Of a stretch of 64,000 nucleotides of DNA, positions 1 through 64,000 are shown piece by piece. The number at the start of each line of letters is the position of its first letter. The first letter of the stretch is position 1. The notes under the pieces were generated by a model. That model was given only the letters and a program-made list of their open reading frames with translations, was not told the origin of the DNA and did no database searches. The translations under genes and the position numbers were made by a program. The stretch is from an uncultured archaeon (lineage in GTDB: Archaea; Asgardarchaeota; Lokiarchaeia; Sigyniarchaeales; SOKP01): contig CAZOYD010000008.1 in the NCBI GenBank assembly GCA_964583985.1, positions 1 to 64,000 on the forward strand, written 5' to 3'.

Positions 1-1
1 A

Positions 2-1555
2 CTGGTTTGGGTTGATAATTTCTCTAGATCAGTAACCTATGAAGGTCGTCCTGCAAATTTAATAACTCAAATCGATATTACAGAAAAATTAGAAGCTGAG
101 CAAAAATTAAAGGAGTCGGAAGAAAAATACCGATATTTTTTTGATAATGCCCAGATAGGATTATTTTGGTCAAGAATCAGTGACGACAAATTTCTTGAGT
201 GCAATGAGACTTTTGCCAAATTAGTTGGATATGACACGCGAGAGGAATGCTTGGCAGATTATGTCTCTCTCGAGCATTATGTGGATTTAACTATGCGTGA
301 TAAAATGTTTAACGAAATCCGCGATAAACATGAAGTACACAATTTTGAGATACAAGTCACTAAAAGAGACGGAACACCCTATTGGACGAGTATCTCAGCT
401 CGAGTGGACCTAAAGGAAAATCGCATTGAAGGTGCTGCGATTGACATCACGGAACGCAAGCGAGCAGAACGGGAATTAAAAAAATCTGAAATAAAATATC
501 GTCATTTGTTTGAAACGTCTCTTTATTTTATAGGTTTGATGAATTCAGAAGGCATTTTAATAGATTGTAATAATGCTATAAAAAATATCGATTTTATGCA
601 GAATATAACAGGTAGATCTATTAAAGAAATTTTCTCTTTAAATGAGAAGAACAAACCTAATATCACTCTATTCGAAAAAGCGATAAAAAGCGTATTTGAA
701 GGTGTCATACAAGAAGGGTTTGATTTTCGTTTATATAGGACTGAGGGAGAATACCTTTGGATATATGTTGATTTTTCTTTAATAGAAATTGAAAATCAAA
801 AATCGATTCAATTTATTATGCAAGATATTACTGAACGTAAGCGCACAGAACAGTTACTTCAAGAATCTATTGAAGAATTAGCCAGAATTAATGCAGAACT
901 CAAGCAATTCACTTATGTTGCATCTCATGATCTAAAAGAACCTCTCCGAATGATTTCAAGTTTTACCCAACTATTAGAAAAACGTTATAAAGATAAATTA
1001 GATGAAGATGCCAATGATTTCATCCATTTTATTATTGATGGCGTCGCAAGAATGGAAGATTTAATAAAAAATTTATTAGACTATTCGAAAATTGGAAAAC
1101 AAAATAGGAAATATGAAGAAGTTGATTTAAACGATGTTTTAAAGGATGTCATTGATAATCTAAGGCACATAATTACTGAAACTAAAGCTGAAATTATTTA
1201 CGATTCTTTACCTAGTTTATTTGCTGATAGACATGAATTACTCCAAGTATTTCAAAATTTAATATCAAATGCACTAAAATTCCGTGGTATTGACGTCCCT
1301 CTTATTAAAATTTCAGCACGACCTGAAAGAAAACATTGGGTGTTTTCTATTCATGATAATGGAATAGGGATTGATTCAAAAGATTTTGAACGAATTTTCA
1401 TTATTTTTAAGCGCTTACATCCACTCGAAAAATACGAGGGAACCGGATTAGGATTAGCGATTTGTAAAAAAATAGTTGAAAGGCAAGGTGGTAAAATGTG
1501 GGTAGAATCCGAATTAGGGAAGGGTTCTTCATTTCACTTTACTATTAAAAAATGA
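2..1555 (+). CDS. Soluble multi-PAS sensor histidine kinase (5'-truncated by window edge)
   Basis: Frame is open from base 2 (LVWVDNFSRS...DITEKLEAEQKLKESEEKYR) into ORF 251..1555. Repeated PAS/PAC ends (DITERK), H-box ASHDLKEPL, N-box NLISNALKF, G-boxes DNGIGI and GTGLGLAIC. Confidence 0.93.
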   Translation: MVWVDNFSRSVTYEGRPANLITQIDITEKLEAEQKLKESEEKYRYFFDNAQIGLFWSRISDDKFLECNETFAKLVGYDTREECLADYVSLEHYVDLTMRDKMFNEIRDKHEVHNFEIQVTKRDGTPYWTSISARVDLKENRIEGAAIDITERKRAERELKKSEIKYRHLFETSLYFIGLMNSEGILIDCNNAIKNIDFMQNITGRSIKEIFSLNEKNKPNITLFEKAIKSVFEGVIQEGFDFRLYRTEGEYLWIYVDFSLIEIENQKSIQFIMQDITERKRTEQLLQESIEELARINAELKQFTYVASHDLKEPLRMISSFTQLLEKRYKDKLDEDANDFIHFIIDGVARMEDLIKNLLDYSKIGKQNRKYEEVDLNDVLKDVIDNLRHIITETKAEIIYDSLPSLFADRHELLQVFQNLISNALKFRGIDVPLIKISARPERKHWVFSIHDNGIGIDSKDFERIFIIFKRLHPLEKYEGTGLGLAICKKIVERQGGKMWVESELGKGSSFHFTIKK

Positions 1556-1620
1556 ATCAAAAAATGAATTAAGTTTTAAAAAAAAAATAAATATTAAAAA
1601 AAAAGAGGAAATGATGATTA

Positions 1621-1758
1621 GTGAATGTAAGAAATAAATTCAAAGCTGTTGAAATTTTATTAATTGAAGACAACCCTGGAGATGTTCGGTTAACATTCTA
1701 AGCTTTGAAAGAATTAAAAATTGTAAATAATTTGCATATTGTATGTATGAAGATATGA
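1621..1758 (+). pseudogene. Response regulator receiver remnant (Rcp1-like), premature stop and truncated
   Basis: Translates as MNVRNKFKAVEILLIEDNPGDVRLTF*ALKELKIVNNLHIVCMKI*, with in-frame TAA at 1699-1701. Homology ends before the phospho-acceptor Asp. Lies directly after the kinase. Confidence 0.85.
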
Positions 1759-2000
1759 GTCAGTTTTCACATTCATTAGAATTAGCTTTGAAAAAAATTC
1801 CACCATTTGATTTTTATACTATTTATTCTCATGATTTAGGATATGTTTTTCTGGGGATTATTAATGGTAAATCCATTATGGTAGAATTAGGGGAAGATCC
1901 ATCTGTAGAAGACGTAAAATTTTTACTTAACATAAGATTAAAATTAAATATTGATAAGAAGGTTTTTGAAAAATGGGCTTTTCGATACTTTGGGGAATAA
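1743..2000 (+). CDS. Hypothetical protein, possibly a gene fragment
   Basis: 85-aa ORF between the receiver remnant and the flavoprotein, overlapping both. No recognised motif. Confidence 0.3.
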   Translation: MYEDMSQFSHSLELALKKIPPFDFYTIYSHDLGYVFLGIINGKSIMVELGEDPSVEDVKFLLNIRLKLNIDKKVFEKWAFRYFGE

Positions 2001-2530
2001 CAGGTTCCGGTTATTTAATTGAAGAATCAATAGATCTAATGAAAGAACTACAAGAAAATCCAAATGTTGATATAACTGTCATGTTATCAAAGGAGGGGGC
2101 AGTGGTAGTAAAGTGGTATAGAAAATGGCTTTATTTAAAAGAAGTAGTAAAGAAAGTAGCTATTGAAAAAACACCAAATAATCCATTCTATGCAGGACCA
2201 CTACAAATTGGAAAGTATGATTTATTTATTACGTGTCCTGTATCTGCTAATAGTGTAGCAAAAATAGTTTGTGGAATTGGGGATACTTTAATTACCAACT
2301 GTGTTGCTCAAGCTATTAAAGGAGGGGTAACCGCTTATTTATTGCCATCAGATCAAGATCTCGAACCAATTACAACCGCAAGACCAGATGGGAGCCCTTT
2401 AACTCTTAAAATTCGAGATGTCGAGATTGAAAACGTGGAAAAATTGCGTAATATGGATGGCATTATTGTTCTTAGGGATTTTTCCGAGATCAAAAAAATA
2501 ATTACTGCTAAAATGGAAAATCTTAAATAA
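1973..2530 (+). CDS. afpA: Archaeal flavoprotein, AfpA/HFCD family
   Basis: ILWGITGSG N-terminus, GPLQIGKYD, PVSANSVAKIVCGIGDTLITN, LPSD. Confidence 0.8.
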   Translation: MGFSILWGITGSGYLIEESIDLMKELQENPNVDITVMLSKEGAVVVKWYRKWLYLKEVVKKVAIEKTPNNPFYAGPLQIGKYDLFITCPVSANSVAKIVCGIGDTLITNCVAQAIKGGVTAYLLPSDQDLEPITTARPDGSPLTLKIRDVEIENVEKLRNMDGIIVLRDFSEIKKIITAKMENLK

Positions 2531-2541
2531 AAAAAGAGCTG

Positions 2542-2973
2542 TTAAGATTCAAAAATAACAGGGATTATTGCAGATTCAGGACATTGAGCTTGACATTGCA
2601 AGCACCCCCGACATCGAGCAACTTCATTATACTTGAATTTTATTACTTCAATTTCCTTTTCTCCGACTTTAACCTTGGTTTTATAGAACAGATCGTGAGG
2701 ACAGAAGTCTGAGAGACATTGTTGGCATAATGAACATTTATCATGATCAATTTTTATCGTAAGCACTTGATCTGGTACTACAGAAGTCACAACTATGGCA
2801 TTTCGAGGACAAACTTGAACACATGTGAGACAAGATTTACATTTATTATAATCTACTTTTCGAATCCCTTTATCAAATACTATAGCATTATTTTTACATG
2901 CTTTCAAACATCTTTCACATCGCATGCATAAATCTGCATCAATTTGAACAGGAATAAAACGTTCTTTTACCAT
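2542..2973 (-). CDS. Polyferredoxin (up to four 4Fe-4S clusters)
   Basis: Four CxxCxxCxxxC motifs: CMRCERCLKAC, CKSCLTCVQVCP, CSLCQQCLSDFCP, CRGCLQCQAQCP. Confidence 0.9.
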   Translation of the reverse strand: MVKERFIPVQIDADLCMRCERCLKACKNNAIVFDKGIRKVDYNKCKSCLTCVQVCPRNAIVVTSVVPDQVLTIKIDHDKCSLCQQCLSDFCPHDLFYKTKVKVGEKEIEVIKFKYNEVARCRGCLQCQAQCPESAIIPVIFES

Positions 2974-3094
2974 TTTTATTGAGAGAATGATATTCTAAAA
3001 ATTTATAATTTTTAAAATAAAGAAAATGGTATAAACTTGACTTTTATAAAATATTACAAAGAAAATCTTATTTTGAGATTTAAAAAAATTAATT

Positions 3095-3838
3095 TTATTG
3101 GTAGTATTGCGTATATTCTTTTCTTTGGGTGTCTGGTAGTTGCTGTTGTGCTTGTTGATATTGTTGAGCTTTCTCTGCTAATTCTAGCATCTTTTTCTTG
3201 ATTTCTTTTCCTTCTTCTATGAGTTTCGAAGTATCAATTTTTAAATTATACATTTTATTTAAAACTTCAATTATAGCAGCTCCTGCTTCTGGTGTAGGTA
3301 TCTCTAAAACGGGAGTGAATAATGCAAAAGCTTTCAATCTAGTGGATAATGCTTCATTTAATATTGTTGCCTCAGGACCCACGATGATCCCCTTTTCAAC
3401 TTTCTTTATATCGAAAGATTCCAATCGCTCAATTAATTCCTTTTCAGCTGCGTAATATACGGGATAATCATCAATGACATCTCTTTGAGGAATTCCTTGG
3501 AAAATAACAATCTCATCTGCTCTTACATCCTCGCTTAATGCCCAGTTATTGATTGTTTTACTGAGATCATTGTATGCCGTTGACACTTGAAATGGAACCT
3601 CTGCAATTCCAACAATAAGGTTTGATTGAGGTGAATAATACAATCTAAAAGGATGTTTTAGTACACCATCATAAAATACACTGATTGGGGGTAGATATTC
3701 CGATGTTATGAATCCAATCTCTTTAATGTCTGGTATTTGATCAATTAGCGCATTTGCAACGATCGGACCAATCAATCCTATACCTGCAAACCCTAATATG
3801 ATGGTGGCTCCCGGTTTAATCTCAGTTGTAACATCCAT
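3095..3838 (-). CDS. Proteasome assembly chaperone PAC2 family protein
   Basis: ILGFAGIGLIGPI, PFRLY, GIIVGPEA, PEAGAAII...IDTSKLIEEG. Probable ATG at 3838 after a GGTGA SD-like sequence. C-terminal YYQ. Confidence 0.88.
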   Translation of the reverse strand: MDVTTEIKPGATIILGFAGIGLIGPIVANALIDQIPDIKEIGFITSEYLPPISVFYDGVLKHPFRLYYSPQSNLIVGIAEVPFQVSTAYNDLSKTINNWALSEDVRADEIVIFQGIPQRDVIDDYPVYYAAEKELIERLESFDIKKVEKGIIVGPEATILNEALSTRLKAFALFTPVLEIPTPEAGAAIIEVLNKMYNLKIDTSKLIEEGKEIKKKMLELAEKAQQYQQAQQQLPDTQRKEYTQYYQ

Positions 3839-4114
3839 TATCACCACAGTACTCTTTTTACCTTTTTCACATATATATTCTTTTTTTACCAATGTTAACA
3901 CTTCACTTTATTGCTTTATTTTAAGTTTATATTGATTATTATATTTAGTGAAGCTTAGATAATTAAAATTAATCTATTATTTATGGTTATTAAAAATTAA
4001 GGATTATTTTCTAGTTATTAAGAATATAATACTCAAGAATACCAATTTGCCATGATAAAGCTAATAAAAATTATAATATTATAATAATGCAATAATTTTC
4101 AAACATTCACAAAA

Positions 4115-4903
4115 ATGCTTCTAGAATTAGAGAATGTCACCATTTCTACATTTGATCAACAAAGGATAATTGTCAATAATGTATCCTTCGGTGTCAAAGA
4201 GGGATCTATTCATTCTATCATTGGGCCAAATGGTTCGGGGAAATCTACTCTTGCATATGCCATCATGGGATTATCAAATTATAAACTTGCAAGCGGAAAG
4301 ATCCTATTTGAAGGGCAAGACATTACTAATAAAACAATTACAGAACGTGCTCAATTGGGGATTACATTAGCATGGCAAGAACCTGCACGAATTGAAGGGT
4401 TAACCGTCGCAAAATATATCTCATTGGGCATGAAAGAAAAATCTAGTGCAAAAGCTAAGGAAGCCCTTAAAACAGTCAACTTAGAACCAGAAAGATACTA
4501 TGATCGATGCATTGATGATTCATTAAGTGGAGGAGAGCGCAAGAGAATAGAATTAGCAGCAGCAATAGCAATGCAACCACGTTTAATTATTCTGGATGAG
4601 CCAGATTCTGGTTTAGATGTGATTATCACGGAAGATTTCTGGAATATCTTTAATAAAATTAAAGAATTAAACATGACAATCCTATTAATTACACATAGAG
4701 AGGATATCGGGATGGTTGCTGATTACGGTACTCTTTTATGGAGAGGAGAACATTTAATTACTGACGAATTTCCAAAAGTGATGCTTCAATATTGCAAGAA
4801 AGCAGGTCTAAAAGAGTATTGCAAGCGAGCTCTATTTAAGAACGGTGCTAAATGTTTTGATGACGATTATATTGACAAAATTTTTGCAGGAGTAGATCTA
4901 TAA
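4115..4903 (+). CDS. sufC: SufC/SmsC-type ABC ATPase for Fe-S cluster assembly
   Basis: Walker A GPNGSGKST, ERAQLGITLAWQEP, LSGGERKRIELA, LDEPDSGLD, Cys-rich tail. Coupled to a SufB-like gene. Confidence 0.88.
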   Translation: MLLELENVTISTFDQQRIIVNNVSFGVKEGSIHSIIGPNGSGKSTLAYAIMGLSNYKLASGKILFEGQDITNKTITERAQLGITLAWQEPARIEGLTVAKYISLGMKEKSSAKAKEALKTVNLEPERYYDRCIDDSLSGGERKRIELAAAIAMQPRLIILDEPDSGLDVIITEDFWNIFNKIKELNMTILLITHREDIGMVADYGTLLWRGEHLITDEFPKVMLQYCKKAGLKEYCKRALFKNGAKCFDDDYIDKIFAGVDL

Positions 4904-5862
4904 TGACCGATAGTGAATACCCCGGAGAAATTTTACAGAGCTTGGAGGATTATAATATCGATATACGTGATTTTCTCCCAGGACACGGAAGTGGAGCCAA
5001 GCTATTGTTAAATTTCAACAAGATCTCTGGTATAGAACAAGTAAAGGGAATTGTACTAAAAGGGAGAGAAATAGAAAATGGAATAGTTGCTGATGTGGTC
5101 ATAAAGAAAGGGACCCATCACGATGAGCCCATTCATTTATGTTTTGGAGTTAATAAAGAATCAGGTATTCAAGAGATTTTTCCAAGAATCATTGCTGAAG
5201 ATGATACTGACGTAAAAATCCAAGCCCATTGTAGTTTTCCTAATGCAAATGGATTAATTCATAAGATGTTTGGACATTTTTATATCGGAAAGAATTGTAA
5301 TTTTACATATAGCGAAACGCATTATCATGGTGAGAATAGTGGTGCTCTTGTAGCTCCAGTTGCAATCATGTACGTGGGAGAAAATAGCACATTTGAAAAT
5401 AATTTTAATTTAACAAAAGGAACGCCAGGTATCGTTAAGATCATGATTGACATATACGCAATGAGAAACTCAACGATTCGTTCTAACATTCGAGCTTTTG
5501 GAAAGAGTAAAAAAGATTCGATAAGAATCAGAGATTCAATATTTCTTGAAGGAGAAAACGCCAGGAGTTTGATTAAAATGAAAGCAGCAGCAAGAGATGG
5601 CGGAGAAGTCTTAATGTATGGAGTAACCGAAGGAAATGCTCCCCATTGTAATGGACACGTCGAATGTAATGAAATCGTGTTGGGAAAGGGTTCAATTTGC
5701 AGAGCTCGTCCCTTTATTCGAGCAACGGATCCAACTTCAAGCATATCTCATGAAGCCTCATTGGGAAGATTTCCTCAGAAGTGGTTAGATGAGTTGCAAG
5801 CTAAAGGATTAACAGAAGCAGAAGCAACGGATATTTTAATTGAAGCAATGCTCCGTGAATGA
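4903..5862 (+). CDS. sufB: SufB/SufD-family (SmsB) Fe-S scaffold protein
   Basis: PIHLCFG, AHCSFPNA, GHVECNEI, SHEASLG, LQAKGLTEAEA. TAATG stop/start overlap with sufC. Confidence 0.88.
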   Translation: MTDSEYPGEILQSLEDYNIDIRDFLPGHGSGAKLLLNFNKISGIEQVKGIVLKGREIENGIVADVVIKKGTHHDEPIHLCFGVNKESGIQEIFPRIIAEDDTDVKIQAHCSFPNANGLIHKMFGHFYIGKNCNFTYSETHYHGENSGALVAPVAIMYVGENSTFENNFNLTKGTPGIVKIMIDIYAMRNSTIRSNIRAFGKSKKDSIRIRDSIFLEGENARSLIKMKAAARDGGEVLMYGVTEGNAPHCNGHVECNEIVLGKGSICRARPFIRATDPTSSISHEASLGRFPQKWLDELQAKGLTEAEATDILIEAMLRE

Positions 5863-5898
5863 TGAATATTTAAAAAATAATAAAAGAGTGGAATAAAA

Positions 5899-6414
5899 AT
5901 GGCTAAAGGATTAAAAATAGGAGATGACGCTCCTTTGTTCAAATTGGAGTCTTATAATGCAGGGGTTATAGATTTGGGAGAATTAATTGGTTCTCAAAAA
6001 ATTGTAATCATATTCTCTAGATATTTCGGCTGTCCAATATGTCAATTAGATTTAAACGAACTCCTAATTAATGTAAATGCGATTGAAGAAAAACGAGCTA
6101 AATTGTTATACATAACTCAATCAGGAGCAGAAATAGCTAAAAAATTCATTAGTGAGAAAAATATTACATTTCCCGTAATTCCATCATCAAAAGATGATTT
6201 ATACGCCACATACGGGTTAGGATTAATGACCGCAGGAGCACTTGCTAAATTGATGGGAAAATTAAAAGAAGCAAAAAAAGAAGGAATTGAACATGGTGAA
6301 TATGAAGGGTGGGAAAAGCAAGGACCAGGTCAATTTGTCATCGATCAAAGCGGTAAGATCATTCACGCGCAAACTGGTTGGCTGGATATCTCATCCTTAT
6401 TTGATGTATTATAA
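5899..6414 (+). CDS. Peroxiredoxin-like AhpC/TSA thioredoxin-fold protein
   Basis: LKIGDDAPLFKL, FSRYFGCPIC, QGPGQFVIDQSGKI. Confidence 0.82.
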   Translation: MAKGLKIGDDAPLFKLESYNAGVIDLGELIGSQKIVIIFSRYFGCPICQLDLNELLINVNAIEEKRAKLLYITQSGAEIAKKFISEKNITFPVIPSSKDDLYATYGLGLMTAGALAKLMGKLKEAKKEGIEHGEYEGWEKQGPGQFVIDQSGKIIHAQTGWLDISSLFDVL

Positions 6415-6446
6415 ATAATAATTATAGAATTTTTAGTATAAAAAAA

Positions 6447-7073
6447 ATGAAAGAAACTACAAAATATAATTCATATCGATTCGTTGGGACAATTAAGATC
6501 GACGAGATCATGCCTTGGTTTGATTTTGATAAAGGTAAACCTTGGGATGAAAGCGAAGTACCTTGGGTATTAGAAAATAAAGTAAGGAGGGAAATATTAC
6601 TTAAGCTTGCCAATCTAGGGTCTCAAAATTATGATGATATATACCAACAAATTAGTTTTTCCCCAAATCCCCTGTTAATAACCCCTGATGAATATGACGT
6701 TTCTGTGAATTATCAGTGGGATCACGCAGTTATTCAAAACCATTTACTTATTCTCGAATGGTATGGATTAATTCAATCAGATGATCAAAAATATACAGTA
6801 ACATTTCCAGTGTTAAAAATTAATGAGCTATATAATTTAGAAGAAATAACACTTAGAATTGCTCACCATTGGATAGAAATTATTCGTAAAATGAAATTAG
6901 AATTGGAAGAACAAGGAATAAAATACGAAATTTTGATCGAAAAAACTGTAGAGCAACTATATTCACTTCTTAAGGAAGAAAAAATGCTTCCAAACATCCC
7001 TAATATCAAAAATCTATGGACAGAACAACTTCGAGAGAGTAAATTCGAAGATTGGGTGAAAACAAATTTCTGA
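6447..7073 (+). CDS. Hypothetical protein with probable winged-helix domain
   Basis: LENKVRREILLKL...IQNHLLILEWYGLI resembles an ArsR-type winged helix. Confidence 0.55.
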   Translation: MKETTKYNSYRFVGTIKIDEIMPWFDFDKGKPWDESEVPWVLENKVRREILLKLANLGSQNYDDIYQQISFSPNPLLITPDEYDVSVNYQWDHAVIQNHLLILEWYGLIQSDDQKYTVTFPVLKINELYNLEEITLRIAHHWIEIIRKMKLELEEQGIKYEILIEKTVEQLYSLLKEEKMLPNIPNIKNLWTEQLRESKFEDWVKTNF

Positions 7074-7309
7074 ATTTTTTTATTACCATTTTTTTTATTG
7101 GATTTTTTTTCTCATTCTCATTTTTAATACTTACTTAAAATGAAGGTCATGTATTAAATGAAGATATATCACCACAATACTACGTAGATATCACTCAGTT
7201 TCAAAAGAAAAGCTCATATGATTTCTATATATATGTGGATATTTCTCTGGTAGCATCAAGATATTCCCATATAATAGGATAAAATATTATTTTCTGTGTG
7301 TGATGAACC

Positions 7310-7570
7310 ATGATAAGTTCTAATTTTGGAAATGATTTAGCTCTGGATTTAAGGAGTTTGTTTGATGATAAAAACTCGGGTGCTGAAGCCAATAATCAAG
7401 TAAAGAACCTGCAGAGCAAACCAATTGCTGATAACCTAACCTTGATGAATGAAATCCAAGCAATATTACGGGAATGTAGTCATCTCAATCCAGAACAGCG
7501 ATTGTTGTATTGTCAGAGTCAAAGATATTTTATGAAACTCTATTTGAGAGAAGTTAATAAGCAAGGTTAA
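7310..7570 (+). CDS. Hypothetical protein
   Basis: 86-aa ATG ORF with no overlap, convergent with the next gene. Confidence 0.5.
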   Translation: MISSNFGNDLALDLRSLFDDKNSGAEANNQVKNLQSKPIADNLTLMNEIQAILRECSHLNPEQRLLYCQSQRYFMKLYLREVNKQG

Positions 7571-7573
7571 TGC

Positions 7574-7936
7574 TTAAAAAAACCCAATATGCCCAATATC
7601 ATTTCCATTTTCATCTAATGCATATATTAATCCCATTGAGAGTGATTGATCACTCGATTGTTCGCTTAATTCCTTAGGTTTTGCTACTGCTTTTAGAGTT
7701 TCCAGTTTTAATATAAACGTCCCTCCACATTTATGGCACTTAATATGAATTAATTTTGTTAATTTCTTCTTATCTTCATATTCTTCTTTCTTAAAAGGTT
7801 CAAGGAGATTGAAATCTTTATTACCACAATTTTTCAAGAAGCATTGATCAAGGCTTAACCTTTCCATTCCACGCCGTGCTAATGAAACATAAGCAACACT
7901 TGGAATTTCATGCCATAAATCGTCATTATCTGCCAT
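7574..7936 (-). CDS. Hypothetical protein with putative zinc-binding Cys pairs
   Basis: CFLKNCG and KCHKCGG motifs. Probable ATG at 7936. Confidence 0.7.
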   Translation of the reverse strand: MADNDDLWHEIPSVAYVSLARRGMERLSLDQCFLKNCGNKDFNLLEPFKKEEYEDKKKLTKLIHIKCHKCGGTFILKLETLKAVAKPKELSEQSSDQSLSMGLIYALDENGNDIGHIGFF

Positions 7937-8099
7937 GTAGTAATGAACGTACAATCATTTTTTATGTTTTTCATTATTTTTTAAAAATTTTGCATTATGA
8001 GATTGTCGATTGTTGAGAAAGCAAATTTTTGAGGAATAATCTTATTTATTATTATTGATTTTTTTCCTTAATTTGTCCGATTTAATTTGGTTCAAAAGC

Positions 8100-8405
8100 A
8101 TGTCAATAAAGAAAGAATTTTCCGAAGAGATCTTGGAACACGTTTCCAAGTTAGCTTTACTTGATCTAACAGAAGAAGAAAAAGACAAATTTTCAACACA
8201 ACTAACTGATTTGCTCAATTATTTTAAGAAATTAAATGATTTAGATACCATAAATGTAGAGCCCATGACCCACCCAATCGAGGGTTTAAAGAACATATTT
8301 CGAGAGGATAAAACTTGGAATTCATTAACAAATGAAGAAGCGCTGTCTAATGCAAAATATAAACGTGATGGATATTTTAAAGCGCCTCGAATATTAAAGG
8401 ATTAA
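8100..8405 (+). CDS. gatC: Asp/Glu-tRNA amidotransferase subunit C
   Basis: HVSKLALLDL, LNDLDTINVEPM, FREDK, ALSNA...DGYFKAPRI. ATG at 8100. Confidence 0.93.
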   Translation: MSIKKEFSEEILEHVSKLALLDLTEEEKDKFSTQLTDLLNYFKKLNDLDTINVEPMTHPIEGLKNIFREDKTWNSLTNEEALSNAKYKRDGYFKAPRILKD

Positions 8406-8406
8406 T

Positions 8407-9408
8407 TCATTCTTTATATTCCCTTGTTAAAATCTCAATGGCTTTTTCCATGTCTTTTAACGCCTTTTTTCGCTCCTTGGAAGTCATGTTATAAAAATCA
8501 TCTGCAGAATCCCTTCCTATCTTTTCTGATTGAGCGGCGGGTTTAAATTTTTTATAGACTAAAGCATTGATATATCGCTCATAATATCCTAATGCTTTGT
8601 TTAGATCCACTGAATCTTTAATTTTATCCCATAGTTCCAGGTTTTCAAGGGAACGAATCCCAATATCAATCCGAAAATAACTGATTGGAAAAAGTACTTT
8701 TCTTTTCATGCCATATTCGATTAGTTTAATGTTATCTTCATCAATGTATAATTCAGGTAATTCGTCCTCGCTAAAAACTATATTATCACTCATGATATAC
8801 AAATTTGCAGCATTGCTTGAAGTACATACAATGCCTACAGCAAATCCTTTTGCTAATCTTAATCGGTTTATTAAATCTTCTAACCTTGAACCCTTGAAGT
8901 GAAGATTATCCATTTTAGCACCTTGAAACTCGAATAAGATCGTATTAACCCCTCTTTCATTTAGAGTGATGGTTGGAAATAGATTTTTTTCCCTCGAACG
9001 TTTATGCGATTCCATGAATTTATTGATAAGATTATAATCTAATTTAAGATCAGGAATAACAGAAGAATTGGCATCAAGGAAAGCATCCACTTCAAAATCA
9101 GCAATACCATAGAAGATTTTTTGATTATTGATAATTTGATAAATAATTTTTATAATTGCATCAGTTAAAGCTTCAGGATCTTCCCGTATCGAATCATATT
9201 CAGTGGTCGTGAATGTATCTATTTGATCATCTAATCCTTCCTCTTCATAAAATTTAGCCCACGACATTTCAGTATAGATATTTCCCTCATTATAAAAATT
9301 ATGACGATTATCTATGCTGATAATAGATTTTGAACCCCCAATCTCTACACCTTCGGTTGTGCCCGATGCGAGAATGCTGTTAGGGGGGTTATAAAAAGTA
9401 AGGGGCAA
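8407..9408 (-). CDS. Hypothetical soluble protein
   Basis: 333-aa ORF with normal composition. No recognised motif. Confidence 0.7.
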   Translation of the reverse strand: MPLTFYNPPNSILASGTTEGVEIGGSKSIISIDNRHNFYNEGNIYTEMSWAKFYEEEGLDDQIDTFTTTEYDSIREDPEALTDAIIKIIYQIINNQKIFYGIADFEVDAFLDANSSVIPDLKLDYNLINKFMESHKRSREKNLFPTITLNERGVNTILFEFQGAKMDNLHFKGSRLEDLINRLRLAKGFAVGIVCTSSNAANLYIMSDNIVFSEDELPELYIDEDNIKLIEYGMKRKVLFPISYFRIDIGIRSLENLELWDKIKDSVDLNKALGYYERYINALVYKKFKPAAQSEKIGRDSADDFYNMTSKERKKALKDMEKAIEILTREYKE

Positions 9409-9498
9409 TGATTATTTCACGTATATTTTATTTTAAGTGTTCTAATAATAATACGTTATAATTTATTTAAATAATTAGTGAAATGAATATTCTAAGAT

Positions 9499-12120
9499 CT
9501 ATTCTGAATTATTCACTAAAGGTAAACGAACAACAAAAGTAGAACCCTTACCGCGACCTGCAGATTTTGCAGTAATCGTTCCATCATGCAATTCTACTAT
9601 AGCTTTTGTAATGTGCAATCCAAGTCCAGTACTCCCCAAATCCATATCAATTTTATCATCATAAGGAGTTGGTATTTTGGTGAATCTCTTAAAAAGTTTT
9701 TGGATTTCAGTTTTAGTCAATCCTATTCCAGTATCCTCAATTGTTAATTCAATGTAATCTTTCATTTTCTTTAATTTGATTAAGATTTTTCCTTCAATTG
9801 GGGTATATTTTATTGCGTTTGTTAGTAAATTAGTTATTACCAGTTCGATTCTTAAACGATCAACATTAATCCATAACTCATCAGGTAATTCCAGTTTTAT
9901 TTCTTGTTCCCTTTTTATTATGAGATAATTTAATTCTTTCAAACACTCTTTTATTAGTTCAGATAGGTCAGTTTCAGTTTTTTCAAGTTTAACCGTCCGG
10001 GATTCTAATTTAGACACGTCTAATAAGTCATCGACCAGTTTTTTTAATCTTTTTATTCCACTAAAAGCCATCTCAAGCAATTCAAGCACTTCCGCATCAA
10101 ATCTATCCATGTATAAGGTATTTAATAATTGATACGCACCAAATACTGTCGTAATTGGAGTTTTTAATTCATGAGAAGCACGATCTATAAATTCCCGGCG
10201 CATTACATCTAATTCCCTGAGTTTTTCTTCGGCTTCCTTTTTTACAGAGATATCATGACCCATTATTATAATGAAGACTTGATTTCCAATTTTCATTAAC
10301 GATGACTCTATATTAGCCCAAATTATCTTCCCATCTTTCCTTTTAAGCTCAATATCTAAAGGTGGTAATGATTCTCCCTTAGAAATTCTTTTAAGACGTT
10401 CAAGAAGTAGCGGAATGTAGTTTTCTATGACTACTAATATCTTATTATATTTCTTATTAATGATTTCGCTTTTTTCATAACCAATTAATTTTTCTAAAGA
10501 AGAATTACAGTCTATGATCTTTCCCGAATGATCAATAAGTAAAATTGAAAAAGGTGAATTCTGAAATAGAAAGCGATATCTTTCTTCAGAATCTCTGAGA
10601 TTTTCCTCCGCTTCCTTTTTTGCACTTATATCATTGAAAGAGATTAGTAATGCCGGCTTATCTTCAAAAATAATTTTTTTATAATACACATCCATCCAAA
10701 TAATCTTCCCCGATTTATTAACTGCTCTTGCTTCATAAGACCGAATCCCATTGGGAAAGTTTTCATCAGGTAAAGTTGCTAATTCTATAACCCTCTTTTT
10801 ATCATCAGGGTGAATGGTTTTTAAGAATTCTCCCGATCTCCAAGCAATCATTTCTTCTTTGGAATATCCTAATAATTGAACAAGAACATTATTAACATAT
10901 TTGACTTTTTCATCTTGAATTATACTTATGCCCAGTAAGCTTTGTTCAGCAATTGTTCTAAATTTTTCTTCACTTTGTTTTATCTTTTCTTCAGCTTCTC
11001 TTAAATCCGTGATATCATGAAGAATACTACGACCACCTATTATTTTATCTTCATCATATATTGGACTAAGGAAAGCACGCATGTGAATATAAGTACCATC
11101 TTTTTTCTTTAACCTTACAATTTCTGGCTTGACCTGATCACCCTTAAATAACCGATTTAAAATATCTATTATTGCATTTTTCTCGTCTGGATGTAAAAAA
11201 TTAAAAACGGTCAGTCCTCTTTTAAAATCTTCATGGGAATAACCAAAAATTTTTGATGCTATTAAATTTGTATAAGTAAGATTGAAATCTAAATCTACTT
11301 CAAATATTACTTCGGGCAGAGAATTCGTAAGTTCTCTGTATCTTGTCTGGGAATCTTGAAGTTTATTTTCATTCTTTATGCGTTCAGAGACGTCTCTTGA
11401 GACAATCATGCACATAATCTTGCCCGCAGAATCTTTGAAGATTGTTCCATTCGATTCAAACCAAATATATTGTCCATCTTTCTTTTTTATTCTAGCTGTT
11501 ACGACACTTTCTCCAGTTTTTAAGACGTCTTTAAAAGCTTTAACTACCAGTTCTTGATCATCAGGATGAATTAAATATATTGGATTAGAATTTATAAGAT
11601 CTGATTCAAAGTATCCCATTTTTTTCTCATGCACTTTGGCGTTTATATATTTAATCTTAAATCCAGAATCTACAATAGTCAATAGATCAATTGTACTATC
11701 AGTAATATATCGATAGATTTCTTCCGATTCTTTTAACTCTAGTTCTAAATTTTTCAGATGAGTAAAATCTTGAGTGATTACTTGAATTAATTGATCGTCT
11801 CCAACTTGTATAATACTCGCAACAATATTTAACCATAATTTTTTTCCTTCATGTGTTGATATCTGAATATCTTTTGGACCAAAGTTATTGCTCGCGAGCA
11901 CTTCTTTAAGAATATTCTTGATTTCTAGAATATCGTTGTCATATGCGTTAAAAAGATCTGTGAAACGCTTATTATGAATTATATCTCTTTTTATACCATA
12001 GATTTCTTCCGTTTTTGAATTAATTTCGACAATTTCCCCACTTGAATTTAGTATAATTATAGAAAAAGGAGAATCTTTGAAGATTGACTGATAATTTACT
12101 TTAAATGGCTGTGGAGTCAT
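9499..12120 (-). CDS. Soluble histidine kinase with about five PAS domains
   Basis: Repeated SEE(R/K)(Y/F)R-PAS-DI(T/S) units, H-box ASHELKTP, NLLTNAIKY, DTGIG, GLGLHI. No TM segment. Confidence 0.95.
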   Translation of the reverse strand: MTPQPFKVNYQSIFKDSPFSIIILNSSGEIVEINSKTEEIYGIKRDIIHNKRFTDLFNAYDNDILEIKNILKEVLASNNFGPKDIQISTHEGKKLWLNIVASIIQVGDDQLIQVITQDFTHLKNLELELKESEEIYRYITDSTIDLLTIVDSGFKIKYINAKVHEKKMGYFESDLINSNPIYLIHPDDQELVVKAFKDVLKTGESVVTARIKKKDGQYIWFESNGTIFKDSAGKIMCMIVSRDVSERIKNENKLQDSQTRYRELTNSLPEVIFEVDLDFNLTYTNLIASKIFGYSHEDFKRGLTVFNFLHPDEKNAIIDILNRLFKGDQVKPEIVRLKKKDGTYIHMRAFLSPIYDEDKIIGGRSILHDITDLREAEEKIKQSEEKFRTIAEQSLLGISIIQDEKVKYVNNVLVQLLGYSKEEMIAWRSGEFLKTIHPDDKKRVIELATLPDENFPNGIRSYEARAVNKSGKIIWMDVYYKKIIFEDKPALLISFNDISAKKEAEENLRDSEERYRFLFQNSPFSILLIDHSGKIIDCNSSLEKLIGYEKSEIINKKYNKILVVIENYIPLLLERLKRISKGESLPPLDIELKRKDGKIIWANIESSLMKIGNQVFIIIMGHDISVKKEAEEKLRELDVMRREFIDRASHELKTPITTVFGAYQLLNTLYMDRFDAEVLELLEMAFSGIKRLKKLVDDLLDVSKLESRTVKLEKTETDLSELIKECLKELNYLIIKREQEIKLELPDELWINVDRLRIELVITNLLTNAIKYTPIEGKILIKLKKMKDYIELTIEDTGIGLTKTEIQKLFKRFTKIPTPYDDKIDMDLGSTGLGLHITKAIVELHDGTITAKSAGRGKGSTFVVRLPLVNNSE

Positions 12121-12330
12121 CTTAGTTTTATGAAATCATCCTAAATATTCGAGTCAAATTTGACATATAGATAAGAAGAGAATGATTATTTAATTCTTTC
12201 TTAATGCGAATCTCAACCTTTCACGAATACAAAAATTTTTCAAGATATTTATTTTAAAAAAGAAAATAATCAATTCAAGATTAATTCGTAACTTTGTAGA
12301 AAATCCTAATATCCGATAATCAAAAATCGA

Positions 12331-13845
12331 TTAATTATTTATCATTTTTTTTCGATATTCCGAATATTCATATAGTATTTTCAAACATTTAGGGGGAGCA
12401 TCCCAAAAATCAAAAATGGGTATGTCGTAAGACAGAAATTTTTGGAACCAAGAAAATCTATATGGAAAGGGACCGCTAAAAAAAACAGGAATAGAATATT
12501 TTTTCATTAAAAGCTTGATCGGTTTTAAAATGGACCTATCTAACATGAGTCCCATATTTTTCACATTCTCATCAACAGCCATTCCTGACTTTTCAATGGT
12601 TTCTATGACATCATCGAAATCGAAAACACCCCATATGATTATTGAGTCAACTTCACCAGATTTCATCAGCATTTTTGGAAATTTGTAAAAGATGTTTGAA
12701 AAATTAACATCAAAAGTCACATCAATAGGATTGTTAGCGCTTGCGGTAAATGGTATTAATTTTGAAAGCTCGTTCTTTAATTCTTTAGAAAATTCTGGCA
12801 CTTCTAACCCGTATAATTCCGATGATTTCGTCATCATTGAACCTGAACCGCCTGAATCGGTAATTATCCCTACTCGGTTTCCTTTCATGAAGATGTTATA
12901 CTTCTGAGCATAGGACAATGTTCTTAAATAATACAAGAAATCTACTATAGAATTAGTAGAGATTATGCCCACATCTTTAAAAACGGCATCAAATATTTTT
13001 TGATTACCCCCTAAAGAACCCGTATGACTCTTGATAGCTCTATCTGCCGCTTTTGTACCTCCTGTATATATTGCAACTATTGGTTTTTTTGGAGTGATTT
13101 CTTTAGCCAATTTTATGAACTGTCTTCCTCGTTTTATCTCTTCGATATAAAGTCCAATAACATCGGTTTGTGGATCTTCTCTGAAATATTCTAAAAAATC
13201 CACCATATCAATATTTGCTTCATTTCCTACAGAAATCGATTTACTAATCCTGAGTCCCATTTCTTTGGCTTGCCAAAAAGTCTGGGCAGCAATTGTGCCT
13301 GATTGGCTTATTATGGAGATATTTCCACGTTCAGGAATCGCATACGGCCAAAAAGTGTTAATATACGCAGATTTTTTCTCCGGGTATCCATACCATGCAT
13401 TATAAATTCCAAGACAGTTAGGTCCGACGAATCTCATGTTGTATTTTTTAGCAATTTCATCAATTTTTGTGGATAATTCCATTCCTTCCTTTCCAATCTC
13501 TCTAAATCCACCGGAAGTTATTAATAAATTTTTTATTCCTTTTTGACCGCATTCTTCCATAACTTGAGGGACAACTCTCGTTGGTAGTATAAGAAATGCG
13601 AGATCGGGGATAACTGGTAAATCTGATACTGATTTGTAAGCTTGAAATCCTTGAATTTTGTTTAATCGGGGATGAATAGGATATATCTCATCAACTCCTC
13701 CTCCAGCAATGATGTTTCGAAGTTGCATGGATCCCATCGTGCTCAATAAATTGTTATTTGCACCAAATACAGCTATACTTTTGGGATTTAAGAAAGGATG
13801 AAGATAATGATCTTTAAATGGTTCCATCTTATTAATATCTGTCAA
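12331..13845 (-). CDS. ADP-forming acyl-CoA synthetase alpha subunit (CoA-binding and ligase domains)
   Basis: NPKSIAVFGA, GGFRE, VGPNCLG, SQSG, GNEA, phospho-His SHTGS, NPIDVT. No ATP-grasp domain. Confidence 0.9.
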   Translation of the reverse strand: MTDINKMEPFKDHYLHPFLNPKSIAVFGANNNLLSTMGSMQLRNIIAGGGVDEIYPIHPRLNKIQGFQAYKSVSDLPVIPDLAFLILPTRVVPQVMEECGQKGIKNLLITSGGFREIGKEGMELSTKIDEIAKKYNMRFVGPNCLGIYNAWYGYPEKKSAYINTFWPYAIPERGNISIISQSGTIAAQTFWQAKEMGLRISKSISVGNEANIDMVDFLEYFREDPQTDVIGLYIEEIKRGRQFIKLAKEITPKKPIVAIYTGGTKAADRAIKSHTGSLGGNQKIFDAVFKDVGIISTNSIVDFLYYLRTLSYAQKYNIFMKGNRVGIITDSGGSGSMMTKSSELYGLEVPEFSKELKNELSKLIPFTASANNPIDVTFDVNFSNIFYKFPKMLMKSGEVDSIIIWGVFDFDDVIETIEKSGMAVDENVKNMGLMLDRSILKPIKLLMKKYSIPVFFSGPFPYRFSWFQKFLSYDIPIFDFWDAPPKCLKILYEYSEYRKKMINN

Positions 13846-13965
13846 GATTAGACAACAATGTGAGATTTTTCAATATAACTAGTTAATTTTGATAATTAAT
13901 CTTAAAATATAGGTTTTACATAAAAACTGATTTCAAAACCAAATAAAAGTCCATACAGTGTTAAA

Positions 13966-14178
13966 TTATAAAACTTCATTTGGCTTGATTTTCGCAGAAT
14001 AACTTGGAATTACTCCCTCATAACGTACAATTTGTTTTTCCTTAAACTTTTTCAAAATAAGCCTAACTCCTTCAAACTCTTCTTGGCATAGGGTTTGTAA
14101 TTCCTTATAATCAAGTTCCCCACCATTTTCTTTCAATTGATCGATAATGAATTTTTCTTCTACTGAAAATTCAACCAT
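13966..14178 (-). CDS. Small winged-helix-like hypothetical protein
   Basis: FIIDQLKENGGELDYKELQ...VRLILKKFKEKQIV. Probable ATG at 14178, downstream of dut. Confidence 0.65.
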   Translation of the reverse strand: MVEFSVEEKFIIDQLKENGGELDYKELQTLCQEEFEGVRLILKKFKEKQIVRYEGVIPSYSAKIKPNEVL

Positions 14179-14218
14179 GATAATAGTTCGAATTCCAAGC
14201 ATTTAAGTTTAAAGGTGA

Positions 14219-14737
14219 TTATTTTTTTCCCGTCGAACCAAATCCACCCAACCCTCTTTCAGATTCTGGCAATTCATCGACTTCATCGACATCATACTGA
14301 TGCATTTTGGATAAAATGATTTGGCAGATTCGATCTCCTTCATGGAGAACCACGTCATTATTGGATAGATTGACAACAATAGCCATCCATTCATTTCGGT
14401 ATCCTGAGTCTATTGTTCCCGGGCTATTCACTATGCTTATTCCGTCCCATAGTGCTAACCCACTTCGTGGAACTACTTGAAAATAATAATTTTCAGGAAT
14501 TGCGGTCGCAAATCCCAATGGGCAACCAATTCGCTCTAAAGGTTTAAGGATGTAAGAATCAGCGTCTACATCGATTAATTTTTTCTCTTCGTTATTCTTA
14601 GATATCTTTTTAAAACCCATAATTCGAGCATCCGCTCCCGCATCACCAGGCTTTGAAGGTCGAGGAAGAATTGTGCCTTCTCTCACCTTTTTAAAGGGAA
14701 TGACAAGCTTTTGCGATTGTTTTTGATCCTTCACCAT
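14219..14737 (-). CDS. dut: Trimeric dUTP diphosphatase
   Basis: Motifs AGAD, PRSGLA, NSPGTIDSGYR, GDRICQ, ERGLGGFGSTG. Confidence 0.95.
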   Translation of the reverse strand: MVKDQKQSQKLVIPFKKVREGTILPRPSKPGDAGADARIMGFKKISKNNEEKKLIDVDADSYILKPLERIGCPLGFATAIPENYYFQVVPRSGLALWDGISIVNSPGTIDSGYRNEWMAIVVNLSNNDVVLHEGDRICQIILSKMHQYDVDEVDELPESERGLGGFGSTGKK

Positions 14738-14893
14738 GTTTTATCAAGCATTTAATATAACTGATTTTAATAAAGATTTGTTATTAAAGATTAATTAAAA
14801 TATGGGGAGAAAAAGATTATAAAATCATAAAGCATTTTAGAATCATAGATTTTTGATCAGAATAGAAATAAGTTCAAATAGGGTGGCTATAAA

Positions 14894-15349
14894 TTGCTTG
14901 TTATTGATAGGTATGATCCTCGCTTGGATAAAGAGGAGTTAAAGGAGATTTTTGAAGATTTTATTGAAAATAAGTCGTATTTCTTTTCTCATTGGAAAAA
15001 GTTTGAGGAGGAGCTGAATCGACGGGCATTGGATTTGCAGTATCGAAATTCGATGATAGTTGCTAAAGAAGGTGGAAAAATTGTAGGGTGGGGAACCTAT
15101 ACGAAATTTCGAGATTATTTAGGTAATGATCGAGCCTTAATCCATCAAGTAATGACAAGAAAAGATGATGCTTACAAGAAAGGAATAGAGGAAAAGGTTC
15201 TGCGCGAATTGCAATTATATGTCAAGAAAACTGTTAAACTTGATAAAGCATACTATATTTGCCCAGATTCTGATGGTGCGTTAAGGAGTATATTTATGAA
15301 GCTGGGCGTGAAAAAATCTAAGTTCATTTGGTATGAAGGAGATTCTTAA
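14894..15349 (+). CDS. GNAT-fold protein
   Basis: MIVAKEGGKIVGWG, ALIHQVM...YKKGIEEKVL (degenerate motif A), FMKLG. Confidence 0.6.
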   Translation: MLVIDRYDPRLDKEELKEIFEDFIENKSYFFSHWKKFEEELNRRALDLQYRNSMIVAKEGGKIVGWGTYTKFRDYLGNDRALIHQVMTRKDDAYKKGIEEKVLRELQLYVKKTVKLDKAYYICPDSDGALRSIFMKLGVKKSKFIWYEGDS

Positions 15350-15383
15350 ATAAGTTATTATAATTAATGAATAGGGCAGATAC

Positions 15384-16118
15384 TTGGAGAATTTAGACGA
15401 TATTTTCCTTGAGGTTGAAGAACTAAAGGAAAATGAAAATTATGAAGCCGCAATAGAAATTTTAGAGGAATCATACGAAAGACTTCCAGGCTCAGAAGAA
15501 GTCAAGAATGTCCTCATAAAAACCCTTTTTGAATATGGATGCTACCTAAGTGATGATTTTAATTCAAGATTTGAAGAATCGATAGGTTATTTTAAAAGAA
15601 TAATAGAGATTGATCCAGATAACTATCGCGCATATTATAATCGAGGAATTTCTTACTTTAGTATTGATTGTCTTGAGGAAGCCTTAAAAGATTATAAAGC
15701 TGCGCTTGAAATAAAGCCGGATTATGCCTATTGCTATTATAATATTGGGTTGATATATGAAGCAAAAGGTGATTTAAAAAGAGCTTTAGAAAATCATCAA
15801 AATGCCTTGAAAATAGATCCCCAATTTAGATATGCTCAGCAAGCAGTCAAGGATGTTAGAGAACAAATAGAACAAGATGCAGAATTTAGAAATCCTGAAA
15901 AAGTTAATGAAGAAATAGAACAGCTAAAATCTTTATTCAAAATTTCAAAACGAGTTAAAATAGATTTAATACAAGAAATCTTAAAAATCTCAAAATCAGA
16001 ATTAATTAAAATGATGATAACTTGGAGTGAAAGATACCAATTTGTTTTAGACGGTGATTATTTAGAAATCAATAAAGGTAATTTATCTGGCTTCTTAGAT
16101 AATCTTGATAAAATGTAA
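15384..16118 (+). CDS. TPR protein with C-terminal PCI-like winged-helix domain
   Basis: TPRs (IDPDNYRAYYNRG, IKPDYAYCYYNIG, IDPQFRYA). C-terminal SKRVKIDLIQEILKIS...LDGDYL. Confidence 0.8.
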   Translation: MENLDDIFLEVEELKENENYEAAIEILEESYERLPGSEEVKNVLIKTLFEYGCYLSDDFNSRFEESIGYFKRIIEIDPDNYRAYYNRGISYFSIDCLEEALKDYKAALEIKPDYAYCYYNIGLIYEAKGDLKRALENHQNALKIDPQFRYAQQAVKDVREQIEQDAEFRNPEKVNEEIEQLKSLFKISKRVKIDLIQEILKISKSELIKMMITWSERYQFVLDGDYLEINKGNLSGFLDNLDKM

Positions 16119-16152
16119 TCACATTGAATTCATAATTAATATTGATCTTTCA

Positions 16153-16257
16153 TTACTTTCTAAGGAGTTTATTGTGAATGATGCACGCAACAACCAATAT
16201 GAGAAGAAAAATAGCCCCACCAATGATATATGTCGAATATTGTTCGAGAAAATCCAT
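16153..16257 (-). CDS. Small single-pass membrane protein (34 aa), not in ORF track
   Basis: ATG...TAA encodes MDFLEQYSTYIIGGAIFLLILVVACIIHNKLLRK: acidic N-terminus, one TM helix, basic C-terminus. Confidence 0.55.
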   Translation of the reverse strand: MDFLEQYSTYIIGGAIFLLILVVACIIHNKLLRK

Positions 16258-16412
16258 AATTCAAGTCATTTATTTGTGAAAATAGTTGTGAAGAATATAG
16301 AAAATACTCACTTTTAAAATTAAACATGATAATATATCAACTTTCGGAAAATTAAATTATAAAATAAAACAAGAGAAAAGAAAATAAAAAAAAAGTTAAG
16401 ATATAAAGAGAT

Positions 16413-16619
16413 TTAGCGCTCTATCTGAAAATTAACTTGTATTCGAACGCGATAGATTAATTTATTCTGATCCTCTTTAACCTTCACGTCGCTTTCGATG
16501 ATTTGAATATTCCTAATGCCACGAAGAGTCTTTTTAGCCTCCTCATAACCAACACGGACCGCATCAGCCCAATTTTTCTCCGAGCTGGCTACAAGCTGAA
16601 TTGATTTATATACTGTCAT
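16413..16619 (-). CDS. Dodecin (flavin-binding)
   Basis: MTVYKSIQLVASSEKNWADAV...KTLRGI...YRVRIQVNF. ATG at 16619. Confidence 0.9.
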   Translation of the reverse strand: MTVYKSIQLVASSEKNWADAVRVGYEEAKKTLRGIRNIQIIESDVKVKEDQNKLIYRVRIQVNFQIER

Positions 16620-16831
16620 GATAATTTCCTTTTTTTCCATATAAATTTGTGATTGAACTTGGTAAGTAATTGTTGATACAGTTTACTATTTAAATATTAC
16701 GTAGATAAATCATTTATCCTCAATAATTTGATGTCTTGGGAGTAATAAATCTCAAAAGTATTATAATAATTCGTAATTGATTAAAAAAAAATAATAATAA
16801 AAAATAAAAGAAAAAAAAGTTGAAGCTTGTG

Positions 16832-19297
16832 TTAATCAAGCAATTTTGAGATTTTTTTATTTATAATGATGGTTAATACTAAGATTGATAACCCGGCATA
16901 AAGAAGAAAGAAATCACCGAATGGAATTTCATTTGTTGTTTCATTCGAATTAACTGTTATCATTATGGTATCGCTATTTGAATTGCCTGCTTTATCATAA
17001 ACCGTACAAGTATAATTATAGGTTCCGGCAGTCAATCCATCAATATCTATGATGATACCATTTCCATCCCAAGTGGTATCTTTTAGAACGGTGGTATCTC
17101 TTGTCACTTTGTATCGATCAGGATTAATATCATTCACGTTCCAAACTATAGTATGACCTGTAGTTGCTTCAAAATAACTTACATCGTCAGGTTGATCTAT
17201 TAATGGAGCAGTTGTATCAATTGTTAACGAGTAAATGCTTGAAAAAGGACCAACATTACCTGTGCAATCAAAAGCTTGAACCCTCCAATACCATTTCCCC
17301 TCATCTATAGGTGATGTAATTGTATAGCTCGTAAAAAGTATCCCGCTATAATTGATAAGGTCTCCAGAAGAAAATGAATTTAACGTATCTAATTGTAAAG
17401 TATAATTGAAAGCATCAAGGGCTTGACTCCAAGTAAATGTAGGTGTTGATATTGCGATATGTGAATTATCTACTGGAGCAGTTAATGAAGATATTCCCGG
17501 AGGCGCGTCTATTTGAAAACTCTTGATACTTGAAAAAATACCTATATCTCCTTCTGCATCTATTGCTACCACTCTCCAATACCAAACATCATCTTGAAGT
17601 TCAGAAGTAAGCGTATAATGGTTAGTTATTGAGTCGAAATTGAGAAGAGTAGGCGATGAAAAAGAACTTGAATTATCTATTTGAAGAGTATATGAAATGG
17701 CACCTGTAATCGTACTCCACTCAAAGTAAGGAGTGCGATCATGAATTAGAGATTCATTTAACGGCAGGAGTAAATTTACCGCATTGAGTATTATTCTGTA
17801 TGTTATACTTATGGAAAATACCATCGGACTTACAAATGGATCGCTCGTTGATAAAATCGCTTTCCATCTTAACTCGGAATCGATATTCATAAAAGAATGG
17901 CTAATATCTAAATATACTTGTTCCCAATGGGTCCCATTATCTGCTGAAAGGTAATATAAGACATCCGTGGAAACCGGAAGGTCAACATTGGCAGATATTG
18001 TTGCATTATCGATAGATTTAGTTACTTCTGAATATATGATAGTCGATTGAGCGATTGCTTCGGACTCATACATATTAATCAAACTAATATCGATAATGAA
18101 AAACTGGCTCCCAATCATGTAGCCATAAGTACCCACTGCCGCGATTCCATGAATTCCACCCCAATAACCTCCATATATATATTCATAATCGAAAGGCGAA
18201 GAATAAGTATATATTAAATTGGCATTACTGGGATCGCTCACATCATATACATCAAAATACCCCGCAAAAGTATCCGTTTCAACTTCCAAACTATAGCCAA
18301 GATACGCGTACTCATCCGTCACTGATATGCTAGTTATGCTATGAGTTAGAACATCTGAAGAATAAACAACAAAAGGAGAAAGAGGATCCGAGATATTTAA
18401 AATCTTAAATCTATTACTATCAGTACTATAATATTCTTGATAGTAAATCAAATCCTCTAATAAAAACATCTTAGCTAAATATCCCGGAGTATACGTATTA
18501 ATAGGAGTTGGATTAGCTGCATCACTGATATCTATCATAATGAGCTCTCCAAATGATCCATACGCAATATCATCTTGAATAAATAGATCTCCAATTCTCG
18601 TATTTATCATTGAATGATCTGGAGTAGGTTTATAACCTCCAATTTGAATGACACTATTGGGTTCGCTAAAGTATATCGACACCAATCCATGAAAATCATC
18701 CCATAGGTATACATTCCAATAATCTCCTGATTCACTTGGCACTGCCCATACGTGATATGGATAACGATTATCTTGTAATGTATCGTCAACGTAATAATCA
18801 AATAGGGAGTTTACGAATACTATATTATTTGGATCACTCACATCATAAATCACTAACCCTTGGTGATAAATCGAAGCGAAAAGATAGCCACCATCGACAT
18901 ATATATTATTAATTAGATATGGAATTGATGTATCATTTCCAATTAATTCAGGTAAGGAGGGGTTGCTAACGTTATAAATGTATATCTTGTTCCAACCTCC
19001 TATGTATACAATATCTCCAATGATAAAGAGATCATCTCCATTGACATCTGTTCTATTGAGAGTAATATTTTTATCCGGAAGTGTAATGTTACTTAAGCCC
19101 CAACCATAAACTGTCGTTTCAGTTTCATCCATGTATGTTGTTGACACAAAAGTTTCGGAAAACATATTTGTAGAGGAATCATGTAAAGAGTTTATTGGGT
19201 AAAAGGAGTCCTGATCAATAACTTTCCAAGAACATGCTAAAATCAATATTAAAATAGTTAAGGATAAAATAATTTTGCTTTTTATACTATTATTCAT
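16832..19297 (-). CDS. Secreted surface protein with LVIVD-like beta-propeller repeats, Ig/FN3-like domains and C-terminal anchor
   Basis: Signal peptide. Repeats YNVSNPSLP, YDVSDPNN, IDISDAANP, LNISDPLSP, YDVSDPSNA. Two WYWRV FN3-like units. IPFG motif, TM and KK tail. Confidence 0.85.
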   Translation of the reverse strand: MNNSIKSKIILSLTILILILACSWKVIDQDSFYPINSLHDSSTNMFSETFVSTTYMDETETTVYGWGLSNITLPDKNITLNRTDVNGDDLFIIGDIVYIGGWNKIYIYNVSNPSLPELIGNDTSIPYLINNIYVDGGYLFASIYHQGLVIYDVSDPNNIVFVNSLFDYYVDDTLQDNRYPYHVWAVPSESGDYWNVYLWDDFHGLVSIYFSEPNSVIQIGGYKPTPDHSMINTRIGDLFIQDDIAYGSFGELIMIDISDAANPTPINTYTPGYLAKMFLLEDLIYYQEYYSTDSNRFKILNISDPLSPFVVYSSDVLTHSITSISVTDEYAYLGYSLEVETDTFAGYFDVYDVSDPSNANLIYTYSSPFDYEYIYGGYWGGIHGIAAVGTYGYMIGSQFFIIDISLINMYESEAIAQSTIIYSEVTKSIDNATISANVDLPVSTDVLYYLSADNGTHWEQVYLDISHSFMNIDSELRWKAILSTSDPFVSPMVFSISITYRIILNAVNLLLPLNESLIHDRTPYFEWSTITGAISYTLQIDNSSSFSSPTLLNFDSITNHYTLTSELQDDVWYWRVVAIDAEGDIGIFSSIKSFQIDAPPGISSLTAPVDNSHIAISTPTFTWSQALDAFNYTLQLDTLNSFSSGDLINYSGILFTSYTITSPIDEGKWYWRVQAFDCTGNVGPFSSIYSLTIDTTAPLIDQPDDVSYFEATTGHTIVWNVNDINPDRYKVTRDTTVLKDTTWDGNGIIIDIDGLTAGTYNYTCTVYDKAGNSNSDTIMITVNSNETTNEIPFGDFFLLYAGLSILVLTIIINKKISKLLD

Positions 19298-19637
19298 TGA
19301 ATTTCACCAAATTTGTAAAATTTTTTATCACTGTCTTATAACTGATGACATATGTATATTAAAAAATGAGTTATAATAATATAAATCCAAAAGGACCAAA
19401 TTTTTACAATTATATTCCAAAGTATGAAACTAAAAATAAGGAAAAGAATTATATATTATGTGTAAAAAGGACTAAATGAGAAATGATGCAACCTCTTTCT
19501 TTTCTCCCATAAATTAGTTCATTCGGACAGTCTGCTCCTCTTGAATTCTCAAAGATGTTATAGTTATTCCAAAAAAATTAAAAGGTATTAAAAAAAGAAA
19601 ATAGGATGTTTTAATCCTATTACGTACAATTAATTAT

Positions 19638-19910
19638 TTATGCATTTGGATTTTCCAATAAAATGGCTACTCCTTGTCCGCCACCGATACGTGCGTTCGC
19701 TATTCCATATTTTCCTTTCTTATCATTCATTATACGCGCAAGTGTACCTGTTAATCTAACCATTGTAGATCCTAAAGGATGCCCAATGGTGGTAGAACCA
19801 CCCATTACATTTACTTTATTCTCAGGAATCTTAAAATGCTTTATGCAATTTAGAGCAACGATGCAAAAAGCTTCATTAATTTCCCAGAAATCAATTTCAT
19901 CAGCGGATAA
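19638..19910 (-). pseudogene. Thiolase C-terminal fragment (paralogue remnant)
   Basis: Minus strand reads LSADEIDFWEINEAFCIVALNC...GHPLGSTMVRLTGTLARI...ANARIGGGQGVAILLENPNA*. No start codon, in-frame stop at 19917-19919, catalytic Cys replaced by Arg. Confidence 0.92.
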
Positions 19911-20005
19911 TAAATATTACGCAGATAAATCTAATCTGAAATAAATTGTGTGTGTGTTTTTAGAAAAAAAATTGAAAAAAGATTTAGGAAATTTTAAAAG
20001 GGTAA

Positions 20006-21331
20006 TTAAGCTCTTGGATTTTCAATTAATATAGCCACACCTTGCCCACCACCACAACAGGCGTTAGCAATTCCATATTTAGCTTTCTTATCATTTAAAA
20101 TACGTGCTAAAGTACCTGTTAAGCGAACCATGGTAGATCCCAATGGGTGTCCAATTGCTGTGGCTCCACCCATAACATTGACTTTTTCTTCCGGAATATT
20201 GAAATGTTTCATGCAGTTTAAAGTGACAACGCAGAATGCTTCATTTATTTCCCAATAGGAGATTTGATCTGCAGTCAATCCCGCATGCTTTAGAGCCATT
20301 TCTGTCGCAGGGACAGGCCCTCGTCCCATAACGGAAGGATCTACACCGGCAATACCTATGGAAATTATTTTTGCCATTGGATTTAAACCCCTTTTTTCAG
20401 CTTCCTTACCTTCCATCAATAACATTGCAGTTGCACCAGCATTTAATGGTGATGAATTTCCAGCGGTGATTACTCCTTCTGCTGTTTTTTCTGCATATCC
20501 TGGTTTTCCACTTTCTCGCTCCCGATAACCATCTCTTCCGCCGATGTCTTTCCCATTAATATTTTCCTTTAAATAGTATGGTTTTGATAATCTTCTTAGA
20601 TTGGATACTTGTTCTAAAGTTGATTTTCTTGGAGCTTGATCCTTATCAATTAGAATCCTTTCTTCGACATTTCCTTCTACATGACCTTCAATCGGAATGA
20701 TTTCTCCTTTGAACCATCCAGCTTCAGTATTATCAACTGCTAAATTATGACTACGAACCCCAAATTTATCTAAATCTTCCTTAGTGAAAAAGGGAGTTTC
20801 TTGTTCATAAAGTTTTTGAGCCGTTTGTAACATGTTAATGGTAGTCATGAGATCATATTGAGGCCGATATAATTCATCCTTTTTGTTGATCATGCCAAGA
20901 TAAGGTTTTGTCCAATCATTTTGCATTGGAATTCGTGTCATGTGTTCTACACCAGTAGCCAATCCACATTTTGTATAACCTGTCATGATCTCCAAGGCAA
21001 GAAATTGGGCACCTGCACCAGCTGAACCGCATTGTCTATCGATGAAAAAAGCGGGAGTTTTAACTGGAAAATCAGCCATAAAAAGAGGAAGTCGTCCACC
21101 GTACGTCCATTGTTCATAAACGCCCATCGCACTCCCAACGGAATAATCATCTACATCATCCTTTGTTATTCCTTTGTCAGCTAACTTCTCATCAAAAAAT
21201 TTCATGATAAGTCTTGCTAAGAGTTCATCTCCACGTTGGTCACCGAATACGTCTCGTTCAGGTTCTTTAGGACGGCTTCGGCTAAAAGCTGTACGAGCGT
21301 AATCGATTAACCATACTTCATTCAATTCCAT
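20006..21331 (-). CDS. Acetyl-CoA C-acyltransferase (thiolase)
   Basis: DRQCGS, GVEHM, TAGNSSPLNAGA, EINEAF, GHPLG, CCGGGQG. Confidence 0.95.
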   Translation of the reverse strand: MELNEVWLIDYARTAFSRSRPKEPERDVFGDQRGDELLARLIMKFFDEKLADKGITKDDVDDYSVGSAMGVYEQWTYGGRLPLFMADFPVKTPAFFIDRQCGSAGAGAQFLALEIMTGYTKCGLATGVEHMTRIPMQNDWTKPYLGMINKKDELYRPQYDLMTTINMLQTAQKLYEQETPFFTKEDLDKFGVRSHNLAVDNTEAGWFKGEIIPIEGHVEGNVEERILIDKDQAPRKSTLEQVSNLRRLSKPYYLKENINGKDIGGRDGYRERESGKPGYAEKTAEGVITAGNSSPLNAGATAMLLMEGKEAEKRGLNPMAKIISIGIAGVDPSVMGRGPVPATEMALKHAGLTADQISYWEINEAFCVVTLNCMKHFNIPEEKVNVMGGATAIGHPLGSTMVRLTGTLARILNDKKAKYGIANACCGGGQGVAILIENPRA

Positions 21332-21538
21332 TGTGATTTTACCTCTAAATTTTTTTTTCTTTTATGTTTTTTTAAAATGTATTGCATATAATGAATTATG
21401 GAAGTTTGAAATGTAATTAAATATTTTGATAATTTGATGTTCGAAAAGTTAAATAAATTTGTGATTATTTTCCTTTTTAATTAATTTATAATAATCATCA
21501 CTAGAATTATTTTTATTTTTGGAAAATTTAAAATACCT

Positions 21539-21937
21539 ATGTTTGAAGCTTTAGTTTCAATTATCGCTGGTAGTACTTCAGATAAAGAAGTCTATGAAAA
21601 AGTGGAAAATGTATTAAAAGAACATGATATCAAATATGACCTTCAAATTATATCGGCACACCGTGATCCTGATAAGTTGGATGAGTATCTGAAAACGTCT
21701 AATTCTAAGATCTATATTGCAGTTGCGGGGCTATCTGCTGCATTACCTGGAGTCATTGCTTCTAAGACTGATAAGCCTGTCATTGGGGTACCAGTAAGCA
21801 CAAAATTGGGTGGTTTAGATGCGTTATTATCAATCGTACAAATGCCTCCTAAGGTTCCAGTGGCTTGTGTGGGAATTGATCGGGGAGAGAATGCGGCTTA
21901 TTTAGCCATTAGAATTCTTAATTTGTTGAAAAAATAA
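21539..21937 (+). CDS. purE: AIR carboxylase / N5-CAIR mutase PurE
   Basis: [44 protein letters not shown]. Confidence 0.95.
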
Positions 21938-21941
21938 AATC

Positions 21942-22655
21942 GTGGTGAAATTCGTGAGTGAAGAACTGATTGAATTAGGCAAAAAAAACGCTGCTGTTAA
22001 AGCAGTTAAGGAAAACGTCAAAAAAGGAATGATTTTGGGAATCGGAAGTGGCTCCACAGTTGTATATGCCGTTGAAGAAATAGCAAGAATGAATAAAATA
22101 GAGGATTTGAATTTGAAATGCATCCCAACTTCTTTTCAAGCACATCAATTAATTGTTGATAATGGTCTCACTCACTTATCTTTAGACCAATGCCCTGAAA
22201 TTGACTTGGATATTGATGGTGCTGATGAAATTGATAAACATCTAAATTTAATTAAAGGAGGGGGAGGATGTTTGGTTAGGGAGAAAATTGTTGCTTCTTC
22301 TTCAAAAAAATTAGTAATTATCGCAGATTATCGCAAAAAGTCAGAAAAATTAGGAGAAAATTGGAAAAAGGGAGTACCGGTCGAAGTAATTCCTTTTGGA
22401 TATGCCCCAATTTTAAAAAAATTAGAAAAATTGGGAGGTACCCCTAAGTTAAGGATGGCTCAAGCAAAAGCAGGACCTTTAATTACCGATAATGGGAATT
22501 TTATCATAGATGTTGATTTTGGTATCATGGATTCTCCCTCCGATATTGATTTTAAGATTTCTCAAATTCCTGGGGTCGTGGACACTGGATTTTTCATAGG
22601 AATGACCTCAAGAGCCTATATAGGACAAAAAGATGGAAAAGTTATCGTTTTATAA
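21942..22655 (+). CDS. rpiA: Ribose-5-phosphate isomerase A
   Basis: GIGSGST, DGADE, IKGGGG, REKIVA, PVEV, TDNGN. Confidence 0.96.
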   Translation: MVKFVSEELIELGKKNAAVKAVKENVKKGMILGIGSGSTVVYAVEEIARMNKIEDLNLKCIPTSFQAHQLIVDNGLTHLSLDQCPEIDLDIDGADEIDKHLNLIKGGGGCLVREKIVASSSKKLVIIADYRKKSEKLGENWKKGVPVEVIPFGYAPILKKLEKLGGTPKLRMAQAKAGPLITDNGNFIIDVDFGIMDSPSDIDFKISQIPGVVDTGFFIGMTSRAYIGQKDGKVIVL

Positions 22656-22661
22656 TTAAAA

Positions 22662-23288
22662 ATGATGAAAAAGATCGCTGTTGCTGTTCATGCAAATCAG
22701 GAATTTGATCTTGAACCTCTTGAGGGATTAATAGGGCTTGATTACATCCATGTCGATGTTTCAGATGGTAAGTTCACGCCTGTAAGGAATCTTGATTTGG
22801 ACGTATTTCGAATTCTAAAAGAGAGATATGAGATTCCTATTATCGTTCACATGATGGTCGTGAATCCTGCAAATTATCTTGATGAGATTATCGAATATAT
22901 TGATATCTTTACATTTCATTATGAAATAAAAGAAGATAAATTTAAACTCATTAACGAGATAAAGAATAAAAATAAATTAGTAGGAATTGCTATCAATCCA
23001 GATACTAGTATTTCAAAAATTATTCCCTACCTGCATTTGACAGATTTAGTTTTGGTAATGTCGGTATATCCCGGGAAATCAGGACAGAAATTCATTTCTA
23101 ATTCGATCTATAAAGTAAATGAATTAGCACTTCAAAAAAAGAAATACAATTTTTTGATAGATATAGATGGGGGAATTAATACAGAGAACGCTAAGGGATT
23201 AAATGTTGACATTTTAAGTAGCACGAGTACCATATTGAATGCTAAAGATCCTAACTTAGTAATAAAATTGCTAAAACATTCAAATTAA
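22662..23288 (+). CDS. rpe: Ribulose-phosphate 3-epimerase
   Basis: [39 protein letters not shown]. Confidence 0.9.
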
Positions 23289-23319
23289 ATTAAAAAAAAA
23301 AAGGGAAATAAATTTATTG

Positions 23320-26300
23320 TTATATATTTAATGATTTTCCACAGTTTGAACAAAACTTCTTCTGAGACGCTAAAGGATAACCACAATAGGGACAGTATTC
23401 GAATTTAGATTTCTGTTCTTCCGATTGAGTGTTATGAGATGTCTCATCATAAGGAGAAGCATAAGTACCCCAAGGTTGAAGTTGAGATTTAGGTCTTCTT
23501 GATCTTCTGATAACTAGAAATAACAATAAGGCGACGCCAATCGCTACAATTATGCCTATAATTATTATCCACGTCCAATCTATAACGGATCCCGCTTCGA
23601 TTGATAAAATCATGATAAAGTATTCTGAAGCGCCATCACTATCAAATACTGTAAGATATAAAATAGCTAGATATCCTTCATCAGTGGCAAAGTTGTAATT
23701 GGTTTCCGTTGAGATAGATTTCGTGCCCGTTATTGAGGAATATTGAACTTTAAAAGGAATAATAAATGAACCTATTTGAGAATCAGAAGTTGCTTGGTAG
23801 TTCAATTCAGAAACGGGGAATGTTTGAGGAAAAATAATTGAAATATATCCATCCTCCGTGGTAGATACGATGAAGAGGTTGACTGACACTCGCATTTCAG
23901 CGCTATTACTATCTTCGTAAGGCACGCTATCTAAAACGCTCACGTTGAAATCGAATCGACTTCCTTGAGATGCGGTTACTACATAAGAATATTCTTCATC
24001 ATGAGTATCTTCAAATAAAACGGGTTGAGAGTTATCAATACTAAACTTGGATTTTGTCTCATCAAATTCAGGAGGGTTATTGATAATAGAAGAAAGGATT
24101 CGTGGTGAATTTGGATTAAGATAATTGGAAACTGGATCGGAAGGGATAATGTATACAATAAAATCTCCAGATGGATCCCCAGAAACAGGTGTATGAGTGG
24201 TATTATAGTACGGTGTGCTATAAATCATTGTAGAAGTATAATTTTGGGTTTGTTTTGTATTATAATAAGAGTATACATAGGTTGCCATGTAAGCAATGAC
24301 ATCATAATTGCTATTGTCTAATTGAGCACCAATTTTTAATGGCGAGGACCCCGATCTTTGTGCGTGACCACTCACGGTAAAGGAACTTATGAGAGGAATC
24401 GCTGACGAATTATAGTACAAAAGCTTTATAGATTTGTTATATGTCATGGCTTCGATGGTAATATTCACGTTGATTTCATAGGGTATATAAGACGTGCTGG
24501 GTAAATCAAAGGTATCATTAAAGGCAATTCCATCGCTAACAGAAGTAGCCAATATTTCTTGATAATAACCAACATTCCGAATGGACACGTTTAAGTGTAA
24601 ATTTAGATCATTAGAGGAAATTGGTACATTCTTCACCTTGTCTCGCACGGAAATCGTTAAATTAAGTCGGGAATTAGAAGTTCTTTCAGATTTTAATGCA
24701 AGGTTTATTGACACGTTATCTCTCAAGAAATAATCCATCAAGTTAGACAATAGACGCGAGTGATCGGGATTGGAATCAAAATCATCAGTTAACCAATGTA
24801 GATCTCCAAATGCCACGAAGCGACCTTTTCCCAATGAACTACCATCAGAAACGCTTACGACATCCTTTCCATCAATGAAAGCTAAAGCTTCTGCAGGTGC
24901 TGTCGTTGAAAATGTGTTCCCGTACCCCCATTCAAAACTAGTGACTCCATTAAATATTTTATGAGGGATGATATCATCCACGGTAATTGGATCATACGAG
25001 GCGCCCAAGCCAACCCATATCTCGTCGATAATCGTTTCCTCATTCACTGATATATCCACTCCTAATATTGAGAACAGGGCATTTATATTATCAATACATA
25101 ACTCATTGTGAAGAGTACCAAGAAATAAGATATTTCCCCCATTATCATAATAGTTTTTCAGATTTTCCATTTCCATGGAACTATAAGGCAAGATAGGAGC
25201 TTGTAGCACTATTAAATCATATTGTGAAACTCGTTCTTCAGTAAGTATCGAATTATCCGCATTTATATCGTAATATGGGGTCCAATATTGTGCTCCATAA
25301 TCAATTGAGATGTTTAAACTCGTGATTTCTTTCATTGCTTCATAAAAGTCCATCTGATAATAAGATAATGCAGGGAACCAATCATTTAAGCCGTGAAATG
25401 ATTCCATCAAGATCTTATAATCGGGTAATCGCACATCAACCGTGATTTCGACGGAGTCAAAGAGAGTTAAACCATCAGTTATATTTAACTGGAATGTTCT
25501 GATGCCAATGGAGGCGCTCTGTTCAATTGTAATGCCTAATGAAATGATCGTTTCACCAGCGCTCGAAAAATTAGCCTGCGATTTGTCAAGTGATAAAATC
25601 AACCCATCAACTTCAGTCGGGATATTAATTTCAAGATCTTGACCTTTCCCAGAATAGAGTGTAATGTTGAAAACTTGAGAATCTCCCGGAAAATTTAAAA
25701 GATCGTATGGTTTTATTGGCAATTCATCCGGAAAGAGATTAACCACATTATTCACATCTGAAAAAGTTTCATTGACATTGTGCAAGTATTCCAATGACGC
25801 GGATACATTAATGATTCCCGCTCCATATTTTAAATAATCATGTTCTTCATTAGGAACTTTTCGTGCTCCTTCTAATAATGCGATTCGAGCGGTTTCGGGG
25901 CTTATAGAGGGATAAGCTTGTTTCAAGATCGCAATTGCCCCCGATACAATTGGGCATGCCATGCTCGTTCCACTCAAAGGAATGTAATCGGCATCTCCAG
26001 CAAAATCAAAAAAATCACCAATGTATCGCATTTCTTTTGAAATTACAGAATTCGGTGCCTCTGTCGAAATTACATCGACTCCAGGAGCCACCACATCGGG
26101 ATATCCCAAGTAAGACATCGTAGGTCCCCAACTACTAAATGAAGCTAAGGTATCTGAAGAATCTGTGGCGCCTACGGAAATGATCTCAACTCCTGATGCA
26201 GGACTACCACCAGTGAAATATCCAGGACCATCATTACCTGCTGCCGCGACTAATATCACGCTATGATTTACTATACCAGACATTTCGAGCGTCATGGGAT

Positions 26301-27264
26301 CATTTGCGTCGGGAAGACCTCCACCAAAGCTCATGGAAATGATATCTGCTCCAGCTCCTCCATCTTCAGTAGAATTAACGCACCACTCAATTGCATTAAT
26401 GATATCACCTTCTTCCAATCCCGAAAAATTTCCTGCACGAGCGTTAATTAATGAAACTCCGGGCGCTACTCCGTGATATTGCCCACCTGAAGTATCTCCA
26501 TCGCTTCCAATTAACCCTGCCACATGCGTTCCGTGACCATAATCATCTGTGGCATTTAAAGGACTTTCCCCGGAAACAAAATTTTTACTCATTACGATAT
26601 TAAGATCGGGATGGTCATAAATTCCCGTATCAATAACCGCCACTCGAACACCCGTTCCATTATATGCGAGACTTTCAGCTCCAATCGCAGGAATCCACCA
26701 ATTTGGATAACTGCTCTTACTTAACGAGCTTGTTTCAGGAAGATCCGAATTCATGTATGGATAATCATATAGTTGAGATTTGTAGATCTTCTTGATATCA
26801 TCAATATTTGATAACATGGTTTCTTTCGCAGCGAGTTCCTCTAATGATATTGATAAATACGTTCCCGAAATGATGTCATAATTACCGAGAATTTCAAATT
26901 CTTCAAACACTGAATTAATAATGTCTAATCTATTATCTTTCTCCACATTCTCTTTGAAAAGCATGATAATTTTGACTTTCTGAGATTTGGAATTCGAACC
27001 ATTTGATAATAACTGGGTTAAATCCGTATCAAAAATTGAATTTTTAGCATTAATTTTCAAATCGGGATTCGAAGAATCTCTGGAAGAATATATAGAAGCC
27101 AACAATGATTGTAATTCTGGATTGGTAATGATCTTTTCGTGATTGTTTTTATAAGTTGCATTACTACCTCCAGATGCCATGATTGGAATAAGAAGCATGC
27201 AAGCCATGATATAACATAGAATTAAACCTTCTTTTTTTATTCTAAAATTGTGCATGAGTATCAA
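23320..27264 (-). CDS. Membrane-anchored S8 subtilase with GATase-like accessory domain, C-terminal TM and cytoplasmic zinc ribbon
   Basis: Signal peptide and I9-like prodomain. Triad VIDTG / HGTHVAG / SGTSMA, oxyanion AAGN. TM WIIIIGIIVAIGVALLLFLVI followed by RRSRR. CPYCG...CSNCG tail. Confidence 0.93.
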   Translation of the reverse strand: MILMHNFRIKKEGLILCYIMACMLLIPIMASGGSNATYKNNHEKIITNPELQSLLASIYSSRDSSNPDLKINAKNSIFDTDLTQLLSNGSNSKSQKVKIIMLFKENVEKDNRLDIINSVFEEFEILGNYDIISGTYLSISLEELAAKETMLSNIDDIKKIYKSQLYDYPYMNSDLPETSSLSKSSYPNWWIPAIGAESLAYNGTGVRVAVIDTGIYDHPDLNIVMSKNFVSGESPLNATDDYGHGTHVAGLIGSDGDTSGGQYHGVAPGVSLINARAGNFSGLEEGDIINAIEWCVNSTEDGGAGADIISMSFGGGLPDANDPMTLEMSGIVNHSVILVAAAGNDGPGYFTGGSPASGVEIISVGATDSSDTLASFSSWGPTMSYLGYPDVVAPGVDVISTEAPNSVISKEMRYIGDFFDFAGDADYIPLSGTSMACPIVSGAIAILKQAYPSISPETARIALLEGARKVPNEEHDYLKYGAGIINVSASLEYLHNVNETFSDVNNVVNLFPDELPIKPYDLLNFPGDSQVFNITLYSGKGQDLEINIPTEVDGLILSLDKSQANFSSAGETIISLGITIEQSASIGIRTFQLNITDGLTLFDSVEITVDVRLPDYKILMESFHGLNDWFPALSYYQMDFYEAMKEITSLNISIDYGAQYWTPYYDINADNSILTEERVSQYDLIVLQAPILPYSSMEMENLKNYYDNGGNILFLGTLHNELCIDNINALFSILGVDISVNEETIIDEIWVGLGASYDPITVDDIIPHKIFNGVTSFEWGYGNTFSTTAPAEALAFIDGKDVVSVSDGSSLGKGRFVAFGDLHWLTDDFDSNPDHSRLLSNLMDYFLRDNVSINLALKSERTSNSRLNLTISVRDKVKNVPISSNDLNLHLNVSIRNVGYYQEILATSVSDGIAFNDTFDLPSTSYIPYEINVNITIEAMTYNKSIKLLYYNSSAIPLISSFTVSGHAQRSGSSPLKIGAQLDNSNYDVIAYMATYVYSYYNTKQTQNYTSTMIYSTPYYNTTHTPVSGDPSGDFIVYIIPSDPVSNYLNPNSPRILSSIINNPPEFDETKSKFSIDNSQPVLFEDTHDEEYSYVVTASQGSRFDFNVSVLDSVPYEDSNSAEMRVSVNLFIVSTTEDGYISIIFPQTFPVSELNYQATSDSQIGSFIIPFKVQYSSITGTKSISTETNYNFATDEGYLAILYLTVFDSDGASEYFIMILSIEAGSVIDWTWIIIIGIIVAIGVALLLFLVIRRSRRPKSQLQPWGTYASPYDETSHNTQSEEQKSKFEYCPYCGYPLASQKKFCSNCGKSLNI

Positions 27265-27370
27265 ATAACAACATAATTATTTATTTATTATTCTAATAAT
27301 GGAAAAACCATAATTTTTTTTAAAAATTGTTTATTATATTTTAGTACTGTCAACATATCACTAAAAAAAT

Positions 27371-27473
27371 GGGCCTGTGGATTAGTCGCAGATAATGAAA
27401 AAAAAATTCTCTTTTTTTCTGCATCGCTTCCTTGGCATGGAAGAGGCCGGGGGTTCAATTCCCCCCAGGTCCA
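27371..27473 (+). tRNA. tRNA-Ala(GGC) with 31-nt intron in the D arm (27394-27424)
   Basis: Acceptor GGGCCTG/CAGGTCC-A with G3:U70. Anticodon arm CTTCC-TTGGCAT-GGAAG, T arm GGGGG-TTCAATT-CCCCC. Removing the insert gives a 72-nt cloverleaf. Confidence 0.88.
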
Positions 27474-27695
27474 CTACTTTATATTTTATCGCTTCATGTT
27501 ATTGAGTATAATCTAGAAGAGAATGAACTAATGTTTTCAATTACAAATCTCAATGAGATAGAAGGGATACTTATTTTATTAAAAAGATAAGTTAGGGAGA
27601 GTTAAGAAGGATAATTTATGAATTTTTTTTGTAAGTGATATAGATTTATATACGTTCTTGTCTAAGAATAAAATAAAAACAAAAAGGTATAAAAT

Positions 27696-28889
27696 GTGTC
27701 ATTAAAAAATAATTATGACGTTGTAATATCAGGTGCAGGTCCATCTGGTTCACAATGTGCTGAAGTATTAGCAAGAGCGGGCTTTAGCGTAGCACTTATA
27801 GAACGAGACAAGAATTGGCGAAAACCTTGTGGAGGGGTGGTCTCATCAAAAGTGATTGCTCTTTATCCTCAATTAAAGAAATTAAACATCCCTAAGATCA
27901 AGGGCTATGTTATATATTCTGCATCTGGTTCTGAACTTAAATTTACCAGAGATAATCCGGAAGATTCGACGGTAATGGACAGATTAGAGTTAGATTCAAT
28001 CATGAGAGACAGTGCAGTAGATGCAGGAGCGGATTTATATAATAAATACTTTTCCTATGACTTCCTATATCATGATTATAAAAAAGTTGGGATTAAAACG
28101 AAATCTTCTGCAGGTATACAAGATTTTCGAGCAAAAATTATAGTCATTGCTGATGGAATGAGCTCTAAATTAGCTCCAAAATCGGGACTTCGGCCAAAAT
28201 GGAGCATTGATGAGTTAGTAATCGCAAAATGTTCGATAATGGAGGGAAATCATAATCTTAATGAAAATCGAATCTACATTTACTTCAAGCCATATTCGGG
28301 ATATGGCTGGATCTTTCCATTAGGGGGGAATAGATTTAATATTGGTGCTGGAGGTTTTGCTACCGAAATGGCAGAGTTGAATCTTAATCAAGTGTATAAA
28401 GAATTTATTCAGGATCCACATCTTAAATCCATACTTCCTGCTAACTCGTACCAAACGATTTGGACGGGAGCATACCCTGAACCAAAAATGGGAGTATTAG
28501 AAAAAAGTCTTTGTAGTGAAAATGTCATGTTAGTTGGTGATAATGCTGGGTTTGTAAATCCTATCAATGGTGAGGGGATCTTTGCTGGAGTAATGTCAGG
28601 AAAAGCAGCAGCTGAAACTGCCGTTGTTTCACTTGAAGATGAATCTTCACTTGAAATTTCAATCAGAAAATACAAAAAACATCCTGAAATTAAACAAATC
28701 ACAAGAAGTTTCAAATTAAAAGGTTCATTGATCGGCACTTTTTTTGGAAATAAAGGGATGACTCTTAATAAAATGTTTAAATTAAGTGAAGAAGATGAAG
28801 AATTTAAGGGACAACTTATTAACTTATTTCTCGGTAAAGCTGGTAATCTCCCCTCAGCAGAGTTCTTAAAGGGACTATCAAACAAATAG
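27696..28889 (+). CDS. Geranylgeranyl reductase family FAD oxidoreductase
   Basis: GAGPSG, KPCGG, DRLELD, IADG, GYGWIFP, VGDNAGFVNPINGEGI. Confidence 0.92.
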   Translation: MSLKNNYDVVISGAGPSGSQCAEVLARAGFSVALIERDKNWRKPCGGVVSSKVIALYPQLKKLNIPKIKGYVIYSASGSELKFTRDNPEDSTVMDRLELDSIMRDSAVDAGADLYNKYFSYDFLYHDYKKVGIKTKSSAGIQDFRAKIIVIADGMSSKLAPKSGLRPKWSIDELVIAKCSIMEGNHNLNENRIYIYFKPYSGYGWIFPLGGNRFNIGAGGFATEMAELNLNQVYKEFIQDPHLKSILPANSYQTIWTGAYPEPKMGVLEKSLCSENVMLVGDNAGFVNPINGEGIFAGVMSGKAAAETAVVSLEDESSLEISIRKYKKHPEIKQITRSFKLKGSLIGTFFGNKGMTLNKMFKLSEEDEEFKGQLINLFLGKAGNLPSAEFLKGLSNK

Positions 28890-28949
28890 TAAATAGATTC
28901 TTTCCAAAAGTCTAAATTCTGAGCTATTAAAGGAAAAAAAATAATGAGA

Positions 28950-29122
28950 TGGAGGGGGAGGGATTCGAACCCTCGAAAGCCTCTACTACTGGATTTCTTA
29001 TTTTCTTTGCTAAGAAAATCTTAAGTCCAGCCCCTATGATCGGTCTTGACCCATTTTCAAGCGAATCCTAAGGCCTACGATACCTGGTATCTGAATAATT
29101 GACCAGACTCGGGTACCCCTCC
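28950..29122 (-). tRNA. tRNA-Leu(TAA) with two introns (63 nt at 21/22, 29036-29098; 25 nt at 37/38, 28995-29019)
   Basis: Spliced 85-nt product is GGAGGGGTACCCGAGTCTGGTCAA|AGGGGCTGGACTTAAG|ATCCAGTAGTAGAGGCTTTCGAGGGTTCGAATCCCTCCCCCTCCA, with a long variable arm. Perfect BHB at the anticodon intron. Confidence 0.92.
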
Positions 29123-29269
29123 ACGTTAGGGGTGAAGATTTTTTTTATAAGAAATTAAAATTTTAATGAAATATAAAAGTTCTCCTCTGAATTACCATTC
29201 ATCCCTAATCCTCCTTCTAATCTTCTATTAATCAGTAATTTTTCATTCATTCTGATTTCTCAAATCTCA

Positions 29270-29520
29270 AAACAAAAGTATAATAAACTTTGTAATGATT
29301 TAGAGAGTTTTATGAACCAATTAAGAATTTTTTCCTTAAATGAAATAGCAGCGAACTTTGCAGCAAAATTGCATTTAGAATTAAAAGCAGAAGGTCAGGA
29401 AATCGACGTTTTTGACTGATTAATAGAAGCAATTATCATTTCACACGAGTATAAAAAAATCATCACTGATAATAAGATCATTTTGAAAGAATCAAACAAC
29501 TTGAAGATCATTCATTTTAA
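29270..29520 (+). pseudogene. VapC/PIN toxin remnant
   Basis: ...MNQLRIFSLNEIAANFAAKLHLELKAEGQEIDVFD*LIEAIIISHEYKKIITDN, then a frameshift into DHFERIKQL. TGA at 29417. N-terminus missing, so the 5' boundary is approximate. Confidence 0.8.
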
Positions 29521-29736
29521 CTATTTAATACGGAAAGATCTTTTCGGTGAATCATTCTTTTCTCACTTTAAAGAGACTTAAATGAATTTCCATTCCTTTT
29601 CAGGAGGGGGCACCACGGGAAGGGACTAGTAACTTAAACAAAAAACAAGGATCTAAAATACTTTAAAATAACCTATTTAGAGATTTAAGATTAAATTTAA
29701 ATACAATTGTATACAAATTTACATAGGTAAACTAGC

Positions 29737-30021
29737 ATGTCAATTGTTAAAATATCAAATAAAAAGAGTTTAGAATCACTCCAAGCAAAATTAACACTTA
29801 GATTAGGGCGAAAACCCACGCAACAAGAAACTCTTGATTATTGTCTTATTTTGGCGAATCAAAAATTCGAAGAGATCATTCAAATAGCAATGCACCTTCC
29901 AATGTTAAATCCCAAGAGAGCTCAAAAAATTATCGAAGCCAGAAATGAGTTAAATGATATTCCATATGATACGGAAGTTCATTTTGATTCTGAAGATGAT
30001 CAAGAGATATACAATTTGTGA
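29737..30021 (+). CDS. Putative antitoxin (VapB-like)
   Basis: Small ORF with basic N-terminus and acidic C-terminus, immediately upstream of a PIN gene. Confidence 0.7.
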   Translation: MSIVKISNKKSLESLQAKLTLRLGRKPTQQETLDYCLILANQKFEEIIQIAMHLPMLNPKRAQKIIEARNELNDIPYDTEVHFDSEDDQEIYNL

Positions 30022-30032
30022 GATGTTTTTAT

Positions 30033-30470
30033 ATGGGGGCATTTCTTGATACTGGTTTTTATTTAGGTCTTTGTCATCCTAAGGATAAACATGCGGAACA
30101 AAGTGAGAAAATTTTAGAAGAATTAGCCACAGGGAATTATGGTGTCCTCTATACCTCATACTTCATCATAAATGAAGTCACTACTTTAGCAGCAATTCGA
30201 TCCAATAATAATAGTAAAGTATTTCACCATCTAGAAAAATTATTGTGGGGGGAAGAGAAGATTGCAAGCATTCTTCCCTTCGATTTGAATAATGAACGTG
30301 AAACATGGGAATTATTCAAGAAAGTTAATACTATTGATTTAAAGGACAAGAGACCCATTAGTTTTACAGATATCAGTTCTATTATATTATGCGCTCACCA
30401 TCAAATCGAGTACATTGTGAGCTTTGATAGGCATTTTGATGGATTTCTTCAGAGAATATCACAAATATAG
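30033..30470 (+). CDS. PIN-domain VapC-type ribonuclease
   Basis: AFLDTG, KDKHA, NEVTT, ISFTD, IVSFDRHF. Probable ATG at 30033. Confidence 0.88.
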   Translation: MGAFLDTGFYLGLCHPKDKHAEQSEKILEELATGNYGVLYTSYFIINEVTTLAAIRSNNNSKVFHHLEKLLWGEEKIASILPFDLNNERETWELFKKVNTIDLKDKRPISFTDISSIILCAHHQIEYIVSFDRHFDGFLQRISQI

Positions 30471-30598
30471 TCGATGAATTCAACATATACCTTGAGAACA
30501 ACAATTTTCCTCACGAATAGACAGGTTTCATCCCACATTTAGTGTGATCAGATCGGGGAGAAAGTTGCCTTTTCAACAGAAAATGTCTTCAAAATTTC

Positions 30599-31165
30599 TT
30601 ACTCGTTCTTGAGTTCATTTAAAAAGGGTTGAATTTTAAAGATGTGAAGATATATGCCATGCGAGAAGCCTAATATTATAAATATTAATCCAATCTGCCA
30701 ATAAAGCGTATTGAAAACAACTAATCCAATAATTGCATAAATTAATCCTAATAATGACGGGACCTCAGATCCAACAAGCATGACCATTAGCAAGATAAAA
30801 AACGCACGATGAGCATCATCTTTTTTCATCATTTTAGGAATGATATATTTATAGGTTATAATTGTGGAAAAAATGCCGATGCATATGAATATATATAATG
30901 CAAAAAAAAGGTCATTTGGTAAGGTATTCGTTAAAATTCGATCCCAAGTAAAAATCCAGATGATTAGAACATACACTAACTGAGTATAATAGACCGAATA
31001 CAATAATAATTTTTCTGAAGAATTAAGGGTGCTTTTTCCGCGTTCTACGTGTTGAATTCCCATGCACGTTATTAATCGCATGTAAAATATAAAATTTACT
31101 AATCGTAATCTCAGTATTTGATCATATGAATAGCTTTTTCTTTGACGATTCTCGGTCCACATCAA
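30599..31165 (-). CDS. Hypothetical membrane protein (about 4 TM)
   Basis: Four hydrophobic segments. True start probably downstream of 31165. Confidence 0.65.
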   Translation of the reverse strand: MMWTENRQRKSYSYDQILRLRLVNFIFYMRLITCMGIQHVERGKSTLNSSEKLLLYSVYYTQLVYVLIIWIFTWDRILTNTLPNDLFFALYIFICIGIFSTIITYKYIIPKMMKKDDAHRAFFILLMVMLVGSEVPSLLGLIYAIIGLVVFNTLYWQIGLIFIILGFSHGIYLHIFKIQPFLNELKNE

Positions 31166-31222
31166 TCAAATAAAATAAAAAAATAAAATAACTTTTAATA
31201 ATCAATTAACCATTAAAATCAT

Positions 31223-31447
31223 ATGCAAGTTCCAGATCGGATTGTAATTGATACGAAAATATGTGCTGGAAAACCATGTATTCGCGGAACTCGACTCACT
31301 GTCGATTTTATTTTAGAGTTGTTAGCCTTGGGATGGAGTTTCACCCAAATTCAAGACGAGTATGAAATAGAAAAGGATGATATATTAGCAGTCCTAAAAT
31401 ATGCTCATCAAATTATTAGTGAAGAAGACATATTCAAAATGTTCTAA
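31223..31447 (+). CDS. DUF433 family protein (antitoxin-like), orphan
   Basis: RIVIDTKICAGKPCIRGTRLTV..ILELLA.G....I..EY.I...DI.A.L.YA. Confidence 0.9.
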   Translation: MQVPDRIVIDTKICAGKPCIRGTRLTVDFILELLALGWSFTQIQDEYEIEKDDILAVLKYAHQIISEEDIFKMF

Positions 31448-31509
31448 TCATCTTAGGAATACCTTCATCGTCTATTTTACTCTGTTTTTTCGAAATAATC
31501 GGTTTCTGC

Positions 31510-32133
31510 TTATTCACGAATACTTGCATTCAACTCATGACCACAATAGGGGCAAAAAAGAGCTTTTCTGGTTATTTCGGAACTACAATTTTCACATGTT
31601 ATCTTGTATTCCATTAATGAGGGGATCGTCTCGGTGATGTTTTGAAACGAACTTTGTAATGCTTCCTCTACTAATTTTAACTGTACCTCTCTTTCCGAAC
31701 GAGGATTGGATCTAATGTAAACGGAACTCAGTTCCACGAGATAATTTTCAATAAATTTCAGTTGATCCGTAAAATTCTTGTTGACTTTCAACTTTAATAT
31801 GGCTTCTCCTGCTCCAGTTAAGAAATATACCTTGCGGAGGGGACCAATAGGAGTTTTGAACATGTTGGATTGCAAAAAGTGGTCTTTCTCTAATTTAGTC
31901 AAAATCGGATAAATCGTCCCCGATTGAGCCACCCACGTTCCCGCAAAATGTGTATTAAGGCTCTGAATCAAATCGTAACCTGATAGCCCTCCAGAATTAA
32001 AAATAGTCTCGATTATTGTAAATTCCAGAGGAGTGAGCTTGGTCAACTTGATTCTTTTAAAATTTTCACGATCTACAGTATTTCTTAACTCTTGTAAATC
32101 TTCTTCCAAGTCAACAAACTTTCCAAGCCACAT
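31510..32133 (-). CDS. PadR-family regulator with C-terminal zinc ribbon (copy 1)
   Basis: SGYDLIQ, SGTIYPILTKL, RKVYFLTGAG. CENC...CPYCG tail. Confidence 0.9.
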   Translation of the reverse strand: MWLGKFVDLEEDLQELRNTVDRENFKRIKLTKLTPLEFTIIETIFNSGGLSGYDLIQSLNTHFAGTWVAQSGTIYPILTKLEKDHFLQSNMFKTPIGPLRKVYFLTGAGEAILKLKVNKNFTDQLKFIENYLVELSSVYIRSNPRSEREVQLKLVEEALQSSFQNITETIPSLMEYKITCENCSSEITRKALFCPYCGHELNASIRE

Positions 32134-32216
32134 TATTGAAAAAACCCCTAATTATTTCCATCGCGCTTTTTAACAATCTATTCATTCTTACATGGTATTA
32201 TTGGGAAAACTCAATT

Positions 32217-33113
32217 CTATAGTTGCCTTTTCATTTTTTCCATTTCTTTTTCTACTAGACGTTGCAAATGTGTTTTTTTAATTCCTTCTTTAATTTTCGA
32301 TTTCCTAGAAATAGTACGAACGATGATGTAGTGAATTAAAACTGCCCACCCCCAGATTGGAATCGTAAACGAGGCGAAATAAAAGAAAAAATATAATTGA
32401 AATGGGATGCTAGCTAAAAACACCACTAAATGATAATAAAATTTTTGCTTGGCTATTGGATATACACCACGTGCATAAATAAGATAAGCGGTTCCATGTT
32501 CAGATAAAATTATTAACCAGATTAAGATAAACATCGGATAAAAGAATAAATCTATTCTTTGATATCTGAAAAAACTTATAAAATTCATAATTATAATAAT
32601 ACTGATAAAAACACTAAAATGGATCTGAAGGGATAATCTAAAACGGACTTTCTTTAACGCAATTATTCTCAAGCTCTCTTCTGAAAATCCATTGAAGTTT
32701 TTTACTGAGATGTTCCCAATATCTTTCCCTCTTGATTCAGTTCCAGCACTGCGATATGAAATGTAATGGATTATTAAGATAATCCCCCAAATTGGAATTA
32801 CAAATAAACCACAAAAACTCGATATTAATAATGGTAGACTCCCTAAAAGAGTAGCTAAATTGTAATATAGTCTCCTTTTCGCTCTTGGAAATACATCGCG
32901 TGATTTCATGCGATATGCGGTAAAATGCTCACACAATGCAATGAACCATACCATGGACGAAATAACGAAGAGTGGATAAATAGGGGATCGTGTAAATGCA
33001 ATAGCCATGGAAATCAAGACAAATATAATAAATATCAATAAATGAATCAAAAAAACTTTCTTTGAATGATCATTCCCAACTACATCAAGCGAAACTTTCT
33101 GTTTTGAAAGCAT
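32217..33113 (-). CDS. Multi-2TM-domain membrane protein (internally duplicated)
   Basis: Two copies of the core ..IH...W...L.EH.TAY....V(F/Y)P.AK....Y.L....IPIWG..L.IHY. C-terminal VEKEMEKMK. Second half aligns with 35442..35951. Confidence 0.75.
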   Translation of the reverse strand: MLSKQKVSLDVVGNDHSKKVFLIHLLIFIIFVLISMAIAFTRSPIYPLFVISSMVWFIALCEHFTAYRMKSRDVFPRAKRRLYYNLATLLGSLPLLISSFCGLFVIPIWGIILIIHYISYRSAGTESRGKDIGNISVKNFNGFSEESLRIIALKKVRFRLSLQIHFSVFISIIIIMNFISFFRYQRIDLFFYPMFILIWLIILSEHGTAYLIYARGVYPIAKQKFYYHLVVFLASIPFQLYFFFYFASFTIPIWGWAVLIHYIIVRTISRKSKIKEGIKKTHLQRLVEKEMEKMKRQL

Positions 33114-33270
33114 TTTAAAAATCCTCCTTTATTTTTAACTTTTATCTAATTTGTAAAATTGTTAAATCTATATGTTTATTGTTGCATCTACCTATATAAA
33201 TTTATTGCCTTAAGAACCATATTTTTACTAATCAAATTCAATTTGAATCATAAATTAAAAAACTAATAAA

Positions 33271-34575
33271 ATGAAATTAACTGAAATTATTGGATTAGAA
33301 CAAAAACACGCAGATCTTCTTCAAAAAGCAGGAATTAGTGAAACGGAGGATCTATTACCTTTAACACATTACCAGATACAACAAATGGCAAGAAGTATCG
33401 GAGTATCGGTAAAAACTCTTGATACTTGGCAAGAACACGCAGACTTAATGCGAATAGATGGGATTACGCCTCAACTTGCGAATGCCATAAATCTTATTGG
33501 AATCGACTCCGTAAAAGAATTTGCTCAACGGAACACAAAAACTACGGTTGCCAAGCTAAAAGAGTTGAAATCAGAAAAGCCGAAAGTATTGACTAAAGTT
33601 CCAACTGAAAAAGAAGTACAGAAGTGGAAGGATCAAGCCATTGTGCTCGAAGGAACTCAAGGTAAAAAGCCCAGCACGCCAAAAACACCGGCAAAAACTC
33701 CCGCGAAAACCCCAAGTGATTCATCAGAGTTACCTGTTCAACCAAAATTAATTGAGATTAAACCTTTTGAAAAGGATTATGGAGAATTTGGACCAGAATA
33801 TTGGAATAATAAGTGGGAAGAAGCTCCAATAATTTATACTGGTCGAGCATTGAGGGGAAAATTTTACGACAAGCAAATAGATGCTGACGTAAAGGTGTTT
33901 ATAAAAAAAAATGATGCGATTCTTCATCACGTGATCTCTCAACTTAATCTCTATAAAGGCACGGCTAATGAAACAGCGTGGATGATACAAAGATTCGTAT
34001 GTGACTTCCTCAAGTACACTGATGATGATGTCACGGTTGATTGTCCCGAATACTGGATGTTTCCATTTGAAACCATTCAATCTGAGGTTGGAGATTGTGA
34101 AGATGGTGCGATCCTCATCGCAAGTTTACTTGTTAACGCGGGTATTCCTGCTTGGCGGGTAAAAGTATGTGCTGCTCAAGTAATGGCAGATCCTATCGTT
34201 GCTCCTGCAGATGATGAAGGAGAATTAGGCGGGCACGCATATTGCATATACTTGGCAGACCGACCAGAGTCTGAACGAAAATTAGAGTGGGTAATTCTCG
34301 ATTGGTGCTATCTTCAGGATCCGGAAATTGCAGTTGAAGAAAAACCATTAGCACGAGATGGTGGTCAAGAAGGTGCATATAGGAACATTTGGTTTTCTTT
34401 CAATAATGAAAAATCGTGGGCGCAAACAGCCTTCGAAGTAACAAGTCCTAGAATAAGCAATCATCAAACATCAAAAATGGATGATGTTATAGGAGAATTA
34501 TTAGAAGTTACTAGAATTTTAGCTGAAGAAGAAATTGATAAACTAATAGAAAGACTCAAGTTTACTGTTGAATAA
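33271..34575 (+). CDS. DUF4332 (helix-hairpin-helix) domain fused to transglutaminase-like cysteine peptidase
   Basis: N-terminal IIGL...LLQKAGI...WQEHADLMRIDGI...PTEKEVQKW. C-terminal YW.FP.ETI...GDCEDGAIL, GHAY and ILDW give a Cys-His-Asp triad. Confidence 0.82.
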   Translation: MKLTEIIGLEQKHADLLQKAGISETEDLLPLTHYQIQQMARSIGVSVKTLDTWQEHADLMRIDGITPQLANAINLIGIDSVKEFAQRNTKTTVAKLKELKSEKPKVLTKVPTEKEVQKWKDQAIVLEGTQGKKPSTPKTPAKTPAKTPSDSSELPVQPKLIEIKPFEKDYGEFGPEYWNNKWEEAPIIYTGRALRGKFYDKQIDADVKVFIKKNDAILHHVISQLNLYKGTANETAWMIQRFVCDFLKYTDDDVTVDCPEYWMFPFETIQSEVGDCEDGAILIASLLVNAGIPAWRVKVCAAQVMADPIVAPADDEGELGGHAYCIYLADRPESERKLEWVILDWCYLQDPEIAVEEKPLARDGGQEGAYRNIWFSFNNEKSWAQTAFEVTSPRISNHQTSKMDDVIGELLEVTRILAEEEIDKLIERLKFTVE

Positions 34576-34791
34576 TTATTTAATTTTCCATTAAGCTATT
34601 TTTTTATTTACTTACTCGTTTTAAAACTAAATTTATAGATTTTCTTATTTAATTAACTTATTTTATGATGCCTATGCCCTTCTCAAAAGTAAAGATTCTT
34701 AGACTGACAATTATTGCCAATATAGCCTAATTCGTTCTACTAACAAAGAAGAATAGATAAATTACTAAATAAAAAAAGAGGAAAAAAATTT

Positions 34792-35421
34792 CTATTCACT
34801 TTTCTCATTAACTAATAAATTAGATCCGCAATGAGCACAAAAAGCGGCTTGGCGTTCAATTATCGAGGCACATTCAGGACAGACCGTCTTATACTCGAGA
34901 GTAGGGGGGATGCTCTTGATGATATTTGCAAAACTTTCATTCAAGGTCTCGTGTATCGTTTTGACTATTTCTTCTCTGTTTTCTTTGGGATAAGACCTGA
35001 TGTATACTGAAGATAATTCAATTAAGAAATTTTCCACAAACTTTAGTTGGTCTGCAAAGTTCTTATTTACCTTTAATTTCAATAATTGCTGGCCCGTCTC
35101 AGTTAACGAGTATACTTTTCTAATTGGACCTATCGGACTTTTAACCATTTTGGAATCTAAAAATCCGTGTCGTTGTAATTTCGATAGAATAGGATATACT
35201 GTTCCTGATTTCGCCTCCCAAGTGCCGGCAAAATGTCTATTCAGGTTTTGGATTAGATCATATCCAGAAAGTGCTTGGCTATTGAAAATTGTCTGAATAA
35301 TAGTGAATTCTAATGGTGTAAGCTTGGTTTTTTTCCCGAAATTCTTGAAGAATTCTTTCTCTATGTCAGATCTCAATTCATCAATCGAATCTTCGAGATC
35401 CAAAAACTTGTTTAACCACAT
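34792..35421 (-). CDS. PadR-family regulator with C-terminal zinc ribbon (copy 2)
   Basis: SGYDLIQ, SGTVYPILSKL, RKVYSLTETG. CPEC...CAHCG tail. Close paralogue of 31510..32133. Confidence 0.9.
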   Translation of the reverse strand: MWLNKFLDLEDSIDELRSDIEKEFFKNFGKKTKLTPLEFTIIQTIFNSQALSGYDLIQNLNRHFAGTWEAKSGTVYPILSKLQRHGFLDSKMVKSPIGPIRKVYSLTETGQQLLKLKVNKNFADQLKFVENFLIELSSVYIRSYPKENREEIVKTIHETLNESFANIIKSIPPTLEYKTVCPECASIIERQAAFCAHCGSNLLVNEKSE

Positions 35422-35441
35422 CTGTTAATCACCCAAAAGAA

Positions 35442-35951
35442 TTATTCTTCATGCTCCATGCGTCTTTTCATTTTCAAGATTTCCTTTTCAACGGATTTTT
35501 CTCTTCTAGATTTCATCCCGCCTTGATCGTCCACGGAACCTCGATGAAATATGAGATAAGAGATGAAATGAATCGCGAGACCAGTACCCCAGAAAATCGT
35601 TGGAATTAAAAACCAAAGAAGGTTTGGATTGATCAAGTAATTTACGATTCCCATGAACAGAATGGAAAAGACGAATGCCACGAAATGAAAGATTACCCCT
35701 CTCTTTGCCATCGGGTATACGCCTCTCGCATAAACTATATAAGCAGTTGCGTGTTCCGCTACACCAATCATCCATCCTAAAACAGGAAAAATGTACCACC
35801 AAATCATCGGAGTGAATAGAAGGTTAATTGTAAATAACAGAAGCGAGACAATTATAAAACATCCAATATGAATCTTGACGGACATTCGAAAATTAACCTT
35901 TCTCATCGCGATGCGTTTAAGGCTTTCTTCTGAAAATCCATTATAACTCAT
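35442..35951 (-). CDS. 2TM-domain membrane protein (two 2TM repeats)
   Basis: IH...F.I...LL..IN......WW...P..GW.IG...H pattern occurs twice. VEKEILKMK tail. Probable ATG at 35951. Confidence 0.82.
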   Translation of the reverse strand: MSYNGFSEESLKRIAMRKVNFRMSVKIHIGCFIIVSLLLFTINLLFTPMIWWYIFPVLGWMIGVAEHATAYIVYARGVYPMAKRGVIFHFVAFVFSILFMGIVNYLINPNLLWFLIPTIFWGTGLAIHFISYLIFHRGSVDDQGGMKSRREKSVEKEILKMKRRMEHEE

Positions 35952-36125
35952 TTTAATCACTTTTTTTAAAACATTGAAATATTAGTTATTATGATAATAT
36001 TGTTTTTTTCATATTTAAAGGTATGTAGAATTAACAACATTATTTTGATCTAACAATTCAAACTTGAAGGTAACTATTAAAATCCACGCGAGAAGGATTT
36101 ATATTCGTCGATATTTGAATATATT

Positions 36126-37061
36126 TTATAACAAAAGTATGATATAATTGCCCACTATTATTAATATCACGGCAAAAATAAACCGCTTACGAAATTTCTC
36201 CTTTAATATCAGGATGGATAATATTTGTTGTATCATGGGAGTATTCGCTGTAAAGGTGGAAGTTAAAACTAAACCATTTATTTCTGCAGCTTTATAAAAA
36301 AGGGTATCTGCTAATCCTAAAGAAAGAGATCCTGCTATTCCAATATAGATAAAATATTTTATAAACTTACGGTTCTTTTTAGAAAAACTGGCGAAGTAAT
36401 CCTTCTGAAAAATACCAATCACAATAAAAAATATTGCGCCAAAAAAGACCCTGAAGAAATTTGTAACGAAAACGTCACTGGAAATAATTCTAGCTTGATT
36501 GAAAGCAACGATGGCAAGCCCCCAGAGAAATGCTGAACCGATAGCTAATAAAGCTCCTATAAATACTTGATCTGATGGTTTTTTTATCGTTTCTGGCTCG
36601 CTCTCATCCAATTTTTCTTTATCTTTCGTGCTCAAAATAAATGCACTCAATATAATTAAAGCGCCTCCGAATAATATCGAGATTTTTAATTCCTCACCGA
36701 ATAAAATGAATGCAAAAGGGTAGACAAAGACTAAACTTAATTGAGTTAGCGGAAATGCTCGAGAAACATCAATTTTCTTTAGTGAAGTGAAATAAAGCAA
36801 ATCTCCTACTGTAACGGATATTCCGGAGATGAAACACGCGACTAAATAACTAATCAAATTTTCGGAACTCAATAAGGGAATGAATGCGAACGTGCTGAAG
36901 AAAATTGCCAGCAGAAAATTTGATAGGGATACACAGATTAACCTAAAAAGAAGACTCGGTTTGGACTCGACTTTTCCCAAGCTAAATTTATACACTAAAG
37001 ATGCTATCCCCCATGTAAACAACGCATCGAGCGTTAAAATGTATCCAATTAATTCGGGCAT
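36126..37061 (-). CDS. EamA/DMT family transporter
   Basis: About 10 TM in two repeats. SLKKIDVSRAFPL, LFGEEL, LKEKF. Confidence 0.88.
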   Translation of the reverse strand: MPELIGYILTLDALFTWGIASLVYKFSLGKVESKPSLLFRLICVSLSNFLLAIFFSTFAFIPLLSSENLISYLVACFISGISVTVGDLLYFTSLKKIDVSRAFPLTQLSLVFVYPFAFILFGEELKISILFGGALIILSAFILSTKDKEKLDESEPETIKKPSDQVFIGALLAIGSAFLWGLAIVAFNQARIISSDVFVTNFFRVFFGAIFFIVIGIFQKDYFASFSKKNRKFIKYFIYIGIAGSLSLGLADTLFYKAAEINGLVLTSTFTANTPMIQQILSILILKEKFRKRFIFAVILIIVGNYIILLL

Positions 37062-37143
37062 AACATTAAATTATTAAATATCGTTTTAATACTATTTTAA
37101 AAAATGCAAGTAAGCTTGGTTTGGGCGAATTTCCTTTTAGAAG

Positions 37144-38328
37144 TTAAATAAATGTATCTAATGTGTTTACGAAATTGGAAAACTTTTCATACACTACGAC
37201 GTCAACCACAGGAAGGTTTTCACATATCATTTGAGTTAATTCTTTCCTATTTATCCTATATTTATTAAAGGGCTTTTTACCTATTAATACGAGAAAAAGC
37301 ACGGGTTTTTGAATTTTAGGAGGGTTTTTATTATTATCCAACTCTAAATCGAAAGCTTTTTTTAGCTTTTGAATGATAAAATCATGCATTTTTTCTTTAT
37401 TTCTAAATTCGGTTTTGAAATAGACGTGTTCCCATCGATTTACTCTATTTGTTAACTGGATTTTTCTCACAGTTTTAGTATATACTTCGTTTTTAGATAC
37501 TGTTACTAAAAAAATGCCTCTTTTGAATGAAAAATCAGAAGAACAGGTGGCTTCAGAGGATCCTGGATTAAAAATCCAGTCGTCTAAGATAAATTGCAGG
37601 TGAAAATGGCCTAGAGCTAGGTAATTTACCTTGTCTTTTAATGTTTGGATAATTTGGTAATTTACTCCCGGTACACGTGGCATTTGACCTTCAATCCCGA
37701 AGTGTTGAAGAAGGACATGAAAGCAATCATCGTCTTCAATGATTCCATCCTTCAATTTTGAAAGATATTCTACTGGATTTTGTCCCAAGTATCTTGTGCC
37801 ATATATTATTACGTCCTTTATTCTAATCTTCCCCCCTTTTCGGGTTTTAAAATCGTATTCTTTAAACATTTCATTTGGTGGTAATTCTACATCTGCGTCC
37901 AATAGGATTATTAATCCTAGAATCGATAATACCTTCAACCATGACTGTCCTCGTTTTTCAAACCTTTGACCTCTTGAAAATTTTCGAATATCGTGATTTC
38001 CTTCAATTGCAATAATTTTAGTTTTATTTTCGGTTTCATAGTAAAACTCTTTCAATAGATTTACTACTCTTGTTAATTTTCCAGGTAGTATTTCTAAAGA
38101 GGTAAATACATCACCTCCTAATAAGATAAAATCTACTTGATGGAAGAGGGCAATTTTCAAGATTTCATCGAACGCGTTTATGAAGTCGTTCGCACGATCT
38201 TCGTTTCTATATTGATGACTCCCCAAGTGAATATCGCTAGCATGTATGAACTTTGTTAACCCTAAAGTTGCTTTTTGACCTTTTATTAAATCACTTGATT
38301 GAATAATGGTTCTATTAGTGCTTGTCAT
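37144..38328 (-). CDS. Mre11/SbcD-family metallophosphoesterase (DNA repair exonuclease)
   Basis: SDIHLG, GGDVF, GNHD, QH, LGHFH, NPGS. Confidence 0.9.
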   Translation of the reverse strand: MTSTNRTIIQSSDLIKGQKATLGLTKFIHASDIHLGSHQYRNEDRANDFINAFDEILKIALFHQVDFILLGGDVFTSLEILPGKLTRVVNLLKEFYYETENKTKIIAIEGNHDIRKFSRGQRFEKRGQSWLKVLSILGLIILLDADVELPPNEMFKEYDFKTRKGGKIRIKDVIIYGTRYLGQNPVEYLSKLKDGIIEDDDCFHVLLQHFGIEGQMPRVPGVNYQIIQTLKDKVNYLALGHFHLQFILDDWIFNPGSSEATCSSDFSFKRGIFLVTVSKNEVYTKTVRKIQLTNRVNRWEHVYFKTEFRNKEKMHDFIIQKLKKAFDLELDNNKNPPKIQKPVLFLVLIGKKPFNKYRINRKELTQMICENLPVVDVVVYEKFSNFVNTLDTFI

Positions 38329-38436
38329 GAGAAGATACCAAAAGTTATCAATAGCAAAAGTAATGAATAATACGCGCTACTCACTTATAAACCAAAAAAG
38401 TCCCAAGAAATAGTGAAATGATGAAAAACAAATTAA

Positions 38437-39078
38437 TTAACTAGTATATTGATAATTTCTCAAATCCTTTCTGATAAAAACATAAAACGAAAGCATGAAA
38501 ATCCAATAAGTAATCGCGATGACCATCATCCATTCAATTAAAGGTGCCCAAGTCAAAAGGAAGGTTATTTCTATGATAATAACGATTAGCGCACTATACG
38601 AATGTAATTTTAAGAATTTTTTACTCTTTAACATCATGTAACCAAAAAGGCTCTTGTATATGCTCCCACATATCAAACAAGTCATCGCAACGAAGCCATG
38701 TATGAGTATCAGCACTTGGTTTGTTAATATTGAGGGAAAAAAACCTACCATGATGTAGAAGAAGCAAGATAAAATAGCAAATACAAAAGCAGTTCTATAA
38801 ATTTCTTCGCTAACATTCTCACTTTTTAATAGAGGTATAAAATATAGATAAAACATTAGAGCCAATAACCCTGAAAGAATTAATCCCAAATTAAAAAATA
38901 ATGCTCCAGGACCGGTTCCTAAAACGCTTACCATGTAATTCAAGTTATACCCTGGGGTCATTATGACAGCAATTATATCACCTAATAAGCCCACAATCAT
39001 TGAAATGATGCCCCAATATGGCCCTGGGACTACTTTGAATATTTTATATAAAACGTATCTTAATTCCCTAGACATCAA
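38437..39078 (-). CDS. DUF998-like membrane protein
   Basis: PGYN...VS.LG, FFNLGLILSG, VGFFP, IHGFVA, EW. About 6 TM. Confidence 0.75.
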   Translation of the reverse strand: MMSRELRYVLYKIFKVVPGPYWGIISMIVGLLGDIIAVIMTPGYNLNYMVSVLGTGPGALFFNLGLILSGLLALMFYLYFIPLLKSENVSEEIYRTAFVFAILSCFFYIMVGFFPSILTNQVLILIHGFVAMTCLICGSIYKSLFGYMMLKSKKFLKLHSYSALIVIIIEITFLLTWAPLIEWMMVIAITYWIFMLSFYVFIRKDLRNYQYTS

Positions 39079-39099
39079 GTTTGAAAATTTAATACTGAA

Positions 39100-58592: not shown

Positions 58593-60011
58593 ATGATTAG
58601 GGATATTAAACTCGCGATGGAGAACGTGCAAAAAGGCATTAATAAAGCGAAAAATTGTCCATATCGGCCTAAATATCACTTTTTACCTCCCGCATATTGG
58701 ATGAATGATCCAAATGGTCCAGTTTTCTATGAGAATGAATACCACATATTTTATCAACACAATCCATATAAAGATAATTTCGCACAAAATGAGTGGTGGG
58801 ACATATCTTGGGGTCATGCTAAAAGCAGTGATCTTGTCCATTGGGAACATCTACCAATCGCACTAATGCCTTCTCACGAAAAAGGTGAGGATGGATGTTG
58901 GTCGGGTGCGTGCGTAATTAATAATGGCATGCCAACTATCATTTATACAAGTGTGAGTAAAAAAAATTCTCCTCACGATTATGCAGAACTATGGATGGCA
59001 CATAGTAAGGATAGGATGATAACCTGGGATAAATATGTGAATAACCCAATTTTAACTCCGGGACAGAATTCTTCATATAAAATCCATGATTGGAGAGATC
59101 CTCATGTCTGGAAAGAAGAAAACAAGTGGTACATGATAATGGGAGGGCATGAGCATAAATCTCCCACTCAGAGTCATGGGATTGTTTTGATCTATGAATC
59201 TACAGATTTAATCAAATGGTATCTAAAAGGAAGTTTATGTAAAGGAACTCGTATTCAAGGAAGGGGTTGGGAATGTCCCAATCTTTTTTCATTAGGAGAA
59301 AACCATGTGTTAATAGTATCTCCCTTTAAAGAAGTGATTTATAGTGTTGGGACATATAAATCGAATAAGTTTTTACCAGGTCCTTGGAGAATTTTTGATC
59401 ACGGTAAATGCTTCTATGCTACGAATACGATGTTAGATGATAAAAAGAGAAGACTTGTATGGGGTTGGATTAAAGGAGGAGGTACAGGTGGCTGGAATGG
59501 TTGCCTTAGCTTGCCCCGAATCTTAAACTTGGAGAAAAAAAATAATTTAAGCATTAAACCGGCTATTGAACTTCAAGAGCTGAGAAAATCACACCTAGAA
59601 TTTGAAAACCTTCAATTACTTGAAGATTCACCTCTTTTTCTTGGAAAATTTCCAGAATTGACTTTAGAGATTATTGCTGAATTTGAATTCTCTGGAAATG
59701 AAATATTTGGATTTAATATCTTTCTCGACGAACAAAATAATGGAGAAAAAATCGAATTTGACTCCATAAGATCTAAAATTACCGTCGGTAATGAAAAAGG
59801 GACCCTCAACATTCAAGAATCGAACAAGAGCATTGCTTTTCACATTTTTATCGATAGATCGGTTATCGAGATATTCATTAACTATCATGAGTGCATTTCA
59901 AGTAGAATATTTCCCAAAAATGATGCATCAAATGGTTTTAGTCTTTTTTCAAAGCAAGGTTCATTAACTCTCAAGAAAATGAATATTTGGACTATTGAAA
60001 CGATTTGGTAA
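58593..60011 (+). CDS. GH32 beta-fructofuranosidase / sucrose hydrolase
   Basis: [30 protein letters not shown]. No signal peptide. Confidence 0.95.
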
Positions 60012-60043
60012 ATTTTTTTTTACCTTTTCCATTTACACTTAAT

Positions 60044-61807
60044 ATGAAAAATGAAGAAATATGGAAGCCTATTAAAGATCAATTATTAACTCGATGGGCA
60101 AAAGATATTGATCCAAATCAACCACTTCCAGAATATCCGCGTCCTCAATTGGAGCGTGATGAATGGCTTAATTTAAATGGACTTTGGGATTATAAAATTT
60201 CTTCGAAAGATGCAACTGATGTTACTAATTATGATGGTAAGATTCTCGTTCCTTATCCTATTGAGTCCGCATTATCCGGTGTTGGAACAAAATTGAAACC
60301 TACTCAAAAATTGTGGTATCATCGAATTTTTTACCTTGCTGAAAATTGGAAAGAAAAAGAGATATTACTGCACTTTGGAGCTGTCGATTGGGTAACCAAT
60401 GTCTGGATAAATGGAAAAAAAATAGGAGATCATAAAGGAGGATATACCCCCTTTGAATTTGAAATTACCACTAGCTTGCGTAAGGGAGAAAATGAGATAA
60501 CCATTAGTGTTTGGGACCCTACTGATAAGGGCAAGCAAGAACATGGAAAACAATCTTTAAAACCTAAAAGTATCTTTTATACCGCCATATCTGGGATTTG
60601 GCAAACAATATGGCTCGAACCCGTACCAAAAACATATATAAAAGATTATTTCCTCACACCTGATATTGATGATGAATCAATTACTATTGAAACAAAGGTT
60701 GCTAAACCAGAACATGATGATATACTAGAAATAATAATTTATGATGAAAATTATCAACAATTAACATCCCACATGAGCAAGATCAATGAAAAATTTAGAA
60801 TAAGCATTGAATCACCGCGATTGTGGACTCTCGATGATCCCTATCTTTATAAAATTCTTCTCAGAATTAAAAGAGGTCATAATATAATTGATGAAATTGA
60901 TGGTTATTTTGGAATGAGAAAGATATCCCTCTCTAAAGGAAAAGATGGAATCTTTCGAATTGAATTAAATAATACATTTTTATTTCAATATGGAACATTA
61001 GATCAAGGATATTGGCCTGATGGGCTTTACACCGCCCCAACTGATGACGCACTTAAATACGACATTCAAATTACAAAACAACTTGGGTTCAACATGATTC
61101 GAAAGCACGTAAAAGTAGAACCCGCACGATGGTATTATTATTGTGATATAATCGGGATATTGGTATGGCAAGACATGCCAAATGGAGGAGTAACCGATAT
61201 TAGCAATCAACCCGTTAATATTAATAAATACCAGACAAAACGCGAGGAGTCTGATAAATTAAACTACTATAAAGAACTTGAAACAATGATTTGTAAATTG
61301 TATAATTTTCCTTCGATAATTGTTTGGGTTCCATTTAACGAAGGATGGGGTCAATTTGATACTGAATTAGTAACCGAAAGGATAAAACAGTTAGATCCTC
61401 ATCGTCTTATCGATTCAGCAAGTGGATGGTACGACCATGGAATAGGCGATATCTATGATATACATCGATACCCTAATCCCCTCTTTCCTGATATCAATAA
61501 AGCTAAATCTCGAGCTCTTGTAGTGGGAGAATTCGGAGGTCTTGGCTTAGAAGTCGAAAATCACATGTGGACTACTTCTGAAAAGTTTGTCTACAGAAGT
61601 TTTTCTGATTCTGCTAAATTAACTAAAAGATATAAGAGATTGATCGAAAAAATCAAAACATTAATAGAAAATGGGTTAAGTGCAGCTATTTATACTCAAA
61701 TTACCGATGTTGAGGGAGAAGTCAACGGTTTGCTATCTTATGATCGTGAGATTATTAAAATAGATCGAAATCGCTTACGTGAATTAAATTTGAGTTTATA
61801 TAAGTAA
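60044..61807 (+). CDS. GH2 glycoside hydrolase
   Basis: [50 protein letters not shown]. Probable ATG at 60044. Confidence 0.92.
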
Positions 61808-61817
61808 TGCTATTTAG

Positions 61818-63143
61818 TTATTTGAAGTTTGGGAGATATTTCTTTTGAACTTCACACATTTCCTCATATATCGCATCTGCCATTTTAAAACTCCCACAAT
61901 TTACATCAATAGCTAAACAAGCAATAGCAAGATCTTTTGATTCGGTTAGTATAGCTTCTACGCAAAGATCTTGAATGGATGCTTCAATTCTCAGTATTGC
62001 AGCAATATTTTTAGGTATTTTTCCTAATTTCACTCCGTGAAGCCCCTCTCTATTTACTGTAGCTGAACACTCAATGATTAAATCTTGAGGTAGGTTCTCA
62101 ATGATTCCATCATTCGGGATGTTAACTGCCATCTCGTATGAATTGGAATCTTCTAATATTGCTTCAATTATAGGTATTGCTCTCTCTCCTGATGGATCTC
62201 TTGTAAACATTCCCTTTTTAGGATATTTTCCTTTTTCTATCCTTTTTAAATATCTCTTTATTCGCGCATTTACTCCCATGTTACCTTGATGCATTCTCGT
62301 GATCCAGTCAGTGAGGTCCTGGGCTGTGGTATATTGGGATCCTATTTGGAGATATTCACAGATATGATTATCACCCACGTAAGGAAACCATCCAAACCGC
62401 TTGTACACCTCGAATGTAAGATCAGCATAGTGGAATCGGTGCCATTTATCTTTGAAATACTCCATGCACTTTTGGTTGAATTCAGGTAACAAATCTGTTC
62501 CAGTCGCTATTTCTTTTAATCCAAGTAGAAACGCGAAATGATTTAGTCCTCCAGTGATTAACTGCATATCTTCAAGCCTTAGATTCATCATTTTAGACAA
62601 GTGTTCTCGCGTGAGTAATTCAATTTGATGACATAATCCGAACATTTTCAACTCAGGTAATTCTCTCTTAAGTGCTAAACATATTCTCGACATTGGATTG
62701 GAATAATTAATGAAAAAGGCATCGGGACAAATATCCATGACATCTCTTGCGATTCTTAATATTTCGGGAATCTGTCGTGCACTATGGAAAAAGCCTCCAG
62801 GGCCACCATTTTCGGCCATTCTTTCGGTTGATCCATGTTTTCTAGGGATTGTATTATCTTCCCATCGATGCTCAAACCTATCTCCATGCTCAATTGAGTT
62901 GATTACGAAATCAGCATCTTTTAAAGCTTCCTTGCGATCCATGGTCTTGAGTATATTAAACTTGTTACCAAGAGATTTATTATCAAAGGATACAACTTCA
63001 TAAACCCTATCTAACTTTTCTTTATCTGTATCAAGTAAAACGATGGTAGAACCTTCTAAAACGGAGGAAAGATTAAGATCAACCATTGTTGATGGTGTAA
63101 AAGCTGCACTACCAGCCCCAATTAGAACTAATTTTTTATCCAT
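61818..63143 (-). CDS. GH4 NAD+-dependent glycosidase, paralogue of 56054..57370
   Basis: IGAGS, ENGGPGG, INYSNPM, GLCH, GLNHF. Shares EVYKRFGWFPYVGDNH with the first GH4. ATG at 63143. Confidence 0.93.
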   Translation of the reverse strand: MDKKLVLIGAGSAAFTPSTMVDLNLSSVLEGSTIVLLDTDKEKLDRVYEVVSFDNKSLGNKFNILKTMDRKEALKDADFVINSIEHGDRFEHRWEDNTIPRKHGSTERMAENGGPGGFFHSARQIPEILRIARDVMDICPDAFFINYSNPMSRICLALKRELPELKMFGLCHQIELLTREHLSKMMNLRLEDMQLITGGLNHFAFLLGLKEIATGTDLLPEFNQKCMEYFKDKWHRFHYADLTFEVYKRFGWFPYVGDNHICEYLQIGSQYTTAQDLTDWITRMHQGNMGVNARIKRYLKRIEKGKYPKKGMFTRDPSGERAIPIIEAILEDSNSYEMAVNIPNDGIIENLPQDLIIECSATVNREGLHGVKLGKIPKNIAAILRIEASIQDLCVEAILTESKDLAIACLAIDVNCGSFKMADAIYEEMCEVQKKYLPNFK

Positions 63144-63229
63144 ACTTTTAAAAATATTTAACAATAATTATATTTTGCTTGCTTTTGATATCCCATAACT
63201 ATTAATAATTTCAATCCTTAAAATAAAAT

Positions 63230-64000
63230 ATGGGAAAGGCATTACAGTATGGATTAGTTGGCTATGGTCTTAATGGCGTGGAGCATGTTACTGAATTAGA
63301 GTCTTCTAAACTTCTAGGGCGTGCTAAATTAATTGCTGCCTATGATCCAAACCCTCAAGCACGTGAATATATTCAAAAATTAGATCAAGTAAAAGCTACA
63401 GAATCTTTTGAGGATCTCTTGGACATTCCCGAGCTTGAAGCCGTGATTATTTCCAGCCCACCCCAATTCCATGCTGATCAAACTGTTGCAGCTCTTGAAT
63501 CGGGATTACACGTGTATTCCGAAGTCCCAATGGCTTTAAATAAAAATGATGTTATCAGAATTATTGAAGCTGAAAAGCATTCAAACAATAAGTATCAATT
63601 AGGAGAGAATTATTGCTTTATTCCTGAAGTATTATATGCGGGGCATCTTTCTGCATCGGGTAAAATTGGGTCCGCTGTTTATTCAGAATCCGAATATCTT
63701 CATGATGTCACTTATCGATGGAGGGAAGGGGGTTTTGGGGATGAAAGTAAACCTAAAATTGATTCATGGTATCAATTATTTGATCCATTAATGTATGCCC
63801 ATTCTATAGGACCCGCTCAAGTTGCTTTAGCTGGAATTGAAAACCCTTCGCCATTTATTGAGGTCACCAGTTTTGCTAATGATATTGGAGGTTATAAAGG
63901 AAGTCCAATCAGTTCTCCTGCAAAAGCTTTTCAAGTTGGATTATTCAGAACAGAGACTGGGGCAATAGCTAAGTGTGCGAATGCTTATATCTTTGCAAGA
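63230..64000 (+). CDS. Gfo/Idh/MocA oxidoreductase, GH109-like (3'-truncated by window edge; not in ORF track)
   Basis: MGKALQYGLVGYGLNG, SSPPQFH, HVYSEVPMA, LGENYCF, SEYLHD, MYAHSIGP. Frame open to window end. Confidence 0.85.
   Translation, partial: MGKALQYGLVGYGLNGVEHVTELESSKLLGRAKLIAAYDPNPQAREYIQKLDQVKATESFEDLLDIPELEAVIISSPPQFHADQTVAALESGLHVYSEVPMALNKNDVIRIIEAEKHSNNKYQLGENYCFIPEVLYAGHLSASGKIGSAVYSESEYLHDVTYRWREGGFGDESKPKIDSWYQLFDPLMYAHSIGPAQVALAGIENPSPFIEVTSFANDIGGYKGSPISSPAKAFQVGLFRTETGAIAKCANAYIFAR

Follow-up and report, generated by a model that had tools for sequence, protein, structure and literature searches.

Signalling through SREBP and ATF6 is gated by the eukaryotic site-1 protease (S1P; MBTPS1 or SKI-1; PMC11231238). 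The window analysed here, a stretch of 64,000 nucleotides from an uncultured Asgard archaeon (Lokiarchaeia; contig CAZOYD010000008.1), derives from salt-marsh sediment and carries a subtilase gene which a preliminary description, made from the letters alone, took to encode a relative of that protease with the same order of domains. The question raised by this locus is whether the archaeon possesses an S1P proper, a protease that shares the S1P body plan through common descent, or a subtilase that has come to resemble S1P independently, and what such a protein would do at the archaeal cell surface.

Domain organization of the subtilase

The gene is read from the minus strand. Translation probably begins at the ATG of residue 4 (27253-27255) and not at the TTG from which the residues below are counted.

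23320..27264, minus: whole ORF including the stop codon, 1314 aa counted from TTG
27175..27255, minus: signal peptide, residues 4-30 (KK, hydrophobic core, IMA/SGG), predicted from a hydropathy scan and the sequence
26695..26988, minus: subtilisin-type (I9-like) propeptide, residues 93-190, by alignment with the Tk-SP propeptide in 3AFG
25765..26682, minus: Peptidase S8 catalytic domain, residues 195-500 (Pfam, 3e-49)
26629-26631, minus: catalytic D212, codon verified
26533-26535, minus: catalytic H244, codon verified
26233-26235, minus: oxyanion N344, codon verified
25963-25965, minus: catalytic S434, codon verified
25429..25752, minus: beta-sandwich after S8, residues 505-612, counterpart of the S1P 'P-like' subdomain
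24715..25428, minus: GIFT (GATase1-like) domain, residues 613-850
23599..24702, minus: all-beta stalk, residues 855-1222, about four sandwich domains (DSSP of the model)
23509..23577, minus: TM helix, residues about 1230-1252, then RRSRRPK (positive inside)
23323..23508, minus: cytosolic tail, residues 1253-1314, with a CPYCG..CSNCG zinc ribbon at its end (Pfam Zn_ribbon families)
23332-23397, minus: zinc ribbon, residues 1290-1311 (Pfam)

Every motif cited in the preliminary description lies in the translation of this single frame and in the order given there: PDELPIKPY..FNITLYSGKG at about residues 512-540, KILMESFHGL at 617-626, SQYDLIVL..NGGNILFLG at 680-716, NINALFSILG at 726-735 and GKGRFVAFGD..LLSNLMDYF at 812-848. 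Three of the S1P motifs cited there for comparison proved correct as well, and HMMER aligns them collinearly with the human S1P chain 8UW8. Only two hydrophobic stretches were found in the ORF by hydropathy scan, the signal at residues 12-30 and the TM helix at about 1230-1252; together with the structural model they bear out the extra beta domains, TM helix and cytosolic tail proposed to follow the S1P-like head. Pfam places Peptidase_S8 at 203-483 (3e-49) and IFT52_GIFT at 665-747 (8.6e-10), with a weak match to DUF4350, and the C-terminal domain of the head has the GATase1-like alpha/beta fold that matches GIFT profiles.

The catalytic domain has the features of subfamily S8A, namely the S8 fold, the D-H-S order of the triad and the oxyanion Asn, and the D212/H244/N344/S434 tetrad is unchanged in sets of 32 and 36 sequences from many Asgard families. 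An I9-type propeptide, also a feature of S8A, is present; residues 93-190 form a beta-alpha-beta fold in the AlphaFold model, and autoprocessing is predicted by homology. N-X-S/T sequons number 23, compared with 15 +/- 3.4 expected, and 9 of the 23 fall in the stalk. The zinc-ribbon tail recurs on 22 TM proteins of this genome.

Structural comparison with S1P

An AlphaFold model of the protein (pLDDT 89.1 and pTM 0.84, over 1133 residues) was compared with solved structures, as the preliminary description had proposed for MBTPS1. The best Foldseek matches were the S1P chains 9CSD and 8UW8 (E = 4e-37 and 3e-36), with alignments of 754-765 columns of 738-744 residues and a target-normalised TM-score of 0.58. 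One superposition on S1P accommodates 585 residues, and the rigid-body packing of the three head domains is similar in the model. Since S1P ranks first in Foldseek and is the sole solved chain that aligns over S8, sandwich and GIFT together, domain order and modelled packing are confirmed, and the order ascribed to S1P in the preliminary description, S8, beta-sandwich ('P-like'), GIFT and then TM, is that of the human cryo-EM structure (PMC11231238). ESM Atlas features likewise place eukaryotic MBTPS1 clusters nearest to the protein (0.94, 0.91 and 0.90). Judged from the model, the resemblance to S1P exceeds chance at the level of structure; for the protein's own sequence it is borderline.

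Sequence affinities of the individual domains

Searches with the sequence point in other directions. The S8 domain is 35-41% identical to Tk-SP and subtilisins, versus 23-24% for S1P, the latter counted over all three domains. S1P was not among the best 60 PDB sequence matches even when a full-length family profile was used, and the match to S1P by family profile is borderline (E = 1.5e-3). By sequence the GIFT domain is nearer IFT52 than S1P, and a single-sequence search of the PDB with residues 501-871 found the former and not the latter. The Pfam model of the S1P sandwich, MBTPS1_3rd (PF23094), matches neither the protein nor any of 36 family members at E <= 1, and across 300 Asgard genomes none had a match above the cut-off and none was credible. 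That of the S1P GIFT domain, MBTPS1_4th (PF23090), is also without a match in this protein and in all 67 genomes of its own family.

The picture differs in other Asgard lineages, where PF23090 exceeds the cut-off in 18/300 genomes. It matches 10 of 36 aligned family members weakly (best E 1e-6); nine of its ten best matches are S8-linked GIFT domains, and the 14 control (model) genomes gave none. Profile A4, of S8-linked GIFT domains from these other lineages, matches S1P at E = 2e-15. S1P and IFT52 are matched by Asgard GIFT domains with about equal strength, and an Asgard pool might thus be the source of the eukaryotic GIFT domains taken together. The protein in the window is a diverged member of this S8-GIFT set. 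The structural part of the preliminary reading, the shared architecture of the head, holds, but the description as an Asgard relative of S1P, and hence a candidate eukaryotic signature protein, is not established for this protein, given the affinities of its S8 domain to Tk-SP and subtilisins, those of its GIFT domain to IFT52 and the negative S1P-specific Pfam models.

Distribution in Asgard archaea and origin of the head

A sandwich-plus-GIFT query matched in 206/300 Asgard genomes and in 71 of the 89 high-quality ones, at a cut-off of E <= 0.001 and with weak GIFT-only matches to shorter ORFs included in these counts. Of the best 150 cluster representatives, about 85 have the architecture of the protein in the window. 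Many Asgard families possess full-length forms (1220-1340 aa), our own HMM finds the stalk in orthologues across the phylum, and most Asgard lineages have kept the zinc-ribbon tail; this genome has one S8-GIFT gene, the gene at 23320-27264. Across the Asgard phylum the long forms make up one group of orthologues, present for the most part as a single copy. No named S8-GIFT protein was found outside Asgard among 14 model genomes, the names of matched proteins and ESM Atlas neighbours, a limited scope under which exclusivity to Asgard means 'not seen elsewhere' and not 'absent elsewhere'.

Convergence would account for the likeness to S1P if a common prokaryotic S8-plus-sandwich subtilase of the Tk-SP, Vpr or pyrolysin type had acquired the widespread GIFT/GATase1-like domain twice, once in Asgard and once in the eukaryotic stem. 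We regard this as rather unlikely, because the order of the three domains is the same and their packing similar over the 585 superposed residues (TM 0.58), because PF23090 is almost confined to S8-linked GIFT domains and because every named S8-GIFT protein found is from Asgard. A shared origin of the head is plausible, since the GIFT domains of other lineages match S1P and named S8-GIFT proteins were not found beyond the phylum. The protein has the same body plan as S1P, and the ancestry of the GIFT-bearing head is probably shared with S1P.

The S1P-like head in Asgard hints at an archaeal root for the S1P body plan. Our tentative proposal, to which we give somewhat less than an even chance, is that the S8-sandwich-GIFT-TM plan arose in Asgard and was inherited by eukaryotes. 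The ancestor would most likely have resembled the short Asgard form described below, with the long form as its widespread sister. If this is true, S1P would be an overlooked eukaryotic signature protein. In full-text searches of a literature library, no paper joined Asgard with any of S1P, MBTPS1, SKI-1, IFT52 and the GIFT domain. Were S1P-like heads borne by a protease found throughout Asgard, and apparently Asgard-only among prokaryotes, S1P would gain an archaeal prehistory; the gain from this window's protein alone is modest.

Proposed function and genomic neighbourhood

Our main reading, with a probability of roughly 70%, is that the product is a type I membrane protein that faces outward and works as a self-activating endoprotease of the subtilisin type, cleaving proteins at or near the cell surface. 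The protein would be exported through its N-terminal signal peptide and would fold with the aid of the I9-type propeptide, which, by homology to Tk-SP and subtilisins, is then most likely removed autocatalytically. In the model S8, sandwich and GIFT are packed against one another as they are in human S1P. There the GIFT subdomain, which is peculiar to S1P within the proprotein-convertase family, stabilises N338 and gates the active site, narrowing access to it (PMC11231238). By analogy, the archaeal GIFT domain probably braces the oxyanion-hole loops and restricts access to the active site; such restriction would suit limited cleavage of folded proteins over bulk digestion. The stalk, some 370 aa of beta domains with probable glycosylation, would space the head from the membrane, and the single helix and cytosolic zinc ribbon would serve as the tether. 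The most likely job for such a protease is to process, shed or turn over proteins of the cell surface; foraging for protein may be a second use. As a conserved protease that is probably exposed at the surface and has a zinc ribbon in the cytosol, the protein is a candidate for surface-protein processing in Asgard archaea, and models of eukaryogenesis give the surface and protrusions of these organisms a central place.

Foraging could also be the primary role, in which case the protein would be the cell-bound digestive protease of a peptide-fermenting archaeon, with GIFT and stalk serving only for spacing or binding. The use of protein and of extracellular peptidases is predicted for Asgard archaea and has been shown for some (PMC9123169), the nearest catalytic relatives of the domain, Tk-SP and the subtilisins, are degradative, and the sediment origin would fit such a life. 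We nevertheless consider a purely digestive role rather unlikely, since foraging enzymes are usually patchy and variable, whereas this protein is largely single-copy and constant in length and architecture, zinc ribbon included, throughout the phylum; the GIFT packing that narrows site access in S1P (PMC11231238) also argues against it.

The preliminary description went further and linked the protein to the protease that starts SREBP/ATF6 regulated intramembrane proteolysis, which would imply such a role here. As a true archaeal S1P, whether orthologue or direct forebear, the protein would be the first to cut a membrane-tethered regulator, on the luminal side, and an M50 site-2 protease would then release the regulator, as with SREBP and ATF6. 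The three head domains and their packing, the MBTPS1 clusters among ESM Atlas neighbours and the match of other lineages' S8-linked GIFT domains to S1P agree with this. M50 site-2 proteases, proposed as a test, were found in the genome, but they are present in 14/14 control genomes; being universal there, they are uninformative, and we rejected them as support for a cascade. No phylum-wide conserved neighbour and no linked regulator or protease accompanies the gene: its flanking genes are housekeeping, and a shared local gene order, involving rpiA, purE and a thiolase gene, is seen within the window's own family only. A search for RNA runs containing the gene found none. No candidate substrate was identified, the S8 domain is closer to Tk-SP and subtilisins, PF23094 is absent, as is PF23090 from the own family, and S1P has neither stalk nor zinc ribbon. 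The proposed role thus finds no support, and we judge a true S1P to be improbable. Less probable still is an accessory role, without catalysis, in a transporter. Such a role might be read from the Pfam family ABC_transp_aux, which matches 35/36 family members, GIFT domains being a usual feature of auxiliary proteins of ABC transporters. The catalytic tetrad, however, is complete and invariant, and no ABC transporter genes adjoin the gene here or at 14 orthologous loci.

Comparison with known systems

Besides S1P, the closest parallels are to proteins that hold parts of the head. Tk-SP of Thermococcus kodakarensis (PDB 3AFG, 9UES; a PDB chain of 539 residues) is without GIFT, stalk, TM helix and zinc ribbon. 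GIFT domains of IFT52, OST48 and bacterial GATase1-like proteins (PDB 5FMS, 5FMR, 6S7O, 2GK3) belong to proteins without a protease, and IFT52 is cytoplasmic, whereas the archaeal GIFT domain is predicted to be extracellular and is joined C-terminally to S8 and sandwich.

With S1P (PDB 8UW8, 8UWC, 9CSD) the archaeal protein shares signal peptide, propeptide, S8, sandwich, GIFT and a single C-terminal TM helix in identical order, and collinear motifs at the start, middle and end of the GIFT domain. The two differ in that overall identity is 19-24% (23-24% over the three head domains), the sandwiches have no sequence similarity (PF23094 negative) and the GIFT region of S1P is about 140 aa longer, whereas the archaeal protein adds the beta stalk of about 370 aa and the zinc-ribbon tail, both missing from S1P. 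S1P resides in the Golgi, while we propose the cell surface for the archaeal protein, which is without a partner of the SREBP or SPRING type. SPRING has been described solely from eukaryotes (PMC11231238), and the Asgard form would offer a simpler, SPRING-free system in which to study the effect of GIFT on the protease.

Other Asgard S8-GIFT forms have the same propeptide-S8-sandwich-GIFT head and differ in what follows it. Giant forms of about 1200-2170 aa have added CARDB, A2M and dockerin domains, and forms of 650-725 aa have strongly hydrophobic stretches solely near the N-terminus. In the short form (807-818 aa; L056, P0203), which starts with a signal peptide, the GIFT domain leads into a TM helix and a short basic tail; this form has the complete layout of S1P.

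Domain architecture and topology

The site-1-protease-like gene is a single unbroken frame, and the sequence blocks quoted in the preliminary description were all found in its translation, in the order claimed. Its features and the adjoining genes are as follows.

20006–23288, opposite strand to the protease, adjoining it: thiolase-purE-rpiA block
23320–27264, minus strand: protease, 1314 aa
residues 203–483 of the protease: Peptidase_S8 (Pfam, 3e-49)
residues 665–747: IFT52_GIFT (Pfam, 8.6e-10)
residues 1290–1311: C-terminal zinc ribbon (Pfam)
also in the protease: DUF4350 (weak Pfam match)

No MBTPS1-specific Pfam family matched the protease at E <= 1. Because a hydropathy scan finds one N-terminal signal-like stretch, one helix at about residues 1230–1252 and no other hydrophobic stretches, and because RRSRRPK directly follows the helix, the protein is predicted to be a type I membrane protein, whose large outside portion is followed, past the membrane, by 62 aa in the cytosol. 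The outside portion carries 23 N-X-S/T sequons, versus 15 +/- 3.4 in shuffles. A second protein of the window (16832–19297, minus strand; 821 aa), with an LVIVD repeat and Big_13/PKD-like Ig domains, is probably another surface protein.

The CPxCG..CxxCG tail is retained in most Asgard lineages. In the window's own genome 22 TM-bearing frames (>= 100 aa) end in a C-x2-C..C-x2-C ribbon about 170 aa or less after the TM segment, most of them CPxCG..FCxxCG-like, and 9 frames start with such a ribbon ahead of the TM. Because it recurs on these 22 frames, the C-terminal ribbon is a tail module of membrane proteins in general, not one specific to the protease, and looks like a recurrent cytosolic module. 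The same ribbon is found in a PadR regulator at 31510–32133.

The predicted structure matches S1P across the head

The cryo-EM structure of human S1P comprises two prodomains, a Peptidase S8 subdomain, a non-canonical 'P-like' beta-sandwich (479–616), a GIFT subdomain (617–998) and a TM (PMC11231238). The S1P domain order given in the preliminary description agrees with this account and was thus correct, and three of the S1P motifs it quotes were confirmed by HMMER alignment to S1P chain 8UW8. An AlphaFold2 model of residues 93–1225, made from an alignment that added 35 homologues drawn from the whole phylum (A2), had a mean pLDDT of 89.1 and a pTM of 0.84. In a Foldseek search of the PDB, S1P ranked first (9CSD_A, E 4.4e-37; 8UW8_A, 3.0e-36), with alignments of 754–765 columns of 738–744 residues, a TM-score of 0.58 by target and 19% identity; the Thermococcus kodakarensis subtilase Tk-SP came next (5e-32). 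Judged by this ranking of the model, no solved protein other than S1P matches the head in full (S8, beta-sandwich and GIFT) and in the way its domains are placed relative to one another. Taken singly, the head domains each have a nearer relative elsewhere. As a lead only, eukaryotic MBTPS1 clusters are nearest to the protease in ESM Atlas features (0.94, 0.91, 0.90); setting these clusters aside, the only neighbours with both S8 and a GIFT-like Pfam domain are one Thorarchaeota cluster and one with no recorded taxon.

Sequence similarity to S1P lies in the GIFT domain

The best match of the whole protease sequence is Tk-SP (3.7e-49), as it is for a 32-sequence family profile (2.2e-71), with subtilisins next in both searches and S1P absent from the best 60 matches of either. 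Residues 501–871 as a single query found IFT52 (1e-4) and not S1P; a 36-sequence profile of this region (A3) found IFT52 at 3.5e-16 and S1P at 1.5e-3, the latter in a collinear alignment running from sandwich to GIFT. A Pfam scan of 36 family members gave IFT52_GIFT in 36, ABC_transp_aux in 35, the S1P GIFT model MBTPS1_4th (PF23090) in 10 (best 1e-6) and the S1P sandwich model MBTPS1_3rd (PF23094) in none.

Among 300 Asgard genomes, PF23090 matched in 27 (18 above cut-off) and PF23094 exceeded its cut-off in none. Nine of the ten best PF23090 matches have S8 in the same ORF; the model gave no match in the 14 control genomes, nor in the 67 from the family to which the window belongs. S1P is the best PDB match of an orthologue from another Asgard family (2.3e-4) and is level with IFT52 for a Helarchaeota orthologue. 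A 10-sequence profile (A4) of Asgard lineages whose S8-GIFT members match S1P gave 2e-15 over S1P 606–861 and 1.9e-17 against IFT52, both far stronger than its matches to OST48 or bacterial GATase1-like proteins. On these PF23090, orthologue and A4 matches, we regard homology of the Asgard S8-GIFT and S1P GIFT domains as solid at the family level. The window's protein has drifted, its family being the one to have lost the direct S1P signal, and the Asgard sandwich gives, as far as sequence goes, zero signal to S1P.

Distribution and variant forms

We found more than 120 close homologues, about 1320 aa in length, labelled as Asgard (Promethearchaeota, Loki, Thor, Heimdall, Hod, Hermod, Odin). 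The sandwich+GIFT region was matched in 206 of 300 Asgard genomes, and full-length frames (1220–1340 aa) occur in many families, with identity down to 23–30%. Among 1.84 billion cluster representatives the region had 5106 matches at E <= 1e-3; about 85 of the best 150 have propeptide, S8, sandwich, GIFT and stalk (the extra all-beta domains), mostly with TM and zinc ribbon too, and the remainder are mainly multi-GIFT proteins. All S8-GIFT matches that carry a name are Asgard (Loki, Sigyn, Hel, Odin, Thor).

In the window's own genome there are four genes with S8 and about six frames with GIFT, the two domains being joined in this gene alone. Five GIFT-only frames of 247–454 aa (C12:11468-11743, C46:5779-6117, C14:22963-23190, C52:39-656, C9:29451-29726) exceed the Pfam cut-off for IFT52_GIFT, as does no sequence in the 14 controls. 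The pool of GIFT domains in Asgard archaea may be relevant to where those of IFT52 and OST48 came from.

Other S8-GIFT forms were observed. Proteins of 650–725 aa at four loci (L057, L059, L060 and L063, in G214, G142, G235 and G238) end directly after GIFT, and have strongly hydrophobic stretches only near the N-terminus; they seem to represent a third topology of the head, with its anchor at the N-terminus. Variants of 1365–1440 aa (L061 in G017:C4, P0236, P0269) have about 400–550 aa inserted between S8 and GIFT, in P0236 and P0269 ahead of the sandwich. A giant family (P0232, P0305 and about 100 relatives; ~1200–2170 aa), annotated at source only as 'thermitase', combines S8 with GIFT in one to three copies, for many of which MBTPS1_4th matches are precomputed, and with CARDB, A2M and dockerin or PKD domains; Asgard genomes contain giants too, one of them with 64% identity (L093, G039:C126).

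Likely function and relation to S1P

The neighbours on the opposite strand encode thiolase, PurE, RpiA, Rpe and a geranylgeranyl-reductase-like flavoprotein. Among 14 orthologous 20-kb loci, thiolase-purE-rpiA synteny is retained in the window's own family only (loci L078–L081 and L091), and rpe, present in the window, was missing from those other loci; the block is plain local synteny. The tail and context, together with a catalytic tetrad invariant in aligned Asgard homologues, point to an active endoprotease that activates itself and is tethered to the surface, with a head of the S1P type. Given that the gene belongs to the conserved core and is largely single-copy, we take its most likely job to be limited cleavage of proteins on the surface or close to it, with foraging the main alternative. 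An S1P-like signalling role finds no support: none of these 14 loci shows a partner gene conserved across the phylum, and the M50 proteases that the preliminary description suggested seeking are present in the genome, yet also in 14 of 14 controls. A non-catalytic accessory-subunit reading is contradicted for this protein.

The preliminary observation is confirmed and its S1P reading supported in part, for domain order and modelled packing and not for descent or signalling. The architecture is real and adds a new archaeal variant to a known type of protease; that it records Asgard descent of the S1P-type plan is a tentative proposal, to which we give a probability of about 0.4. The modelled protease and S1P have in common the head domains and their relative placement. 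A short Asgard form (L056, G041:C4:776000-781500, ORF of 818 aa; P0203, 807 aa, from a Lokiarchaeota-labelled cluster) runs from signal peptide through propeptide, S8, sandwich and GIFT to a TM and short basic tail (..YLYRRSKKQF), and PF23090 matches four of the five genomes of the L056 family. With its TM directly after GIFT and neither stalk nor zinc ribbon, this form has the complete S1P layout.
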